Source: Sphingomicrobium sp.
GTDB taxonomy: Bacteria; Pseudomonadota; Alphaproteobacteria; Sphingomonadales; Sphingomonadaceae
Direction: 5' to 3'
NCBI GenBank assembly: GCA_039915925.1
Contig: JBDSMG010000073.1
Coordinates: forward strand, 14,902 to 78,901
DNA: 64,000 nucleotides
Under the pieces are notes generated by a model. The model was not told the origin of the DNA, did not search any database, and saw only the letters and a program-made list of their open reading frames with translations. Of the stretch, positions 1 to 64,000 are shown one piece after another. The position numbers and the translations under genes are program-made. Every line of letters starts with the position of its first letter. Position 1 is the stretch's first letter.

Positions 1-252
1 GACTTCCGCCTTCGGCTCAAGCCCCGCATATTTGCGGAAGTTGTGGAGCAGCCGGTCGGCATCCAGCGACAGCAGATAGGCGCAGTTGGTCTCGACCGCG
101 GTTGCCCAGATCGACGGCTTCAGGCGCACGGAGCCGAGCGGCAGCGGACGCGCCTTTGCGCGATCGCCTGTCGGGTTATTCGCTGCCAGCGGCCGGGCGA
201 ACGCCAGTGCGCTCACCGAGGCCAGGATCGATCGGCGGGTTAGCGGAAGCAT
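1..252 (-). CDS. N-terminal part of a GH127/GH146 (DUF1680-type) beta-L-arabinofuranosidase-like protein, Tat signal; runs off window edge
   Basis: Not in ORF track; translated by hand from ATG at 252: MLPLTRRSILASVSALAFARPLA...AYLLSLDADRLLHNFRKYAGLEPKAEV. Twin-Arg TRRSIL; LLSLDxDRLLHNFR is typical of GH127/146 N-termini. 4 nt downstream of the GH31 stop. Confidence 0.7.
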   Translation of the reverse strand, partial: MLPLTRRSILASVSALAFARPLAANNPTGDRAKARPLPLGSVRLKPSIWATAVETNCAYLLSLDADRLLHNFRKYAGLEPKAEV

Positions 253-256
253 CGGA

Positions 257-3178
257 TCAGCGCATCTTCAGGCTGACCGACTGGCCCGTGTAGACGATGC
301 TCGTGTCGGCCTTGGCGTCGGCCGCGAAGGCGCGCGGCTGACCGGCGCGGTACCAGCGGACGTTGATCCGGCGCTGTGCGGCCATGCCGGGATAGCTGCC
401 CTCGCGCTTGCCGACGACGAGCGTCTTCGTCTGCTCGTCATAAGCGATCGGAATGCGGGAGAAGGCGCCGTTGAGGTACTGGCGGCTGGTGCCGTCGTCC
501 TCGTAGAGCGAGAAGCCTCCGTCGGCGCCGGTGTAGACGTTGAGCGTCAGCGTGCCGTCGGTCTTATCCGCAGTTGATTGCACCGCCGGACCGGTCGGAA
601 CGATGGAGCCAGCGCGGACGAACAGCGGCATGCGTTCATATGGAGCCGCGGCGCTGACTGGCTTGCCGCCCGTCGTCGAGCGGCCGGTATAGAAGTCGTA
701 CCAGCTCGCGCCCGCGGGCAGATAGACGCTTCGGCTACGCGCGCCGAACTGCGTGACTGGAGCGACCAGGAAGGCGGGGCCGAACATATATTCGTCGTCG
801 ACGTTCCAGCCTTTGCGGTCGTCGGCGAAGTCCATCGCCAGACCGCGCATGATGGTGCCGTCCTTGTGGAAGGTGTCACCTCCAAGCGTGTAGATGTAGG
901 GCATCAGGCGGTAGCGGAGCTTGTCGTAATATTCCATCGACCGGCGCATCGGCGAACCGGCCGGAGCGATCTCGTAGATCTCGCGCTTGGGAGTCTCGCC
1001 GTGGCTTCGGAACAAGGGCGAGAAGGCTCCGAATTGGAACCAGCGCAGGTTGAGCTCGCGCCATTCGGCGACGTGCTTGATTTCCTGCTTCGTGTAGCGG
1101 TCCTCGAGCGCGAAGCCGCCGATGTCGGTCGTCCAGTTGGGAATGCCCGACATCGAGAAGTTAACGCCCGCGGAGATCTGATCGCGGAGATTTTCCCAAC
1201 GGGAGGCGACGTCACCCGACCAGATGGCGGCGCTGTCACGCTGAATGCCGGCGAACGCCGAGCGGGTCAGGATGAACGGGCGGACGTCGGGTTTGTATTC
1301 GACCAGATGCTTGGCGAAATTGTCGACATGCACCAACGGGAAGGTGTTGAAATATTGCGCGGCCGGGCCGGCATAGGTCGGGCCCATGCGCTGGATGCGC
1401 TCCTCGATCGACAGGTTGGAGTGGAAGTCCGGCTCGTCGGAATCGAGCCACCAAGCGTCGAATCCCTTGTTCGCAAGGCCGTCGCGGACCTGCCGCCAGA
1501 AGATGTCGCGAGCGCGCGGGTTGTAGGGATCGTAGAAGGCGTTCGCGTAGCCCCGGCCGACCCAGTCCCGGTAGTTCGCGTGGACCCACTTTTCGTCGGT
1601 CGGTGCGCCGGGAGGCGGCGTGTCCATGCCCTTGAGGATACCGCCGACGGCGTCCAGTTCCTTGTAATTGGCGGTGTTCGGATAGAATTTCGCCCACACC
1701 GAAATCATGATCCGCGCATTGTCGGCGTGGACCTTGTCGACCATCGCCTGCGCGTTGGGGAAGCGCTTGGTGTCGAAGCACTGGCAACCCCACTGGTCCT
1801 CCGGCCAGTAGAACCAGTCTTGCACGATATTGTCGAGCGGGAGCTTCAGCTTGCGGTATTGCTCAACGACGCCGGTGACTTCGTCCTGCGTGTTGTAGCG
1901 CTGGCGGCTCTGCCAGAAACCGTAAGCCCATTTCGGCATCATCGCCGACTTGCCGGTCAGCTGGCGGTAGCCGGAGATGACGCCGTCGAGATTGCCGGCG
2001 CCGACGTAATAATAGTCGACCGCCTTGCCGACGTCGGACGCGAAGCTGATCGAGTGGCGGTCGGGCTCCGGGAGCGGGTCGTTCTGGACCAAGGCGATGT
2101 AGCCGGCGTTCGGTTCCCATTCGATGCGGATGTCGGCGGGCTTTCCGGCGGTCATCGGCACGTCGAAATTATGATACCAGGGGTTCCAGTTCTGGCGCCA
2201 TTTCTCGAGCACTTCCTTGCCGTCGACGAACAGCTTCGCGTAGCTCGACGAATAGAGCCGGAAGCGGTTGAGGCCGGTGACGCCGGGAGTCACCCGGCCG
2301 GTCCAGACGACGCGCTGGGTCTGCACGGCATTGCCGGCGGTGTTCTGGCCCGAGGTCGCAGCGACGGTCTGCGCCTTGGCCTCGACCGGCCATTTCAGCT
2401 GGTCGCGGATATATTGATAATTGACGGTCGGCTCGTTGCGGCGGACCGCGAGCCGCGTGCCGAGATAGTAGCTGGCGGTCCAGCCCGGATGACCGGTCTC
2501 GTCGGTGACAGTCATACTGGTCTTGCCTTCGCCGACCAGGCTGTACGGCTTTGGATTGCCGAAGCGGGTAATCGAATAATTGTCCCACAGGATGCCGTAG
2601 TTGCGAGTCGACACCAGGAACGGGACGGCCACGTCCATATTGTGCTGGGCGAGTTCGACGTCTTCGCCGTTATAATTCATCTGCGCGTTCTGGTGCTGGC
2701 CGAGGCCGAACAGGCCTTCGTCGGTGCCGCGGTTGAACTGCTGGCGGGTGGCGAAGAAGTTCTTCCCATCGATGGTGACGGGGGCGAAGCTTGCGGGGCC
2801 GGCCTCTTCGAGGTCGATCTGTCCGGTCGCATCGGAGAAGCGGACATTGCCGTCGTCCAGCCGCACGGCCGCCGTCACCGTCCCGGTGGAAAGCAGTACC
2901 TCGCCCGGGCGTTCGGTGACGGTGAAGCCGGCCTTGAGTGGATTGGCGGTCACGACGAGGCTCGGCGTCGGGTCGAACTGCCCACCGGGAATCGAGGTCA
3001 CGCGGATGATCCGGTCGCCATAAACCTGCAGCCGAACAGCCTTTTCAGGGCCATGATCGGGAGTGACGATGATTCCTGTGTCGATCTTGCGGTAGCTGCC
3101 GGCGGCAAGTGCGGCGCTGCTGGTGCCGAGCAACAAGGCGGCGGCGAGGAATCGTGCGGCGGGCATGGAACGGGTCAC
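257..3178 (-). CDS. GH31 alpha-xylosidase with PA14 insertion, signal peptide
   Basis: 973 aa; WGLGQHQ-like N-terminal motif, IVQDWFYW, nucleophile motif WWLDSDEPD, WSGDV, WFQFGAFSPLFRSHG; PA14-like insert ~aa 230-365; architecture like Cellvibrio Xyl31A. GGGAGAG RBS before GTG. Confidence 0.88.
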   Translation of the reverse strand: MTRSMPAARFLAAALLLGTSSAALAAGSYRKIDTGIIVTPDHGPEKAVRLQVYGDRIIRVTSIPGGQFDPTPSLVVTANPLKAGFTVTERPGEVLLSTGTVTAAVRLDDGNVRFSDATGQIDLEEAGPASFAPVTIDGKNFFATRQQFNRGTDEGLFGLGQHQNAQMNYNGEDVELAQHNMDVAVPFLVSTRNYGILWDNYSITRFGNPKPYSLVGEGKTSMTVTDETGHPGWTASYYLGTRLAVRRNEPTVNYQYIRDQLKWPVEAKAQTVAATSGQNTAGNAVQTQRVVWTGRVTPGVTGLNRFRLYSSSYAKLFVDGKEVLEKWRQNWNPWYHNFDVPMTAGKPADIRIEWEPNAGYIALVQNDPLPEPDRHSISFASDVGKAVDYYYVGAGNLDGVISGYRQLTGKSAMMPKWAYGFWQSRQRYNTQDEVTGVVEQYRKLKLPLDNIVQDWFYWPEDQWGCQCFDTKRFPNAQAMVDKVHADNARIMISVWAKFYPNTANYKELDAVGGILKGMDTPPPGAPTDEKWVHANYRDWVGRGYANAFYDPYNPRARDIFWRQVRDGLANKGFDAWWLDSDEPDFHSNLSIEERIQRMGPTYAGPAAQYFNTFPLVHVDNFAKHLVEYKPDVRPFILTRSAFAGIQRDSAAIWSGDVASRWENLRDQISAGVNFSMSGIPNWTTDIGGFALEDRYTKQEIKHVAEWRELNLRWFQFGAFSPLFRSHGETPKREIYEIAPAGSPMRRSMEYYDKLRYRLMPYIYTLGGDTFHKDGTIMRGLAMDFADDRKGWNVDDEYMFGPAFLVAPVTQFGARSRSVYLPAGASWYDFYTGRSTTGGKPVSAAAPYERMPLFVRAGSIVPTGPAVQSTADKTDGTLTLNVYTGADGGFSLYEDDGTSRQYLNGAFSRIPIAYDEQTKTLVVGKREGSYPGMAAQRRINVRWYRAGQPRAFAADAKADTSIVYTGQSVSLKMR

Positions 3179-3198
3179 CTGTCTCTCCCTGGTATATG

Positions 3199-4803
3199 CT
3201 AGCGGTATGTGCCTAGCCGGACCTTGAGCAAGGTCGGCTGCGTCAAATTCAATCCGTAGTCGGTCTGGTCGCCGTTCCAGCGCCGGCTCATCACCCAGCG
3301 GCCGTCCCGGAAGCTGCCTTCCTCGACGTTGAGGAATTGCACATTTTCATTGGCGCCCGGCTTGTCGAGGCCGAAGCGCACCCGGACGTGGTCGCCGACG
3401 AGCAGGAATTCATCCGGGCCAAGCTGGATCGCGGCGGCGCCGCCGACCGGCTGATCCTTCCACGGCGGAGGCGGCGTGTCCTTCGGAAGCCATCGGGACT
3501 CGCCGAACTGCCAGCCGCCAAATTGCGTGGTCAGCTTCCACCGCCCGAGCACTCCGCTGCGGTCGGCTCCGTCGTTGGGCTTGGCGGCGCCCCAGGTCGG
3601 ATGTTCGAATGCCAGCCTGGCCCAGTCGCGGGCGATCGGGCGGAGCAGCCGGTACTTGGAGGCAAAGGTCTCGATCACCTCGTCGGTGAGAACCGGCGCA
3701 CCCAATGGGAAATTGCCATAATCGAACGCGTCCATTCCAAACGGCGAGAAGCCGAATGCGCCCTTCCCGAGCACTAGCCAAAGGAAGCGGGCGTGGTCCT
3801 TGTCGTTGCCGGTTTCCGGCACGAACAATGCATTGTCGGGCCGCGCATAATGGTCGAGGTAGGCCGCATAGTCCTTCTCCTGGCGGCTGTAGATGTCCGG
3901 GGCCTCGGCGGTGATGTGCGGAGCGCCGATTTTCCAGATGTCGATCACCGGCCAGTCCGGGCCGCCATTGCCTTCGCCGGTGTCGGCGAAGGCGCCGCCA
4001 AGCGCCGCATTGACGTACATCGGCAGGTTGAGGACCGACTGGCCAGCAGCCGCGATCTCGTCGACGTAGCGGGAAATATACCAGGCCGTGAATGCGCGGT
4101 TGGCGCCCTTGCCGAAGGCCTGGGTCCAGGTTCCACGCTTGCCCAGGCGGCGCGCAAGCTCGGTCGGGACCGGTCCAGCGAACAGGCGGTTGGCTTCGGG
4201 TGAGAAATCGCGCGGGCTGTCGTAGGTCCCGGTCTCATTTTCCGGCTGGACCATGATGATCGTGTGCTGCGGATCGATGTCGCGAATGTGCGTCATCAAC
4301 GCGATGAAGGCGCGCTTGTCCGCCTCCAGCGTCGAGCGGGAGAGGGGGGACAGCACGTAATGCGTCTTGCCCTCCTTGGTCATCATCCGCGGGAAGCGCC
4401 TGGTGTCGCCCTTGACCCACTGCGGTGTGTAGCCCGGGTTGGTGTTCTTGGAGGTTCCGAACCACAGAAGCACCAGCCGCACGTCATTCTGCCGCGCCTG
4501 TTGAACGAGCGTGTCGAGGAAGGAGAAATCGAACTTGCCCTCGACAGGCTCGATCTGTTCCCAGGCCATCGGCACTTCGACGGTGTTGGCGCCAAGCTTC
4601 TTGATGACCGGCCAGACCATCGGAAGCGCGCCGGGATAATTACTCGAATTATGGACCTGCCCGCCGAGCATCAGGTAGGGGGCGCCATCGACGAGCAAGG
4701 CGTGGCGGCCGTCCTTCGAGACCACGCGGGGAAGTTCGGCAGCAAAGCTGGTCGTGGATATGGCAAGCGCGGCCAACCCGGCCATCAGCCCCTTCAAGCG
4801 CAT
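3199..4803 (-). CDS. GH35 beta-galactosidase (DUF5597-type C-terminus), signal peptide
   Basis: 534 aa; HNSS, WEQIEPVEGKFDF, acid/base MVQPENE, nucleophile FVPETG, C-terminal RRWNGDQT. Confidence 0.85.
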   Translation of the reverse strand: MRLKGLMAGLAALAISTTSFAAELPRVVSKDGRHALLVDGAPYLMLGGQVHNSSNYPGALPMVWPVIKKLGANTVEVPMAWEQIEPVEGKFDFSFLDTLVQQARQNDVRLVLLWFGTSKNTNPGYTPQWVKGDTRRFPRMMTKEGKTHYVLSPLSRSTLEADKRAFIALMTHIRDIDPQHTIIMVQPENETGTYDSPRDFSPEANRLFAGPVPTELARRLGKRGTWTQAFGKGANRAFTAWYISRYVDEIAAAGQSVLNLPMYVNAALGGAFADTGEGNGGPDWPVIDIWKIGAPHITAEAPDIYSRQEKDYAAYLDHYARPDNALFVPETGNDKDHARFLWLVLGKGAFGFSPFGMDAFDYGNFPLGAPVLTDEVIETFASKYRLLRPIARDWARLAFEHPTWGAAKPNDGADRSGVLGRWKLTTQFGGWQFGESRWLPKDTPPPPWKDQPVGGAAAIQLGPDEFLLVGDHVRVRFGLDKPGANENVQFLNVEEGSFRDGRWVMSRRWNGDQTDYGLNLTQPTLLKVRLGTYR

Positions 4804-4872
4804 CCTCGTCCCCGTTCTTGTCTTACTATTGAAAACTGCTTTCGCCGCTCCCCGGCCCTAACGCAAGGGGGG

Positions 4873-7086
4873 TCAGGGTTTCGGGTCGCCGTAGAGGATG
4901 CCACGGCCGTCGGTAGCAATGTAGACGCGCCCGAAGGTCTTGGGATCGCCGATGACGGCGCGGAAACGCAGGCCCCACTGGTGGGCATCGTCGTTGATGC
5001 GGGCCCAAGACTTGCCGCCGTCGAGCGAACGGTAAATGCCGGGCAGGCCACGCTTTTCGCCGGCCGCGTAGAGTGCAGGGGCCGATGCTCCCGGCGCCGC
5101 CTTGCCGAGCCCGAACAGTTCGATTCCGAGATCGTCGGGGCTGGCGAGGGAAAAACTATTGCCCGCGTCGGTGCTGCGATAGAGCCGGTGGCCACTCAGG
5201 AACCAGATTTGGCCGCGTGAGCCGGGCGTTGCGACCAGCGCGGGTTGGGCCTCACGGTCCTTGCGGCCGACCCGTTCAAAGGTCTTGGGAAGACCGGTCG
5301 CCGCCGCCGGTGCGAAATTATGTCCGCCGTCGCGGCTGACGAGGATCTGGTCGATCTCATAGTCGACCGCGTAGAAGAGGTTGGGATCGACCTTGTCGGC
5401 GATGGCGCGAGCACCATCGAGACCTTCGGCGGGCTGCCAACTCTTTCCGCGGTCGCGGGTCGTGACGACGATCGGCGTGGAGACGATGAACGTGCTGCCG
5501 TCGGCGGAGACATTGATCGGAGCATCCCCGGTCGTGTCATAGCGTTGCACCGGCCCGCCCGTGACGCCCATCGGCGGCACGCGCAGCGGCTGCCAGTGAT
5601 GCCCGCCGTCGTCCGACCATGCCAAGGTCGTTTCATTCGGTGCGCGCGACTGGATCGACCCGCTGCGCACGACGATGTTCGGAGCGAGCCCGGCATAATC
5701 GAGATTGTTGGTGTTCGGCAGGCGTGGGTTGACGTGCATGGACTCGGGCGAGACGTCGAGGCGATCGTGCACGAAGCCGGAGACGTCGCCGAAGCCCGAG
5801 ATCAGCGGAGCACCGCCGGTCGGGCTGGTGATGGTGATGACCGCGGTCTGCTCGATGCCTTTTACCCAGGGCGTCCAAATGAGCTTTCCCTTATTCGCGG
5901 CGCGGGATTGATAGACGGTCGCGCCGGTTGCGTAGCTCAGGGTGTTGCCGTCGAACGGGTCGAAGGCCAGCGCCGCGAGCCAGTGGCCGAACTCGGCTTC
6001 CTTGTTGCCGAACGCCAGGTACGGCGAGATGCGGATGTCGCGCTCGCTGCGTTCGCGCAGGCTGGTCCAGTGCGCGCCATAGTCGTTGCTGAGCCAGATG
6101 GTGTCGCCGGGATACCAGCGATTCATCGTTGCAACGGCAAGACGTCCCGGGCGCGTGCGGTCGACCGTGATGCCCATATAGCCGTTCTGCGCGCCGGCAG
6201 GCTCCTTGGGCGTGATGTTGGTCCAGCGGTCGCTCGCGGTTTCAAGCCGCCAGACCGATCCGCCTTTCACCTGGTTCGGCCCGATCGACGTGGAGTAAGC
6301 GATGAAGAGATTGCCGCCGACGTCGAGGGCGGCCTTGGCCGGAAGCATGTCGGCGGATGGCTCGCCCGGCACAGCTGTCCAGCTCTCCCCGCCGTCGCGA
6401 GAGCGGTAGAGGTGATGGTCGGACGGGTCGGCGAGGCCCACGTAAATCGTGCTGGGGTTCGGGCCGGACTTCGGATCGAATAGCACAAAGCTGAGGCCGG
6501 CATGCTTGACCCGCCAATTCGGCGGAGCACCCAGCCCCTTGTGCGGAAAACTTTCGACCTTGCGCCATGTCGCGCCGCTGTCGTCGCTGCGCTGCAGGCC
6601 ATCGTGGCGGGAACCGAACAGCACGGTCGATGTGCGGTCGGGATCGACGGCGAGCCGTTCGCCGAGACCGCGTCCATCCTCGTTGCCGCCCATCTTGAAC
6701 GGCACCGGGGTGATCTGCCAGGTCGTGCCGCGGTCGGTGCTGCGCAGGATCGCGGACTCGCCTCCATAATACATGCCGGCGGCGACATAGACTTTGTTCG
6801 GGTCCTTGGGATCGGGCGCGATGCTTTCGATGCCCAAGTAACTGCCGATCCGCATGCCGTCCTGCAGCGGGATCCAGTTCTTCGCGCGCTCGTCCCAGCG
6901 GTACGCGCCGCCCATGTCGGTGCGCAGATATGCCAGGCCTTTTTCGACGGGACTGTAGACGATGTTGGGAGCGAAGCCGCCGGCGCCGACTGTAACGCTG
7001 TGCCACTGGTAGGGCGCGTTCTGGGCAGCCACCGAAACTGTCGCGGTGAGAGAACAGGCCACCGCCAACGCAAACCTGAGAATCAA
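4873..7086 (-). CDS. GH74 xyloglucanase-like double beta-propeller, signal peptide
   Basis: RTDMGGAYRWD and GFGDVSGF catalytic Asp motifs, GGNEDGRGLGERL, many S-x-D-x-G-x-x-W (BNR) repeats. Start moved to TTG 7086 (GGGAG 8 nt upstream); ORF track starts at 7110. Confidence 0.88.
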   Translation of the reverse strand: MILRFALAVACSLTATVSVAAQNAPYQWHSVTVGAGGFAPNIVYSPVEKGLAYLRTDMGGAYRWDERAKNWIPLQDGMRIGSYLGIESIAPDPKDPNKVYVAAGMYYGGESAILRSTDRGTTWQITPVPFKMGGNEDGRGLGERLAVDPDRTSTVLFGSRHDGLQRSDDSGATWRKVESFPHKGLGAPPNWRVKHAGLSFVLFDPKSGPNPSTIYVGLADPSDHHLYRSRDGGESWTAVPGEPSADMLPAKAALDVGGNLFIAYSTSIGPNQVKGGSVWRLETASDRWTNITPKEPAGAQNGYMGITVDRTRPGRLAVATMNRWYPGDTIWLSNDYGAHWTSLRERSERDIRISPYLAFGNKEAEFGHWLAALAFDPFDGNTLSYATGATVYQSRAANKGKLIWTPWVKGIEQTAVITITSPTGGAPLISGFGDVSGFVHDRLDVSPESMHVNPRLPNTNNLDYAGLAPNIVVRSGSIQSRAPNETTLAWSDDGGHHWQPLRVPPMGVTGGPVQRYDTTGDAPINVSADGSTFIVSTPIVVTTRDRGKSWQPAEGLDGARAIADKVDPNLFYAVDYEIDQILVSRDGGHNFAPAAATGLPKTFERVGRKDREAQPALVATPGSRGQIWFLSGHRLYRSTDAGNSFSLASPDDLGIELFGLGKAAPGASAPALYAAGEKRGLPGIYRSLDGGKSWARINDDAHQWGLRFRAVIGDPKTFGRVYIATDGRGILYGDPKP

Positions 7087-7111
7087 AACCGTATCTCCCG
7101 AGCAACGCACA

Positions 7112-7125
7112 TGTTAGCGCGTTCA
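7112..7125. promoter_or_regulatory. Degenerate LacI-family operator TGTTAGCGCGTTCA
   Basis: One perfect half-site (TGTTAGC) in the short divergent GH74/GH27 intergenic region; resembles seven better sites elsewhere. Confidence 0.55.
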
Positions 7126-7154
7126 TAAAGTCAGACAAGACGAGGGAGAGAATC

Positions 7155-8369
7155 GTGGAGGGTAAATCGATCTTGATGGCCGCGGCGTGCCTATTCGCTG
7201 CGCAGAATGCATGGGCCGGTGACACCACGCAGCAGGTGGTGAACAAGGCTCCGAACGGTTTGGCACAGACTCCACCGATGGGCTGGAACAGCTGGAACAA
7301 GTTCGCGTGCAACATCACCGAACAAACGCTTCGCGCGACGGCGGATGCGATGGTGTCGAGCGGCATGAAGGACGCCGGTTACGAATTCCTCGTCGTCGAC
7401 GATTGCTGGCACGGCCCGCGCGATGCCAACGGCTTCATCACCGCCGATCCGCTCAAATTCCCGTCGGGGATCAAGGTGATTGCCGATTATGTGCATTCGA
7501 AGGGACTGAAGTTCGGCATCTACTCCGACGCCGGGCGGCAGACCTGCGGGGGACGTCCGGGCAGCCAGGGCCACGAATATCAGGACGCGCTGACCTATGC
7601 GCGGTGGGGCGTCGATTATCTGAAGTATGACTGGTGCGACACGGGCTCGCGCAATGCCGAAGAGGCCTATGCCGTAATGTCGGATGCGCTGCGCTCGACC
7701 GGGCGGCCGATCGTCTTCTCGCTGTGCGAATGGGGCAACAACAAGCCGTGGCTGTGGGCGCGCAATACCGGCAATCTGTGGCGCACGACCGGCGACATCT
7801 GGGACAGTTTCAACAAGCAGGACGACAAGCACAGCTGGGCCAATCCGATGTTGAAGATCGTCGATCTCAACGAGCCGCTCTGGCCGTTTGCGGGACCGGG
7901 TCACTGGAACGACCCCGACATGCTGGAGATCGGTAATGGCGGGATGACTCCAGCCGAGTATCGCGCGCACTTCTCGCTGTGGGCGATCATGGCGGCGCCG
8001 CTGATGGCCGGCAACGACATTGCCAACATGGACGAGAGCACGCGCTCGATCTTGCTCAACAAGGACGTGATCGCGGTCGATCAGGATAAGCTGGGCGTTC
8101 AGGGCCGCCGCGTCGTCAAGGACGGCGACAAGGAGGTCTGGGTAAAGCCGCTCGCGAGCGGCGAATGGGCGGTGCTTCTGTTCAACCGCGGGGAGGCACC
8201 GGTCACGATCGAAGCGACGACGGAGCAGATCGGCATGTCACCCATCGTCGCGGGCCTACGTCCGCGAGTTCGCGATCTGTGGAAACACAAAGATCTCGGT
8301 CCTTGGAAATTAGGCCTGTCCGCGAACGTCGCTCCACACGACGTCGCGATGTTCCGGATCGGTCGCTAA
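7155..8369 (+). CDS. GH27 alpha-galactosidase, signal peptide
   Basis: PPMGWNSWN, VVDDCW, VDYLKYDWC, WRTTGDI, WNDPDMLEIGNG, HFSLWAIMAAPL; RBS GAGGGAG before GTG. Confidence 0.92.
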   Translation: MEGKSILMAAACLFAAQNAWAGDTTQQVVNKAPNGLAQTPPMGWNSWNKFACNITEQTLRATADAMVSSGMKDAGYEFLVVDDCWHGPRDANGFITADPLKFPSGIKVIADYVHSKGLKFGIYSDAGRQTCGGRPGSQGHEYQDALTYARWGVDYLKYDWCDTGSRNAEEAYAVMSDALRSTGRPIVFSLCEWGNNKPWLWARNTGNLWRTTGDIWDSFNKQDDKHSWANPMLKIVDLNEPLWPFAGPGHWNDPDMLEIGNGGMTPAEYRAHFSLWAIMAAPLMAGNDIANMDESTRSILLNKDVIAVDQDKLGVQGRRVVKDGDKEVWVKPLASGEWAVLLFNRGEAPVTIEATTEQIGMSPIVAGLRPRVRDLWKHKDLGPWKLGLSANVAPHDVAMFRIGR

Positions 8370-8380
8370 GGCGCCAAAGG

Positions 8381-9724
8381 CTAGGCGGCGGTGGCTCCTA
8401 CCGCCGCCGCATGGGCCCGGACGATTGCCTGGGTCGACGCATCACTGTCGAACACGCCGTACCAGCCTTGCGGCTCATGCGGCGGGTCGGCGACGTAGCT
8501 GGTGTCGCCGCGGACGAAATGGAAGTCGGGATGCTGCGCGCGGCCTTCCCCGCTCCAGCCCCAGAAGTTCGAGCCCTGGAGCGGACCGCCTGAGCGGACG
8601 CTGTTTTCGACGGCGTCGTAGATCGCGCGGTAGTAGAGGTCCTTGTAGGTCGTTTGCGCGGCGGGGTCGAAGCTCCCGCCCTCGCGGCCAAGACCGAATT
8701 CCTCAATCACAAGCGGCTTGTTCAGCGACTGCGCGATGGTGACGTGCTGGGCGATGTAATCGCGGACCTTGGTCTGCGCAGCAGGCCATGTTCCGGCAAG
8801 ATCGTCGGCCTTCACCCAGCTCCAATTCTGCGGCCAAATGTGCGCGGTCAGATAGTCGATGTCCAGGCCGCTATGTTCGTGCGTGACGCAGTCGGCATTG
8901 CCGCCGCAGCCCATCGTGCCTTCGCTGCCGGTTGACACCAGATGGTTGGGGTCGAGCGACTTGATGAGGCGCGCGGTCGAATTCACCCAGGCAAGGAACG
9001 CGGGCATCATCTGCGCGATCTTCGCATCGCTTCCCGCCGGGCGCGGCTCGTTGGCGAGCTGCCAGCTCATGATCGCCGGATCATCGACGTAGAGTTTGCC
9101 AGTGACGGTGTTGCGGCGGGTGACCACGGCGCGGACATAGTCATGGTACATGCGGACCGCGGACGCATTGGCGTAAAAGCCCGAGTTGTAGTCCGGGAAC
9201 TCCGGCCAGGGATGGGCCGGGTCGTTCATGTTGATATAATTGCCGCCGTTGTTCCAGAAGAGATAGGTCATCATCCCGCCCGACCATTCCCAGAAGTTGG
9301 TCAGGTAGATGACGGCCTTCATGTTGCGGCTGCCGAGCTCGGCAAGCGCATGGTCGAGGCCGCGGAGGAGCGTTTCGTTATAGTTGGAGCTCCGGTCGCG
9401 GAAGCCCGGAGTAACACTGTTCTTGAGCGGCGACAGTTCGGCCGATCCGGCAATGCGGACATTGTTGACGCCAAGCGCGGTCAGCCGGTCGAACTCGCGG
9501 CCCAGCCGCGCGCGGTCGCCGATCGGAGCGTCGGCGCCGAGGAAGGCCGCGTACCACATGTTCGTGCCGGCATAATGATAGGGCCGGCCGCCGATGCGGA
9601 ACTGCGTGCCTTCCCGCCGGACGAAGCCGAGCGGGGAAGGGGTGGCTCCGGGAACGACGCCCGGAGCCGCGCAGGCCCCGAGCAAAGCCGATCCGCCTGC
9701 AATTACGCCGCGGCGTGTGAACAT
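8381..9724 (-). CDS. GH5 (subfamily 7-like) beta-mannanase/mannosidase, Tat lipoprotein
   Basis: MFTRRGVIAGGSALLGAC; YAGTNMWY, NFWEWSGG, WQLANEPR (acid/base), HIWPQNW, LVIEEFG (nucleophile). Confidence 0.87.
   Translation of the reverse strand: MFTRRGVIAGGSALLGACAAPGVVPGATPSPLGFVRREGTQFRIGGRPYHYAGTNMWYAAFLGADAPIGDRARLGREFDRLTALGVNNVRIAGSAELSPLKNSVTPGFRDRSSNYNETLLRGLDHALAELGSRNMKAVIYLTNFWEWSGGMMTYLFWNNGGNYINMNDPAHPWPEFPDYNSGFYANASAVRMYHDYVRAVVTRRNTVTGKLYVDDPAIMSWQLANEPRPAGSDAKIAQMMPAFLAWVNSTARLIKSLDPNHLVSTGSEGTMGCGGNADCVTHEHSGLDIDYLTAHIWPQNWSWVKADDLAGTWPAAQTKVRDYIAQHVTIAQSLNKPLVIEEFGLGREGGSFDPAAQTTYKDLYYRAIYDAVENSVRSGGPLQGSNFWGWSGEGRAQHPDFHFVRGDTSYVADPPHEPQGWYGVFDSDASTQAIVRAHAAAVGATAA
8384..8408. 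terminator. GC-rich hairpin at the convergent GH27/GH5 junction
   Basis: GGCGGCGGT-ggctcct-ACCGCCGCC, 9 bp stem overlapping the last mannanase codons; no U-tract. Confidence 0.3.
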
Positions 9725-9749
9725 GTTTCTCTCCCCAAGATTCAGTAGC

Positions 9750-11372
9750 TCACCACCATGTGGCGTAGAGCGCGATCAGGATCAGGATAACCCCGGCACC
9801 GGCCGCGTTGAAGATCGCCGGAGTGCGGAAGCTGACGCCTTCCATGGTGACCCGATTGGGATCGGCGCGGCCGCGCAGCGTCAAGGAGACGATCACCGCC
9901 AATGCCAGGGACGCCAGAAACACGATCTCCATCCGGTGCATGAAGGGGATCGCGTTCAACTGAGCGCTTCCGCCATATTGGGCGGGCAGCCAAAAGATGA
10001 AGCTGACAATGACCGAACAAAGGGCAGCGGCGATCGCACCCAGTTCCGTCGCCCGCTTCCAGAACAGTCCGAGCAGGAAGATGACGGTAATGCCCGGCGT
10101 GAAAAAGCCGGAGAATTCCTGGATGAACTGGAACGCCTGTTCCGACTTGCCGATCAGCGGGCGCGCAGCGAGCAGCGCAATGACGACGGCAATGGCGGCC
10201 ACGCTGCGGCCGATCAACACCAGATGCTTTTCTTCGGCACCGCTCTCGGCTTCACCGTCCTCCGCACGAGTCCGTTCGCCTCTGAACTTGGCGTAGAGGT
10301 CGAGCGTGAAGATGGTCGCGATCGAATTGATCTTGGATGCCGTCGAGGCAATGATCGCCGCGACCAGCGCCGCGAACACCAGGCCAAGCAGCCCCGGCGG
10401 AAGCAGACGCATCATGGTTGGATACGCTTCGTCGGGCTTGGCGAGGCCCGGCGCGAGAATGACGGCGGCGATGCCGGGGAGAACGATGATCACTGGCATG
10501 AGCAGCTTCAGGTAAGCGGCCAGCACCACGCCCTTCTGCGCTTCGCCGATGTTCTTTGCGGCGAGCGCGCGCTGGATGATATATTGGTTGAAGCCCCAAT
10601 AGCTGAGGTTCGCGATCCACATGCCGCCGACGAGAACGGCAATGCCCGGCAAGTCCTTGAAGTGCGGATTGCTGGTGTCGAGGATCATGTCGAAATGGTC
10701 GGGGACCTTTGCCGTGAGCGTTGCAAAGCCGGCAAGCACGCCATGGCCGCCGCCGATCTGATCGAGCGTGAGATAGGAAACGACCAAGCCGCCGAGCACA
10801 AGCAGGGTCACCTGCACGAAGTCTGTCAGAGCGACCGCCTTCAGGCCGCCATAGAGCTGGTAGAGCAGGGCGAATGCACCAAGGCCGATGAGCGCGATAT
10901 TCTGATCGACGCCCGCGACCTTGTTCACGGCAATCGAGCCAAGCCAGATGATCGAGGTCAGGTTCACGAACACGTAAAGTAGCAGCCAGAAGATCGCCAT
11001 GATCACCGGAAGCACCTTGCCGTACCTTTGCTCGAGGAACTGCGGCATGGTGTAGATGTGGTTGCGCAGGAAGATCGGCAGGAAGAATTTTCCGACGATC
11101 AGCAACGTCGCGGCGGCCATCCATTCGTAGGACGCGATCGCAAGCCCCATTGCGTAGCCTGAACCCGACATGCCGACGATCTGCTCGGCGGAGATGTTGG
11201 CTGCGATGAGCGAGGTGCCGATCGCCCACCACGGGAGCGACTTTGACGCGAGGAAATAGTCGGAGGTGTCCTTGGTATGGCCGGCTTTCTCGCGGCTGAC
11301 ATATTGCGCAAGCGCGAAGATCGCGATCGCGTAGATGACGACGACAATTGCGTCGATGGTCGACAGTGACAT
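9750..11372 (-). CDS. Sodium:sugar symporter (SSS family, vSGLT-like)
   Basis: 540 aa polytopic; DYFLASKSLPWWAIGTSLIAANISAEQIVG, YEWMAA, YWGFNQYIIQRALAAK. Confidence 0.92.
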   Translation of the reverse strand: MSLSTIDAIVVVIYAIAIFALAQYVSREKAGHTKDTSDYFLASKSLPWWAIGTSLIAANISAEQIVGMSGSGYAMGLAIASYEWMAAATLLIVGKFFLPIFLRNHIYTMPQFLEQRYGKVLPVIMAIFWLLLYVFVNLTSIIWLGSIAVNKVAGVDQNIALIGLGAFALLYQLYGGLKAVALTDFVQVTLLVLGGLVVSYLTLDQIGGGHGVLAGFATLTAKVPDHFDMILDTSNPHFKDLPGIAVLVGGMWIANLSYWGFNQYIIQRALAAKNIGEAQKGVVLAAYLKLLMPVIIVLPGIAAVILAPGLAKPDEAYPTMMRLLPPGLLGLVFAALVAAIIASTASKINSIATIFTLDLYAKFRGERTRAEDGEAESGAEEKHLVLIGRSVAAIAVVIALLAARPLIGKSEQAFQFIQEFSGFFTPGITVIFLLGLFWKRATELGAIAAALCSVIVSFIFWLPAQYGGSAQLNAIPFMHRMEIVFLASLALAVIVSLTLRGRADPNRVTMEGVSFRTPAIFNAAGAGVILILIALYATWW

Positions 11373-11457
11373 CCCCCGGCTCCCGTTTCTTGTCTGCGTT
11401 TTAGCACGTGGGTAACCGGCCCAGTGGGATGCGGCAAGTCACCGACGAGGCGACCTG

Positions 11458-12126
11458 CTAAGGAAAAAATACGAGCCGTTGAGTAAGCCGAGGGTTTCTG
11501 AACCGCTCGTCGCTCTTGATCCAGTCTCCGCTGATTTCTCCGGAATGAGGCACGAAGCCGGGGTAGATGGCAAGCCGGTTGAAGGCGGCCTCAATGCGAG
11601 CGCGAAGTCTGAAACTAGAATCGTTGCTAGTCATATATCCTTCCGCGGGTCTCGCATGAAGCGGGCCGGGCACTTGCTCGAAGAACAGAGTTCCCCCGCG
11701 GTCCTCCCGGTTCAGGTAGATCAGTCCGAACACAGGCACCGGGTCCGTGTGCGGTATCCGTTGCTTCTGTGACAGGTCGTCAGGGTGCACATCGACGATG
11801 CCGAAGTCGGTATGAAGGTTGCGGAAGGCCGCGATCGATTGCCCGTTGTAGATGATCGATGGGACCCGTGGGAGGAACTGGTCGGTCACGAGAGCTAGAG
11901 CCCAGGCGATCAGATTCGTCAGTGAAGGATTTGGTGGCGGGATCGCGAGTTTGCCTGGGTAAGGGTAAGGCGGCCTCGTATAGGTTAGCTGGAGGGCCAT
12001 CTCACGAATTTCATCCGGCCGCTCGTAGACATTGTCCACGATGATTGCTGGCACGACGCCCCCAAGCATCTCGAACGAGAATCGTTGTTTCGTCGACAAT
12101 TCGAACAATCGGTCGTCTATCTGCAT
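11458..12126 (-). CDS. DUF6445-like protein, putative Fe(II)/2-oxoglutarate double-stranded beta-helix fold
   Basis: 222 aa; IIVDNVYERPDEIRE, YPGK, IPHTDP, LIYLN, GGTLFF, FNRLAIYPGFVPHSG, RLTQRLVF; H-x-D...H triad. Confidence 0.65.
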   Translation of the reverse strand: MQIDDRLFELSTKQRFSFEMLGGVVPAIIVDNVYERPDEIREMALQLTYTRPPYPYPGKLAIPPPNPSLTNLIAWALALVTDQFLPRVPSIIYNGQSIAAFRNLHTDFGIVDVHPDDLSQKQRIPHTDPVPVFGLIYLNREDRGGTLFFEQVPGPLHARPAEGYMTSNDSSFRLRARIEAAFNRLAIYPGFVPHSGEISGDWIKSDERFRNPRLTQRLVFFP

Positions 12127-12390
12127 CAGAGCCCTTTACGCGAGCTCGCCCGCAGCACGCAAAGTGCACTGTCCGAACATCCCCGCGCCGGCCAACGAAT
12201 GTTGTGGCTGGCGGGCAACAGGTGCTGCGCGCGAATGCGCGCGTCCATCCAGCGCAATTGACTGACTTGGAAAACTCAATAGGAACAAGCATCAAAGCTC
12301 GGACAAAAGAGCGGAGAGGGTGCACTACCGACGACCGGGTTGCTGGAATAATAACAAAAATATCCAGCAACTTAGTCGATCGATCACCGT

Positions 12391-12404
12391 TGGTAGCGGT
12401 ATCA
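12391..12404. promoter_or_regulatory. LacI-family operator TGGTAGCGGTATCA
   Basis: Near-palindrome 86 nt upstream of the TonB-dependent receptor start. Confidence 0.75.
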
Positions 12405-12489
12405 TTCTCCAGCGATTCGCCGGGTTTCGGTTTTGGTTCGCCGCAAGGCGTGCCCGGTGCGTAATCCGGGAAGTTGGGGAGAAAATTTA

Positions 12490-15400
12490 ATGACTGCACG
12501 GTCCTTCACTGCGTCTCGCGCGCTGCGCGGTGGTGCATCCACGATGGTCTTGGGAGCGATGCTTTTCGCGCCTGCCGCTTACGCGCAGACCACGACGCCG
12601 GCCGAGACGGAGGCGACCAAGCCGCTCTCCGCGCAGACGGATCCGGCAGTTGCCGCAGCCCCGAAGGACGATCCGGGAGCGATTGTCGTCACGGGTCAGC
12701 GCCGCGCGCTGCGCAACGCTCAGCAGATCAAGCGGAACGCCGACACGGTCGTTGACTCGATCACGGCCACCGACATCGGCGCCTTCCCCGACAAGTCGAT
12801 CGCCGAAGCGCTGCAGCGCGTTCCGGGCATCACCGTCAATCGCTTCGCGGCGACCGGCGACACCGCCCACTTCTCGGCCGAGCCGTCGGGCGTCATTGTC
12901 CGCGGTCTTCCGCAGGTCCGTTCCGAATTCAACGGCCGCGACACGTTCTCGGCGAACTCCTCACGCGGCTTGAGCTGGAGCGACATCACCCCCGAACTCA
13001 TGGCGGGGGTCGACACGTACAAGAACCAGACTGCAGAACTGATCGAGGGCGGGATCGCCGGCTCGATCAATATGCGCACCCGGGTTCCGTTCGATGCCAC
13101 CGGACAATTGTTCCAGGTGGGCGCGAACATGAACTACAACGACCTCGCCAAGAAGTGGTCGCCTGATGCCAACGTCTTCTACAGCAACCGCTGGAGCACC
13201 GGCCTCGGCGAAATCGGCATCATGGCCAATGGCGCTTATTCGAAGGTCAATACCGCGTCGCAGGGCATCCAATATGGTCGCGCCGGGGTGTTCGACAATG
13301 TTTTCCCGGCATCGGGCATGACGACCGTCTATGCGCCTTCGGGCGTGTCGTTCCGCGACAACCTTTATGAGCGGACGAGGACCGGCATCGCCGCCGCCGT
13401 TCAGTGGAAGAGCCTCGACGACAGGCTGCTCTTCACGACCCAGTACAATCGCTCGGTTTACAAGAGCGGCTGGGACGAGCGCGTGGTGTCCGCGAACTTC
13501 TTCGGCCTGTTCGGACAGAATGCGACATACCGTTTCAACCCGACCAATGACCCGCTCAGCGGCGGCGTCCGGCAGAACCCGCGCCAAGCGCCCGGGTCTA
13601 GTCCGTTCACGTTCGACGACGACGGTTGGCTGAACGGCGGTACGTTTTCGCAATACAACGGCTGGTTCGGTCCTCCCGGCGAACAGGCCGGGTTTGGCGT
13701 ACTCAGCTCCGGCCAGCCGATTTTCCAGGCCTGTTACACGTGGGGTTGCCCGACCGGCGGTCAACCGGGCACCTATGGCGCGGGCGCAAACACCGCCAGC
13801 CGCTCCAACAGCAACCGCAACATGACCCAGGACATCTCAGCGAACCTGAAGTTCGAGGCGACCGATCGTCTGCGCTTCAACGTTGATGCTCAACGGGTGA
13901 ATTCGACGATAGACAATTATGACATCGAGGTCGACTTCAACTCCTTCGCGAACGTCCAGGCGGAGTTCAATGGCCGGCCGACAGTCGCGTTCCTGCCTCC
14001 GACGCACGTCAATCAATCGCCGGGCGGACTGGCTAACCCGAACAATTATTACATCAATGCGGTCATGGATCACCTCGAGGACAGCGCGGGGCGCGAATAC
14101 GCGCTCCGGGGTGACGGCGAGTACGATCTGAACACGAACTGGTTCGATTCGATCAAGTTCGGTGCCCGCATGGCGGACCGGAAGCAGAAGGTTCAGTGGA
14201 GCACCTACAATTGGCACAACGTCGCCAATACCTGGACAGACTACAGCCCATGTCCGCACCCGTATTTCAACCTCGACAGTACTCCAAAGACGTGCGTGAG
14301 GCCCGGTCAGCCAACGGTGAACTTCCAAGGCTATCCGAGCGGATTTTACGAGACTGCGCCGTTCGGGACGGCGTACCATGGCGGCAATCTCGGCGACTTC
14401 GTATTCGTGCCGCGCGACTTCCTGAGGGAGGGTCGGGCAAGCGAATTCAGTCAGACCCAAACGGGCGTCGGAAGCTTCGAGCCGATCTGTAATCGCAATG
14501 GTCAGAGGACGCAGGGCGGCGATGTCATCGCCGTTGAGCTACCCGACAGCTGTTTCACGGCCGATGAGATTTCCGATGTTTCGGAAAAGACCAAAGCGGT
14601 CTATGCAATGCTTCGCTTCGGCGGGCCTAACGCGTCGATCGGCGGGATCGGGGTTAGTGGCAACCTTGGCGTTCGCTACGTCGGCACCACCAACGAGAGC
14701 CGCGGTTTCACCCGGTGGCCCGGCCAAGTGACGAATAGCAACTGTCCGACCGTTGCGCTCGTTCCAGGTGGTCTGACAGGAACGAGGACGACGCCGCCGA
14801 CAGGGGCACCCGGTGCGTTCGCTCCTTGGCCGGTGGAATGCTACCTGAGCGGGGCGGACCTGGCCTTCGATACTGGCGGCGGTGCCGAGTCGACCGTTAA
14901 GGTGAAGCATCATCATCTGCTTCCGAGCTTCAACATTCGCTTCGATCTCAGCCCCAAATGGCTGTTGCGCTTCGCGGCATCGAAAGCCATGTCGCGGCCA
15001 GATATCGGCCAGTTGAAGAACTTCGTGGCAATTAGCCAAGGGCGGCCGTCCAACGTTTCGACCGATCCTCGATGGATCCTAAACGCGGCGGGCCAGCCGA
15101 TCGGTGTGAACCCGACTTACACAGCCACGGCGTTTAATCCTTATCTGAAGCCGATCACCGCCTTGCAGTTCGACCTTTCGCTGGAGAATTATTTCGCCAA
15201 TGTCGGGTCGTTCAGCTTCGCTTTGTTCCACAAGCGCTTCAAGAACTACATCCAGACGGGTTCGTTCGGTGTTGACTACACGAACGGCGGCACCACGCGT
15301 ACAGTGACGGTACAGGGCCCCGCGAACGGCAAGGGTGCGAAGATCTCGGGCTTCGAAGTGGCCTACACGCGCTTCTTCGACTTCCTGCCGGATCCGCTGA

Positions 15401-15894
15401 ATGGTCTGGGCATCCAAACCAACGCCACTTACGTGAAGAATACGGGCATTCCGAACTCTGGTCTTTCGAGCGTGGGCTCTCCGCTGGCAAACGGCGGCAG
15501 CTTCACGAACGGAACGGTTCTGAACCCGGGTTCGCTCGAGGGCCTGTCGAAGTGGTCGTACAACGTCATCGGAATGTACGAGAAGAACGGCCTCTACCTG
15601 CGTCTGGCCTACAACTGGGCGTCGAAGAAGCTGGTCACTGCGGTGGATTGCTGCGTCGCTCTGCCGGTTTGGCAGAAGCCGGCGGGCTACCTCGACGGCT
15701 CCGTCCGTTACGACGTCAACCAGTCAGTTCAGCTGAGCTTCCAGGTTAGCAACCTGCTCAACACGCAGACTAAGCTGATGCAGCAGGTGGCGGATGAGGA
15801 CAGCCCCGAGGGCAAGCGCATCCTGGTCCCGAACGCGTTCTTCCAGCAGGACCGCCGTTACACGATCGGTGCTCGCCTGAAACTCGGCAAGTAA
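12490..15894 (+). CDS. TonB-dependent receptor (glycan importer)
   Basis: 1134 aa from ATG 12490 (RBS GGGGAG); signal peptide, IVVTGQR, plug motif DIGAFPDKSIAEALQRVPGI, YKNQTAELIEGGIAGSIN, C-terminal NLLN...DRRYTIGARL. Confidence 0.95.
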   Translation: MTARSFTASRALRGGASTMVLGAMLFAPAAYAQTTTPAETEATKPLSAQTDPAVAAAPKDDPGAIVVTGQRRALRNAQQIKRNADTVVDSITATDIGAFPDKSIAEALQRVPGITVNRFAATGDTAHFSAEPSGVIVRGLPQVRSEFNGRDTFSANSSRGLSWSDITPELMAGVDTYKNQTAELIEGGIAGSINMRTRVPFDATGQLFQVGANMNYNDLAKKWSPDANVFYSNRWSTGLGEIGIMANGAYSKVNTASQGIQYGRAGVFDNVFPASGMTTVYAPSGVSFRDNLYERTRTGIAAAVQWKSLDDRLLFTTQYNRSVYKSGWDERVVSANFFGLFGQNATYRFNPTNDPLSGGVRQNPRQAPGSSPFTFDDDGWLNGGTFSQYNGWFGPPGEQAGFGVLSSGQPIFQACYTWGCPTGGQPGTYGAGANTASRSNSNRNMTQDISANLKFEATDRLRFNVDAQRVNSTIDNYDIEVDFNSFANVQAEFNGRPTVAFLPPTHVNQSPGGLANPNNYYINAVMDHLEDSAGREYALRGDGEYDLNTNWFDSIKFGARMADRKQKVQWSTYNWHNVANTWTDYSPCPHPYFNLDSTPKTCVRPGQPTVNFQGYPSGFYETAPFGTAYHGGNLGDFVFVPRDFLREGRASEFSQTQTGVGSFEPICNRNGQRTQGGDVIAVELPDSCFTADEISDVSEKTKAVYAMLRFGGPNASIGGIGVSGNLGVRYVGTTNESRGFTRWPGQVTNSNCPTVALVPGGLTGTRTTPPTGAPGAFAPWPVECYLSGADLAFDTGGGAESTVKVKHHHLLPSFNIRFDLSPKWLLRFAASKAMSRPDIGQLKNFVAISQGRPSNVSTDPRWILNAAGQPIGVNPTYTATAFNPYLKPITALQFDLSLENYFANVGSFSFALFHKRFKNYIQTGSFGVDYTNGGTTRTVTVQGPANGKGAKISGFEVAYTRFFDFLPDPLNGLGIQTNATYVKNTGIPNSGLSSVGSPLANGGSFTNGTVLNPGSLEGLSKWSYNVIGMYEKNGLYLRLAYNWASKKLVTAVDCCVALPVWQKPAGYLDGSVRYDVNQSVQLSFQVSNLLNTQTKLMQQVADEDSPEGKRILVPNAFFQQDRRYTIGARLKLGK

Positions 15895-15904
15895 GCTCTA
15901 ATCG

Positions 15905-15943
15905 GGGCCGGGCGCTGCACCGTGCAGCGCCCGGCCCTTTTTT
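15905..15943 (+). terminator. Rho-independent terminator after the TonB-dependent receptor
   Basis: GGGCCGGGCGCTGCAC-c-GTGCAGCGCCCGGCCC perfect inverted repeat followed by TTTTTT. Confidence 0.88.
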
Positions 15944-16025
15944 GTGCCCGCCGCACGTGCGGTCGGCATGACTTGGGCTTGCATCGCCCGCTCAAAGAGG
16001 CATGACGCCGCGGGGAGTCCGGCCG

Positions 16026-17561
16026 GTGAATGATCCAGTCGAAGTAGTGATCCTGGGCGGTGGAACGGCCGGCTGGATGGCCGCGGCCGCGCTTTCGGCC
16101 TTGCTGCCGCGCAGCCGGTGCAACGTCCGTCTGGTGGAATCTGAAGAGATCGGAATCGTCGGCGTGGGTGAAGCGACCCTGCCGCACATGAAGAATTTCA
16201 ACGACGCGGTCGGGATCGACGAAGCGGAGATGATCCGCGCCACCAAGGCGACCTTCAAGCTTGGTATCGAGTTCCGCGACTGGGGTTTTCTGGGATCGTC
16301 CTATGTGCATCCGTTCGGAATTCACGGAGCTTCAGAAACCAGCCTCGGCTTCCACCACAAATGGCTGCGCGCGGCGCAGACTGGGCATGAGTCCAATCTC
16401 GAGGATTTCTCATTTGCGATCGTCGCCAGCCGCCAAAACCGCTTCGACTTCCCGGCCGCGACCGGCAAACCCGGGATCGCCTCTACCTACAGCTACGCCT
16501 ATCATTTCGACGCGAGCCTCTACGCTGCATTCCTGCGAAAGTTCGTCGAGGCGAGGGGCGTCACACGGATCGAGGGCATGGTGCGCGCGGTCAACAAGAC
16601 CCCCGGTGGGGATATAGCCTCGCTAACACTCGAGTCCGGCGAAGTGGTGAGCGGCAATTTTTTCATCGACTGCTCCGGTTTCCGCTCGATCATCCTCGGC
16701 GAAGCGCTTGGGGCGGAGTGGGAGGATTGGAGCAATTGGCTTCCGTGCGATCGCGCCTGGGCCGTGCCGTCCGCGAACGTTGGTGAGTTGACGCCTTATA
16801 CGCGCTCAACCGCGCTTGACGCTGGCTGGCAATGGCGCATCCCGCTGCAGCATCGCACCGGCAACGGTCATGTTTTCTCGACCGGTTTCACGACGGAGGA
16901 GCAAGCGCGCGAGACCCTGCTTGCTAATCTCGATGGCCAGGCGCTTGCCGAGCCGCGCTTGCTGCGCTTCCAGGCAGGCCGACGCCTCGGTTCATGGCAC
17001 CGCAACTGCCTCGCGCTCGGGCTCGCGAGCGGTTTCCTGGAGCCGCTTGAATCGACGAGCATCTATCTCGTGCAGATCGCGCTGATGCACCTGCTGCCGC
17101 TGTTCCCGGGACGGCAGACCGAGCCCGCGCTTCGCGACGAGTTCAACCGCCGGATGGAGGTCGAATATGAACGCATCCGCGACTTCCTGATCCTCCACTA
17201 CCATCTGACCAACCGCGACGATTCCGAGTTGTGGCGCTATTGCCGGGCGATGGACGTTCCGGAGAGTTTGACCTTCAAGATCGAGCGCTTTCGGCGCCGC
17301 GGCTACATCGAGCGGTACCGCGAAGGGTTGTTCACGCCGCCGAGCTGGCTCAGCGTCCTAGTCGGGCAAGGACTGAAGCCCGAGCATTATCATCCGACCA
17401 TGGACAATGTCCCGGCCGAGGAGGTCGCGCGCGAACTCGAGGAACTTCGCACCGACATCCTCGACCGCGTTGAAGAAATGCCGAAGCACGAAGCAGTGAT
17501 GGCCCGCTACACGCGCGACGGATTCGCCTCCGACCCATTTGCATTCGGGCTCAATGCATGA
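16026..17561 (+). CDS. Tryptophan-halogenase-family flavoprotein 1
   Basis: GGGTAGW, VGVGEAT, ATFKLGI (catalytic Lys position), WQWRIP, FLEPLESTS; start placed at GTG 16026 after GGGGAG. Confidence 0.9.
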   Translation: MNDPVEVVILGGGTAGWMAAAALSALLPRSRCNVRLVESEEIGIVGVGEATLPHMKNFNDAVGIDEAEMIRATKATFKLGIEFRDWGFLGSSYVHPFGIHGASETSLGFHHKWLRAAQTGHESNLEDFSFAIVASRQNRFDFPAATGKPGIASTYSYAYHFDASLYAAFLRKFVEARGVTRIEGMVRAVNKTPGGDIASLTLESGEVVSGNFFIDCSGFRSIILGEALGAEWEDWSNWLPCDRAWAVPSANVGELTPYTRSTALDAGWQWRIPLQHRTGNGHVFSTGFTTEEQARETLLANLDGQALAEPRLLRFQAGRRLGSWHRNCLALGLASGFLEPLESTSIYLVQIALMHLLPLFPGRQTEPALRDEFNRRMEVEYERIRDFLILHYHLTNRDDSELWRYCRAMDVPESLTFKIERFRRRGYIERYREGLFTPPSWLSVLVGQGLKPEHYHPTMDNVPAEEVARELEELRTDILDRVEEMPKHEAVMARYTRDGFASDPFAFGLNA

Positions 17562-19066
17562 TGCAGCCGGTTCGCAAGGTCGTGGTCGTCGGGCGCGACG
17601 GTCCGGCGTGGATGGCGGCATTGTCGCTGCAGCGCGCACTCGGCCGCGCGGGCCTTGAGGTCTCGGTCGTCGAACTGCCGTCGCTGTTGCGCGGCGCGGA
17701 TGTGTATGCGGCGCTGCCGTCCTTGCGGTCGCTGCACGACTTGCTCGGTCTTGATGAAGCGGCGGTGCTCACCGCTGCGCGAGGCGTTCCGATGGTTGCG
17801 CAACGCTATTCGGAATGGACCCCGGGCGCGGCCTTTCTGCAGGGCTATGACAGCGTCGAGGCACCCGGCGCTTTCCTCAGCTTTGTGCAGCTCTGGGCGA
17901 AGGCGCGGATCAAAGGCCTGCCGGTTCCATTCGAGGAGTTTTCCTACGGCGCAATGGCTGCGCGGCTCGGCCGCGTCCCTTCCGAAAGCGATGACCCGGA
18001 GGCGCTCGGCGCCACCTATGGCTATCATCTCGACGCGAACGCTTATTCCTTGCTGTTACGCACGCTCTCCGAACGACGCGGCATAAAGGTGCGTTCGACG
18101 CCGATCGCCGATGTGGAGATCAGCGAAGATCGAATTTTGGCGATCGAGCTTGCCGACGGTCAGCGCATCGAGGCCGATCTGTTCGTCGATGCCTCGGGTG
18201 CGGAGGCGGTGCTGATCTCACGCCTGCCGCAGAGTGCGTTCGAGGCGTGGGATGCCTTTCTTCCGTGCGACCGCTTGCTCGCGGCATCGGCGCCCAGACT
18301 TAGCCCATTGCCCGCCTTCAGTCAGGTCACCGCCTTCGACGCGGGCTGGGCCGGCATGTTTCCGCTGCAGGAACGCACTGCGGTGGTTGCGGCGTACCGA
18401 TCGACCGAAATCGGCGACGACGAATTGCTTCACAAGCTGAAAGCGGATGTTGGGATGCCGGTCGAGGGCGACGCCGTGGTGAGCACGATCGCTCCAGGTG
18501 TGCGCAAATCGCCGTGGATCGGCAATTGCGTTGCCGTCGCAGATGCGGCGGCGTTCCTGGAGCCGCTAGACTCGCTTCAGTTGCACATGGCGCATGTGTG
18601 CGTGACTCAGTTGATCAATTTCTTCCCGGTGGATTCCGACACGAGGATTGAAGCGACAGATTACAACGCCGCAGTGCGGCTGCACGCGTCGAACCTGCGC
18701 GACTTCCAGCAGTCACATTACAAGCTCAACCGAAGGACCGGGCAACGCCTGTGGGACGAAGCACGCTCGGCCGAGGTCTCCGACGGACTTGCCCAGAAGC
18801 TTCGTGTGTTCCAAGCCCGCAGCGAGGCGGTGCTCTATGACGAAGAAACGTTCGAAGCAGGCAGCTGGGCATCGATGTTTATCGGTCACGGGCTCACGCC
18901 CGAAGGATATGATCCGCGAGCCGACCTGATCGAGGAGCAGGATCACATCGAGCGGATTCAGGCCCGCCTACGCGAAATCGCAGGAAGCATTCCGGCCCTG
19001 CCCACGATAGAAGCCTTCCTGACCGCAACCCAGATTCCTGTGAAAGCACCGGCACCAGCATCATGA
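17558..19066 (+). CDS. Tryptophan-halogenase-family protein 2, catalytic motifs degenerate
   Basis: 502 aa, collinear with neighbours (YHLDA, FVDASG, FLEPL, YDEETF..SW..IGHG) but GRDGPAW, VPMVAQ, WAGMFP and LDSLQL replace the signature motifs; ATGA overlaps at both ends. Confidence 0.82.
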   Translation: MMQPVRKVVVVGRDGPAWMAALSLQRALGRAGLEVSVVELPSLLRGADVYAALPSLRSLHDLLGLDEAAVLTAARGVPMVAQRYSEWTPGAAFLQGYDSVEAPGAFLSFVQLWAKARIKGLPVPFEEFSYGAMAARLGRVPSESDDPEALGATYGYHLDANAYSLLLRTLSERRGIKVRSTPIADVEISEDRILAIELADGQRIEADLFVDASGAEAVLISRLPQSAFEAWDAFLPCDRLLAASAPRLSPLPAFSQVTAFDAGWAGMFPLQERTAVVAAYRSTEIGDDELLHKLKADVGMPVEGDAVVSTIAPGVRKSPWIGNCVAVADAAAFLEPLDSLQLHMAHVCVTQLINFFPVDSDTRIEATDYNAAVRLHASNLRDFQQSHYKLNRRTGQRLWDEARSAEVSDGLAQKLRVFQARSEAVLYDEETFEAGSWASMFIGHGLTPEGYDPRADLIEEQDHIERIQARLREIAGSIPALPTIEAFLTATQIPVKAPAPAS

Positions 19067-20589
19067 CCGCTAACCCCGTCCGCAATATCGTCATCGTCGG
19101 AGGCGGAACCGCCGGCTGGATGGCGGCTGCCGCAATGGCGAAGATTCTGGGCACCGAGACACGCAATATCACCTTGGTGGAGTCCGAAGAGATCGGCACG
19201 GTCGGCGTTGGCGAAGCGACGATTCCCGCGATCATGCTGTTCAACCAGATGCTGGAGATCGACGAGGACGAGTTCGTCCGCGCAACCCATGCGACGTTCA
19301 AGCTCGGCATCGATTTCGTCAACTGGCGCAAGCTCAACCATCGCTATTTCCACCAGTTCGGGCTGATCGGTGCGGAGCTGAAGAACGGTGTGTCCTTCAC
19401 CCATTATTGGACGCGCTGGCGGGACCTGGGTGGAAGCCCCGATCCGATGGAGTTCAGCGCGGAGGCCACCGCCGCAAAAGAGGGCCGGTTCGGCAAAGCG
19501 AGCCCAAAGGCCGGCCGAAACGTTCCGAACGTCAATTATGCCTACCAATTCGATGCATCGACCTACGCCGCATATCTTCGTCGCTATTCCGAGGCCCGTG
19601 GCATCATTCGCAAGGAAGGCCGGATCGTTGATGTCGAGGTGAATGGTGAAAGCGGGTTCATCGAAGCCTTGAAGCTTAACGACGGTAGCCGGATCGAAGG
19701 CGATCTGTTCGTTGATTGTTCGGGTTTCCGCGGACTGCTCATCGAGCAGCAGCTGGAGTCTGGCTTTCAGGACTGGAGCCATTGGCTGCCGAACGACCGA
19801 GCGGTGGCCGTGCCATGCGCGAAGATCGCGGATCCCACGCCCTTCACCGGTTCGACAGCGCAGGAGTCCGGATGGCAATGGCGCATTCCGCTGCAGCACC
19901 GCACGGGCAATGGATATGTTTTCTCAACCGAGTTCATCTCGGAGGACGAGGCGACAGCGAAGCTGCTCGAACGCCTCGACGGCGAACCGATTGCCGATCC
20001 GAAAGTGGTTCGTTTCAAGGCCGGAAAGCGCAAGCAGGCCTGGGTTAAAAACTGCATCGCCCTTGGGCTGTCGAGCGGATTCCTGGAGCCGCTGGAGTCG
20101 ACGAGCATCCATCTGATCCAGGTCGGCATCATGCGGATGTTCGCATTCTTTCCCGAGATGGATTTCGATCCGCTGCTGGCCAAGCGCTACAACGATGAGA
20201 TGGACCTGCTCTACGACGGCATCCGCGACTTTATCGTGGCGCACTTCAAGGTTACCGAGCGCGACGACACGCCGTACTGGGAGTATTGCCGCACGATGTC
20301 GGTTCCCGACAGTTTGCAGGCGAAGCTCGACCTGTTTGCAATGCGCGGCGAAGTCGTCCCCGATCCGCGCATGCTCTTTACCGAACACAGCTGGTTCGCG
20401 GTGCTCTACGGACAGGGCCTCGAGCCGCGCGGCTATCATCCGCTCGCGGACGCGCTCCCGGCCGATCAGCTCAACGCACACCTGACGCAAATCCGCTCAT
20501 TGATCCGGCAGCGGGTCAGCGAACTTCCGTCGCACGGCGATTATCTCCGGCACGTCGCGGCGGGTGCGCGCGCGACGGCTTTCGCCTAG
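19063..20589 (+). CDS. Tryptophan-halogenase-family flavoprotein 3
   Basis: GGGTAGW, VGVGEAT, ATFKLGI, WQWRIP, FLEPLESTS. Confidence 0.9.
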   Translation: MTANPVRNIVIVGGGTAGWMAAAAMAKILGTETRNITLVESEEIGTVGVGEATIPAIMLFNQMLEIDEDEFVRATHATFKLGIDFVNWRKLNHRYFHQFGLIGAELKNGVSFTHYWTRWRDLGGSPDPMEFSAEATAAKEGRFGKASPKAGRNVPNVNYAYQFDASTYAAYLRRYSEARGIIRKEGRIVDVEVNGESGFIEALKLNDGSRIEGDLFVDCSGFRGLLIEQQLESGFQDWSHWLPNDRAVAVPCAKIADPTPFTGSTAQESGWQWRIPLQHRTGNGYVFSTEFISEDEATAKLLERLDGEPIADPKVVRFKAGKRKQAWVKNCIALGLSSGFLEPLESTSIHLIQVGIMRMFAFFPEMDFDPLLAKRYNDEMDLLYDGIRDFIVAHFKVTERDDTPYWEYCRTMSVPDSLQAKLDLFAMRGEVVPDPRMLFTEHSWFAVLYGQGLEPRGYHPLADALPADQLNAHLTQIRSLIRQRVSELPSHGDYLRHVAAGARATAFA

Positions 20590-20597
20590 GGGGCCGC

Positions 20598-21479
20598 GTG
20601 AGGAACGATCGCTACGCCGGCGTCGAGCTTGGCGGGACCAAATGCGTGTTAACTCTTGCCGCAAGCAAGGATGACATCCTTGCGCAGGAGGTCGTCGCGA
20701 CCACTACGCCGGAAGAGACCATCGGCGCGATCGAACGCGTGTTGCTGAAGTGGCAGACGGAGCGACCGTTCCGCTCGCTCGGTATTGCCAGCTTCGGGCC
20801 GGTGGATCTCAACCGCGCGTCCCCGACCTTCGGCGATATTACAACCACTTCGAAGCCCGGTTGGAGCGGGACGGACGTCGGTCGGCGGCTTCAGACGCGG
20901 CTGGGCGTTCCGATGAGTTTCGATACGGATGTCAACGGAGCAGCGTTCGCGGAAATGCGCTGGGGTGCCGGGCGTGGGATGCAGGACTTCGCTTACATCA
21001 CGGTTGGCACCGGCGTCGGTGTCGGGTTGATCGCCAACGGGCAGTCGATGGCCGGTTTCCTCCATTGCGAGATGGGCCACAGCCGCGTCGCCCGGCTGCC
21101 GGGCGACGAATGGGCTGGTGCGTGCCCGTTCCATGGCGATTGCGTCGAGGGGCTTGCATCCGGAAGCGCATTGAAGGCGCGCTTCAACGGCCAGTCGCTT
21201 GACGCCCTGTCTGAAGATCACCCCGTTTGGGACGCGGTCGCGTGGACGCTTGCGCAATTGTGCCACAACATCGCTTGCACCGCGGCTCCGCTGGCGATCG
21301 CCATCGGTGGCGGCGTCCTCGAGCGGCAGCCGCATCTGCTGGCCCGCATCCAGCCGCTGCTGGAGAAGAGTCTCAACGGGTATTTCGACCTTCCGGACAA
21401 TTACGTGCGAGTGCCCGGGCTCGGCGCGAAGGCTGGGCCGCTCGGTTCGATCGCCCTCGCGATGGATGCTGCGGCCTAG
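20598..21479 (+). CDS. ROK-family hexose kinase (fructokinase/mannokinase-like)
   Basis: From GTG 20598: GVELGGTK, SFGPVDL, DTDVNGAA, YITVGTGVGVG, EMGH, CPFHGDCVEGLASG Zn motif. Confidence 0.88.
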   Translation: MRNDRYAGVELGGTKCVLTLAASKDDILAQEVVATTTPEETIGAIERVLLKWQTERPFRSLGIASFGPVDLNRASPTFGDITTTSKPGWSGTDVGRRLQTRLGVPMSFDTDVNGAAFAEMRWGAGRGMQDFAYITVGTGVGVGLIANGQSMAGFLHCEMGHSRVARLPGDEWAGACPFHGDCVEGLASGSALKARFNGQSLDALSEDHPVWDAVAWTLAQLCHNIACTAAPLAIAIGGGVLERQPHLLARIQPLLEKSLNGYFDLPDNYVRVPGLGAKAGPLGSIALAMDAAA

Positions 21480-22255
21480 GCCCCGATCAGCATTCGGCCG
21501 CCGTCGCTTTCGAGCGGCTCATCCGGTTCCAGCAACAGGCACTCCCCTGGCCCGGCCTCGTCTCCGCCGGAGCGGATGATGCCTTCAAGTGGCATCACCC
21601 AACGGCGCTGCGTCGGGAAAACGCGTGGCGCTTCATTGCCTTCGGAAACGTGGACAAGGCTGAAGTGCGGGTCCTGAACCAGCACGCGGGTGTTCACCGG
21701 GTCGACCTGCTGCGCGAGGTGCGCGGGGTAGGGGAAAGGCTCGGAGACCTCCAGACCGTCGTCGAGATGGAGTTCGCGCGGGCGGCCATAGTCATAGAGG
21801 CGGTAGGTGACGCCTTCGTTCTGCTGGAATTCAAGGAGCGAAATGCCGGCGCCGACAGCGTGGATCGTTCCAGCCGGCACGAACAAAAAATCGCCCGCGC
21901 TGACCGGCCGCCAGTTCATCAACTGTTCGATCGAGCCATCGAGCGCGGCCTCGCGCAGTTCATCCTTGCCTACCTCGCGGTTGAGGCCGAGGCCGAGAGT
22001 CGCGCCTGGCGCGGCATCGAGGATGTACCAGCATTCAGTTTTGCCGTTCGCGACGCCGCGCTCGCGCGCCTGCTTGTCGTTGGGGTGCACCTGGATCGAT
22101 AAGCGCTCGCTCGTGAAGAGGTACTTTACGAGCAAGGGGAGCGGCTCGGGCGAGGTGAACCATATCTCGCCGATTTTTTGCCCGCTCGACGGGAATGGCG
22201 GCGGCAGCTGAGTCCTCCCCCACGGTTTTTCGATGAATTGGCGTTCGAGCTTCAT
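21476..22255 (-). CDS. manA: Type I mannose-6-phosphate isomerase (cupin)
   Basis: From ATG 22255: EKPWG, IGEIWF, LLVKYL, LSIQVHPND, KTECWYIL, AGTIHA, EFQQNEGVTYRLYDYGRPRELH. Confidence 0.85.
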   Translation of the reverse strand: MKLERQFIEKPWGRTQLPPPFPSSGQKIGEIWFTSPEPLPLLVKYLFTSERLSIQVHPNDKQARERGVANGKTECWYILDAAPGATLGLGLNREVGKDELREAALDGSIEQLMNWRPVSAGDFLFVPAGTIHAVGAGISLLEFQQNEGVTYRLYDYGRPRELHLDDGLEVSEPFPYPAHLAQQVDPVNTRVLVQDPHFSLVHVSEGNEAPRVFPTQRRWVMPLEGIIRSGGDEAGPGECLLLEPDEPLESDGGRMLIGA

Positions 22256-22269
22256 GCAATTCCCGAGGC

Positions 22270-23733
22270 TTAGATACGATCGCTGAGCCGGCAGATTTCC
22301 GGCCGCAACCGTCCTAGCGCAGTTACACCCTTTGCGTCGAACAGCACATGCTGCTGGGCGTTGGGGGTGAATTGCGGCCAAGCGGGCAGGCCATCGCCGT
22401 TCGGATCGCCGGACTTCACGAAGTTGAGCCAGTAAGGCTTCATGGACAGGCCCGGCGCGAACGTCTGGTCCCAAAATGCATAAGGGATCTCGGCCGCGTG
22501 CCGCGTCTGACCGCCGCCCGGCGCATGGTCAAATTCATACTGGAATACGCGTGCGCCGTTTGCGGAAAGCAGCTTTGCCATGTTGACCGCGGGACAACGG
22601 AAGATGACGTCGGTGCCGATTTGGTCGTCCAGGCTACCGAGGCGTGGGTCGGCCGCCGGATCGGGCTGGTCCATCCTGTAAAAGGCCCGCGCCTGCGCCT
22701 CGCGGCTTTCGAACGCCTTCGCAACCAGCGCGTCGCGGTGCTGGCGTTCGACGCCGAATTCGATCTTGTTGGTGCCGAGGATGACGGAGCGGGGCGGGGC
22801 CTGTCGCAGGAGCCCTCCGGGACTGGCCGGAAATGCCTTCCCGTCGATCGTCGTCCGCAGCCACAGGAATGAATCGGACTCGAGCGTATCATCGTGCAGT
22901 TTCGTATCGACAGCCAGCAGGGCCGGGACCGACATTCGCCGCAGCTTGGCTATGTCGCCACCGGTGCCGAGCAGGGAATCGGCCTGGTCGCCGATCCGCT
23001 CGGCCTCGGTCAGGCTCCGGAATGGAAAGCCAAAGCCCGGCGTGCCGCTTTCCATGATGGCCTTCTGGAACAGGGTGCGGGCGGCGGGCGCGGCAAGCAG
23101 CAGGCTGACGTCCTGCGAGCCCGCGGATTCGCCGGCGATGGTGACGTTGCCGGGATCGCCGCCAAACTTTGCGATGTTGCGCTGGATCCATTGCAGCGCC
23201 GCCACCTGGTCCATGATTCCGTAATTGCCGGACCCGCCTTGTTCGGCGGTCAGCTGGCGGTGCGACAGGAAGCCGAAAATACCGAGGCGGTAGCGGATGC
23301 CGACCAGGACGACTTGCTTGCCGACGTCGCTCAGGATGATGTCGTTGGGCCCGCCAGCGCGGTTGCTGCCGCCGTGGATCCACACCAGCACCGGCTTCTT
23401 GCCGGTCATCGACGGTGTGCGGACGTCTAGCGTCAGGCAGTCTTCCCGGCCGATATTATAGTCGCCCTTGTTCCAGCCCTGGTCGTTCTGGACGCAGGAC
23501 GGCGGTTGATCGACGGAGTCGCGAACGCCTTTCCAGGCGAGAACCGCTTGCGGCGGCTTCCAGCGAAGATTTTCAACGGGAGGCGCCGCGAATGGGATGC
23601 CGCGGAACAGGGTTCCGCCAGCTTCGAACGGCTTGCCGCGAACCGCGCCGCCGTCGACGCCTACCACCTGTGAAGAGGCCGGTGCGGCCGACATTAGCAG
23701 CAGTGCGGCGAGAGTGGTGGTGATCGCTTTCAT
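22270..23733 (-). CDS. Type-B carboxylesterase/lipase family protein, signal peptide
   Basis: FRGIPFAAPP, EDCLTLDV, VWIHGG, GNYGIMDQVAALQWIQRNI, nucleophile GESAG, HAAEIPY; start ATG 23733 (MKAITTTLAALL). Confidence 0.9.
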   Translation of the reverse strand: MKAITTTLAALLLMSAAPASSQVVGVDGGAVRGKPFEAGGTLFRGIPFAAPPVENLRWKPPQAVLAWKGVRDSVDQPPSCVQNDQGWNKGDYNIGREDCLTLDVRTPSMTGKKPVLVWIHGGSNRAGGPNDIILSDVGKQVVLVGIRYRLGIFGFLSHRQLTAEQGGSGNYGIMDQVAALQWIQRNIAKFGGDPGNVTIAGESAGSQDVSLLLAAPAARTLFQKAIMESGTPGFGFPFRSLTEAERIGDQADSLLGTGGDIAKLRRMSVPALLAVDTKLHDDTLESDSFLWLRTTIDGKAFPASPGGLLRQAPPRSVILGTNKIEFGVERQHRDALVAKAFESREAQARAFYRMDQPDPAADPRLGSLDDQIGTDVIFRCPAVNMAKLLSANGARVFQYEFDHAPGGGQTRHAAEIPYAFWDQTFAPGLSMKPYWLNFVKSGDPNGDGLPAWPQFTPNAQQHVLFDAKGVTALGRLRPEICRLSDRI

Positions 23734-23764
23734 CGGGTCCGGCTCCGTGCAGGTTCGCAATACT

Positions 23765-23778
23765 TGTTAGCGCTAAAA
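23765..23778. promoter_or_regulatory. LacI-family operator TGTTAGCGCTAAAA
   Basis: One mismatch from palindrome TGTTAGCGCTAACA, in the divergent esterase/GluP intergenic region. Confidence 0.75.
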
Positions 23779-23842
23779 AGCCGCCTTGTGCGAGCCCGCT
23801 TTCGCTGCCAGTTTGCCGCCATCTTAGGGGAGATGCCTGGAC

Positions 23843-25132
23843 ATGCAGCAAGAGCGACAATCGGCCGGAACCACAAGCGCTTACGCGCTCGTCACATGCT
23901 TGTTCTTCGCCTGGGGGTTCATCACGTCGTTGATCGATCCGTTGGTCGCGGCGGTGAAGGGTATTTTCAGCCTTAGCGATCTTCAGGCGCAGTTGAGCGC
24001 GTCCGCTTTCTTCATTGCATACGGCGTCATGAGCTTCCCGGCGGCCGTTCTCCTTTCCCGCCGCAAGGCGGTTCCGACCGTCATTATCGCACTTGGAATG
24101 ATGGTGGCCGGCTGCATGCTGATGCTTTGGGCGGCGAACATCGCCAACTACAGCATTGTTCTTGCCGGCCTGTTCGTACTCGCCAGCGGAATCACCATCC
24201 TGCAGGTTGCGGCGAACCCACTCGCCGCTGCATTAGGCTCCCCTGAAAAAAGCCATTTCCGCCTCACGTTCAGTCAGGCATTCAACAGTTTCGGCACCTT
24301 CATCGGCCCCTATCTCGGGGCGGTCCTCTTCCTGAAGGGCGTCGAGGTCAAACATGGCACCACCATTACGGGTGAGGTCCGCAACGCTTCCCTGGCAGGC
24401 ATCGACCGTGCCTTCTTCTGGATTGCCGGCCTCATCATCCTGATCGGCGTGCTGATCTGGGCTGGTCGCAAGCTGATCACCGCTGCGGCGGCCCATGATG
24501 AGAATGCCAAGCCGCTTGGGATGGGCGCCGCCTTTGCTGACGCTTTCTCTTCGCCATGGGCCTTGTTCGGTGGCTTGGCCATTTTCCTTTACGTAGGTGC
24601 TGAAGTTGCGATCGGCACGCAGATGGCCCTGTTCCTCAACAGCGATGCAGTGTGGGGCATTCCGCTGCAGGATGCCGGCAAGTGGGTCAGCATGTATTGG
24701 GGCGGCGCGATGGTCGGCCGGCTTGTCGGGTCTGCCTTACTCACCAAGGTCGACGCGCCGAAGCTTCTGGCCGCGTTCACCGGGCTTGCGTGCGCGATGT
24801 GTCTATATGTGTTCGCGGTCGGCGGGATCGGCGGCGGCTACGTCGCGCTAGCGATCGGCCTGTTCAATTCGATCATGTTCCCGGTGATCTTCACGATCAC
24901 GCTGGAACGATCGACCGCTTCGGAGGAGGCGACATCGGGCTTCCTCTGCTTCTCGATTGTGGGCGGCGCGGCGCTGCCTCCGATCGTCGGGCTCGTGTCT
25001 GGTCACAGCAGCTATGTGACCGCGTTCATCGTTCCCGCGCTTTGCTATGCAGTCCTTTGCGCGTTCGCGATCGCATCGCGGGGAGCCAAGCTGCATCACC
25101 GAGAGGACGGAACCGCGGCGGTTTTCCACTAA
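23843..25132 (+). CDS. MFS sugar transporter, GluP/FucP family
   Basis: FFAWGFITSLIDPL, LQVAANPL, SQAFNSFGTFIGP, YVGAEV, SIMFPVIF; 12-TM pattern. Confidence 0.9.
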   Translation: MQQERQSAGTTSAYALVTCLFFAWGFITSLIDPLVAAVKGIFSLSDLQAQLSASAFFIAYGVMSFPAAVLLSRRKAVPTVIIALGMMVAGCMLMLWAANIANYSIVLAGLFVLASGITILQVAANPLAAALGSPEKSHFRLTFSQAFNSFGTFIGPYLGAVLFLKGVEVKHGTTITGEVRNASLAGIDRAFFWIAGLIILIGVLIWAGRKLITAAAAHDENAKPLGMGAAFADAFSSPWALFGGLAIFLYVGAEVAIGTQMALFLNSDAVWGIPLQDAGKWVSMYWGGAMVGRLVGSALLTKVDAPKLLAAFTGLACAMCLYVFAVGGIGGGYVALAIGLFNSIMFPVIFTITLERSTASEEATSGFLCFSIVGGAALPPIVGLVSGHSSYVTAFIVPALCYAVLCAFAIASRGAKLHHREDGTAAVFH

Positions 25133-26631
25133 GCGGAGGCGATCAGCCTTTCGAGATAGGCGGCGTGGGTCGGGAGCGACCCCGCCGCTTTTTCGTAAGC
25201 GGTGTGGAGCTCGGCCAAGGCTCCGAGCGCCTGCGCGTCGGAGTAATTCGACAGCATCGGCTCGGCCGCTTCCGGGAAAATCTCCTGCCCGATCATCACC
25301 GCGGCCCAGCTCGCAACGTCGAATAGCTCGTCATTGTAGCGGAAGATGCGGCCATGTTCGCGGAACAGGTCGAACTTGTGCTGCAGGCTGTCGGGGATCG
25401 CCATCTCGCGGACGTGATCCCAGAAGGGGCCGGAGCGGCGCGTCGCCTTGTAGTGAAGGATGATGAAGTCGCGGATCGGGTCGTAGCTTTCGGCCAGCAG
25501 GCGATTGTATTCGGCGCGCTCGACCGGGTTGATACCGCTGCTCGGGAACAGGCTGATTAGTTTCTGGATGCCGCGCTGGATCAGGTGGATGCTGGTCGAT
25601 TCCAGCGGTTCGAGGAAGCCGGCAGCCAGGCCGATCGCAACGACATTGCCTTCCCATGAGCGCACGCGCCGGCCGGCCGTGAAGCGCAACTTGTTGGTGG
25701 CCGCGAGCTGCGCGCCGTCGAGATTGTCGAGCAGTAGTTGCTCCGCCTCATCCTCGCCCATGTGCGCGCTGCAATAGACATGGCCGTTGCCGGTGCGGTG
25801 CTGGAGGGGAATGCGCCATTGCCATCCGGCTGGTCGGGCAGTCGAACGGGTGAAAGGAGTCAGAGGCTCCACGCGCTCGCAGGGGACCGCAATAGCGCGG
25901 TCGCAGGGGAGCCAGTGGCTCCAATCTTCGAACGGGACCTCCATCGTCTGGCCGAGCAGAAGTGAGCGGAAGCCCGAGCAGTCGACGAACAAATCGCCCT
26001 TGACGACGCGATCGCCTTCGAGGCGGACGGCGGTTACGTCGCCGCTCTCCCCGTCGCGATCGACGCTGACGATCTTGCCTTCAATACGCTCCGCTCCGCG
26101 CGCTTCGGCGTAGCGACGGAGGAACTGGCCGTAGAGGCTGGCGTCAAAATGATAGGCGTAGGCCAGGCCCGAGAGTGGGGAGGAGGGGTCCTGGTTCGGG
26201 CGTGAGAAGCGGAACTGGCCGGCGGTCACGGCCGAGATCGAGTAATTCGAAAGTGGGCCGACCCCGCTGGAGCGGCGATGTTTCAGCCAGAGTTGATATA
26301 GCGGGACACCGTCGACGGCACGGCCGATGTCGCCGAACTGGTGGAAGTATCGCTGCCCGTCCTCGACCCAGTTCACGAAGTCGATTCCCAGCTTGTAGCT
26401 CGCCTTGGTCGCGCGCACGAATTCGGCTTCGGGAATGCCGAGCTGAATGTTGAATTCGTTGACCGGAGGGATCGTGCCTTCTCCGACACCGACCGTGCCG
26501 ATCGCTTCGGATTCGACCACGACGATGCGGCGTCCGGCGCCAACGAAGCGGGCGAGCGCCGCGGCCGCCATCCAGCCGGCGGTGCCGCCTCCGACGATAA
26601 CGATGCGGCGGATCGGTCCTGCTTCGCTCAT
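25129..26631 (-). CDS. Tryptophan-halogenase-family flavoprotein 4
   Basis: GGGTAGW, VGVGEGT, ASYKLGI, WQWRIP, FLEPLESTS. Confidence 0.9.
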   Translation of the reverse strand: MSEAGPIRRIVIVGGGTAGWMAAAALARFVGAGRRIVVVESEAIGTVGVGEGTIPPVNEFNIQLGIPEAEFVRATKASYKLGIDFVNWVEDGQRYFHQFGDIGRAVDGVPLYQLWLKHRRSSGVGPLSNYSISAVTAGQFRFSRPNQDPSSPLSGLAYAYHFDASLYGQFLRRYAEARGAERIEGKIVSVDRDGESGDVTAVRLEGDRVVKGDLFVDCSGFRSLLLGQTMEVPFEDWSHWLPCDRAIAVPCERVEPLTPFTRSTARPAGWQWRIPLQHRTGNGHVYCSAHMGEDEAEQLLLDNLDGAQLAATNKLRFTAGRRVRSWEGNVVAIGLAAGFLEPLESTSIHLIQRGIQKLISLFPSSGINPVERAEYNRLLAESYDPIRDFIILHYKATRRSGPFWDHVREMAIPDSLQHKFDLFREHGRIFRYNDELFDVASWAAVMIGQEIFPEAAEPMLSNYSDAQALGALAELHTAYEKAAGSLPTHAAYLERLIASA

Positions 26632-26688
26632 TGCTTCTCCCCGGCTTCGCTGCGTCCTAGTGGCGCTGAGCGGAGAGGGAAAGAGCGG

Positions 26689-27066
26689 CTAGCGCTTGTA
26701 GGCGGTCCAGTCGCCGAGGAAGCAGGTCGGCCCCGGGATGATCGCGCCCGGCTCAAGCCCGCGAATGTGATCGCCGCGGCAATATTGGCCGCCCTGACTC
26801 TCGATGATCAGCGTGTTGAACGGGTCGAGCGCGGGGCAGGCGGAGGTCAGGTGGTTGATGTAGACGGTGCTGCCCTGACCGTAGGCGACCGTGCTGCGAT
26901 TGACGACCCGCACATTCTGACTGCCGAAGGTGGAAATGCAGGACGAGGTGCCGGCCTGTGTGCGGCCGGCAAGTTCCTGCGCGAGAGCGTCACGCGATCC
27001 GGGCTGGACGGCTTGCGGGGCGCAGCCGGCCAAAGGAAGCAGCAACAGCAGCAGGGATGATCGCAT
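26689..27066 (-). CDS. Small Cys-containing lipoprotein of unknown function
   Basis: From ATG 27066: MRSSLLLLLLPLAGC lipobox; four further Cys (SSCIS, SACPAL, QYCRGD, PTCFLG). Confidence 0.7.
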   Translation of the reverse strand: MRSSLLLLLLPLAGCAPQAVQPGSRDALAQELAGRTQAGTSSCISTFGSQNVRVVNRSTVAYGQGSTVYINHLTSACPALDPFNTLIIESQGGQYCRGDHIRGLEPGAIIPGPTCFLGDWTAYKR

Positions 27067-27115
27067 CGCAAGTCTCCTCGTCCAGCTAACGCTCGTGTGG
27101 CTCTTTGTCTCCGGC

Positions 27116-29233
27116 TTAGGGTGCTCCGGGCAGTTTCTCCGACTGGAGAGCTTGATAATAACCAAGTGGATGAGCGGGCGCTGAATGGCCCTTCGGAAGC
27201 GGCAGTTGATTGACGCTTTGCCAATAGGCGATCGAAGCGTCGCGCCACCAGATTGCTTCGTCGAGCTGTTTCGCGAGCTTCGCAGCGACGGCCGCGTGCC
27301 GCTCGGGATCGACGAATGGCCGGAGCGCGATCCACTGAGCATTCATTTCCCGGACGTCGGCGACGCCGGCGTCGTAGCGTTCGACCATCGCGTTCCACAG
27401 ACTCTGGCCTGACCGTACTCGATAGCTCCAGGGCAGGTGGTGGAACCACAACAGATAGTCTTCGGATGCAAGCAGGCGCGACCGCACCTGCGGCGCATAT
27501 TGGACGATCGCATTGCTGCCGGTCGCCGTGCGGTCGAAGCCGATTCCGTTGGCGTCGGAGCGATGGTAATATGTCGGGTTCCACGCCGGGGTCGATTGAT
27601 CGGAAACCCACGGCGCCGGGCCGTGATGATGGTTCGTTCCCATCAAATGGGCGAGGCCGAGCGGGGTCATGTAGTTCACAACCGCCTGCCGCGAGCGCAT
27701 CATCATCGCGACCACCGGTGACACCAGGCGCGGATCATTGCTCCAGGTCTGCCGCGCCCATTCTTCCGCGACGGTTCGAGGGTCCGCGTCCGGGTTCCAA
27801 GCAAGCCGCCCGAAAGCATACCAGTTGGCCTGGTCGAAATCGGACCCGCTCCAGTTGCGGTCCGTGCCGGTGTTGGCGACGCCCGCCATCGCGGAGATCG
27901 TGTCCGCGACCTCGGAGGTCGGGCGTGGGCGAGCCGTGCGGCTGCGCAGCACTTCGGACCACAGCGGCCCGAGGTAGGCGAGATGGGTCGAGAAGCCGAG
28001 ATATTCCTTGGTGATCTGTGCTTCGAGGGCGAGCCGAGTGTTGGGCATGGCCCCGAAGATCGGGCTGAACGGCTCGCGCGGCTGGAAGTCGAGCGGGCCG
28101 TTCTTGACCTGCAGGATCACATTGCGCCGGAACTTGCCGTCGAACGGCACAAACTCGTCATAGGCCGCGCGGATACGGTCCTGATTGCGGTCCAGCGAGT
28201 AGACGAACGCCCGCCACAGCACGACGCCGCCATGCGGGGCGAGCGTGTCGGCAAGCATGTTGGCGCCGTCGGCATGGCTGCGGCCGTAATTCTGCGGTCC
28301 CGGCTGGCCTTCGGAATTGGCCTTGACCAGGAAGCCGCCGAAGTCCGGGATCAGGCGGTAGATTTCGTCAGCTTTCGCTTTCCACCAGGCGCGCACCGCC
28401 GGCTGGGTAGGATCAGAACTGGTCAGCCCGCCGATCTCCTGGGGGGCGGAGAAGCGGGCGGTGAGGTAGACGCGGATGCCGTAGGGGCGGAATGCATTCG
28501 CGAGCGCGGCCGCCTTGCGCAGGTACGCGTCGGTTAGCACCTGCGCGTTGGCATTGACGTTGGTAAGTGCCGTGCCGTTAATTCCGATCGAGGCGTTGGC
28601 GCGGGCATAGTCGATGTAGCGCTGATCGATGCGGGTCAGGGTCGCCCAGTTCCACAATGATTTGCCGGCATAACCGCGCTCGACGCTGCCATCGAGATTG
28701 TCCCAATGGTTCAGCATCCGCAGCTTGAGGCGCGGAGTATCGGAGATGTTGAGCGCCGCAAGCGGCTGGCGAATCTGCATCCGGCGCAGCAGCGCGAAAC
28801 TGCCGTAGAGCACGCCGATGTCGCTGTTCGCGGCAACGACGGTGACTGGATGACCGGCGACGCGGCTGTTGCGTATGAGATAACCTTCTAGGCCCAGCTC
28901 GGCGAGCGGCAGTTTCAGCGCGGCAATCACGCGCGAGTTACCCGGGGTGCCGATGAGGATGGCGCCGTCGCGAAGTCCGACTGCGGGCGCGACGCCGACC
29001 ATCGCAACTATGCCGCGGCGCAGTTCCGCTGCCGCGGCGTCGAGCGTCCGGCTATGCGATTGTTGCACCACGGCCGTCGCCTGAGGACGATATTGCTGCA
29101 GCCGGGCAGCCTCGACGGGGCGGTAGCGAAGCCACAGGTCGTAGCTGTCTTCGGCGTAGGCGGGGCCGCCGCAGATTAGGACTATTGCGCAGACAATTTG
29201 TGCAATCGGCAACAGGCGCAACATATTCGACAT
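27116..29233 (-). CDS. aguA: GH67 alpha-glucuronidase
   Basis: MLNHWDNLDGSVERGYAG, FLVKANSEGQPGP, KNGPLDFQPREP, QITKEYLG, YMTPLGL; signal-like N-terminus. Confidence 0.93.
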   Translation of the reverse strand: MSNMLRLLPIAQIVCAIVLICGGPAYAEDSYDLWLRYRPVEAARLQQYRPQATAVVQQSHSRTLDAAAAELRRGIVAMVGVAPAVGLRDGAILIGTPGNSRVIAALKLPLAELGLEGYLIRNSRVAGHPVTVVAANSDIGVLYGSFALLRRMQIRQPLAALNISDTPRLKLRMLNHWDNLDGSVERGYAGKSLWNWATLTRIDQRYIDYARANASIGINGTALTNVNANAQVLTDAYLRKAAALANAFRPYGIRVYLTARFSAPQEIGGLTSSDPTQPAVRAWWKAKADEIYRLIPDFGGFLVKANSEGQPGPQNYGRSHADGANMLADTLAPHGGVVLWRAFVYSLDRNQDRIRAAYDEFVPFDGKFRRNVILQVKNGPLDFQPREPFSPIFGAMPNTRLALEAQITKEYLGFSTHLAYLGPLWSEVLRSRTARPRPTSEVADTISAMAGVANTGTDRNWSGSDFDQANWYAFGRLAWNPDADPRTVAEEWARQTWSNDPRLVSPVVAMMMRSRQAVVNYMTPLGLAHLMGTNHHHGPAPWVSDQSTPAWNPTYYHRSDANGIGFDRTATGSNAIVQYAPQVRSRLLASEDYLLWFHHLPWSYRVRSGQSLWNAMVERYDAGVADVREMNAQWIALRPFVDPERHAAVAAKLAKQLDEAIWWRDASIAYWQSVNQLPLPKGHSAPAHPLGYYQALQSEKLPGAP

Positions 29234-29276
29234 CGATCCTCACCAGCCCGCGTTGACAATCGCAACGGCGTAGCAC

Positions 29277-29290
29277 TGATAGCGCTATCA
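29277..29290. promoter_or_regulatory. LacI-family operator TGATAGCGCTATCA (perfect palindrome)
   Basis: In the 69-nt divergent GH67/GH10 intergenic region, immediately before the GH10 RBS. Confidence 0.85.
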
Positions 29291-29302
29291 AGGGGAGAGA
29301 GA

Positions 29303-30475
29303 ATGAACGTCAGCAGGCGAGATTGCCTGGTCGCTGGCGGGGCGCTTGCTGCGTCCGCCTGCACACAGGTTCGGCCGGCATCGATCGGCCTATCACCATC
29401 ATCATTGAACGCACTCGCGAAGCGGAGTGGACGCCTGTTCGGATCGGCCGTTGCCTGGGGTCTGCCGGGCGCCGACCGCGGCAGTTTCGCCAATCCGGCA
29501 TATGCCGCGATCCTCGAGCGCGAATGCGGCGTGTTGGTGCCGGAAAACGAGCTGAAATGGCAGTTCACCCGCCGCACGCAGGCGTTCGACTTCCGGGCAT
29601 TCGACCAGATCGCCGATTATGCGACGACCCACGGCTTCAAGCTGCGCGGGCATACGCTCTTCTGGTTTCCCGAGAAGTGGTTCCCGCAATGGTTGGTGAA
29701 GCATGACTTCGGCAGCCCGCCCGCGACGGCCGCGGCCAACCTGCTCACCGAACATGTGCGGACAGTTACGCGTCGCTACGGCACCAGGATCTCCTCCTAC
29801 GACGTGGTCAACGAAGCGATCGAGCCCGCCACGGGCCAGATCCGCGACACGGTGATGAGCCGTGCGATGGGCGGCGAAGCGCTGCTGGACCTGATGTTCC
29901 ACACTGCGCGAACCGAGGCTCCGCACGCCCAGCTGGTCTACAACGATTATATGGGCTGGGAGCGGAACCCGGAGGATGAGACGCACATCCGTGGCGTGCT
30001 CAAGCTGCTCGAGGGTTTCAGGAAGCGCGGCACGCCGGTCGACGCCCTCGGCGTCCAGTCGCACATCCGGCTGATCAAGAATGCGCCGGTAGCGGACATT
30101 ATTCGCGAGTCCACCGGCCCATGGCGGCGCTTCCTCGATGAAGTGGTGGCCATGGGCTACGACCTCGTCGTCACCGAGTTCGACGTGAACGACAAGCAGG
30201 CGCCCGACGATATACTCGTGCGCGACCGCATGGTGGCCGATTATGCGCGCGCATATCTCGACATCATGCTGAGCTATAAGCAGCTCGGCGACGTACTCGC
30301 CTGGGGTATGGTCGACCGTTACAACTGGCTGACCGGATTCGATCCGCGTGCTGACAAGTCGATCAAGCGCGGCACGCCCTATGACGCGAATTTCCGGCCC
30401 AAGCTATTGCGGCAGGCGATCGCCGATGCGTTCGCCAATGCTTCTTCCACCCAGGTAGCCCGGAGCGCCGCGTGA
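29303..30475 (+). CDS. GH10 endo-1,4-beta-xylanase, Tat lipoprotein
   Basis: From ATG 29303: SRRDCL...ASAC; VPENELKW, LRGHTLFW, YDVVNEA (acid/base), LGVQSH, VVTEFDV (nucleophile). Confidence 0.92.
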   Translation: MNVSRRDCLVAGGALAASACTQVRPASIGLSPSSLNALAKRSGRLFGSAVAWGLPGADRGSFANPAYAAILERECGVLVPENELKWQFTRRTQAFDFRAFDQIADYATTHGFKLRGHTLFWFPEKWFPQWLVKHDFGSPPATAAANLLTEHVRTVTRRYGTRISSYDVVNEAIEPATGQIRDTVMSRAMGGEALLDLMFHTARTEAPHAQLVYNDYMGWERNPEDETHIRGVLKLLEGFRKRGTPVDALGVQSHIRLIKNAPVADIIRESTGPWRRFLDEVVAMGYDLVVTEFDVNDKQAPDDILVRDRMVADYARAYLDIMLSYKQLGDVLAWGMVDRYNWLTGFDPRADKSIKRGTPYDANFRPKLLRQAIADAFANASSTQVARSAA

Positions 30476-33018
30476 AGATCATCGCTGCCTTGTTGGCCTC
30501 GGCGGTCATCGCCGCGCCGGTTGCAGCCCAGGACCTGACGTTGAACGCCAAGGGCTATTTCGCAAAGCCCGGCCTGAACGTGATGGTCTTCAACGATTAT
30601 TATCCGGAAGGACATCAGACCGGAGTGACGATCGTCCAGCATGGCACGCGGGTGGCGGCCAATGGGGATCTCAGGCTCGATCCATCGCCGGGCCAGTGGT
30701 CGCCGATGCCGATGACGGTGACGCGGACCGTCGATCCAAAGACGAATATGATCAGCCAGACGCTGACCTACCCCAATCCGGAAACCAACCGCCACGGCTT
30801 CAATCCGGTTTTCTATCCTGACCTCAAGCTCGATTACCGCGTGTCCGTGACACCGCTCGCGGGCAACAGCTTCCGAATTTCAGTCGATCTCGACAAGCCG
30901 CTGCCGGCAAAATGGGTGGGCCGCGTCGGCTTCAACCTGGAGCTTTTCCCCGGCCTTCTGTTCGGCAAGAGTTGGCTGATCGACGGCAAAAGCGGGATCT
31001 TCCCGCAGCAGCCCAATGGTCCGGTCGTTCTGACCGGCACCGGATCGCCGGTCGAGGTGCCCCTCCATGCGCAGGCGAATGGGCCCGCGCCGTCGCCGAA
31101 CAATGAGCCGCTGACGGCGCCGCTTGGCACCGGCCGCGTGCTGGTCGTGGCTCCGGACGACGACAAGCAGCGGATGCGGATCGAGAGCCGCAGCGGCGAA
31201 GTTCAGCTGATCGACGGGCGGTCGAACCACAACAACGGCTGGTTTATCGTGCGCGGGACCGTTCCGGCTGGAGCGACAAAGAATGCCGTCGAGTGGATCG
31301 TGACGCCGAACGTCGTGCCCGGATGGAAATATGACCCGGTGATCCAGATTTCGCAGCTCGGCTATGCGCCGTCGCAGCCGAAGCAGGCGGTGATCGAGAC
31401 CGATCCGTCGGACAGGTCGCTGCGGCAGGTCAGCCTTGTGAGGATGACAGCGGACGGCCCCAAGCCCGTACTTTCCGGAACGCCGACCCGCTGGGGCGAT
31501 TGGCTCCGCTACAATTATTACACATTCGATTTCTCGCAGGTTCGCGAACCGGGAATGTACGCGGTCCGCTACGGGGACAAGCAATCCGAACCGTTCAAAA
31601 TCTCTTCCGACGTCTATTCGCGCGGCGCGTGGCAGCCGACGCTAGAATATTTCCTGCCGATCCAGATGTGCCACATGCGCGTGAACGAGAAGTACCGTGT
31701 CTGGCACGGCCTTGATCATATGGACGACGCGCTGATGGCCCCCATCAACCTCAACCATTTCGACGGCTGGAAGCAGGGCCCAACCACACTCACCAGGTTT
31801 AAGCCGGGCGAGCATATCCCCGGTATGAACGCCGGCGGTTGGCACGATGCGGGCGACTTCGACATTGTCCTGCGCTCGCAGATCGGCACGATCTGGCTGC
31901 TGTCGAAAATGGTCGAGGAATTCGGCCTCGATTACGACGCGACCACGATCGACCAGAAGCGGCACCTGGTCGAAATCCACACGCCGGACGGCAGGAACGA
32001 CGCGGTCCAGCAGATTGAGCACGGGCTTCTGACAGTGCTCGGTGGCTATCGTTCGATGGATCGCTTCGCGTCGGACATCATCGACGTCAGCATGCGGCAA
32101 TATGTGATGCTCGGCGACGCGGTGAACCAGACCGACGGTAAAATCCTCGCTCCGGCGGAGAATATGGGTCGCAACAATAAAGGCGATCCGATCCGCACCG
32201 ACGACCGGCTCGTGTTCGTGGATGATAATCCGGACCTCGAGCTGACCGCGGCGGCCGGCCTTGCCGCGGCGTCAAGAGCGATAAAATCGAGCAATCCTTC
32301 GCTTTCGGCAGAGGCGCTTGCTGCATCGCGAAAGGTGTTCGAACGGTCGTTCGAAGCGGCCAAGGCCGTTCCGGTGCGCGTTTCCGTGCTCGCGGAGTTG
32401 GTCGCATCGACCGGCGACCCGGCGTTGGTTGCGAAACTTGTGGCGATGGAGCCCGAAATCCTCGCCAATGTCGAGCAAAGCGCGTGGAGGATTGCGCCGA
32501 TCCTTGACCGCATCCCCGACGCCGGCTTCAAGCAGCGGCTGGCGGCGGCCGTGAAGGCCTATCAGGCGACGGTGACCGAGAGCGCGCGCACGGATTCTCC
32601 CTACGGCGTGCCTTACAAGCCCGACATCTGGGGCGCCGGCTGGACCATTCAGGAGCGGGGCGTCCGCCAATATTTCTTCCATAAGGGTTGGCCCGAGGCG
32701 ACCTCAAGCGATAGCTATATCAACGCGCTGAACTTCGTGCTTGGCGTCCACCCGGGTGAGAACAATGCGAGTTTTGCGAGCGGCGTGGGGTCGAAATCGG
32801 CGACGGTCGCGTACGGTTTCAACCGCGCCGACTGGAGCTACATCCCGGGCGGCGTGGTTTCCGGCACCGCGCTTATCCGTCCCGACTTGCCAGAACTGAA
32901 GGAATGGCCATTCTTCTGGCAGCAGACGGAATATGTAATGGGCGGCGGAGAGACGAATTACATGTTTCTCGCACTGGCGGCCGACCAGCTCTACGGCAAG
33001 GGAGGGAAGACAAAATGA
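30472..33018 (+). CDS. GH9 glycoside hydrolase with N-terminal extension and Ig-like domain
   Basis: Signal peptide; QLGYAPSQPKQAV Ig domain, GGWHDAGDFD, INALNFVLGVHP, C-terminal WQQTEYV; GTGA overlap with GH10. Confidence 0.85.
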   Translation: MKIIAALLASAVIAAPVAAQDLTLNAKGYFAKPGLNVMVFNDYYPEGHQTGVTIVQHGTRVAANGDLRLDPSPGQWSPMPMTVTRTVDPKTNMISQTLTYPNPETNRHGFNPVFYPDLKLDYRVSVTPLAGNSFRISVDLDKPLPAKWVGRVGFNLELFPGLLFGKSWLIDGKSGIFPQQPNGPVVLTGTGSPVEVPLHAQANGPAPSPNNEPLTAPLGTGRVLVVAPDDDKQRMRIESRSGEVQLIDGRSNHNNGWFIVRGTVPAGATKNAVEWIVTPNVVPGWKYDPVIQISQLGYAPSQPKQAVIETDPSDRSLRQVSLVRMTADGPKPVLSGTPTRWGDWLRYNYYTFDFSQVREPGMYAVRYGDKQSEPFKISSDVYSRGAWQPTLEYFLPIQMCHMRVNEKYRVWHGLDHMDDALMAPINLNHFDGWKQGPTTLTRFKPGEHIPGMNAGGWHDAGDFDIVLRSQIGTIWLLSKMVEEFGLDYDATTIDQKRHLVEIHTPDGRNDAVQQIEHGLLTVLGGYRSMDRFASDIIDVSMRQYVMLGDAVNQTDGKILAPAENMGRNNKGDPIRTDDRLVFVDDNPDLELTAAAGLAAASRAIKSSNPSLSAEALAASRKVFERSFEAAKAVPVRVSVLAELVASTGDPALVAKLVAMEPEILANVEQSAWRIAPILDRIPDAGFKQRLAAAVKAYQATVTESARTDSPYGVPYKPDIWGAGWTIQERGVRQYFFHKGWPEATSSDSYINALNFVLGVHPGENNASFASGVGSKSATVAYGFNRADWSYIPGGVVSGTALIRPDLPELKEWPFFWQQTEYVMGGGETNYMFLALAADQLYGKGGKTK

Positions 33019-34133
33019 GGATGGCAATTGCGGCGCTTGCGTTGCTGACGGGCGCGGGGCCAGCGCTTGCCGGGAGCGCAACGCAGGCCCCCTACGGCAA
33101 GCTTAGCGACGGAACGCCGATCAGCCAGACCATCCTTCGCAACGACAATGGGATGGAAGTGCGCTTCATCAGCTATGGCGCGACCATCACCGACATTGTC
33201 GTCCCCGACCGCAACGGCAAAATGGCCAATGTGGCGCTCGGCTTCGGCAACATCGCCGACTGGGAAGCCAAGAACAAGAATTACGGCATGGGCGCGGTCA
33301 TGGGCCGCTATTCGGGCCGGATCGCGGGGGCGAAGTTCACCATCGACGGCAAGACCTATCCGCTTGCGCAGAACGACGGGAAGAACACGCTTCACGGTGG
33401 TCCGGGCGGGTTCGACAGCCGCGTGTGGACCGTTCGTCCGTTTCAAATCGGCAAAGCCGTCGGTGCGGTCCTCAGCCTCAACAGTCCGGCCGGATCGCAG
33501 GGCTTCCCCGGCAATCTTGGCGTTCATGTGATCTACACACTACGCAACGATAACGGGCTCGAGATCGACTATGACGCGCGCAGCGACGCGCCGACGGTCA
33601 TCAACTTCACCAACCACACCTATTTCAACCTGGCCGGCGCGGGCAGCGGAAGCGTGCTCGGCCAGCAGTTGCAGATCTTCGCCGACCGTCGGGTCGACAC
33701 CGATGCGGGCGGGATCCCCTCCGGCAATTACGTGCCGGTTGCCGGAACGCCGTTCGACTTCCGGAAGCCGACAACGATCGGCGCGAACATGAAGAATGCT
33801 GCGGTCGGCGAGCGCGGCTGGAATCACACCTGGTGGCTGAACGGCCAGCGCGGCGACCTCGCCAAGCTCGCGGGGCGTTTGATCGACCCGGTTTCCGGGC
33901 GGACGATGGACATTGTCACGACCGAGCCGTCGCTGGTGGCCTATGCCGCCGGTTATTTCAGCGGCGAGGACAAGGGTGCGCAGGGGACGCTGCTCAAGCG
34001 CCACGACGGGATCGCACTGGAGACGCAGCATCTGTCCAACGCACCGAACAATCCCAGACTTCCGTCGACCCTGCTTCGGCCGGGCGAAGTGTTTCGCTCG
34101 ACCACCATCTACCGCTTCGGAGTAGCGCGTTGA
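33015..34133 (+). CDS. galM: Aldose 1-epimerase with signal peptide
   Basis: From ATG 33015: MRMAIAALALLTGAGPALA; GRYSGRI, TLHGG, NFTNHTYFNL, IALETQH. Confidence 0.9.
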   Translation: MRMAIAALALLTGAGPALAGSATQAPYGKLSDGTPISQTILRNDNGMEVRFISYGATITDIVVPDRNGKMANVALGFGNIADWEAKNKNYGMGAVMGRYSGRIAGAKFTIDGKTYPLAQNDGKNTLHGGPGGFDSRVWTVRPFQIGKAVGAVLSLNSPAGSQGFPGNLGVHVIYTLRNDNGLEIDYDARSDAPTVINFTNHTYFNLAGAGSGSVLGQQLQIFADRRVDTDAGGIPSGNYVPVAGTPFDFRKPTTIGANMKNAAVGERGWNHTWWLNGQRGDLAKLAGRLIDPVSGRTMDIVTTEPSLVAYAAGYFSGEDKGAQGTLLKRHDGIALETQHLSNAPNNPRLPSTLLRPGEVFRSTTIYRFGVAR

Positions 34134-35170
34134 TCAACCCGGCCTATGTTCCGTCTGAAACCCGCTACGATGGCCGAATGCCGTACCGCCGCTGCGGACG
34201 CAGTGGGCTCGACCTGCCGGCGATCTCCCTCGGACTTTGGCAGAATTTTGGCGGAGTCGACGTGTTCGAAACCGGGCGCGCGATCCTCCGGCGCGCCTTC
34301 GATCTCGGTGTGACGCACTTCGACCTGGCCAATAATTACGGACCTCCATACGGCTCGGCGGAAGAGAATTTCGGCCGCTGGATGGATATGGATTTCCGTG
34401 CCTATCGCGACCAGCTGATCATCTCGACGAAGGCCGGTTACGACATGTGGGACGGCCCCTACGGGATCGGCGGATCGCGCAAATATCTGATTGCCAGCCT
34501 CGACCAGAGTCTCAAGCGCTTGGGGCTCGACTATGTCGACATCTTTTATTCGCACCGGGTCGATCCCTCGACTCCGCTGGAAGAGACGATGGGCGCGCTT
34601 GCGCAGGTGCATCGGCAGGGCAAGGCCCTCTACGTCGGCATTTCATCCTATTCGCCGGAACTGACCCGCAAGGCCGAGGCGATCCTCAGAGCGGACGGCG
34701 TGCCGCTACTGATCCATCAGCCGAGCTACTCGATGTTGAACCGTTGGGTCGAACGCGGATTGCTCGACACGCTGGAAGAGCTCGGCGCTGGCTGCATCGC
34801 TTTCTCTCCGCTGGCGCAGGGGCTGCTGACCCGGAAATATCTCCGGGGCGTTCCGCAGGATGCGCGCGCCGCCAAGGCGAGCTCGTTCACTCCTGACATG
34901 GTTACGCCGGAGAATGTCGAGCGCATTCGCGCGCTCAATTCTATTGCTGAGTCCCGCGGACAGACTCTTGCGCAAATGGCCATCGCATGGGTGCTGCGAG
35001 ATTCGCGCATTACCTCCGCGCTGATCGGTGCGCGCACCGTGGAGCAGTTGGAGGATTCGCTCGGTGCGCTTCAGCGGCTCGACTTCAACGCGGACGAGTT
35101 GGCGCGTATCGACCAGCATGCGCAAGAGGGGGGGATCGACCTGTGGGAGCGTTCGTCAAGTATCGGCTGA
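34130..35170 (+). CDS. mgrA: Aldo-keto reductase, L-glyceraldehyde-3-phosphate reductase family
   Basis: YRRCGRSGLDLPAISLGLWQNFG, HFDLANNYGPPYGSAE, STKAGY, DIFYSHR, IHQPSYSM; start placed at TTG 34130. Confidence 0.85.
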   Translation: MINPAYVPSETRYDGRMPYRRCGRSGLDLPAISLGLWQNFGGVDVFETGRAILRRAFDLGVTHFDLANNYGPPYGSAEENFGRWMDMDFRAYRDQLIISTKAGYDMWDGPYGIGGSRKYLIASLDQSLKRLGLDYVDIFYSHRVDPSTPLEETMGALAQVHRQGKALYVGISSYSPELTRKAEAILRADGVPLLIHQPSYSMLNRWVERGLLDTLEELGAGCIAFSPLAQGLLTRKYLRGVPQDARAAKASSFTPDMVTPENVERIRALNSIAESRGQTLAQMAIAWVLRDSRITSALIGARTVEQLEDSLGALQRLDFNADELARIDQHAQEGGIDLWERSSSIG

Positions 35171-36084
35171 GCGCGCTTGCGCTGACATTGCTCCTCGCCG
35201 GCTGCGCGACCGTGCCGCCGCTGGCGAGCGGGCCGGCCGTCGCGATCACCATCGACGACCTTCCGGTGCACGGTCCGATTCCCAAGGGTATGACGGCCTT
35301 GGACGTCAATCGCGAGATGGTCGGCGCGATCAGCCGCGCGCGAGTTCGCGGAGTGATGGGCTTCGTCAATGGCCGCTGGACCGAGGACGATCCGACCGGA
35401 ACGGCCGCGCTCGAGATCTGGCGGAATGCCGGCATTCCGCTTGGCAATCACACCTGGTCGCACAAGAACATCAACGATCTCCCGGTCGCCGACTATGAAA
35501 CCGAGATCAGGCGGAACGAACCGGTTCTGAGTGGCCTTGCAGGCGCAAGCGACTGGCGGTGGTTCCGCTATCCCTATCTCGCGGAAGGGCAGGACCCGGC
35601 TAAACGCGACGCGATCCGCGCCTTCCTTGCTGCCCGCGGCTACAAGATCGCGGGCGTGACGATGAGCTTCAGCGACTGGCAGTTCACGGCGCCCTACGCG
35701 CGCTGCAAGGATGCCGGGAACGCTGCTGCAATTGCCGAGATGGAGCGCCTGTATCTCGATGCTGCGCGCGACCATCTTCGGTACAGCCGGGCGGTGATGC
35801 GCAGCGCCTACGGGCGCGAAGTGCCACTGGTGTTGTTGATGCACGTCGGTGCGATGAGCGCGCACATGATGCCGCGCGTGATCTATCTCTACCGATCGAT
35901 GGGGGTCCGCTTCATCCCGCTTGCGGAAGCCCAGGCCGACCCCGCTTATGCGGAAGAATTGAGCCCGGCGCTTGCAGCACGTACGCAGTCGCCGCCCGCA
36001 CTCGCGCAGCGCAATGGACTTACCGCCCAGCCCCCGGCAGATAACCAGGCGCGGCTCGACGCGATGTGTCAGACTATTCGGTAA
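35143..36084 (+). CDS. CE4/NodB polysaccharide deacetylase-family lipoprotein
   Basis: LLLAGC lipobox; ITIDDLP, GNHTWSH, WFRYPY, VLLMH. Start GTG 35143 is uncertain. Confidence 0.8.
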   Translation: MGAFVKYRLSALALTLLLAGCATVPPLASGPAVAITIDDLPVHGPIPKGMTALDVNREMVGAISRARVRGVMGFVNGRWTEDDPTGTAALEIWRNAGIPLGNHTWSHKNINDLPVADYETEIRRNEPVLSGLAGASDWRWFRYPYLAEGQDPAKRDAIRAFLAARGYKIAGVTMSFSDWQFTAPYARCKDAGNAAAIAEMERLYLDAARDHLRYSRAVMRSAYGREVPLVLLMHVGAMSAHMMPRVIYLYRSMGVRFIPLAEAQADPAYAEELSPALAARTQSPPALAQRNGLTAQPPADNQARLDAMCQTIR

Positions 36085-38464
36085 CGGTCAGCTTCGCGCT
36101 CTTGAGCTGCGCGGAGGTGGGGCCGGCCGAGACGGTGAAGGTACCGGGCTCGACCACGCGCTTCATCTGCAGGTTCCACAACGACAGTTCGTCGGGTCCA
36201 AGCGCGAAGGTTAGTGTGCGGCGCTCACCAGGCTGAAGGGTCACGCGCTGGAAGCCCTTCAGCTCGATCACCGGTCGGGTGACCGACGCTGCATCGTCGC
36301 GAACGTAGAGCTGCACGACTTCATCGCCGGCCCGGTCCCCGGTGTTCGTCACGTCCACGCTGACCTGAGCCGTCTGGTTCTTGCGGATCGAGGCTTTGGC
36401 GAACCGTGGAGCACCGATGTCAAAGCTGGTGTAGCTCAGGCCGTAGCCGAACGGGTAAAGCGGCGCGTTGGTATCGAACAAATAACCCCGGCGTGCCGTC
36501 GGCTTGCGGTTGTAGAACATCGGCAGCTGGCCGACGTTGCGCGCGATCGACACCGGCAGCTTTCCGCCCGGATTATAAGCTCCGAAGAGGACGTCGGCGA
36601 TCGCATTGCCGGTCTCCTGACCGAGGTACCAGCCCTCGACGATCGCCGGCGCGTTTTCGCTCAGATAGTTGATCGAAAGCGGCCGTCCGTTGAGCAGCAC
36701 GAACACCGTCGGCTTGCGCAGCGCGAGCACTGCTTGCGCGAGTTCGTTCTGCTCGCCGATCAGATCGAGCGAGGTGCGGTCACCGAGGTGATTGTCGGAC
36801 CAGGCCTCGCGGCTGGTTTCCTCGTTATCGCCAAGCACGACGATAATGGCGTCCGCACGGCGTGCCGTTGCAACCGCGTCGGCGATGAGCTTGCGGTTGA
36901 CCTCGGCGGGAATGAGCTTGACCTCATTCTTCGACCAGATTCGGTCTTCGGTAATTCGAACGCCTTCGGAATAATCGACGGCGAAGCGTCCGGCGGCTGC
37001 GTTCTGAATCCCCTCGAGCACGCTGACGACATGGCGCGGCACGTCGCTATAGCCGCCGATCGGCGTGTCGCGGGCGTGGGTGCCGAGGACGGCAATGCGC
37101 TTGAGTGCGGCCGGGTTGAGCGGAAGAAGGCGGTTCTCGTTCTTCAGCAGCACGACGCTCTCGCGGGCCGCTTGCCGGGCAAGGGCAACCGCGTCTGGCG
37201 TGGCTTCCTTGGAAAGCGCGCCAGCGGCATCGACATAGGGATGTTCAAACAGCCCGGCCTGGAACTTCAGTCGAAGGATGCGCCGCACGGCATCATCGAC
37301 CTGCTTTTGCGGAATTCGGCCGGACTGGACCAGTTTCGGCAGCAGGATATAGGCTTCGCCGTCCGGCGTCTCGGAATCGACTCCTGCATTCATCGCGACG
37401 ACCGCCGCGTCATCCACGCTCGCGAACATGGCATGGCGCCGCGACAATTCGGGTATCGCGAAATAGTCACTGACCGTCGCGCCCTTGAACCCCCATTCGC
37501 GGCGGAGGACGTCAGTCAGGAGCCAGCGGTTGGCGTGGCTCGGGACGCCGTCGATCTCGTTGTAAGACGGCATGACGCTCATCGCGTTTCCGTGCTTCAC
37601 CGCCTTTTCGAACGGCGGGAAGAAGTTGGTGCGAAGCTCGCGCTCGCCCAGGTTCGCGGGGCCGACATTTGTGCCGCTTTCAGGCTGGCCGTGGCCGGTC
37701 ATGTGCTTGAGCGTGACGAACACCTTGTCCGGCGCGAGCGGAAGGGTTCGCCCCTGGAAGCCGTGGATCGCGGCGAGCCCCATCTCGGCGACGAGATAGG
37801 GGTCTTCGCCGTAGGTTTCCTCGATGCGGCCCCAACGCGGGTCGCGGGCGACATCCACTACGGGTGCCAAAGCCAGTGTTGCGCCGCGCGCACGCATCTC
37901 GCGCGCGGCAACGCTGAATACTCGCTCCATCAGTCCGCGGTCCCAACTGCTTGCGAGGCCGATCGCCTGTGGGAAGCTGGTTGCGCCCCGCGCGACATAA
38001 CCGTGCAGCGATTCCTCGTGCATCAGGATCGGAATGCCGAGGCGGGTGCGCTCGACGGCCCAGTGCTGAGCGGCATTCACATATTCGGCGGTGTTGCGGG
38101 CATCGCGCCCGACCGATCCGGCGGCGGCTCCCGCTGCGCTGTTGCTTGCGGTGATTCCGCGGCTGTCGGAGGGGCGGGCGATCTGGCCGAGGCCGTTGGG
38201 GAAAGCGGCTGAAGCCTTGTCGGGGGAAAAGGTGCCGTCCGCCGTTTGGATTTTGCCCTTCTGTTCCCAGGCCGTGATCAGCTGGGCCGCCTTTTCCTCG
38301 AGGGTCATCCGCGACAGCAGGTCCTCGACGCGCCGCTCGAGAGGCTGCTTAGCATCCTTGTAGATCGGTGCCTTTTGGGTCGGAGCCGCCGCCGTGGCGG
38401 CAAGCGTGATCGTTGCCAGACCAGCAAGTTTGAGCAACCGGCGCATCGCGGCGATCTTCGTCAT
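36074..38464 (-). CDS. GH3 beta-glucosidase/xylosidase (BglX-like), signal peptide
   Basis: HEESLHG, RDPRWGRIEETYGEDP, TLKHMTG, VSDY nucleophile, GDNE, C-terminal FnIII (DEVVQLY, ELKGFQRV). Confidence 0.92.
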   Translation of the reverse strand: MTKIAAMRRLLKLAGLATITLAATAAAPTQKAPIYKDAKQPLERRVEDLLSRMTLEEKAAQLITAWEQKGKIQTADGTFSPDKASAAFPNGLGQIARPSDSRGITASNSAAGAAAGSVGRDARNTAEYVNAAQHWAVERTRLGIPILMHEESLHGYVARGATSFPQAIGLASSWDRGLMERVFSVAAREMRARGATLALAPVVDVARDPRWGRIEETYGEDPYLVAEMGLAAIHGFQGRTLPLAPDKVFVTLKHMTGHGQPESGTNVGPANLGERELRTNFFPPFEKAVKHGNAMSVMPSYNEIDGVPSHANRWLLTDVLRREWGFKGATVSDYFAIPELSRRHAMFASVDDAAVVAMNAGVDSETPDGEAYILLPKLVQSGRIPQKQVDDAVRRILRLKFQAGLFEHPYVDAAGALSKEATPDAVALARQAARESVVLLKNENRLLPLNPAALKRIAVLGTHARDTPIGGYSDVPRHVVSVLEGIQNAAAGRFAVDYSEGVRITEDRIWSKNEVKLIPAEVNRKLIADAVATARRADAIIVVLGDNEETSREAWSDNHLGDRTSLDLIGEQNELAQAVLALRKPTVFVLLNGRPLSINYLSENAPAIVEGWYLGQETGNAIADVLFGAYNPGGKLPVSIARNVGQLPMFYNRKPTARRGYLFDTNAPLYPFGYGLSYTSFDIGAPRFAKASIRKNQTAQVSVDVTNTGDRAGDEVVQLYVRDDAASVTRPVIELKGFQRVTLQPGERRTLTFALGPDELSLWNLQMKRVVEPGTFTVSAGPTSAQLKSAKLTVTE

Positions 38465-38594
38465 GATTCAGGCATCTCCCCATGCCGGTTGCAGCCTGCA
38501 TTTCAGCTTTCTGTCGAGGCTTTCAGTACGCGGCTTGGTAAGCTCGTCAACGGCTCGTTTGCAATCGTGACGCACGCGCAATAGGCTCCCAGGC

Positions 38595-39698
38595 GTGGCA
38601 AGCAGGGGAGCCAGCCGCCGAGGTCGCGGCACCATAACGATCGAGGACGTTGCACGCGCCGCCGGCGTGTCCGCGATGACCGTCTCGCGCGTGGTCAACG
38701 GCGGCAAGAATGTCCGCGACGCGACCCGCATCAAGGTCATGGAAGCGGTTGAAAAGCTGAAATATTCGCCCAACTCGGCCGCCCGGAGCCTCGCGGCCGG
38801 CCAGCCGCTGCACGTCGGCCTGCTCTATGCCAACCCGAGCGCCGGTTATCTCAGCCAGTTTCTTGTCGGTGCACTGCACGCGGCGCGTCATGCCGGCGCT
38901 CAGATCACGATCGAGGCTTGCGAATCCGAAGATCCGGGTGACCAGGCGGAGGCTGCGCGTCGCTTCGCGCAAGGCGATGTCGACGGAGTGCTGCTTCCGC
39001 CGCCACTGTCGGAATCGCGCCCGATCCTCGCCGAGCTGGCCAGCATCCGTATGCCGTTCGTCACAGTGGCGATGCCCGACCCGAAGCCGCAAAGCCTAAA
39101 CGTCCGCATCGACGACCGCTCGGCGGCCGAGGAAATGACGCGGTACCTGCTCGGCCTCGGTCACCGCCACATCGGCTTCATCAAGGGGCACCCCAACCAC
39201 GTCGCGAGCGGCGACCGGTTCAAGGGCTTCTCGGACGCGGTGAAGGAGGCCGGGCTTAACGTCGGCGACATGCCGGTTGAGCAGGGCTATTTCAGCTATC
39301 GGTCGGGGTTGATCGCGGCCGAGCGGCTGCTCGACCGTCCGAAGCGCCCCACCGCCATTTTCGCGAGCAACGACGATATGGGCGCGGCCGCGATCAGCGT
39401 TGCGCATCGCCGCGGGCTTGATGTGCCGGGCGACGTCAGCGTCGTCGGCTTCGACGACACGATGCTGGCAACGAGCGTCTGGCCCGAGTTGACTACGGTA
39501 AAGCAGCCGATCTCGGCGATGGCCGAGGCCGCGCTGGAATTGCTGATCGCCGACCTGCGCTCGCGTCAGGCCAAGACCCCGCGCAGGGTTCATGAGCGCG
39601 TGCTTGCCCATGCGCTGATCATCCGCGAATCGACCGGCGCGCCACCTGGCGGCAAGACATCGAAACCGAAGCGCAAAACCAAGATTGCGCCGTCGTGA
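38595..39698 (+). CDS. LacI-family transcriptional regulator
   Basis: HTH TIEDVARAAGVSAMTVSRVVN, YSPNSAARSL, IFASNDDMG, SVVGFDD, LTTVKQP. Confidence 0.95.
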   Translation: MASRGASRRGRGTITIEDVARAAGVSAMTVSRVVNGGKNVRDATRIKVMEAVEKLKYSPNSAARSLAAGQPLHVGLLYANPSAGYLSQFLVGALHAARHAGAQITIEACESEDPGDQAEAARRFAQGDVDGVLLPPPLSESRPILAELASIRMPFVTVAMPDPKPQSLNVRIDDRSAAEEMTRYLLGLGHRHIGFIKGHPNHVASGDRFKGFSDAVKEAGLNVGDMPVEQGYFSYRSGLIAAERLLDRPKRPTAIFASNDDMGAAAISVAHRRGLDVPGDVSVVGFDDTMLATSVWPELTTVKQPISAMAEAALELLIADLRSRQAKTPRRVHERVLAHALIIRESTGAPPGGKTSKPKRKTKIAPS

Positions 39699-39703
39699 AA
39701 ACG

Positions 39704-39717
39704 TGTTACCGCTAACA
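39704..39717. promoter_or_regulatory. LacI-family operator TGTTACCGCTAACA
   Basis: Near-palindrome 6 nt after the lacI stop and 35 nt before the sugar porter start. Confidence 0.78.
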
Positions 39718-39751
39718 ACAAACACCGAGTAACGGTGACGAGGAGAGGCGA

Positions 39752-41170
39752 ATGACCGAGGCAAGTCCCCAGCGGGCAAATATGGGATTCATCGGCGCTA
39801 TTGTCGCGGTCGCGACGATCGGCGGCTTTCTGTTCGGCTATGACAGCGGGGCGGTAAACGGGACGCAGGACGGGCTCAGGGCCACCTTCGGGTTGAGCGA
39901 CGCGGGCCTGGGTTTCACCGTTGGCTCGCTGCTCATCGGCTGTTTCATCGGCGCCTTTTTTGCTGGCCGGCTCGCCGACCTGATGGGCCGGCGGAACACG
40001 ATGATGCTCGCTGCACTGCTTTTCCTGATCGGAGCGATTGTTCAGGGCATTGCGCATGAGCAGCTGGTCTTTGTGCTTGCCCGAATAATGGGCGGAATGG
40101 CCGTCGGCGCTGCAAGCGTGCTCTCGCCGGCCTATATCTCGGAAGTCGCACCGGCGAACATTCGCGGGCGCATGACCACCGTGCAGCAGGTGATGATCAT
40201 CACCGGTCTCACGGCCGCCTTCCTGGTGAACTACTTCCTTGCCGCAAAAGCGGGGACGTCCACCGCCACGTTCTGGGCCGGGATCGAAGCATGGCGCTGG
40301 ATGTATTTGATGCAGGCGCTGCCCGCCGCCGTCTTCCTGGGCGCGCTTTTCCTGATTCCGGAAAGCCCGCGCTACCTCGTTTCGAAGGGCCGCAACGACG
40401 AAGCCAGTACCGTGCTTACCAGCCTGTTCGGATCGGACGTCGCGCGCTCGAAGCTTGAAGAAATTCGCGGTAGCTTCAGCGCCGATCACCGCCCGCGGCT
40501 CAGTGACGTACTCGCCCGCAACGGCGGCGGCTTCCTCGGAATGCGCTCGATTGTATGGGTCGGGATCATGCTCGCAGTGTTCCAGCAGCTGGTCGGCATC
40601 AACGTCATCTTCTATTATGGCGCGACGCTGTGGCAGCTGGCCGGCTTCAACGAGAATGACTCGCTCCTGATCAACATCGGTTCGGGCGCAGTGTCGATCG
40701 CCGCTTGTTTCGTGACGATCGCACTTGTGGACAAGATCGGCCGCAAGCCGCTGTTGTTAATTGGTTCGGCCGGCATGGCCGTGACCCTGTTCGTGATGGT
40801 CTATGCGTTCAGCCAGGGGTCGCTCGACCCGGCCGGCAAACTGGTGCTGACGCCAGGCCTGGGCAAGGTCGCGGTCGTTGCAGCGAACCTGTATGTGATC
40901 TTCTTCAACGTCAGCTGGGGCCCGATCATGTGGGTCATGCTGGGCGAGATGTTCCCGAACCAGATCCGCGGATCGGCGCTGGCCGTGTGCGGCTTCTTCC
41001 AATGGTTCGCCAACTATCTGATCGCGCAGAGCTTCCCGGTTATGGCGGCCAAGCTCGGCCTCGCCGCCAGCTACACTTTCTACGGCGTGTCGGCGGTGGT
41101 CAGCTTCTTCCTCGTGCAGAAGTTCATTCACGAGACGAAGGGCAAGGAGCTGGAGCAGATGGAGGGCTGA
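39752..41170 (+). CDS. Sugar porter family MFS transporter (XylE/GlcP-like)
   Basis: GGFLFGYDSG, DLMGRR, YISEVAPANIRG, PESPRYL, QQLVGINVIFYY, GEMFPNQIRG, ETKGKELE. Confidence 0.93.
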   Translation: MTEASPQRANMGFIGAIVAVATIGGFLFGYDSGAVNGTQDGLRATFGLSDAGLGFTVGSLLIGCFIGAFFAGRLADLMGRRNTMMLAALLFLIGAIVQGIAHEQLVFVLARIMGGMAVGAASVLSPAYISEVAPANIRGRMTTVQQVMIITGLTAAFLVNYFLAAKAGTSTATFWAGIEAWRWMYLMQALPAAVFLGALFLIPESPRYLVSKGRNDEASTVLTSLFGSDVARSKLEEIRGSFSADHRPRLSDVLARNGGGFLGMRSIVWVGIMLAVFQQLVGINVIFYYGATLWQLAGFNENDSLLINIGSGAVSIAACFVTIALVDKIGRKPLLLIGSAGMAVTLFVMVYAFSQGSLDPAGKLVLTPGLGKVAVVAANLYVIFFNVSWGPIMWVMLGEMFPNQIRGSALAVCGFFQWFANYLIAQSFPVMAAKLGLAASYTFYGVSAVVSFFLVQKFIHETKGKELEQMEG

Positions 41171-41191
41171 TGCTCTTCACCTTTTGACCTC

Positions 41192-41230
41192 AAGGGCGGT
41201 CGCGCTATGCGTTGGCCGCCCTTTCTTTTT
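41192..41230 (+). terminator. Rho-independent terminator after the sugar porter
   Basis: AAGGGCGGTC...GGCCGCCCTT stem followed by TCTTTTT. Confidence 0.72.
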
Positions 41231-41250
41231 GGGCTGGGAGGACGTTTGGA

Positions 41251-42921
41251 ATGGCGACAGTGGGCGAAGGCGATCTGTTCGAAGGCACGGAGAAGGGCCA
41301 GCATCCGGCGCTGGTGATCGCGGCCGCGTCGCTCGGTACTATTTTCGAATGGTACGACTTTTACCTCTACGGCCTGATGATCACGGTCCTCACGTCCAAG
41401 TTCTTCGCTGGCGTGAACGAGACCACCGGTTTCATCCTGGCGCTCGCAGCGTTTGGCGCAGGATTCCTTGTCCGCCCGTTCGGTGCCATAGTTTTTGGCC
41501 GGATTGGTGATTTGGTCGGACGGAAACAGACGTTCCTAGTGGCGATGGGCATGATGGGCTTCTCAACGTTCGCCGTTGGTCTGCTTCCGACTTACGCCAG
41601 CGTCGGAGTGCTAGCCCCAGTTCTGCTTGTCACCTTGCGATTGTTGCAGGGCCTTGCCCTTGGCGGACAATATGGCGGCGCTGCGACCTATGTCGCCGAG
41701 CACGCGCCCGACAACAAGCGCGGGTTCTACACCAGCTGGATTCAGACCACCGCAACACTCGGCCTGTTTGTGTGCCTGCTGGTTGTGATCGGGACGCGCA
41801 CCGCAATCGGGGAAGACGCTTTCGCAGCCTGGGGCTGGCGATTGCCGTTCCTCGTTTCGGTCGTGCTGTTGCTTGTGTCCTTGTGGGTTCGACAGCAACT
41901 CGACGAGAGCCCGGTCTACAAAAGGATGAAGGACGCCGGAGCGACGTCCAAGGCGCCGCTCACGGAAGCGTTCGCCAAGTGGCCCAACCTTCGCATCGTG
42001 GTGATAGCCTTGTTTGGCGCCGTCGCGGGTCAGGCGGTCGTTTGGTACACTGGGCAATTTTACGCACTGTTGTTTCTCGAAAAAACCCTGAAGCTCGACG
42101 GTGCCACTACGAACATCATGGTCGCCACGGCGCTCGCGCTGGGAACGCCCTTCTTCGTCTTCTTCGGCTGGCTGTCCGACCGAATTGGCCGCAAGCCGAT
42201 TATCCTGACGGGGTGCCTGCTTGCGGCGCTCACATACATGCCCTTGTTCCATGCGCTCGCGAATGCCGTGAACCCGGCGCTCGCCCAAGCGCAGGCGAGT
42301 GCTCCGGCGACGATCGTTGCCGATCCAGCGGATTGCTCGGTGCAGTTCGATCCGATCGGCAAGAACAAGTTCGACCGCCGCTCGTGCGACGTGGTGAAGG
42401 CATTCGTGGCAAAGGCGGGCGTCAGTTACGCGAACCAGCAGGCACCGGCGGGATCACAAGCGCGCCTCGTGCTCGGCAGCCAGACAATTGCGGCTCCCGA
42501 CTCCGCAACGCTCGCTGGCGCAGGGAAAGCTGACGCGATCAAGGCGTTCCAGGACAGCGCGGCCGCCGGTCTCAAATCCGCCGGCTATCCGGCCAAGGCC
42601 GACCCGGCGCAGATCAACAAGCCATTGGCGATTCTGATCCTGTTCGTCCTCGTCCTCTATGTGACGATGGTCTACGGGCCGATCGCGGCGTTGCTGGTGG
42701 AGGCGTTCCCGGCGCGGATCCGCTACACCAGCATGTCGCTGCCCTATCACGTCGGCAATGGCTGGTTCGGCGGCTTCCTGCCGACCATCGCCTTCGCGAT
42801 CGTCGCCGCCAATGGGAATATCTATTCGGGCCTGTGGTACCCGATCATCATTGCCTTGCTGACGGTGGTCGTCGGGCTGCTGTTCCTGCGCGAACCGCGC
42901 AGACACTCGCTCGATCACTGA
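41251..42921 (+). CDS. MFS transporter, metabolite:H+ symporter (MHS) family
   Basis: From ATG 41251: GTIFEWYDFYLY, RPFGAIVFGRIGDLVGRK, LQGLALGGQYGG, DRIGRKP, EAFPARIRYT; periplasmic insert with two Cys. Confidence 0.88.
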   Translation: MATVGEGDLFEGTEKGQHPALVIAAASLGTIFEWYDFYLYGLMITVLTSKFFAGVNETTGFILALAAFGAGFLVRPFGAIVFGRIGDLVGRKQTFLVAMGMMGFSTFAVGLLPTYASVGVLAPVLLVTLRLLQGLALGGQYGGAATYVAEHAPDNKRGFYTSWIQTTATLGLFVCLLVVIGTRTAIGEDAFAAWGWRLPFLVSVVLLLVSLWVRQQLDESPVYKRMKDAGATSKAPLTEAFAKWPNLRIVVIALFGAVAGQAVVWYTGQFYALLFLEKTLKLDGATTNIMVATALALGTPFFVFFGWLSDRIGRKPIILTGCLLAALTYMPLFHALANAVNPALAQAQASAPATIVADPADCSVQFDPIGKNKFDRRSCDVVKAFVAKAGVSYANQQAPAGSQARLVLGSQTIAAPDSATLAGAGKADAIKAFQDSAAAGLKSAGYPAKADPAQINKPLAILILFVLVLYVTMVYGPIAALLVEAFPARIRYTSMSLPYHVGNGWFGGFLPTIAFAIVAANGNIYSGLWYPIIIALLTVVVGLLFLREPRRHSLDH

Positions 42922-44828
42922 GCGATCGGCAGCTCGAACGGCGGTACCGGCAGCCGTTCCGGGCCGTAGACATTGACGATCGGATAGTCGGCCCACGCAT
43001 AGCGCACCCGTGTGGCTGGCTTGCCGTCGCCGGCGACGATCATCGTCGAACCGTCGAGCTGCGCATTGGCATAGCGGCAGCTGTCCTGCGTTTCCGCGCA
43101 TAGTTCGACGCCGACGGGGGCGCCGCTGTAACTGATGACGGGCTTGTCGAAGGTGACCACGACCGCCGACGCGTTCCGCGCAGCCCGGAGCGGTTTCGGT
43201 TCGAGCACTCCCTTGGGATCGCCATAAGCAAGCGTTTCGGCGGCTAGCGTCAGCCTGCGCCCAACCTCCTGCTTGTTGGTCGGGTGGATATCGGCCGGCA
43301 CGCCGATGTCGATGGCACTTACCAAGGCGGAGCGCGGATCGGCGTCGGTGCCCTTGCGCTGCTCGTTGATGGTCGCGGCCCAGCCGCTGGCCGTGGGTTT
43401 GCTTGCCATGGGGCCGAAGCCGGCCAGCCCGACGATCAGGAACGACAACTGCGGTTCGCGGAACTGCCCGCGCCATGATTTCATCATTGCCAGCAGACGC
43501 TGGTCATAGCCCGAACGGCCCACATCGGCCTCGCCCTGATACCAGGCCGCTCCCTTGAGATGGATCGGACCGAGCGGCGCAATCATGCCATTGTAAAGGG
43601 TCGTCGCGGAAACGCCCTGGTCCCAGGGCGGTGTCGGCGGAACACCGACTTCGGCCGGAATGACCGAATATTGCCAGCCCTCGGCGAGCGGCTTGCTGCT
43701 GCCGTCCGCAAAGCTAAGCTTCAGCATCTCCGGCGGGCTCCAGAAGCCGCCGCCACCGCCCGTGTCGAGTACATAGACGACGACTTCGTTCCCGCCGGCT
43801 TTCAGGACGCCGGGCCGAAGCATGTAGTTGCGGGGCAGGTTATAACCGCTGGTTTGCCCGGCCACCTGGCCGTTGACGAAAGTGCGGTCGAGATCGTCGA
43901 TCGCGCCGAGGCTGAGCGTTGCGCCCTGGGCGGCCTGCTCGGGCGTAAGCGTGAAGCGGACGCGCGCCCAGATGGCGCCGTTGAAATCGGCAAATTTCGG
44001 ATCGCCCCACTGCTCCCACAGGCCGATCCTGAGCATCGGAGTCCAGGACAGGCGGTCGCTGGCGAGCCAGGGCGGCGCGCCGTTGGTGTGGGTCCGCCAC
44101 CAATTCTCCCACAAGGAGTCGAACTTGCGGATCATTGCCTGGGGATCGCGGCGGTATTCCTGGAGCAGCGCGATCTCTTCCGCGCCGCCGGTGGACCGCA
44201 CTGCGGCATCGTCCATCCACGCACGAATCTCGGTTCCGCCCCAGGTGGAATCGATCGCGCCGACCGGAACGCCGTGCGACTGGCGAAGCGCGCGAGCCAT
44301 GAAATAGCAGGCCGCCGAAAACTGCTTGGCCGATTCCGGGGTTGTCGGCCGCCACTTCACATCTTGCGCGAGGAAAGTCTGCGGGGCCGTCTGACGATTT
44401 TGCGGCACCTTCATGAGGCGCAGCTGCGGGTCGTTGGCGTTGGCCACATCGCCTTCCGCGTTCATTGCGCGGTAGAGCGGATATTCCATGTTCGACTGGC
44501 CGGAGCACAGCCACACGTCGCCGGCGACGAGGTCGCCGGACGAGGTGGTCGAGCCGTCCTTGCCGTGCACTTCAAGCCGGTAGGTGGACCCTTCGGCTAG
44601 CGCCGGGAAGTCGGCAGCCCAAAGGCCGTCCTTGCCGGCCTTGGCGTTGCGGGTCTGGCCGGCCAATGCCACCGTCACCTGCTCTCCAGGATTTGCAGTG
44701 CCACGAACTCGGACGGGCGCTCCACGCTGGACAACGGCATGATCGCCAAATGCCGGATCGATCGTCGGACTAGCGGCCGCCGCAGTGGAGGCCAGCATCG
44801 ACAGGATCAGTAGCGAACGAGTGGACAT
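42915..44828 (-). CDS. SGNH sialate-O-acetylesterase-like protein, candidate CE20 xyloglucan/xylan acetylesterase
   Basis: Signal peptide; GDVWLCSGQSNM, WGGT, inserted sugar-binding-like domain, WYQGEAD, DIHPTNKQEVGRRL. Confidence 0.8.
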   Translation of the reverse strand: MSTRSLLILSMLASTAAAASPTIDPAFGDHAVVQRGAPVRVRGTANPGEQVTVALAGQTRNAKAGKDGLWAADFPALAEGSTYRLEVHGKDGSTTSSGDLVAGDVWLCSGQSNMEYPLYRAMNAEGDVANANDPQLRLMKVPQNRQTAPQTFLAQDVKWRPTTPESAKQFSAACYFMARALRQSHGVPVGAIDSTWGGTEIRAWMDDAAVRSTGGAEEIALLQEYRRDPQAMIRKFDSLWENWWRTHTNGAPPWLASDRLSWTPMLRIGLWEQWGDPKFADFNGAIWARVRFTLTPEQAAQGATLSLGAIDDLDRTFVNGQVAGQTSGYNLPRNYMLRPGVLKAGGNEVVVYVLDTGGGGGFWSPPEMLKLSFADGSSKPLAEGWQYSVIPAEVGVPPTPPWDQGVSATTLYNGMIAPLGPIHLKGAAWYQGEADVGRSGYDQRLLAMMKSWRGQFREPQLSFLIVGLAGFGPMASKPTASGWAATINEQRKGTDADPRSALVSAIDIGVPADIHPTNKQEVGRRLTLAAETLAYGDPKGVLEPKPLRAARNASAVVVTFDKPVISYSGAPVGVELCAETQDSCRYANAQLDGSTMIVAGDGKPATRVRYAWADYPIVNVYGPERLPVPPFELPIAQ

Positions 44829-45679
44829 GGGACACCTGCAACTTCGACCTGGAAGGAAAAGAGATCGCCGGCTTGTTGCTGCTGCTCCAGTGCCTCGGCG
44901 CTCATCCCCTGACGGGCCGAGGTCGCGAACACGGTGCGCAGATCGGGACCACCGAACGCGATCTTGGTGATGTTGGCGGCGGGCAGGCGGACGCGCTGCA
45001 CGATGTCGCCGGCGGGCGAGTAACGGCGCGTTTCCCAGCCGTCGTAAAGGGAGACCCAGAGATGGCCTTCGCTGTCGATCGTCGGTCCGTCGGGATAGCC
45101 TTCGCCATCCGCGATGGCGGCGAACAGGCGGTAATTGCTCAATGATCCATCATCGGCGATGTCGGCCGCGCGGATCGTCTTGGCGAGCGTGTCGATGTAA
45201 TAAAGGATGCGTCCATCCGGCGAGACGGCGGGCCCATTGGTGATGCAAATGCCGGTGAGTTCGGTCGGCTCAACACGGCCATTCACGAACCGGTAGAAAG
45301 CGCCGCTGTCGGCCTTCTCGTCATTGTCCATCGATCCGAACCACATGGTTCCGGACGGATCGGTCACCGCGTCGTTCAGGCGGTTGGCGGGGAGGTCGGC
45401 TTCAAGTTCGGCGATGGGCGTGAAACTGCCGTCCGTTTCATCGAACTTATGCAGCCCGCTTTGCAGGCCGGCGACGAATCCGCCACTCTTCGCCGGCAGG
45501 ATAAAGCCGACCATTTCCGGCGCGTCCCAACTACGCTTGTCGCCGCTTGCCGGATCGAGGCGGTGAATGTGCTTTTTCTTGATGTCGACGAACCACAGCG
45601 CCTGGTCCCGCTCTACCCAAACCGGGCCTTCGCCTAGCTCGCATTGCGTGTTCCAGACGTTCCGCGGTTCACTCGCCAT
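44807..45679 (-). CDS. xylC: SMP-30/gluconolactonase family, xylonolactonase
   Basis: ELGEGPVW, RLNDA, ITNGPA, YPDGPTID; start ATG 45679 overlapping the xylB TGA; context of Caulobacter xylBC. Confidence 0.82.
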   Translation of the reverse strand: MASEPRNVWNTQCELGEGPVWVERDQALWFVDIKKKHIHRLDPASGDKRSWDAPEMVGFILPAKSGGFVAGLQSGLHKFDETDGSFTPIAELEADLPANRLNDAVTDPSGTMWFGSMDNDEKADSGAFYRFVNGRVEPTELTGICITNGPAVSPDGRILYYIDTLAKTIRAADIADDGSLSNYRLFAAIADGEGYPDGPTIDSEGHLWVSLYDGWETRRYSPAGDIVQRVRLPAANITKIAFGGPDLRTVFATSARQGMSAEALEQQQQAGDLFSFQVEVAGVPCPLVRY

Positions 45680-46422
45680 CAGCGCCACCCTGCATCGACG
45701 AAATAATCGTGACCGGTGATCAGGCGGGCGTCATCGGATGCCAGGAACATCACCAAAGCGGCAACGTCTTCCGGCACCAGGCGGCCCTTCAGGCATTGCG
45801 CGTCGACGATTTCCTGCTCGCCCTCAGGCGTATACCATTTCAGCTGGCGCGGCGTCCGCACGTTACCCGGGATGACCGAGGTGACCCGGATATTGTCGGG
45901 CCCGAGATCGCGGGCGAGCGAGCGTGTAAGCCCTTCAATGGCCGCCTTGGCCGTTTGATAGAGCGGCATGTCTGGAAGGCCAAGATGCCAGCTGATCGAA
46001 CCCAGGTTCACGATCACCCCGCCGCCCTTGGCCCTCATCGCCGGGATCACCGCCTGCGCGCAGAAGAAAAGGTGCTTGAGGTTCACGCTGAAGCGCTCGT
46101 CCCAATATTCCTCGGTGACGTCCTCGACCTTGTGGCGGTCGTCGTTCGCGGCATTGTTGACGAGGACGTCGAACGGGCCGTTGTCGGCGATCGCCTGCTT
46201 CACCGCGGCGATATTGGTCAGGTCCGTGTGCACGAACTTCGCGCCTGTCCGCCCGGCAACCGCAGGCGCGTCGCCGCAGATGTCGAAGAAGGCCACGTCC
46301 GAGCCCTGGCGAGCGAAGCCTTCGACCAGCCCTTCACCAATTCCGGAACCGCCGCCGGTGATGAGGACCTTTTTGCCCTTGAGGCTGGGGTAAATGGCGC
46401 GCTGGTCGCTCGCTTCGGTCAC
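45679..46422 (-). CDS. xylB: SDR D-xylose 1-dehydrogenase
   Basis: AIYPSLKGKKVLITGGGSGIG, VLVNNAANDDRH, YQTAK, GNVRTPRQLKWYTPEGE closely resemble Caulobacter XylB as I recall it. Confidence 0.88.
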   Translation of the reverse strand: MTEASDQRAIYPSLKGKKVLITGGGSGIGEGLVEGFARQGSDVAFFDICGDAPAVAGRTGAKFVHTDLTNIAAVKQAIADNGPFDVLVNNAANDDRHKVEDVTEEYWDERFSVNLKHLFFCAQAVIPAMRAKGGGVIVNLGSISWHLGLPDMPLYQTAKAAIEGLTRSLARDLGPDNIRVTSVIPGNVRTPRQLKWYTPEGEQEIVDAQCLKGRLVPEDVAALVMFLASDDARLITGHDYFVDAGWR

Positions 46423-46436
46423 AGAGAATCCTTCGT

Positions 46437-47579
46437 TTACAGGAGGCCGCGAGCGGCGAGATTACGCATGAGCGCGCGAACCCCGAATTCCCACGGCCGG
46501 GCATCGCGCGAAGTAGTCACGGGGTTGACGAGTGTCCCGATGCGGGGCGCCGAGATGCGCACCACGTCGCCGACCTTGTGGGTGAATCCGCGGCCAGGCT
46601 CGTCACGGTCCTGGACCGGCGCAAACAGGGTGCCGAGGAACAAGGTGAAACCGTCGGGGAAATGATGCTCGCTCATCGCCTGGCTCACGAGATCTTCGGG
46701 ATCGCGGCTGATCTCGGTCATTCGGTTGGTGCCTTCGAGCTTGTAGCCCTCCGGCCCGTCGATCACGAGCTCGACGATGGCATTACGCACATCGTCCATG
46801 GTGAAGCCGTCGTCGAACAGTCGGATGAACGGGCCGATCGCGCACGACGCATTATTGTCCTTGGCCTTTGACAGCAGCAGCGCGCTGCGTCCTTCAAAGT
46901 CGCGCAGGTTCACGTCATTGCCCAGCGTCGCGCCCATCGCGCGGCCGCGGCTGTTGACGATCAGCACGACCTCCGGCTCGGGATTGTTCCAGGTCGAGTC
47001 CGAGCGGACGCCAATCTCGGCGCCCCAGCCGACGGTGGAAAGGATTGCCGACTTGGTGAAGATTTCGGCGTCCGGCCCGATCGCGACCTCGAGATATTGC
47101 GACCACATGCCGGCGGCGATCAGCGCGTCCTTGAGCCGCATTGCCTCGGGCGTGCCGGGGACGACCGAGCGAATACCGGATCCGACGGTGGACTCTAGCG
47201 ATTGGCGGATCTCCGCCGCTTTGTTGGAATCGCCGCGTGCACGTTCCTCGATCACGCGCTCGACCGCGGAGACGGCGAACGTCACGCCGGCCGCCTTCAC
47301 CACCTGAAGATCGACAGGCGACAGCAGGAAAGATCCCGGCGCCGAGGCGGAGATGCGCTCCATCAGCTCCAGCGTCGAGCAGATGCGCGTGCCTTCCACG
47401 CGCGCCGCATCGTCGCGGTCCAGCAGGTCGGCAACGGTCGGTGCGTCGCGTGAAACGTCGAACACCTCTCCGCCGCGAATGATCACGGGCGTCGGTCCTT
47501 CATCGAGCAGGAGTCGCCCGGCGAGCACCGACGCATCAAGATCCTCGGGCAGCATCGCCGCCGTAAATGTCTGTTCCAA
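46437..47579 (-). CDS. xylX: FAH-family 2-keto-3-deoxy-D-xylonate dehydratase
   Basis: KAAGVTFAVSAVERVIEE, YLEVAIGPDAEIFTK, WNNPEPEV, GNDVNLRDFEGRSALLLSKAKDNNASC; start moved to TTG 47579 after GGAGAGG. Confidence 0.87.
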   Translation of the reverse strand: MEQTFTAAMLPEDLDASVLAGRLLLDEGPTPVIIRGGEVFDVSRDAPTVADLLDRDDAARVEGTRICSTLELMERISASAPGSFLLSPVDLQVVKAAGVTFAVSAVERVIEERARGDSNKAAEIRQSLESTVGSGIRSVVPGTPEAMRLKDALIAAGMWSQYLEVAIGPDAEIFTKSAILSTVGWGAEIGVRSDSTWNNPEPEVVLIVNSRGRAMGATLGNDVNLRDFEGRSALLLSKAKDNNASCAIGPFIRLFDDGFTMDDVRNAIVELVIDGPEGYKLEGTNRMTEISRDPEDLVSQAMSEHHFPDGFTLFLGTLFAPVQDRDEPGRGFTHKVGDVVRISAPRIGTLVNPVTTSRDARPWEFGVRALMRNLAARGLL

Positions 47580-47608
47580 AACCTCTCCGCCGCTAATGCT
47601 TTTCGTGT

Positions 47609-47622
47609 TGGTAGCGCTAACG
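47609..47622. promoter_or_regulatory. LacI-family operator TGGTAGCGCTAACG
   Basis: Between the aldehyde dehydrogenase stop and xylX; reverse complement CGTTAGCGCTACCA. Confidence 0.75.
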
Positions 47623-47644
47623 CTTGCCGCGTGCGCCGCTCGAG

Positions 47645-49222
47645 TCAAGCGGCGAGGACAGGCTTTCCGTCGACCAGCCGGTCGAGGCCGCGCGGGTTGC
47701 TCTCCTTCACGTCGTCGGGGAGCAGCTCCTCGGGCAGATCCTGATAGCAGACCGGACGCAGGAAGCGCTGGATCGCCATCGTCCCGACCGAGGTCGAGCG
47801 CCCGTCGGCGGTGGACGGGTAGGGGCCGCCGTGAACCATCGCATGGCTCACTTCCACGCCGGTGCCGAAGCCATTGACGAGGATGCGCCCAACCTTCTTT
47901 TCGAGCAAGGGAAGCAGGTCCTTCGCCTGTCCGTAATCGGACGGGGCGATGTGCAGCGCCGCGGTCAGCTGGCCTTCAAGAGTCTCGATGACGTGGCGGA
48001 GCGCGGTCTTGTCCGGACAACGCACGACCAGCGAGCTCGACCCGAAAATCTCCTCCTGCAGGTGCGAGTCGCTGACGAAGGCGTCGGCCGAAGTGGCGAA
48101 TAGACCGGCCTGGCCTTGGAAGTTGTGCCCGGCCTTGCCGCGGGCGATCGTCTCGACCCGCTCGTGCGCCGCAAGCCGCTCGACGCCTTCGCAATAGCTC
48201 TTGTGGATGCCCGGTGTGAGCATGGTTCCAGGGGCGGCTTCCTGAAGCGCTTCCGCGGCCGCGGAAAGGAAGCCATTCAATCCGTCGCCGTCCTCGGCCA
48301 GCAACAGGCCGGGGCTGGTGCAGAACTGACCGGCGCCCATCATCAGCGAGTTGACGAAGGCTTTCGCGATGGCCGGGCCGCGCTCTTCGAGCGCACCGGA
48401 GAAGAGGATCACGGGATTGATCGAGCTCATCTCGGCATAAACCGGAATCGGCTCAGGGCGGGCGGCCGCGATCTTTATCAGCGCGGTACCGCCGCCCCGC
48501 GAGCCAGTGAAACCTACGGCCTTGACGCGCGGATCCGCGACGAGGCCCTGGCCGATCTCGCGGCCGGTATCGATCAGGAGCGAGAAGACGCCCTCGGGCA
48601 AACCGGTGGCGGCGACTGCCTGCTGAATCGCGCGGCCGACCAGTTCGGACGTGCCCGGATGCGCTGAGTGGGCCTTGGCGATTGCGGGGCAGCCGGCCGC
48701 AAGCGCCGAAGCCGTGTCGCCACCGGCGACGGAGAACGCGAGCGGGAAGTTGGATGCGCCGAACACGGCGACAGGCCCGACCGGGATCATGCGCGAGCGG
48801 ATGTCGGAACGGGGCAGGGGCTGGCGGTCGGGCATTGCCGGATCGACCCGAACGTCGAGATAGTGTCCGGCGCGAACGACCGAGGCGAACAGGCGCAACT
48901 GGCCGACGGTGCGGCCGCGTTCGCCCTCGATGCGGCCGCGGGGCAAGCCGCTTTCGGCCATGCAGCGCTCGATCAGTTCGTCACCGATGTCGAGGATGTT
49001 CTGGGCGATCGTCTCGAGGAGCTTCGCGCGAACTTCCGGACCCGCGTTGCGGTAGGGGTCGAAGGCTTCCCAGGCGAGGCGGCAGGCTTCGTCCAGCTGT
49101 TCCTTGCTCGCACCGCCGAAGCCGGGCTCCAGCTTCTCGCCGCTGTCCGCATTGATGCCGCGAAGCTCGCCGACACTACCCTTCACGGCGCGGCTGCCGA
49201 TGAACATCTCTCCGTTGATCAT
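47645..49222 (-). CDS. Alpha-ketoglutaric semialdehyde dehydrogenase (NADP-ALDH, KGSADH type)
   Basis: From ATG 49222 (RBS AAGGAG): [62 protein letters not shown]. Confidence 0.85.
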
Positions 49223-49309
49223 GCTTTCACTCCTTTGCGCCGGCGGGGCGGCAATCATCGTGCGGCGCTATTGTCCGAAGCGGCGCGGTCGTCCAATATT
49301 TTCGAATGC

Positions 49310-49323
49310 TGGTAGCGCTACCA
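49310..49323. promoter_or_regulatory. LacI-family operator TGGTAGCGCTACCA (perfect palindrome)
   Basis: Divergent ALDH/GH3 intergenic region. Confidence 0.85.
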
Positions 49324-49400
49324 TTTGGGGAGCCGACACGCTAGTGCCAAGGGCAAGCCGAACCGCTAAAGAGTGAGGCGTAAGAGAGGGAGCCTTACCA

Positions 49401-51683
49401 GTGACATTCAAGAACCGCCGTCGACTTGCCACCTTCGCGCTGCTGCTGGCGGCAGCATCGGCGCCGGCAATCGCACAGACTGCCGCGCGGCCGTGGCTGA
49501 ACCTCGCACTTACCGCCGATGAGCGTGCTTCGCTCGCCGTCGCGCAAATGACGCGCGACGAAAAACTGTCGCTGGTGTTCGGCCTGTTCGCGACCAACGC
49601 GGAATATAAGAACGGCTACCGGGCGCCGAAGGAAAGCCGCTACGGCTCAGCCGGCTTTATCCCTGGCATTCCGCGCCTTGGCATTCCGCCGCAGTGGCAG
49701 ACGGACGCCGGCGTCGGTGTCGCGACGCAGGGTGGCGCGGACAAGAAGCGTGAGCGCACGTCGCTTCCCTCAGGCATTGCGACCACCGCGACCTGGGATC
49801 CGGAAACAGCGTTCGCGGGCGGCCGGATGATCGGATCCGAAGCGCGCTCTTCGGGTTTCAACGTCATGCTTGCGGGCGGCGTCAACCTGCTTCGCGACCC
49901 GCGCAACGGCCGGAATTTCGAATATGGCGGCGAGGATCCGCTGCTTGCCGGCACTATGGTCGGCGCGCAAATCGCGGGCATCCAGTCGAACAACATCATT
50001 TCGACGATCAAGCATTATGCCCTCAACGATCTCGAAACCGGGCGCTTCGAGCATGATGCGCGGATCAACCGCGGCGCGGCACGCATGTCCGACATGCTGG
50101 CGTTTCAGTTCGGCTTCGAGCGCGGCAATCCCGGGTCGGTGATGTGCGCCTACAACCGCGTGAACAGCGAATATGCCTGCGAGAACAGCTGGCTTCTGAC
50201 CGACCTGCTGCGCAACCAGTTCGGCTTTCAGGGCTATGTGATGTCCGACTGGGGCGCGACCCACAGCACGGAGAAAGCAGCGCTTGCGGGCCTCGACCAG
50301 GAGTCCGGCTGGCCGTTCGACGACAAGCCCTATTTCCGTGAACCACTGGCTGCGGCTGTTGCCGCCGGGCGTGTACCGGAAGCGCGGCTAAATCAGATGG
50401 CGGGTCGAATCCTTCGTTCGATGTTCGAACATGGCGTGATCGACAAGCCCGTGGCGGAGGGCCCGATCGACTTTGCGGCGCATGCGGGGGTGACTCGGCA
50501 GGACGCGGAGCAGGCGATCGTGCTGCTGCAAAACAGGAATAATGTGCTTCCGCTGGCGGCGTCAGCGAAGCGGATCGTCATCATCGGCGGTCATGCTGAC
50601 AAGGGTGTTCTTGCCGGCGGCGGCTCGTCCCTGACCTATCCGGTCGGCGGTAATGCCGTGCCGGGAATTGCACCTACAGGCTGGCCGGGACCGGTACTCT
50701 ATGATCCATCCTCGCCGATGAAGGCCATTCAGGCGCTCGCGCGGAACGCGACCGTGACCTACGTCGACGGTGCCGACCCGGCCGTGGCCGCGCGTGCCGC
50801 CGCTGGTGCCGACGTCGCTCTGCTGTTCCTGACTCGCTGGGAAGGAGAATCGTTCGACGTTCCGATGGGCCTGCCCGACAAGCAGGACGCCTTGGTGGAC
50901 GCGGTTGCAGCGGCCAACCGCAACACTGTCGCGATTCTCGAAACCGGCGGGCCTGTGCTGATGCCGTGGTCCAATCGCGTGGCTTCGATCCTGGAGGCCT
51001 GGTACTCCGGTACATCCGGCGGTGAAGCGATCGCCAATGTGTTGTTCGGAAAGGTCAATCCGTCGGGGCACCTGCCAGTGACTTTCGCGGCGAGCGAAGC
51101 GCAGCTGCCACGCCCGGTTCGTCCCGGCACCGGGCTGCCCGAAAAGCAGATGTTCGCGATCGACTATAATGAGGGCGCCGCGGTCGGATACAAATGGTTC
51201 GACGCGCGCGGCATCCAGCCCCTGTTCCCGTTCGGGCACGGCCTCAGCTACACGAGCTTTGCGATGAGCCGGCTTAGCGCAGCGCCGACGCAGGATGGCG
51301 GAGCAACGGTCAGCTTCACGGTCCGCAACACCGGCAAGCGCCGTGGCGCCGAGGTCGCGCAGGTCTATGCCTCGCCCGTGAACGGCGGCTGGGAAGCGCC
51401 GAAGCGGCTGGCCGCCTTCAGCAAGGTCGATCTTGCGCCAGGGCAGTCGAAGCGGCTGACCCTCAGCGTCGATCCGCGCCTGCTCGCCACTTTCGACGAA
51501 GCGAGCAACAGCTGGGTAATCGGCGGCGGCGCCTACAAGCTGATGCTTGGCGCTTCGGCGCGGGAGCTTGGAAGCTCGACCACGATCCAGTTGCTGGCGA
51601 GGACTCTGCCCGGCAATTGGCGCCCGGGCGCTGCGGCCGCAACGGCACCGGCCGCCGGCTCGGTTGTGCCGGAGCGCGGCTAA
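49401..51683 (+). CDS. GH3 beta-glucosidase/xylosidase, signal peptide, C-terminal Ala/Pro tail ending PERG
   Basis: RDPRNGRNFEYGGEDP, TIKHYA, VMSDWG, WEGESFD, FnIII (AEVAQVY); ends ...PAAGSVVPERG. Confidence 0.92.
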   Translation: MTFKNRRRLATFALLLAAASAPAIAQTAARPWLNLALTADERASLAVAQMTRDEKLSLVFGLFATNAEYKNGYRAPKESRYGSAGFIPGIPRLGIPPQWQTDAGVGVATQGGADKKRERTSLPSGIATTATWDPETAFAGGRMIGSEARSSGFNVMLAGGVNLLRDPRNGRNFEYGGEDPLLAGTMVGAQIAGIQSNNIISTIKHYALNDLETGRFEHDARINRGAARMSDMLAFQFGFERGNPGSVMCAYNRVNSEYACENSWLLTDLLRNQFGFQGYVMSDWGATHSTEKAALAGLDQESGWPFDDKPYFREPLAAAVAAGRVPEARLNQMAGRILRSMFEHGVIDKPVAEGPIDFAAHAGVTRQDAEQAIVLLQNRNNVLPLAASAKRIVIIGGHADKGVLAGGGSSLTYPVGGNAVPGIAPTGWPGPVLYDPSSPMKAIQALARNATVTYVDGADPAVAARAAAGADVALLFLTRWEGESFDVPMGLPDKQDALVDAVAAANRNTVAILETGGPVLMPWSNRVASILEAWYSGTSGGEAIANVLFGKVNPSGHLPVTFAASEAQLPRPVRPGTGLPEKQMFAIDYNEGAAVGYKWFDARGIQPLFPFGHGLSYTSFAMSRLSAAPTQDGGATVSFTVRNTGKRRGAEVAQVYASPVNGGWEAPKRLAAFSKVDLAPGQSKRLTLSVDPRLLATFDEASNSWVIGGGAYKLMLGASARELGSSTTIQLLARTLPGNWRPGAAAATAPAAGSVVPERG

Positions 51684-52681
51684 ACGGACTGAAGGGGCGG
51701 CAGCGACAAGCGCCGCCCCTCCCGAGCGCTCTCCTTTGCAAGCGCGATGAGGGCCATTACGTCCCGCGCGTCTCGCGCGCTCACCGGGACAGGAGCGCCG
51801 TCGAGGATCGCATCGGCGACGCCTTCATAGAAATCGAGGTAGCGGCCGCGCTCGCTCGGGACTGTGCGGCGATTTCCGTCGGCTCCCGTCAGGCTGCCAT
51901 CATTTGCGTCACGGCCATAATCGGCAGCCAGCGGGTTGGCGCCGCCCTTCAACGCTTCCTCCTGTGTGTCCAGCCCGTATTTTACGAAGCTGCCGCGATC
52001 TCCGTGGATCGCGAAGCGGGGGCGCGCGTCGGCGACCAGGCTGGAGGAGCCGAGCACCGCGCGCATTTCGCCATAGTGCATGGTCAGTTCGAAATAATCG
52101 TCGACGCGGCTGCCGGTGCGTTGCGCCGCCACGTCGGCGCTGACCGATCCCGGCTTCCCGAACAGTTGCACGACCTGGTCGATCAGGTGTGGGCCGAGGT
52201 CGATCAGCACGCCGGTGACTCCGTCGGGCTGCTCCTTCCATCCTTCGCGTAAGGCTGGCCGAAAGCGGTCCCAATGGGCGGAGTAGAGTTTGACCTCGCC
52301 AAGTTCGGGCAGGACCTTGCGCACCGTGAGGAAGTCGCTGTCCCAACGCCGGTTGTGAAACACCGTCAGCTTCAACGCGCATTCGTCCGCCAGCGCGATC
52401 AGCTGATCGGCTTGTTCGACGGTCGCGGTGAAGGGCTTGTCGACCACCACATGCTTGCCAGCCTCGAGCGCCGCTTTCGTGATGTCGAAATGAGTCGCGT
52501 TCGGCGAGGCGACGACGATCAGGTCGGATCGCTGCAACAGAGCGTCGAGGCTCGGCACGGCGTCCGGTATGTCCCGCGAGGTCATGACGCCGCTGATCTG
52601 CATGCGGCCGCATGCCCGGATCAGCGGCGCGTGGAAGTTGGCGCCGGCGAGGCCGTAGCCGACCAGGCCGACGCGGATCAT
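51680..52681 (-). CDS. Gfo/Idh/MocA family oxidoreductase (YdgJ-like)
   Basis: VGLVGYGLAG, ASPNATH, HVVVDKPF, FHNRRWDSDF, DLGPHLIDQ. Confidence 0.9.
   Translation of the reverse strand: MIRVGLVGYGLAGANFHAPLIRACGRMQISGVMTSRDIPDAVPSLDALLQRSDLIVVASPNATHFDITKAALEAGKHVVVDKPFTATVEQADQLIALADECALKLTVFHNRRWDSDFLTVRKVLPELGEVKLYSAHWDRFRPALREGWKEQPDGVTGVLIDLGPHLIDQVVQLFGKPGSVSADVAAQRTGSRVDDYFELTMHYGEMRAVLGSSSLVADARPRFAIHGDRGSFVKYGLDTQEEALKGGANPLAADYGRDANDGSLTGADGNRRTVPSERGRYLDFYEGVADAILDGAPVPVSARDARDVMALIALAKESAREGRRLSLPPLQSV
51693..51720. terminator. Hairpin at convergent GH3/oxidoreductase junction
   Basis: AGGGGCGGC...GCCGCCCCT 9 bp stem, 10 nt after the GH3 stop; no clear U-tract. Confidence 0.35.
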
Positions 52682-52685
52682 GTCC

Positions 52686-55217
52686 TTATTGCGCGCCGCA
52701 CTGCGTCTGCGGCACGGTCGCGCTGATAACCCGGACGTCCGAGATGGCGAGCGCGAGTTGGCCTGCCGTTTCCATCAGAAGAGGGGTCGTTAGCTTCGCC
52801 GGGTCGAACGGGCTGCTGCCGGCCGGCTTCGGCGTGAAGCACCCAAGCGGCAGGGTCATTGTCTGCCACTGCCCGACGGGCGCCGAGCGAAGCACGCCCG
52901 TGATTGGAACCGAAACACCGCTGTCCGGGCCAGACTGCACGTTGAGGGTCACCGGAGCAGTCGGCTTTTTGTCGACGCGATAGTCGATGACCAGGCTCAA
53001 CTGGCCGGTAAATTCGCGGCTGAGATCGACCGGCTGGCTCGACCGGATCGCCACCGCCGCCGGACGGTTGCCCGGCCAGGTGAACGCCCGTGAGTCTTCC
53101 TGCGCGCGCCGGTCGACACCGCGGACCTGCCCGCCGTCACCGACGAAGCCGAAGGTCGAGCCCTCCGAAGTCGCTCCGCGGCCGAACAGCACGCCTTCGG
53201 GCAATCCGCCACCGGCCGGCCGTTCCTCGGACAGCTGCGCCAACTCGTCGGACTGCCCATACCGAAGGCCATAGCCATAGGCGAATAGCGGGTCGTAGCC
53301 AGGATCGCCGACATTGAGCGGCGTCTGGTCCGCGCGCTTGGGCCAGGAAAAGCTGAGCTTGCCGTTGAAGTCGTAGTTGGTGCTACCGTCCGCCTTGCGG
53401 AACAGCACGTCGGCAATCCCGGCACCTTCGCTTCCGGGCAGGAAGGCCGCGACGAACGCGTCGGAGGCGTTGATCTCTGGGTTTACCCAGAGCGGTCTTC
53501 CCGAGAGAAATACGGACACGACCGGAATGCCCGCTTTCCGCAGGCGGCGAAGAAGGTCGAGATCCTTCTTGTCCGCTGGGCTGAACTCGAGCGAGCGCGG
53601 ACGGTCGCCGACGAACTCGGCGTAGGGGTCCTCGCCGAACACGACAATCGCGACGTCGGGCTTCCGCCTGTACTTCCCATCGACGCTGAATGTCGTGCGT
53701 CCGCCGGCAGCGCGCGCGGCTTCCTGAATGCCCGAGTAGATGGTCTGCGCGTTGTGGAAGTCGGAATTCTTGAGCCCGGCGCCTTGCCAGGTGATCGTCC
53801 ATCCGCCCGATTGTTTGCCGAGATTGTCGGCGCCATCACCCGCCACGAGGATATTCGCCTGCGGGCGAAGCGGGAGCAGCTGGTTGCTGTTCTTCAGCAG
53901 CACAAGCGACTTGCGAACCGCTTCGCGTGCCACGGCTCTGTGCTCGGGCGCACCGAGAAGCTGGAACTGCCCGCCGAATGGGCGCGCCGACGGCTTCGGC
54001 TTCTCGAACAGACCAGCCCGAAGCTTCACTCGAAGAATGCGCCGCACGGCGTCGTCGAGCCGCGTCTGCGGGATGACGCCGGATTGGACCTCGCGAAGCG
54101 TGTTCTCGTACAGGCCCTTCCAGCTGTCGGGGGCCATATACATGTCGAGGCCGGCATTGATGGACTGCGGGCAGTCGGTGTTGCTGCAGCCGGGAACCTG
54201 CCCGTGTGCGTTCCAGTCGCCGACGACGAATCCGTTAAAGCCCATGTCTTCCTTCAGCGCTCCGGTCAGCAGGTCGCGGTCGCCGTGGACCTTTACTCCA
54301 CGAACGGAGGAGAAGCTCGCCATCACCGACTGCACGCCGGCCTCGATCGCCGGAGGATAACCCGCGCCGTGGATGTCGCGCAGCTGCTCGGGCGTGGACG
54401 GATTGTCGCCCTGGTCCTTGCCGTCCGCGGTTCCGCCATCGCCGACGAAATGCTTGACCGTGCCCACCACTCGGCCCGGCCCCATAAACTCCGGCGTTCC
54501 GGCACGGCCCTGCAAGCCTTCGATCATGCGCGGCGCATAGGCGCGCACGACTTCGGGGTTTTCAGAGAAGCTCTCATAGCTGCGGCCCCAGCGATCGTCG
54601 CGAGCAACGGCGATGGTGGGCGAGAAATCCCATTCGAGCCCGGTAACCGTCATCTCCTTGGCCGTGACTTCGCCGATCCGCCGGATCAGTTCGGGGTCAC
54701 GCATCGCGCCAAGGCCGACGTTCTGCGGGAAGATGGTGGCGCCCGGTACGTTGGCGTGCCCGTGCACCGCGTCGATGCCGAAGATCGGCGGAATCTTCTC
54801 GCCGGCCCATTGCGCGCTGTTGGCCGCTTCCCAGAAGGCGTCGGCAAGCTTCAGCCAGTCGGCGCCGGTCGACTTGATGTCCTCGCCATTCGGCGCCGAA
54901 TTGCCGCCCGCCAGGATCGAGCCGAACTTGTACTTCCGCATATCGTCGGGAGTGACTGCCGCGATGTCAGGCTGGATCGTCTGGGCGACCTTTTCCTCGA
55001 CCGACATGCGCGAGATGATCTGCGTGATGCGCGCTTCCATCGCCGGATCGATCGCGACGCGGCTCTGCACGGCCGGCCAGCGGTCGGTACGCTCGGCAAC
55101 CACTGGAGCGACCGGCACGGGCTCGGTCACCGCAACAGGTACAACCGGCGGCGGCGTCACCGCACAGCCGCTGGCGAGCAACCCGACGAGAATTACGTTC
55201 AAACGCTTCGGCGACAT
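52686..55217 (-). CDS. GH3 exo-beta-glucanase-like lipoprotein with ExoP-type C-terminal domain
   Basis: From ATG 55217: LLASGC lipobox; GIDAVHGH, RWGRSYESFSE, VKHFVGDGGT, VVGDWN, GEDPYAE; C-terminal RRAQEDS...WQT galactose-binding-like domain. Confidence 0.88.
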   Translation of the reverse strand: MSPKRLNVILVGLLASGCAVTPPPVVPVAVTEPVPVAPVVAERTDRWPAVQSRVAIDPAMEARITQIISRMSVEEKVAQTIQPDIAAVTPDDMRKYKFGSILAGGNSAPNGEDIKSTGADWLKLADAFWEAANSAQWAGEKIPPIFGIDAVHGHANVPGATIFPQNVGLGAMRDPELIRRIGEVTAKEMTVTGLEWDFSPTIAVARDDRWGRSYESFSENPEVVRAYAPRMIEGLQGRAGTPEFMGPGRVVGTVKHFVGDGGTADGKDQGDNPSTPEQLRDIHGAGYPPAIEAGVQSVMASFSSVRGVKVHGDRDLLTGALKEDMGFNGFVVGDWNAHGQVPGCSNTDCPQSINAGLDMYMAPDSWKGLYENTLREVQSGVIPQTRLDDAVRRILRVKLRAGLFEKPKPSARPFGGQFQLLGAPEHRAVAREAVRKSLVLLKNSNQLLPLRPQANILVAGDGADNLGKQSGGWTITWQGAGLKNSDFHNAQTIYSGIQEAARAAGGRTTFSVDGKYRRKPDVAIVVFGEDPYAEFVGDRPRSLEFSPADKKDLDLLRRLRKAGIPVVSVFLSGRPLWVNPEINASDAFVAAFLPGSEGAGIADVLFRKADGSTNYDFNGKLSFSWPKRADQTPLNVGDPGYDPLFAYGYGLRYGQSDELAQLSEERPAGGGLPEGVLFGRGATSEGSTFGFVGDGGQVRGVDRRAQEDSRAFTWPGNRPAAVAIRSSQPVDLSREFTGQLSLVIDYRVDKKPTAPVTLNVQSGPDSGVSVPITGVLRSAPVGQWQTMTLPLGCFTPKPAGSSPFDPAKLTTPLLMETAGQLALAISDVRVISATVPQTQCGAQ

Positions 55218-55265
55218 GCAACCTCTCCCGGAATACCCGTCATGCGGGCTTGACCGAATGCTTAT

Positions 55266-55279
55266 TGGTAACGCTATCA
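55266..55279. promoter_or_regulatory. LacI-family operator TGGTAACGCTATCA
   Basis: Divergent GH3/GH5 intergenic region. Confidence 0.75.
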
Positions 55280-55309
55280 CCGCACAAGAAGGATAGAGGG
55301 AGAATCCTG

Positions 55310-56317
55310 ATGGCTCGGTTCCGTTGGATCGCCGCGGTTGCGGCATTGATCGTCAGTGCATGCACTCCATTAGCACTCGAGCGCCCTGCGGCCTCAGCGA
55401 CTGCGGTCAGCGCGATGCAGTTCAAGCGCGGCGTCAACGTGCTGGGGTACGATCCGTATTGGACCGATCCTTCGAAGGCGCGATTCCAGTGGCGGCACCT
55501 TGCCGAGATTAAGCGTGCCGGGTTCGACCACGTTCGGCTCGTGGTGTTCGCTTTCAAATTCATGGACGCGCAGAACCGGCTCGACACCAAGTGGCTCGAG
55601 CGGCTCGATGCGGCGGTGCGGGAAGCCCAGGCGGCTGGGCTCGGCGTGATCGTCGACGAACATGATTTCGACACCTGTGCCAAAGACGTGCCCGCGTGCC
55701 GCGTAAAGCTTCCGGCCTTCTGGCGGCAGATCGCGCCGCGCTATGCGAGTGCGCCCGACAGCATCGCGTTCGAGCTGCTCAACGAGCCGCACAAGGCGCT
55801 CGACCCGGTCTGGAACGACATGCTTGCGGAGCTTCTCGGAATCGTTCGCCAGTCGAACCCGACGCGCACGGTCGTCGTCGGCCCCACAAGCTGGAACAGC
55901 TTCCACAATCTTCCGACGCTCCGGTTGCCCGAAGGTGACCGCAATCTGCTCGTGACCTTCCATTATTACGATCCCTTCCGCTTTACCCACCAAGGGGCGA
56001 GCTGGACGGACATGGTTGGACTGCGCGGCGTGACCTTCGGAAGCGAGGCCGATCTGGCGCAGATCCGCAAGGACTTCGACGAAGTCGCCGCGTGGGCGCG
56101 GGCGAACAACCGTCCGATCCTGCTCGGTGAATTCGGCGCCTATGACAAGAGCGGAACGCCGATCGAGATGCGTGCGGCCTACGCGAACGCCGTCGCCCGC
56201 GAGGCGGAGCTCCACGGCTTCGGCTGGGACTATTGGCAGTTCGACAGCGATTTCATCGTCTGGGACATGCAGAAGAACGGCTGGAATGAGCCAATCCTGA
56301 AGGCTCTGATCCCCTAG
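55310..56317 (+). CDS. GH5 endoglucanase-like lipoprotein (subfamily 25-like)
   Basis: From ATG 55310: IVSAC lipobox; FELLNEPH, TFHYYDPFRFTHQGASW, LLGEFGAY, YWQF. Confidence 0.87.
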   Translation: MARFRWIAAVAALIVSACTPLALERPAASATAVSAMQFKRGVNVLGYDPYWTDPSKARFQWRHLAEIKRAGFDHVRLVVFAFKFMDAQNRLDTKWLERLDAAVREAQAAGLGVIVDEHDFDTCAKDVPACRVKLPAFWRQIAPRYASAPDSIAFELLNEPHKALDPVWNDMLAELLGIVRQSNPTRTVVVGPTSWNSFHNLPTLRLPEGDRNLLVTFHYYDPFRFTHQGASWTDMVGLRGVTFGSEADLAQIRKDFDEVAAWARANNRPILLGEFGAYDKSGTPIEMRAAYANAVAREAELHGFGWDYWQFDSDFIVWDMQKNGWNEPILKALIP

Positions 56318-57363
56318 CCGCGTTCGCCCCGCGAGAAGAACGTCGGGCGGTGCGCCGGCGTCCCGCGCGTCTTGGTCCGGACGGACGCGAGCATGTCGGA
56401 CGAGGTCATGAAAAGCGTGTGCCCGTCGGGTCCGCCGAACGTCACGTTGGCGGTCGCCTTGCCTGTCGAGATGCGGCCGAGCTCCTTTCCCGAAGGCGCG
56501 AAGACGTGCACTCCGCCCGGACCGGTCGCGAAGATGTTGCCGTGCTGGTCGACGGTCATCCCGTCAGGCAGGCCAGGCAGACCTTGTGCGACCAGCTTCG
56601 TCATGTCCGAGAAGACGCGGGCTCGCGACACCGTGGCGCCGTTGACGTCATACGCCATGATGATCGCGCGCTTCGGGTCGGACACCGCAACATAGAGGGT
56701 CTTTCCGTCCGGCGAGAGCGCAAGGCCGTTGGGGAAGGTGAGGTCCGGAACAGCCAAGCTGATGCTGCCGTCGGGGGCGAGACGATAGACGCCGTTGACC
56801 GGCTGCTCCTTCAGCGGAGAGTCGTTGATGCCTTCGAGGCCGTAAGGCGGATCGGTGAACCAGATTGCGCCGTCCGCAGTGACCACAACGTCGTTCGGCG
56901 AGTTGAACCTTTTGCCGTTGAACCGGTCCGCGAGAATGCGCTTGGCCTTGGTCGCGAGATTGATGGCGACGACGGCGCGGCTGCCATGATCGGCCGCAAG
57001 GATCTCGCCCGAACCTCCCGGTTTCAGTCCATTGGTGCCTGGCTCGCGGAACCCGGGTTTCGCTGGCCCATTGCCCCCTGCAGGCTCCATCCACACCGAG
57101 AAACCGTCGCGTGCGCTCCATTTGTGGATCCTGTTGCCTGGGACGTCGCTCAGCAGCACATATTGCCCGTCGGCGATCCAAACCGGTCCCTCCGACCATT
57201 GCATGCCGCCGCCGAGCTTCTGGATCGGCGCATGTGCGTCGATCAGCCGGTCGAGCGCAGGCGCGGTTCGCACGATCTGGCTTCCCGGGATCGTGGTCAC
57301 AATCGGTGCTGCTCCGGTGAGTGAAAGGAGGAGGGCGGCGGCGAGGATGCGGGTGCTTTTCAT
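56314..57363 (-). CDS. Exported SMP-30/gluconolactonase family protein ending GERG
   Basis: Signal peptide; WSEGPVW, FNSPND, WFTDPPYGL, PNGLALSPD, LPDGMTVD; ends ...RPTFFSRGERG. Confidence 0.9.
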   Translation of the reverse strand: MKSTRILAAALLLSLTGAAPIVTTIPGSQIVRTAPALDRLIDAHAPIQKLGGGMQWSEGPVWIADGQYVLLSDVPGNRIHKWSARDGFSVWMEPAGGNGPAKPGFREPGTNGLKPGGSGEILAADHGSRAVVAINLATKAKRILADRFNGKRFNSPNDVVVTADGAIWFTDPPYGLEGINDSPLKEQPVNGVYRLAPDGSISLAVPDLTFPNGLALSPDGKTLYVAVSDPKRAIIMAYDVNGATVSRARVFSDMTKLVAQGLPGLPDGMTVDQHGNIFATGPGGVHVFAPSGKELGRISTGKATANVTFGGPDGHTLFMTSSDMLASVRTKTRGTPAHRPTFFSRGERG

Positions 57364-57402
57364 AGGCCGCGGAGAGTTGCCGCATTCGCCGCCAAGAGCA
57401 AG

Positions 57403-58008
57403 TCAGCTGTTCGTCGTAAGACGCTTCAGCTTGTCGAGTGCTGCTGAATCCGCTTCGTCGGGAGCGATGGTCGATTGGAAATCGCCATGCCGATCGAACA
57501 AGAGCACGGTCGCCGTGTGGTCCACCGTGTAGGCGCCGTTCTCGCCCGGATGCTTCTCGGAGAAGATGCCGAACTTTTTATTCACCTGCGCAATCTGCTG
57601 CGGACTTCCCGTAAGGCCGATCACGGGTGAACCGAACAGATCCACATAATTGCGCATCTCGGTCGGGCCGTCGCGCTCCGGATCGACCGTCACGAAAAGG
57701 ATCGCGAACGGCTGCTTGCCTGCGAGTTGCTGCCGCAGCCGGACGAGGCGGGCGAGGGTGGTCGGGCAGACGTCCGGGCAATGGGTGAAGCCGAAGAAAA
57801 TCGCATATGGTCGGCCGGCGAGGCTGCGGCTGTCGAACGGCAGTGCGTCCGTACCGACTAGCGTGAACGGCCCGCTCAGCTTGATCGCGGACGCCTGTTC
57901 TTGGTCCGGGAGTGGCTGCGAAAGCCGCTCGCGAAAGAGCAGCAATGCACCCGCGGCGATCAGCACCAGCGCGACCAAGATCCAAAGAACGAGCCTGAGG
58001 CGTTTCAC
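57403..58008 (-). CDS. SCO1/SenC copper chaperone
   Basis: N-terminal TM helix, FFGFTHCPDVCPTTL, VDPERD, YTVDHT. Confidence 0.93.
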   Translation of the reverse strand: MKRLRLVLWILVALVLIAAGALLLFRERLSQPLPDQEQASAIKLSGPFTLVGTDALPFDSRSLAGRPYAIFFGFTHCPDVCPTTLARLVRLRQQLAGKQPFAILFVTVDPERDGPTEMRNYVDLFGSPVIGLTGSPQQIAQVNKKFGIFSEKHPGENGAYTVDHTATVLLFDRHGDFQSTIAPDEADSAALDKLKRLTTNS

Positions 58009-58466
58009 AGCTTAGTGCCATGCGCGTGGCTGGACGCGTTCGCTTCGCCGACCTGGACTTGCACCTGCTGCTCGGGCGATTTCTCGAACCGAAGCGTGAT
58101 CAGGAAGCTCGTTCCGGCCCGGAGTGGTGCACGAAGGCCCTCAAGCATGATGTGCGTGCCGTTTGGTTTCAGTTCGACGGTCGAATGCGGCGCAACGTCA
58201 AGCCCGCCGTCGAGCGAGCGCATCCGCATAACACCGCCCTCCATTGACGATTCGTGAAGCGAGGCCCGCGCGCCGTCGCCAGTGTGTACGGACAGCAGTC
58301 GATCGCTCGCCGCGCCGCGATTTACGATGTTCAGGTAGACCACGGCCGCCTGTTCGCGCGCTGCCGTCGGGCGGCTCCATGCCTTGTCGGCGCCGACATC
58401 TGGCTCGGACGGCGGGCTGCAGGAGGCGGCGAGAATCAGCAGAAGGAGAGAGGCTCGGCACTTCAT
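58005..58466 (-). CDS. Copper chaperone PCu(A)C, lipoprotein
   Basis: From ATG 58466: LAASC; SLHESSM..VMRM, LKPNGTHIML; GTGA overlap with SCO. Confidence 0.88.
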   Translation of the reverse strand: MKCRASLLLLILAASCSPPSEPDVGADKAWSRPTAAREQAAVVYLNIVNRGAASDRLLSVHTGDGARASLHESSMEGGVMRMRSLDGGLDVAPHSTVELKPNGTHIMLEGLRAPLRAGTSFLITLRFEKSPEQQVQVQVGEANASSHAHGTKL

Positions 58467-58477
58467 GCGGCGCCGAT

Positions 58478-58518
58478 AAAAGAAAAACCCCGGACGAGCC
58501 ATGGTCTCGTCCGGGGTT
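58478..58518 (-). terminator. Rho-independent terminator after the beta-barrel gene
   Basis: AACCCCGGACGAG-ccatggt-CTCGTCCGGGGTT 13 bp stem, followed by TTTCTTTT on the minus strand. Confidence 0.85.
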
Positions 58519-58549
58519 AGTTTTCACTCCCTTGTGAGGAGTAGCTGTT

Positions 58550-59422
58550 TTATCCGCGCTCAGGCGCCGGCGGCGGCGGCGGCGGCGGCGGAGGCGGAAC
58601 CGGGCACGCATCCGTTGCCAGGATCACCGAGCCGTCCGGGCACGTCTGCGTCGCAGGAGGCGGCGGAGGCGGCGGGGGCGGAGGCGGCGGCGGAGGCGGA
58701 GGAGGAGGCGGCGGCGGAGCGAAGTTGTAGATCAAGCTCGCCAGCAAGCTGTGCGACTTGAAGTTCGTCCGATAGTCGAAGCCGTGGCCCATCACGTCGT
58801 TCTTGAGCGTGCCGGCGGAGAAGTAGCGATACTTCACGCCTGCATCGAGAGTCGGCGTGATGGCGGTGCGGACGCCGGCGATTATCTGCCACGCGAGGCG
58901 ATCAGTATCACGCAGGTGGTAAGCCGAGTCACCGATCTGATCGACGGTCTGGCTGACCCGTGCCGGACCAACGCCGCCACCAGCATAGAAGCTGGTGCCG
59001 TTTTCGTCGCCGAGATCAACCAGCGCGTTCACCATCAGACTCGTGACACTCGTGCGGCCACCGCCGTCGACGGTCACGCCTGGCCCCGTGCCTGCAGGAA
59101 ACAGACCGGCAGCCTTCGGATCGATGTTATACTCTTTGTGACGCGAGCGCTTGCGAGCGAGTTCGCCTTCCAGACGGAACATGCCGAAGTCGTACCCGGC
59201 GATGAGGTCCGCGTCGTAACCGATCTTGTGATCGATCGACAGCCAATCGCCCCAATCCGGGTAGCGCGTTGTCGCCGTCAGCGGGAAGTTGCGACGGTCG
59301 ACGTTTGAGTTCTTGGCGATCAGAGCGCCAAGCTCCGCGCCAACGTAACCGGAACCGTCGCGAGCCATTGCAGGTGAAGCAATGGCAGCGGCGGCTACGG
59401 CGGCGAGTAATAGTATTCGCAT
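58550..59422 (-). CDS. Outer-membrane beta-barrel protein (OmpA transmembrane-like) with polyproline tail ending PERG
   Basis: Signal peptide ...SPAMA; GYVGAELG, GYDFGMFRLEGEL, FYAGGGVG, LDAGVKYRYF, last strand LIYNF; then P21-ATQTCPDGSVILATDACPV-P10-APERG. Confidence 0.85.
   Translation of the reverse strand: MRILLLAAVAAAAIASPAMARDGSGYVGAELGALIAKNSNVDRRNFPLTATTRYPDWGDWLSIDHKIGYDADLIAGYDFGMFRLEGELARKRSRHKEYNIDPKAAGLFPAGTGPGVTVDGGGRTSVTSLMVNALVDLGDENGTSFYAGGGVGPARVSQTVDQIGDSAYHLRDTDRLAWQIIAGVRTAITPTLDAGVKYRYFSAGTLKNDVMGHGFDYRTNFKSHSLLASLIYNFAPPPPPPPPPPPPPPPPPPPPPATQTCPDGSVILATDACPVPPPPPPPPPPAPERG
58568..58717 (-). repeat. Two coding CCN trinucleotide runs (21 and 10 Pro codons)
   Basis: 58655-58717 and 58568-58597, mixed CCG/CCT/CCC codons counted from the sequence. 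Confidence 0.9.
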
Positions 59423-59718
59423 GTTAACCCCTTTATCTTTGCCGATGCACAGGCGGGTAAACCCAAAAGCCGCGAGTCCGATAGTTGTTCCGAGCAGTTG
59501 AAATGATCACAGCCCTTCTACTATCAAGTGCGCTTACGGTATTTACGAGGCCAGCCAGCCTCCCGCCGTTGCGCCGTCGTAATGCCCCAATCAAGCTTTG
59601 GTTTCACAACCCGCACCAAAATCGACGCGAACTGTTGTTCTCCGATGTAAAACTGCAACAGTATGGAGGCGTTACGAACCGCAATTTTCTGCGGGACGGT
59701 TCGGCCCCGAGACGATTG

Positions 59719-59734
59719 TTAATGCACGGTAAAC
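59719..59734 (+). promoter_or_regulatory. Possible CtrA box TTAA-N7-TAAAC
   Basis: One mismatch to TTAA-N7-TTAAC, ~90 nt upstream of the M23 gene. Confidence 0.35.
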
Positions 59735-59821
59735 ACAGCGTACAGGTTTGTCGAACTAGAGTGCTGCCTCGCCTGACGCCTTTATCGCGCGATAGTTTGC
59801 TGGCTGAATACGGATTGGGTC

Positions 59822-60535
59822 ATGTTGGTTCGACTGCGAAAATCTCGTCGGCGCGCAGTGCTGGTGCCTGCAGCCTGCTTAGTCTGCGCGTGGCCTGCAG
59901 AGGGCCAGGCGGTGCCGGCGCCGACGATTTTGCTTCCTGGCCCGGAAACGCTTCCGGCCGGCGACGATGAGCATTTTCGCAGCCACATGTTGTCATGGTC
60001 AGGCGCGAAGCTGGTACGCGGGCAAGTGAAGGAGGCATTCGAAACCACCCGGGCACAGCGCCTGTATATTTCATCGCCGTTCGGATGGCGGAGCGATCCT
60101 ATCAAAGGGATTCGGCGACGGCACGACGGTGTCGACCTGCCCGGCCGGTTTGGAACGCGGGTCTATGCGACCGGAGCAGGAGTGGTAACGTTAGCACGCG
60201 TTGCGGGTGGTTACGGCAATTTGGTCCAAATTGATCATAGCGATGGAGTGAGAACGCGTTACGGCCATCTTTCTCGAATTCTCGTGAGCGAAGGTATGGT
60301 GCTTCGCCCCGGAAGTCTGATCGGCGAGGTGGGCTCTACCGGGCGGTCGACTGGACCGCACTTGCATTATGAGGTGCGGGTCGACGGCAGGCCGGTCGAT
60401 CCGCTGCGTTTCATGGGTCAAACCGTGCCGCGCTACGAGACGACCTGGACTCCCGATCTGCCCGTGACGCGCAAGTGGGCGGGATGGGAAACAATCGGTA
60501 CTGTGGCAAGTTTGCCTCAGGCACGGATTCGTTAA
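59822..60535 (+). CDS. M23 family metallopeptidase
   Basis: ISSPFGWRSDP, HDGVD (HxxxD), GYGNLVQIDH, TRYGHL, STGRSTGPHLHYEV. Confidence 0.9.
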   Translation: MLVRLRKSRRRAVLVPAACLVCAWPAEGQAVPAPTILLPGPETLPAGDDEHFRSHMLSWSGAKLVRGQVKEAFETTRAQRLYISSPFGWRSDPIKGIRRRHDGVDLPGRFGTRVYATGAGVVTLARVAGGYGNLVQIDHSDGVRTRYGHLSRILVSEGMVLRPGSLIGEVGSTGRSTGPHLHYEVRVDGRPVDPLRFMGQTVPRYETTWTPDLPVTRKWAGWETIGTVASLPQARIR

Positions 60536-60772
60536 CGACTTTTGAGTAGGATCATGGCGAAACCCGAATCGGGGCATTTGGACGGAGGCTGCCAAGTTGG
60601 TGGACGTACCGAAAGTTGATTTGAATGGGGAAGTTCTTGATCGTGTCGGCGTCGTAACGTCCCGGAGGCGATTTTGAGAACGTCCATTTCAACTAGAGTC
60701 TCAGGCTTGACGCAACGGTTTCTTACCGTCAGTAGAACAGCCGATTTTTTACCATAAAGTCGAGGTAACGCC

Positions 60773-61582
60773 GTGAACGCTGCGGAACGTAACATGTTGG
60801 ATCTGCTCAAAAAAGGGCGGGACGAGCACGGCGTAGTTGCCGTCAAGGCGGAGTTCGAGGCCGAGGGCACGCGCCCGGACGAATTCCTGCGTCTCCTGGA
60901 GCTCGCGCAACGATGCGACTTGAAGGTTGCGCTGAAAATTGGCGGATGCGAGGCCGTTTCGGACCTGTTTGCATCCAAGCTTTACGGTATCGACTATATC
61001 ATCGCTCCGATGGTCGAAACCTGCTACGCGCTGTCCAAATTTGTCGACGCCAAGACCAAAACTCATGGTTCCAATGAAGAACGCACTCAGTTCTTGTTCA
61101 ACCTTGAGACTGAAACGACGCTTCGCAACCTTCATGACATCCTCCCGCTTGCGCGCTCAGGGGTCGACGGAATCGTTTTTGGTCGCGTCGACTTCACCCT
61201 TTCACGCGGGATGCCGCGTGATGCCGTGAATCACCGGTCGATCAGCGACGCGGTCCTGCAGGTTGCTCGCGCATGCGCGGAGGCGGATCTTGAACTGGTG
61301 GTCGGCGGGTCGGTATCGGCTGCGGCGATCCCGGCGCTGCGTGAGTTCCGCGCGGTGCGCCTCGACCGGTTCGAAACGCGGAAGGTAATTTTCGACGGCT
61401 CGGCTTGCACCCGCAGCTCGATCGAAGCAGGCATTGCCAATGCCGTCGACTTTGAGCTGGCGTGGCTGAAGAACAAGCGTGACTATTATGCAACCATCGC
61501 GCGCGAAGATGAGGCACGCATCCAGATGATGGAGGCGCGCATGCACAATGCGAAGCCAGCCTTGATGGCTCGCGTCGCCTGA
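60773..61582 (+). CDS. HpcH/HpaI aldolase / citrate-lyase-beta family protein
   Basis: KAEFEAEG, LKIGGCEA, IIAPMVET, FNLET, GIVFGRVDF; RBS GAGG before GTG. Confidence 0.75.
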   Translation: MNAAERNMLDLLKKGRDEHGVVAVKAEFEAEGTRPDEFLRLLELAQRCDLKVALKIGGCEAVSDLFASKLYGIDYIIAPMVETCYALSKFVDAKTKTHGSNEERTQFLFNLETETTLRNLHDILPLARSGVDGIVFGRVDFTLSRGMPRDAVNHRSISDAVLQVARACAEADLELVVGGSVSAAAIPALREFRAVRLDRFETRKVIFDGSACTRSSIEAGIANAVDFELAWLKNKRDYYATIAREDEARIQMMEARMHNAKPALMARVA

Positions 61583-61786
61583 CAGCCCGGAGTCGACTGA
61601 CAGACGGGGAGTGGTGGTTCCTTATCTAGCTCGGCCTTACACACCCCTGCTGCAGGGTTGTCCTCTGGTTTCAGTCGCCCCGGGTGCTCGCGGTCAACTC
61701 CTTGACGAATGCTATGGGCGCGTTACGGCGCTGCGATTGGCTGGGCCGGGGCTTTCATCCTGAGTGCCTGTCCGGGGAAAGTTTCA

Positions 61787-63763
61787 ATGATGAACCGTTG
61801 GTCCTTCCGATTTGTGTTTCGGACGAGTGTACCGTTACTTGCCGCGCTTGCGTTTTCCACTGCGGGGACTTCCAACGCGCAGGTCAGCGGCTACCCGCTC
61901 GATCCTTACGCCCAAGACTCCGGTACCAGGGCAAATTCGCAGTATGGAACGCGGACGACCGCCGGGCAGACGGCGCGAAACGTGGCCGATACTCAGACCT
62001 CGATCTCCGTCACCGAACCCTCCAACCCCTATGAGCCCGACCAGATCCGCGCGGACCCCGATCGCGACACGACGCAGCAGCAGCGCGCGTACGACCTCGA
62101 TGACGACACGCGCCAGCTGACTCCGGAGGAACGCGAACAGGTTCGGCAACAGCTCCGGAGCGCTGCTCGGCGTCCGGTCCAGCCAAGTGAGTTCGAGCAA
62201 TATGTCTCGAAGATCGTCAACCGGCCGCTGCGCCGCTTCGGCGCCAATCTGCTGGTTCCTGAAGCGCGTAATTTTACTTCGCCGCCGACGACGACGGTCC
62301 CGACCGACTATCGGCTCAATCCGGGCGACGAACTTCGGGTCGGGCTTACCGGCTCGGTCCAGGCCAGCAACCTTCGACTGACGATCGACTCCGAAGGCCG
62401 GATTTTCATTCCCCGTGTCGGGCCGGTCGACGTCGCCGGCGTCCGCTATGGCGACGTCCAGGCCTTGATCGCGCGTCAAGTCGCTCGTGAATATCGCAAT
62501 TTTCGAGTGGCCGTTTCGATCGGAAGGCTGCACGGCATCACGGTTTACGTGACCGGTTTTGCAGCGGTTCCGGGCTCATACACCGTCAGCAGCCTGTCGA
62601 CCTTGGTCAATGCCGTACTGACTGCAGGTGGACCGTCGGCCGGCGGCAGCTTCCGCTCGATCCAGGTCCGTCGAAACGGGCAACTCATCTCGGACTTCGA
62701 TCTCTACGACCTGCTGTTGAAGGGAGATAAGAGCGCGGATGTCATTCTTCAGAATGGGGATGTCATCTACATCGCTCCGGCCGGGCCTCAGGTGGCCGTC
62801 GTCGGCAGCGTCAACGTCGAAGCAATCTACGAGGCCCGCTCGAACGAGACGATTTACGACATGCTTCTCTACGCTGGCGGGATCAACACGGTTGCCGAAA
62901 GCGGCCGGCTTCTTCTGTTCGATTCCACGAAGCCGGGGGGCTGGCAGGAATTGGCCGCGGCCCAGGTCCAGTCGCGGCCCGCGGCGCGTGGCGAAGTCGT
63001 CCGCGTGCTCTCCGCCGTAGGGCTTGCGCAGCCGCTGTTCCGGCAGCCCGCGCTGGTTTCGGTCACCGGCGAGATCGTCAATCCGGGGCGCTATTATGTC
63101 CAGCCGGGAACTCCCGTGAGCACGGTTATTGCCCGCGCTGGTGGCCTTACTTCGCAGGCTTTCCCTTTCGGCACTGTGTTCACGCGGGAAAGCGTCCGTC
63201 AGACTCAACAGGATAGCTATGAGCGCGCGATGCGCGACGCGGAACTGTTGCTGACGACGGCGCCGCTGACTTCGTCATCCCAATCGCAGCAGCTGCAGCC
63301 CGCGAGGCTGGAGGCTGTACGCTCGGTGGTTCAGCAGTTGCGCGCGCGAAAGCCGGACGGGCGGCTCGTGCTCGACGTTCAGCCCTCCGACCGCGCATTG
63401 CCGGCCGACATGATCGTCGAGAATAACGACACCATCTACGTCCCGTCGCAGCCGGTAACGGTCGGCGTTTTCGGCGCCGTCCCGACCCCCGCTTCATTCC
63501 AGTATCGTCAGGGCCAGCGGGTCGCGGATTATCTTCGCCAGGCCGGAGGTATCCAGAAGATCGGCGACAAGTCGCAAATCTTCGTGATCCGCGCGAACGG
63601 CGTGGTCCTACCACGCCGCGACGCGCTCCGCGCGTATGCGCTTCCCGGCGATCTGATCTTCGTGCCGGTGAACGCCAATCGCGGAGAGTTCTGGGAGCAT
63701 CTACGCGACGTATCTTCTGTGATTCTGCCGACGGTCCTGACCGGGGCGGCGCTCGCAAAATGA
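61787..63763 (+). CDS. Polysaccharide export protein with SLBB repeats (KpsD/Wza-like)
   Basis: From ATG 61787: signal peptide; DYRLNPGDEL, GRIFIPRVG, repeated V.V.G.V..P SLBB units, YTVSSLSTL, LQNGDVIYI. Confidence 0.87.
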   Translation: MMNRWSFRFVFRTSVPLLAALAFSTAGTSNAQVSGYPLDPYAQDSGTRANSQYGTRTTAGQTARNVADTQTSISVTEPSNPYEPDQIRADPDRDTTQQQRAYDLDDDTRQLTPEEREQVRQQLRSAARRPVQPSEFEQYVSKIVNRPLRRFGANLLVPEARNFTSPPTTTVPTDYRLNPGDELRVGLTGSVQASNLRLTIDSEGRIFIPRVGPVDVAGVRYGDVQALIARQVAREYRNFRVAVSIGRLHGITVYVTGFAAVPGSYTVSSLSTLVNAVLTAGGPSAGGSFRSIQVRRNGQLISDFDLYDLLLKGDKSADVILQNGDVIYIAPAGPQVAVVGSVNVEAIYEARSNETIYDMLLYAGGINTVAESGRLLLFDSTKPGGWQELAAAQVQSRPAARGEVVRVLSAVGLAQPLFRQPALVSVTGEIVNPGRYYVQPGTPVSTVIARAGGLTSQAFPFGTVFTRESVRQTQQDSYERAMRDAELLLTTAPLTSSSQSQQLQPARLEAVRSVVQQLRARKPDGRLVLDVQPSDRALPADMIVENNDTIYVPSQPVTVGVFGAVPTPASFQYRQGQRVADYLRQAGGIQKIGDKSQIFVIRANGVVLPRRDALRAYALPGDLIFVPVNANRGEFWEHLRDVSSVILPTVLTGAALAK

Positions 63764-64000
63764 GGTCCGTCGAACGCGTCACGGTACTCGTCAAGAACGA
63801 TGGCTACCGCAGGCTGGCTTACGCGCTGCTTGCGCTGCTTTTCGCGCTTTTGATATTTTTCCCGCGGCCGTTCGTCTCGCGTGCCAAGATCGTGCCGCAG
63901 GATACGAGCGCAAGTGCGGCGAGCACGACAGCCCTGATCGGAGCACTCGGCGGATCGACCCAAAGCATCGGCAGCCTGCTCACCGGCGGAAGACCGTCGA
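63760..64000 (+). CDS. N-terminal part of a capsule export/chain-length protein (KpsE/Wzz-like); runs off window edge
   Basis: Hand translation MRSVERVTVLVKNDGYRRLAYALLALLFALLIFFPRPFVSRAKIVPQD...; TM helix then P..F.S.A.I.P; ATGA overlap with the export gene. Confidence 0.55.
   Translation, partial: MRSVERVTVLVKNDGYRRLAYALLALLFALLIFFPRPFVSRAKIVPQDTSASAASTTALIGALGGSTQSIGSLLTGGRPS

Follow-up and report, generated by a model that had tools for sequence, protein, structure and literature searches.

A polyproline tail ending in Glu-Arg-Gly on a Sphingomicrobium outer membrane barrel: a possible novel link between outer membrane and cell wall

Envelope proteins that end in Glu-Arg-Gly (ERG), often encoded beside L,D-transpeptidase (LDT) genes, possibly represent a novel means of attaching the outer membrane (OM) to the cell wall. 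In diderm bacteria lacking Lpp, this attachment has been resolved lineage by lineage only since about 2020. The protein described here is a small OM β-barrel encoded in a 64,000-nucleotide stretch of Sphingomicrobium sp. DNA (referred to throughout as the window), and its C-terminal tail appears to be the hinge of an OmpA-type protein left behind by gene fission. That this tail tethers the OM to peptidoglycan, its ERG end being an LDT substrate with the protein as acyl donor, is in our judgement an evenly balanced proposition. LDTs enter it as candidate enzymes, through gene neighbourhood and copy number.

Results

Anatomy of the barrel protein and its tail

The open reading frame at 58550..59422 of the reverse strand encodes 290 amino acids, arranged as a signal peptide, a barrel, 21 prolines, the segment ATQTCPDGSVILATDACPV, 10 prolines and APERG, followed by a TAA stop codon (Table 1). 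From the LIYNF end of the barrel onwards, this is exactly the order described in a first-pass annotation of the window, which had portrayed an OmpA-like barrel whose peptidoglycan-binding domain is replaced by a polyproline rod, a two-Cys knot and PERG. The Shine-Dalgarno-like element close to the ATG and the terminator shortly past the stop indicate that the stop codon is real, and the terminator, together with the conservation of the tail (see below), led us to reject an artefact or a lost stop codon as its origin.

Table 1. Features of the ERG-tailed barrel gene and of two further ERG-ended genes in the window.
Feature	Position	Strand	Remarks
Shine-Dalgarno-like AAGGGG	59428..59433	(-)	5 nt before ATG; read from sequence
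Signal peptide MRILLLAAVAAAAIASPAMA, residues 1-20	59363..59422	(-)	Cleavage predicted between A-M-A and R; from sequence
OM β-barrel, residues 21-235	58718..59362	(-)	Last strand ...SLIYNF, an aromatic β-signal; Pfam, AlphaFold2, Foldseek
Proximal polyproline spacer, 21 Pro, residues 236-256	58655..58717	(-)	~6.5 nm as PPII
Cys-x11-Cys loop ATQTCPDGSVILATDACPV, residues 257-275	58598..58654	(-)	Small β-hairpin in the predicted model
Distal polyproline spacer, 10 Pro, residues 276-285	58568..58597	(-)	~3 nm
C-terminal APERG	58553..58567	(-)	xERG-COOH, candidate anchoring motif; R and G invariant
Intrinsic terminator, 13-bp stem with 9 GC pairs, then T-run TTTCTTTT	58486..58518	(-)	32 nt past stop
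GH3 glycosidase with signal peptide, ending ...SVVPERG	49401..51683	(+)	Second ERG-ended exported protein in the window
SMP-30/gluconolactonase-like exported protein, ending ...FFSRGERG	56314..57363	(-)	

Residues 6-218 match the Pfam family OMP_b-brl (PF13505; 46 bits against a cut-off of 28.7, E=8e-12). Structure prediction with AlphaFold2, which the first-pass annotation had proposed as a check, gave a barrel of ten β segments with a pLDDT of 87.7, and Foldseek returned the OmpA transmembrane domain (E=1e-8), OmpW, NspA and Pla/OmpT as its best matches. The score for OmpA_membrane (PF01389) was 12.4 bits, below the cut-off of 21. The barrel is therefore OmpA-like in its predicted fold, but not in its Pfam family. 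No match to the peptidoglycan-binding domain OmpA_C (PF00691) was found at E<=1 in the 290-residue protein; the Pfam search returned OMP_b-brl only, in agreement with the reported absence of this domain. In the same model, residues 2-13 of the signal peptide form a helix of low pLDDT; the region of P17, A18, A20 and D22 is conserved among homologues.

Within the Cys loop, short strands were predicted at residues 258-260 and 266-268, forming a hairpin that is probably closed by a disulfide. The tail itself gave no match in Pfam or NCBIfam, and tails that carry the Cys loop in tandem arrays gave none either. Known C-terminal sorting signals (LPXTG, PEP-CTERM, GlyGly-CTERM, MYXO-CTERM and others) were considered and discarded, as the chain stops at ERG, has no hydrophobic segment and matches none of the models.

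A conserved tail after the last strand in three classes of barrel

Judged from the alignments, the tail is conserved far beyond chance. The arrangement polyP - ATQTCPDGSVILATDACP - polyP - xERG occupies the extreme C-terminus in nearly all of the 120 best homologues, and it is almost letter-for-letter constant in more than 100 of them, in barrels that are only 50-70% identical. The residues Q, C, D, G, C, R and G are invariant (the loop residues Q, C, D, G and C were checked in 66 sequences), with V or I sometimes found before the R. Counted from the second Cys, the C-terminus lies 17 residues away in 77 of 105 homologues (73%) and 16-19 in 97%; the proximal spacer is variable in length, with 20-27 residues in most homologues.

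Across the genus, the tail is carried after the last strand by 8-10-stranded barrels, TonB-dependent receptors and autotransporters. It is placed right after the terminal aromatic residue of the receptors (on contig C26 of the genome analysed, and elsewhere as located by Pfam) and right after the end of the autotransporter β-domain (Pfam). The C-termini of small OM barrels, TonB-dependent receptors and autotransporter β-domains are periplasmic. The position of the tail in all three classes, together with its identity with an OmpA hinge (see below), strongly implies that it lies in the periplasm, where the first-pass annotation had placed it.

These observations bear on whether the tail could be a functionless remnant of OmpA fission, a slippage-prone low-complexity extension, or a surface-exposed, adhesin-like structure. 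The tract is indeed GC-rich and repetitive, and the protein has a weak NCBIfam match to the rickettsial adhesin Adr (NF052636). However, the Adr score of 59.7 bits is far under the cut-off of 210, and the tail does not vary across more than 100 homologues, has spread to proteins of other classes, and follows barrels with periplasmic C-termini; the same hinge elsewhere precedes a periplasmic domain. The length of the distal spacer is fixed, and the proline codons are mixed (CCG 12, CCT 8 and CCC 1 in the proximal run; CCG 9 and CCT 1 in the distal run), the rare CCT making up 38% of proline codons in the proximal run versus 6.7% genome-wide. Conservation at the sequence level largely refutes this reading, which we consider extremely unlikely; tail conservation and codon mixture agree with the earlier suggestion that selection acts on the protein and that slippage does not account for the runs.

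A barrel/OmpA_C gene split by fission

Sister-genus proteins (L018 and L021) carry a homologous barrel and the same polyproline/Cys-loop hinge, and they retain an OmpA_C domain, which starts directly past ...ARG or ...NKG, at PY. Within the genus, a separate OmpA_C gene with its own signal peptide was found just downstream of an ERG-tailed barrel in 6 of 12 genomes. By these comparisons, the barrel/OmpA_C gene was split in the genus and its barrel half ends in ERG, so that the peptidoglycan-binding domain has been replaced in the evolutionary sense. The genome analysed has 2 OmpA_C matches (Pal and one lipoprotein) versus a family median of about 6. A genus-wide loss of OmpA_C was unsupported, with 2-7 matches in the other genomes of the genus.

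A pair of exported products encoded side by side, together with this start of OmpA_C in the intact proteins, would also suit a non-covalent docking, in which the two halves of the split OmpA reassemble. In this reading the stem-peptide-like charges of ERG-COOH would let it bind to peptidoglycan directly, to a protein that binds peptidoglycan (Pal or the separate OmpA_C protein) or, as a handle for recruitment, to the donor site of an LDT. Yet the genome analysed and one other (G189) are rich in ERG proteins while having 2 OmpA_C matches and no standalone partner, and docking leaves unexplained both the repeated adjacency to LDT genes and the lipoprotein/LDT operon described below. We regard docking as unlikely.

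ERG ends on other envelope proteins

Twelve ERG C-termini were observed in the genome analysed, 9 of them on exported proteins, versus about 1-1.6 expected. ERG ends 120/120 homologues of a DUF4142 lipoprotein and 119/120 homologues of a YMGG glycine-zipper lipoprotein, and the Cys loop is absent from both families. The Cys-x11-Cys loop, for its part, is a widespread linker repeat, of which internal copies and tandem arrays are found without ERG. As far as these families indicate, ERG is an independent C-terminal motif. Taken with the conserved tail, its presence on the two lipoproteins makes it look like the functional end that had been proposed for it. The "two-Cys knot" of the first-pass annotation is one copy of the widespread repeat, and the loop does not always precede ERG, nor ERG always follow a loop.

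The window protein has the sequence traits of a proposed xERG-COOH envelope class, whose members are exported and have a low-complexity Pro-rich linker and an invariant Arg-Gly that ends the chain or stands one residue short of its end. In the literature, the term "ERG-CTERM" retrieved only Synerg-CTERM, and our search found no account of ERG or Arg-Gly C-terminal tethers, of a glycine-zipper/LDT pair or of the Sphingomicrobium envelope.

A short terminal motif on unrelated exported proteins, among them soluble enzymes such as GH3 and SMP-30, could also be a tag with no relation to peptidoglycan, recognised in the envelope when proteins are sorted, retained or subjected to proteolytic quality control; its reader might be, for instance, a C-terminal processing protease or a PDZ protein. 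The SMP-30 protein has no orthologues within the genus, and ERG conservation there is uninformative. The tail has neither a transmembrane helix nor a tripartite sorting domain, as well as lacking a family match, and both the LDT neighbourhood and the descent from an OmpA hinge favour peptidoglycan; we consider such a tag improbable.

L,D-transpeptidase genes beside ERG genes

In 10 of 12 genomes of the genus, as well as in a second genus, a gene for a YcbB-like LDT is found 100-400 bp from an ERG-tailed barrel gene that is a paralogue of the window barrel gene; in the genome analysed this LDT gene occupies 8135-9478 of contig C44. The encoded enzyme is homologous to YcbB/LdtD (PDB 6NTW, E=3e-40) and has the catalytic motif HDTP...SNGCVR. 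No LDT gene adjoins the intact sister-genus OmpA genes. The window barrel is itself not beside an LDT gene; its neighbours encode an M23 peptidase and PCuAC, and the M23 gene was rejected as a conserved partner on account of its absence from the flanks of the other loci. By itself, adjacency of barrel and LDT genes is also compatible with an N-terminal link of the Brucella type.

At the glycine-zipper-GERG gene, a Scaffold+YkuD LDT gene follows 12-50 bp downstream on the same strand, at C44:61634-63010 in the genome analysed. This pair was present in 6/6 loci (the genome analysed, 3/3 metagenome contigs and two further genera), and glycine-zipper homologues without ERG had no LDT gene nearby. 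By analogy, the lipoprotein and its operonic LDT look like a functional counterpart of Lpp and its Ldt. DUF4142-GERG and LDT genes are 55 bp apart in the genome analysed; this pairing was absent in 3 other contigs and was dropped as evidence. A tree of 23 catalytic domains resolved no dedicated "ERG" clade of LDTs.

The genus has 6-11 LDT genes per genome (2.1-2.8 Mb) versus 1-6 in 16 other genera, a contrast that is essentially one genus against the rest and hence not phylogenetically independent. LDT-rich species tether OM proteins to peptidoglycan, according to a 2025 review, and Brucella Omp25 and Omp2b, as well as Agrobacterium OM proteins, are covalently linked to it by LDTs (Godessart et al., 2021, as summarised in PMC10787603 and PMC12729407).

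The window barrel might be linked through its N-terminus in the same manner, with tail and ERG serving another purpose, such as spacing, regulation, or contact with a partner in the inner membrane or periplasm. Omp25 belongs to the same Pfam family, LDT genes adjoin barrel genes, and the predicted mature N-terminus, R-D-G-S, has a nearly invariant Asp at position 2 that resembles the Ala-Asp motif. In the model, however, strand 1 begins at residue 22, so that the mature N-terminus would enter it directly, leaving no linker for an N-terminal tether. The ARD N-terminus is found equally in sister-genus proteins that have OmpA_C and no LDT neighbour. Nor can an N-terminal link account for ERG on N-acylated lipoproteins in LDT operons, or for the tail on receptors and autotransporters, and we give it little credence.

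Discussion

The C-terminal tether that we propose would have arisen when gene fission removed the ancestral OmpA_C peptidoglycan-binding domain from an OMP_b-brl barrel. The remaining periplasmic hinge would consist of polyproline, a disulfide-closed hairpin and polyproline, about 10 nm if extended, with Arg-Gly-COOH (xERG) as its end. The tail would then serve as an OM-to-peptidoglycan tether, with YcbB/LdtD-type LDTs handling the ERG end.

Lys is absent from residues 235-290 and rare in homologue tails. Since the tail offers neither Lys nor a free amine, the sole chemistry compatible with an LDT would have the protein as acyl donor. In such a scheme x-Glu-Arg-Gly would mimic the stem tetrapeptide L-Ala-D-iGlu-mDAP-D-Ala; the catalytic Cys of the LDT would attack the Arg-Gly bond, Gly would depart in the manner of D-Ala4, and a free mDAP amine in peptidoglycan would receive the Arg carbonyl. 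That xERG-COOH is such a ribosomally encoded stem-tetrapeptide mimic, used as acyl donor by YcbB-type LDTs with release of Gly and joining of Arg to mDAP, is possible but rather doubtful, and we advance it tentatively. Known LDT protein tethers all use a protein amine as acceptor, either a Lys side chain or the N-terminus, and we found no precedent in the literature for a protein as LDT acyl donor. Moreover, one extra residue (Q, L, Y, T or others) follows ERG in ~20% of the tail-carrying cluster representatives, which fits poorly with a strict tetrapeptide mimic unless it is trimmed. The V or I that sometimes precedes R also counts against the proposal.

The closest likeness in overall layout is to E. 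coli OmpA and P. aeruginosa OprF, in which a Pro-rich hinge in the periplasm extends from a small OM barrel at the N-terminus; the OprF hinge contains Cys. These proteins carry OmpA_C, whereas the window protein stops past the hinge at xERG, and its barrel is of the Omp25/Omp31/opacity type, unlike that of OmpA. Brucella and Agrobacterium resemble the present case as alphaproteobacteria without Lpp that have the same barrel family, LDT-rich genomes and an LDT-dependent link, which for Sphingomicrobium is our proposal. Their acceptor, however, is the amine of an N-terminal Ala-Asp, while the conserved element of the window protein is a long, amine-free C-terminal tail ending in Arg-Gly.

Lpp (with LdtA-C), Dickeya OutB and Legionella Lpg1810 are likewise OM proteins or lipoproteins in which a C-terminal motif serves as a spacer of defined length; Lpp holds about 8.5 nm. 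In these the acceptor is the epsilon-amine of a Lys (RK, KK, KT). ERG has no Lys, and its chemistry must therefore differ from theirs. The proposed logic is, as an analogy only, that of the Gram-positive sortase/LPXTG system, where a Cys transpeptidase cuts a C-terminal motif before Gly and passes the carbonyl to a peptidoglycan amine, but the window protein has no LPXTG, transmembrane helix or charged tail, and the candidate enzyme has a YkuD fold, with no sortase implicated. A rigid, polyproline-II-type spacer across the periplasm is shared with the Pro-rich rod of TonB, which differs in having an inner-membrane anchor and a folded end domain in place of an OM-barrel anchor and a tripeptide end.

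Compact and portable, the Pro-rich linker with xERG-COOH forms a motif whose recognition requires only sequence. The idea is testable, since a candidate enzyme family can be named and an operon of two genes (the glycine-zipper-GERG lipoprotein, then a YcbB-like LDT) is conserved. The barrel offers a natural case of a folded peptidoglycan-binding domain exchanged for a three-residue ending. The donor chemistry, if true, would widen the known repertoire of LDTs and supply a minimal tag by which proteins could be joined to the peptidoglycan of Gram-negative bacteria; it would amount to sortase-like, Lys-free wall anchoring in a Gram-negative bacterium. One lineage could in that event have swapped OmpA_C for this ending and used it to attach to the sacculus its barrels, receptors, autotransporters and lipoproteins, and even periplasmic enzymes.

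Results

The barrel gene and its tail

The open reading frame encodes, as the first-pass annotation had read it, an outer-membrane (OM) barrel running to LIYNF, followed by a tail of 21 prolines, a Cys loop, 10 prolines and APERG. The only Pfam match was OMP_b-brl (46 bits; cut-off 28.7), with no OmpA_C, the C-terminal peptidoglycan-binding domain of OmpA, and the sole NCBIfam match, to rickettsial Adr, fell below threshold. AlphaFold2 (66 homologues) modelled the barrel confidently (pLDDT 87.7), with the OmpA transmembrane domain, OmpW, NspA and Pla/OmpT as best Foldseek matches, and placed a tiny hairpin (residues 258-260/266-268) within the Cys loop.

The first proline run is encoded by 12 CCG, 8 CCT and 1 CCC, the second by 9 CCG and 1 CCT; CCT thus makes up 38% of the first run against 6.7% of proline codons genome-wide. 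In the 21-Pro run the rare CCT is interleaved with CCG, as expected if a perfect trinucleotide repeat is avoided.

Among the neighbours, the M23 (LytM-type) peptidase gene is transcribed divergently from the barrel gene, SCO1/SenC lies downstream of the PCu(A)C copper chaperone, and a Wza-like polysaccharide export protein is encoded further on. The first ATG of the PCu(A)C frame falls within the terminator loop of the barrel gene, so the real start is probably a later Met preceding the lipobox.

Features of the barrel gene, its surroundings and ERG-ended genes of the same genome
Feature	Position	Strand	Details
Barrel ORF	window 58550-59422	-	290 aa; read from sequence
Shine-Dalgarno-like AAGGGG	5 nt before barrel-gene ATG
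Terminator	32 nt past barrel-gene TAA		13-bp stem
Signal peptide	residues 1-20
Barrel domain	residues 21-235		ends ...SLIYNF
Tail	after barrel domain		21 Pro, ATQTCPDGSVILATDACPV, 10 Pro, APERG
21-Pro run	window 58655-58717
M23, PCu(A)C, SCO1/SenC and Wza-like genes (listed together)	59822-60535; 58005-58502; 57403-58008; 61709-63763	+; -; -; +
GH3 enzyme	window 49401-51683	+	exported, ERG-ended
SMP-30 enzyme	window 56314-57363	-	exported, ERG-ended
Four barrels	window's genome		exported, ERG-ended
TonB-dependent receptor	window's genome		exported, ERG-ended
DUF4142 lipoprotein	window's genome		exported, ERG-ended
YMGG glycine-zipper lipoprotein	C44:61062-61622		exported, ERG-ended (GERG)
Scaffold+YkuD gene	C44:61634-63010

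Conservation and carriers of the tail

The protein had 1859 matches among 5.8 billion proteins searched. Nearly all of the best 120, whose named sources are Sphingomicrobium or Sphingomonas, end in polyP - ATQTCPDGSVILATDACP - polyP - xERG. In the 66-sequence alignment, where barrel identity is 52-76%, Q259, C261, D263, G264, C273 and G290 never vary and R289 almost never does. The proximal spacer varies in length (mostly 20-27 residues); the second Cys is separated from the C-terminus by 17 residues for 77 of the 105 homologues, and in 97% the distance falls within 16-19. This pattern points to strong selection on the tail.

A 1150-aa TonB-dependent receptor of the same genome carries the tail too, after its ...YYLGARYRF. 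Against 1.84 billion cluster representatives, the tail profile gave 340 matches, with a C-terminal tail in 104 of the top 149; it sits on small barrels, TonB-dependent receptors and autotransporter beta-domains. The C-termini of these barrel classes face the periplasm, and in sister genera the hinge precedes a periplasmic domain; hence the tail should be periplasmic. Conservation and topology together contradict its being a vestige or surface-exposed. As a module the tail is portable and presumably periplasmic.

The Cys loop, for which no Pfam family was found, serves more generally as a linker. The top-scoring profile matches were tandem Cys-x11-Cys arrays in unrelated secreted proteins of other lineages. 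Their unit (Q/K-T-C-P/W-D/N-G-S/T-V-I-x5-C-P) recurs 5-12 times (P0121-P0136, e.g. P0122, P0132 and P0135) in secreted proteins and lipoproteins from very different bacteria. In a second, complete genome of the genus, polyP - GVCPDGSVILANEFCP - polyP is an internal inter-domain linker of a 533-aa exported protein (G232:C1:2192356-2193957). To the question raised by the first-pass annotation, whether the loop always precedes ERG, the answer is therefore no, and the loop alone does not predict ERG. In one 1918-aa autotransporter (P0165) two tandem polyP - Cys-loop units precede ...SKGERG, suggesting that tether length is extendable in modules.

Origin of the tail by splitting of an OmpA gene

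The 40-position tail profile was run on 12 genomes of the genus and the rest of the order (251 genomes, 77 genera sampled). All 12 hold 3-8 copies each; beyond the genus, only weak or variant matches appeared, in five further genera. Two of these (L018, L021) are full-length sister-genus proteins with a homologous barrel (...WRSHSLLGT.xFNFGG), Cys-loop and polyPro hinge modules and a genuine OmpA_C (...PPPPPPACARGPYLVFFDWDQ...). In the window's genus the gene is split, barrel and hinge terminating in ERG-stop, and in six of the 12 genomes a separate OmpA_C gene (130-180 aa, own signal peptide) lies 100-300 bp downstream, some retaining a degenerate Cys loop. The earlier claim that OmpA_C had been replaced is thus historically right.

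This fission supports a rival reading in which ERG docks non-covalently onto the split-off OmpA_C protein or Pal; genomes with ERG proteins but without that partner weaken it. The window's genome holds only two OmpA_C matches (Pal beside TolB, and one lipoprotein) against a family median of about six, a depletion that was not genus-wide among the genomes compared. In the Pal-like protein directly after TolB (C37:19660-20133, L034) a signal peptide is present without a lipobox Cys (MRGLIAGFALALAGPLAAQVPVAP...), so that this Pal may not be a lipoprotein.

ERG as an independent ending

ERG terminates 12 credible genes in the window's genome (2.79 Mb), where about 1-1.6 would be expected, and 9/12 products are exported. 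GERG follows a Pro-rich linker in 120/120 best DUF4142 lipoprotein homologues, and [S/A/T]GERG ends 119/120 glycine-zipper homologues; the Cys loop is absent from both families. ERG is an independent C-terminal motif. A rival reading takes it as a sorting or quality-control tag.

The E is sometimes V or I. Among cluster representatives that carry the tail, about 20% extend exactly one residue beyond ERG (Q in 7, L in 3, Y, T and E in 2 each, others); the carboxylate of the terminal Gly may not be essential, or the added residue may be trimmed. In G232, the second genome, ERG ends only two tandem barrels and one receptor; the wider repertoire is thus limited to one subclade. The GH3 glycosidase and the SMP-30/gluconolactonase-like protein have signal peptides and carry PERG/GERG after a short low-complexity stretch; the other genomes of the genus contain no orthologue of the latter.

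Association with L,D-transpeptidase genes

Each of the 12 genomes of the genus has 6-11 genes for L,D-transpeptidases (LDTs; catalytic domain YkuD), the window's genome having 11. The count is 7 in the single further genus that has an ERG-tailed barrel, and 1-6 in 16 other genera with mostly larger genomes (means 8.2 vs 3.0; Mann-Whitney p=6e-6, the samples being phylogenetically non-independent). In 10/12 genomes of the genus a YcbB-like LDT gene (434-561 aa) and an ERG-tailed barrel gene are 100-400 bp apart; the two diverge or converge there and stand in tandem in the second genus. The LDT encoded beside the barrel can be aligned with E. coli YcbB/LdtD (PDB 6NTW, E=3e-40) and has the catalytic HDTP...SNGCVR. 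No LDT gene lies beside the intact sister-genus OmpA genes or the window's own barrel gene.

In the window's genome three ERG genes of three kinds adjoin three different LDT genes (gene-level chance of at least three such adjacencies, about 7e-5). DUF4142-LDT was rejected as a conserved pair, not being kept in three other contigs. Downstream of the glycine-zipper-GERG gene, after 12-50 bp and in the same orientation, comes a Scaffold+YkuD gene in 3/3 metagenome contigs and two further genera, and no LDT gene was found near glycine-zipper homologues lacking ERG. With the window's genus, the two-gene unit spans three genera and three contigs (L172-L174, L176, L177). The YMGG OM lipoprotein and its YcbB-like LDT are a possible sphingomonad analogue of Lpp/Ldt. 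Were the link instead N-terminal, as in Brucella, with another role for the tail, this lipoprotein-LDT operon would be left unexplained.

Discussion

OmpA hinges, polyPro spacers and LDT-made tethers are already known. The last comprise Lpp (Lys), OutB (Lys-Lys), LimB27 (Lys21), Lpg1810 (Lys-Thr), BpbA (N-terminal Gly-Gly) and Omp25 (N-terminal Ala-Asp), all with a protein amine as acceptor; LDT-rich species tether OM proteins, and LDTs exchange position 4 for other D-amino acids (2025 review). ERG tails differ in having no Lys; moreover, the N-termini of the ERG lipoproteins are acylated, and that of the barrel leads directly into strand 1 of the AlphaFold2 model. It follows that LDTs, if they act on these proteins, must take the ERG protein as acyl donor. 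In such a reaction x-E-R-G would parallel L-Ala-D-iGlu-mDAP-D-Ala, achiral Gly would replace D-Ala4 as leaving group, and the Arg carbonyl, we infer, would end on an mDAP amine. LDTs also swap position 4 for glycine.

We found no published description of a Lys-free xERG-COOH ending on barrels and lipoproteins tied by gene context to YcbB-type LDTs. That ERG represents a genuinely new anchoring chemistry is a tentative proposal, which we consider rather unlikely. Should ERG prove to be an anchor, it may attach periplasmic enzymes as well.
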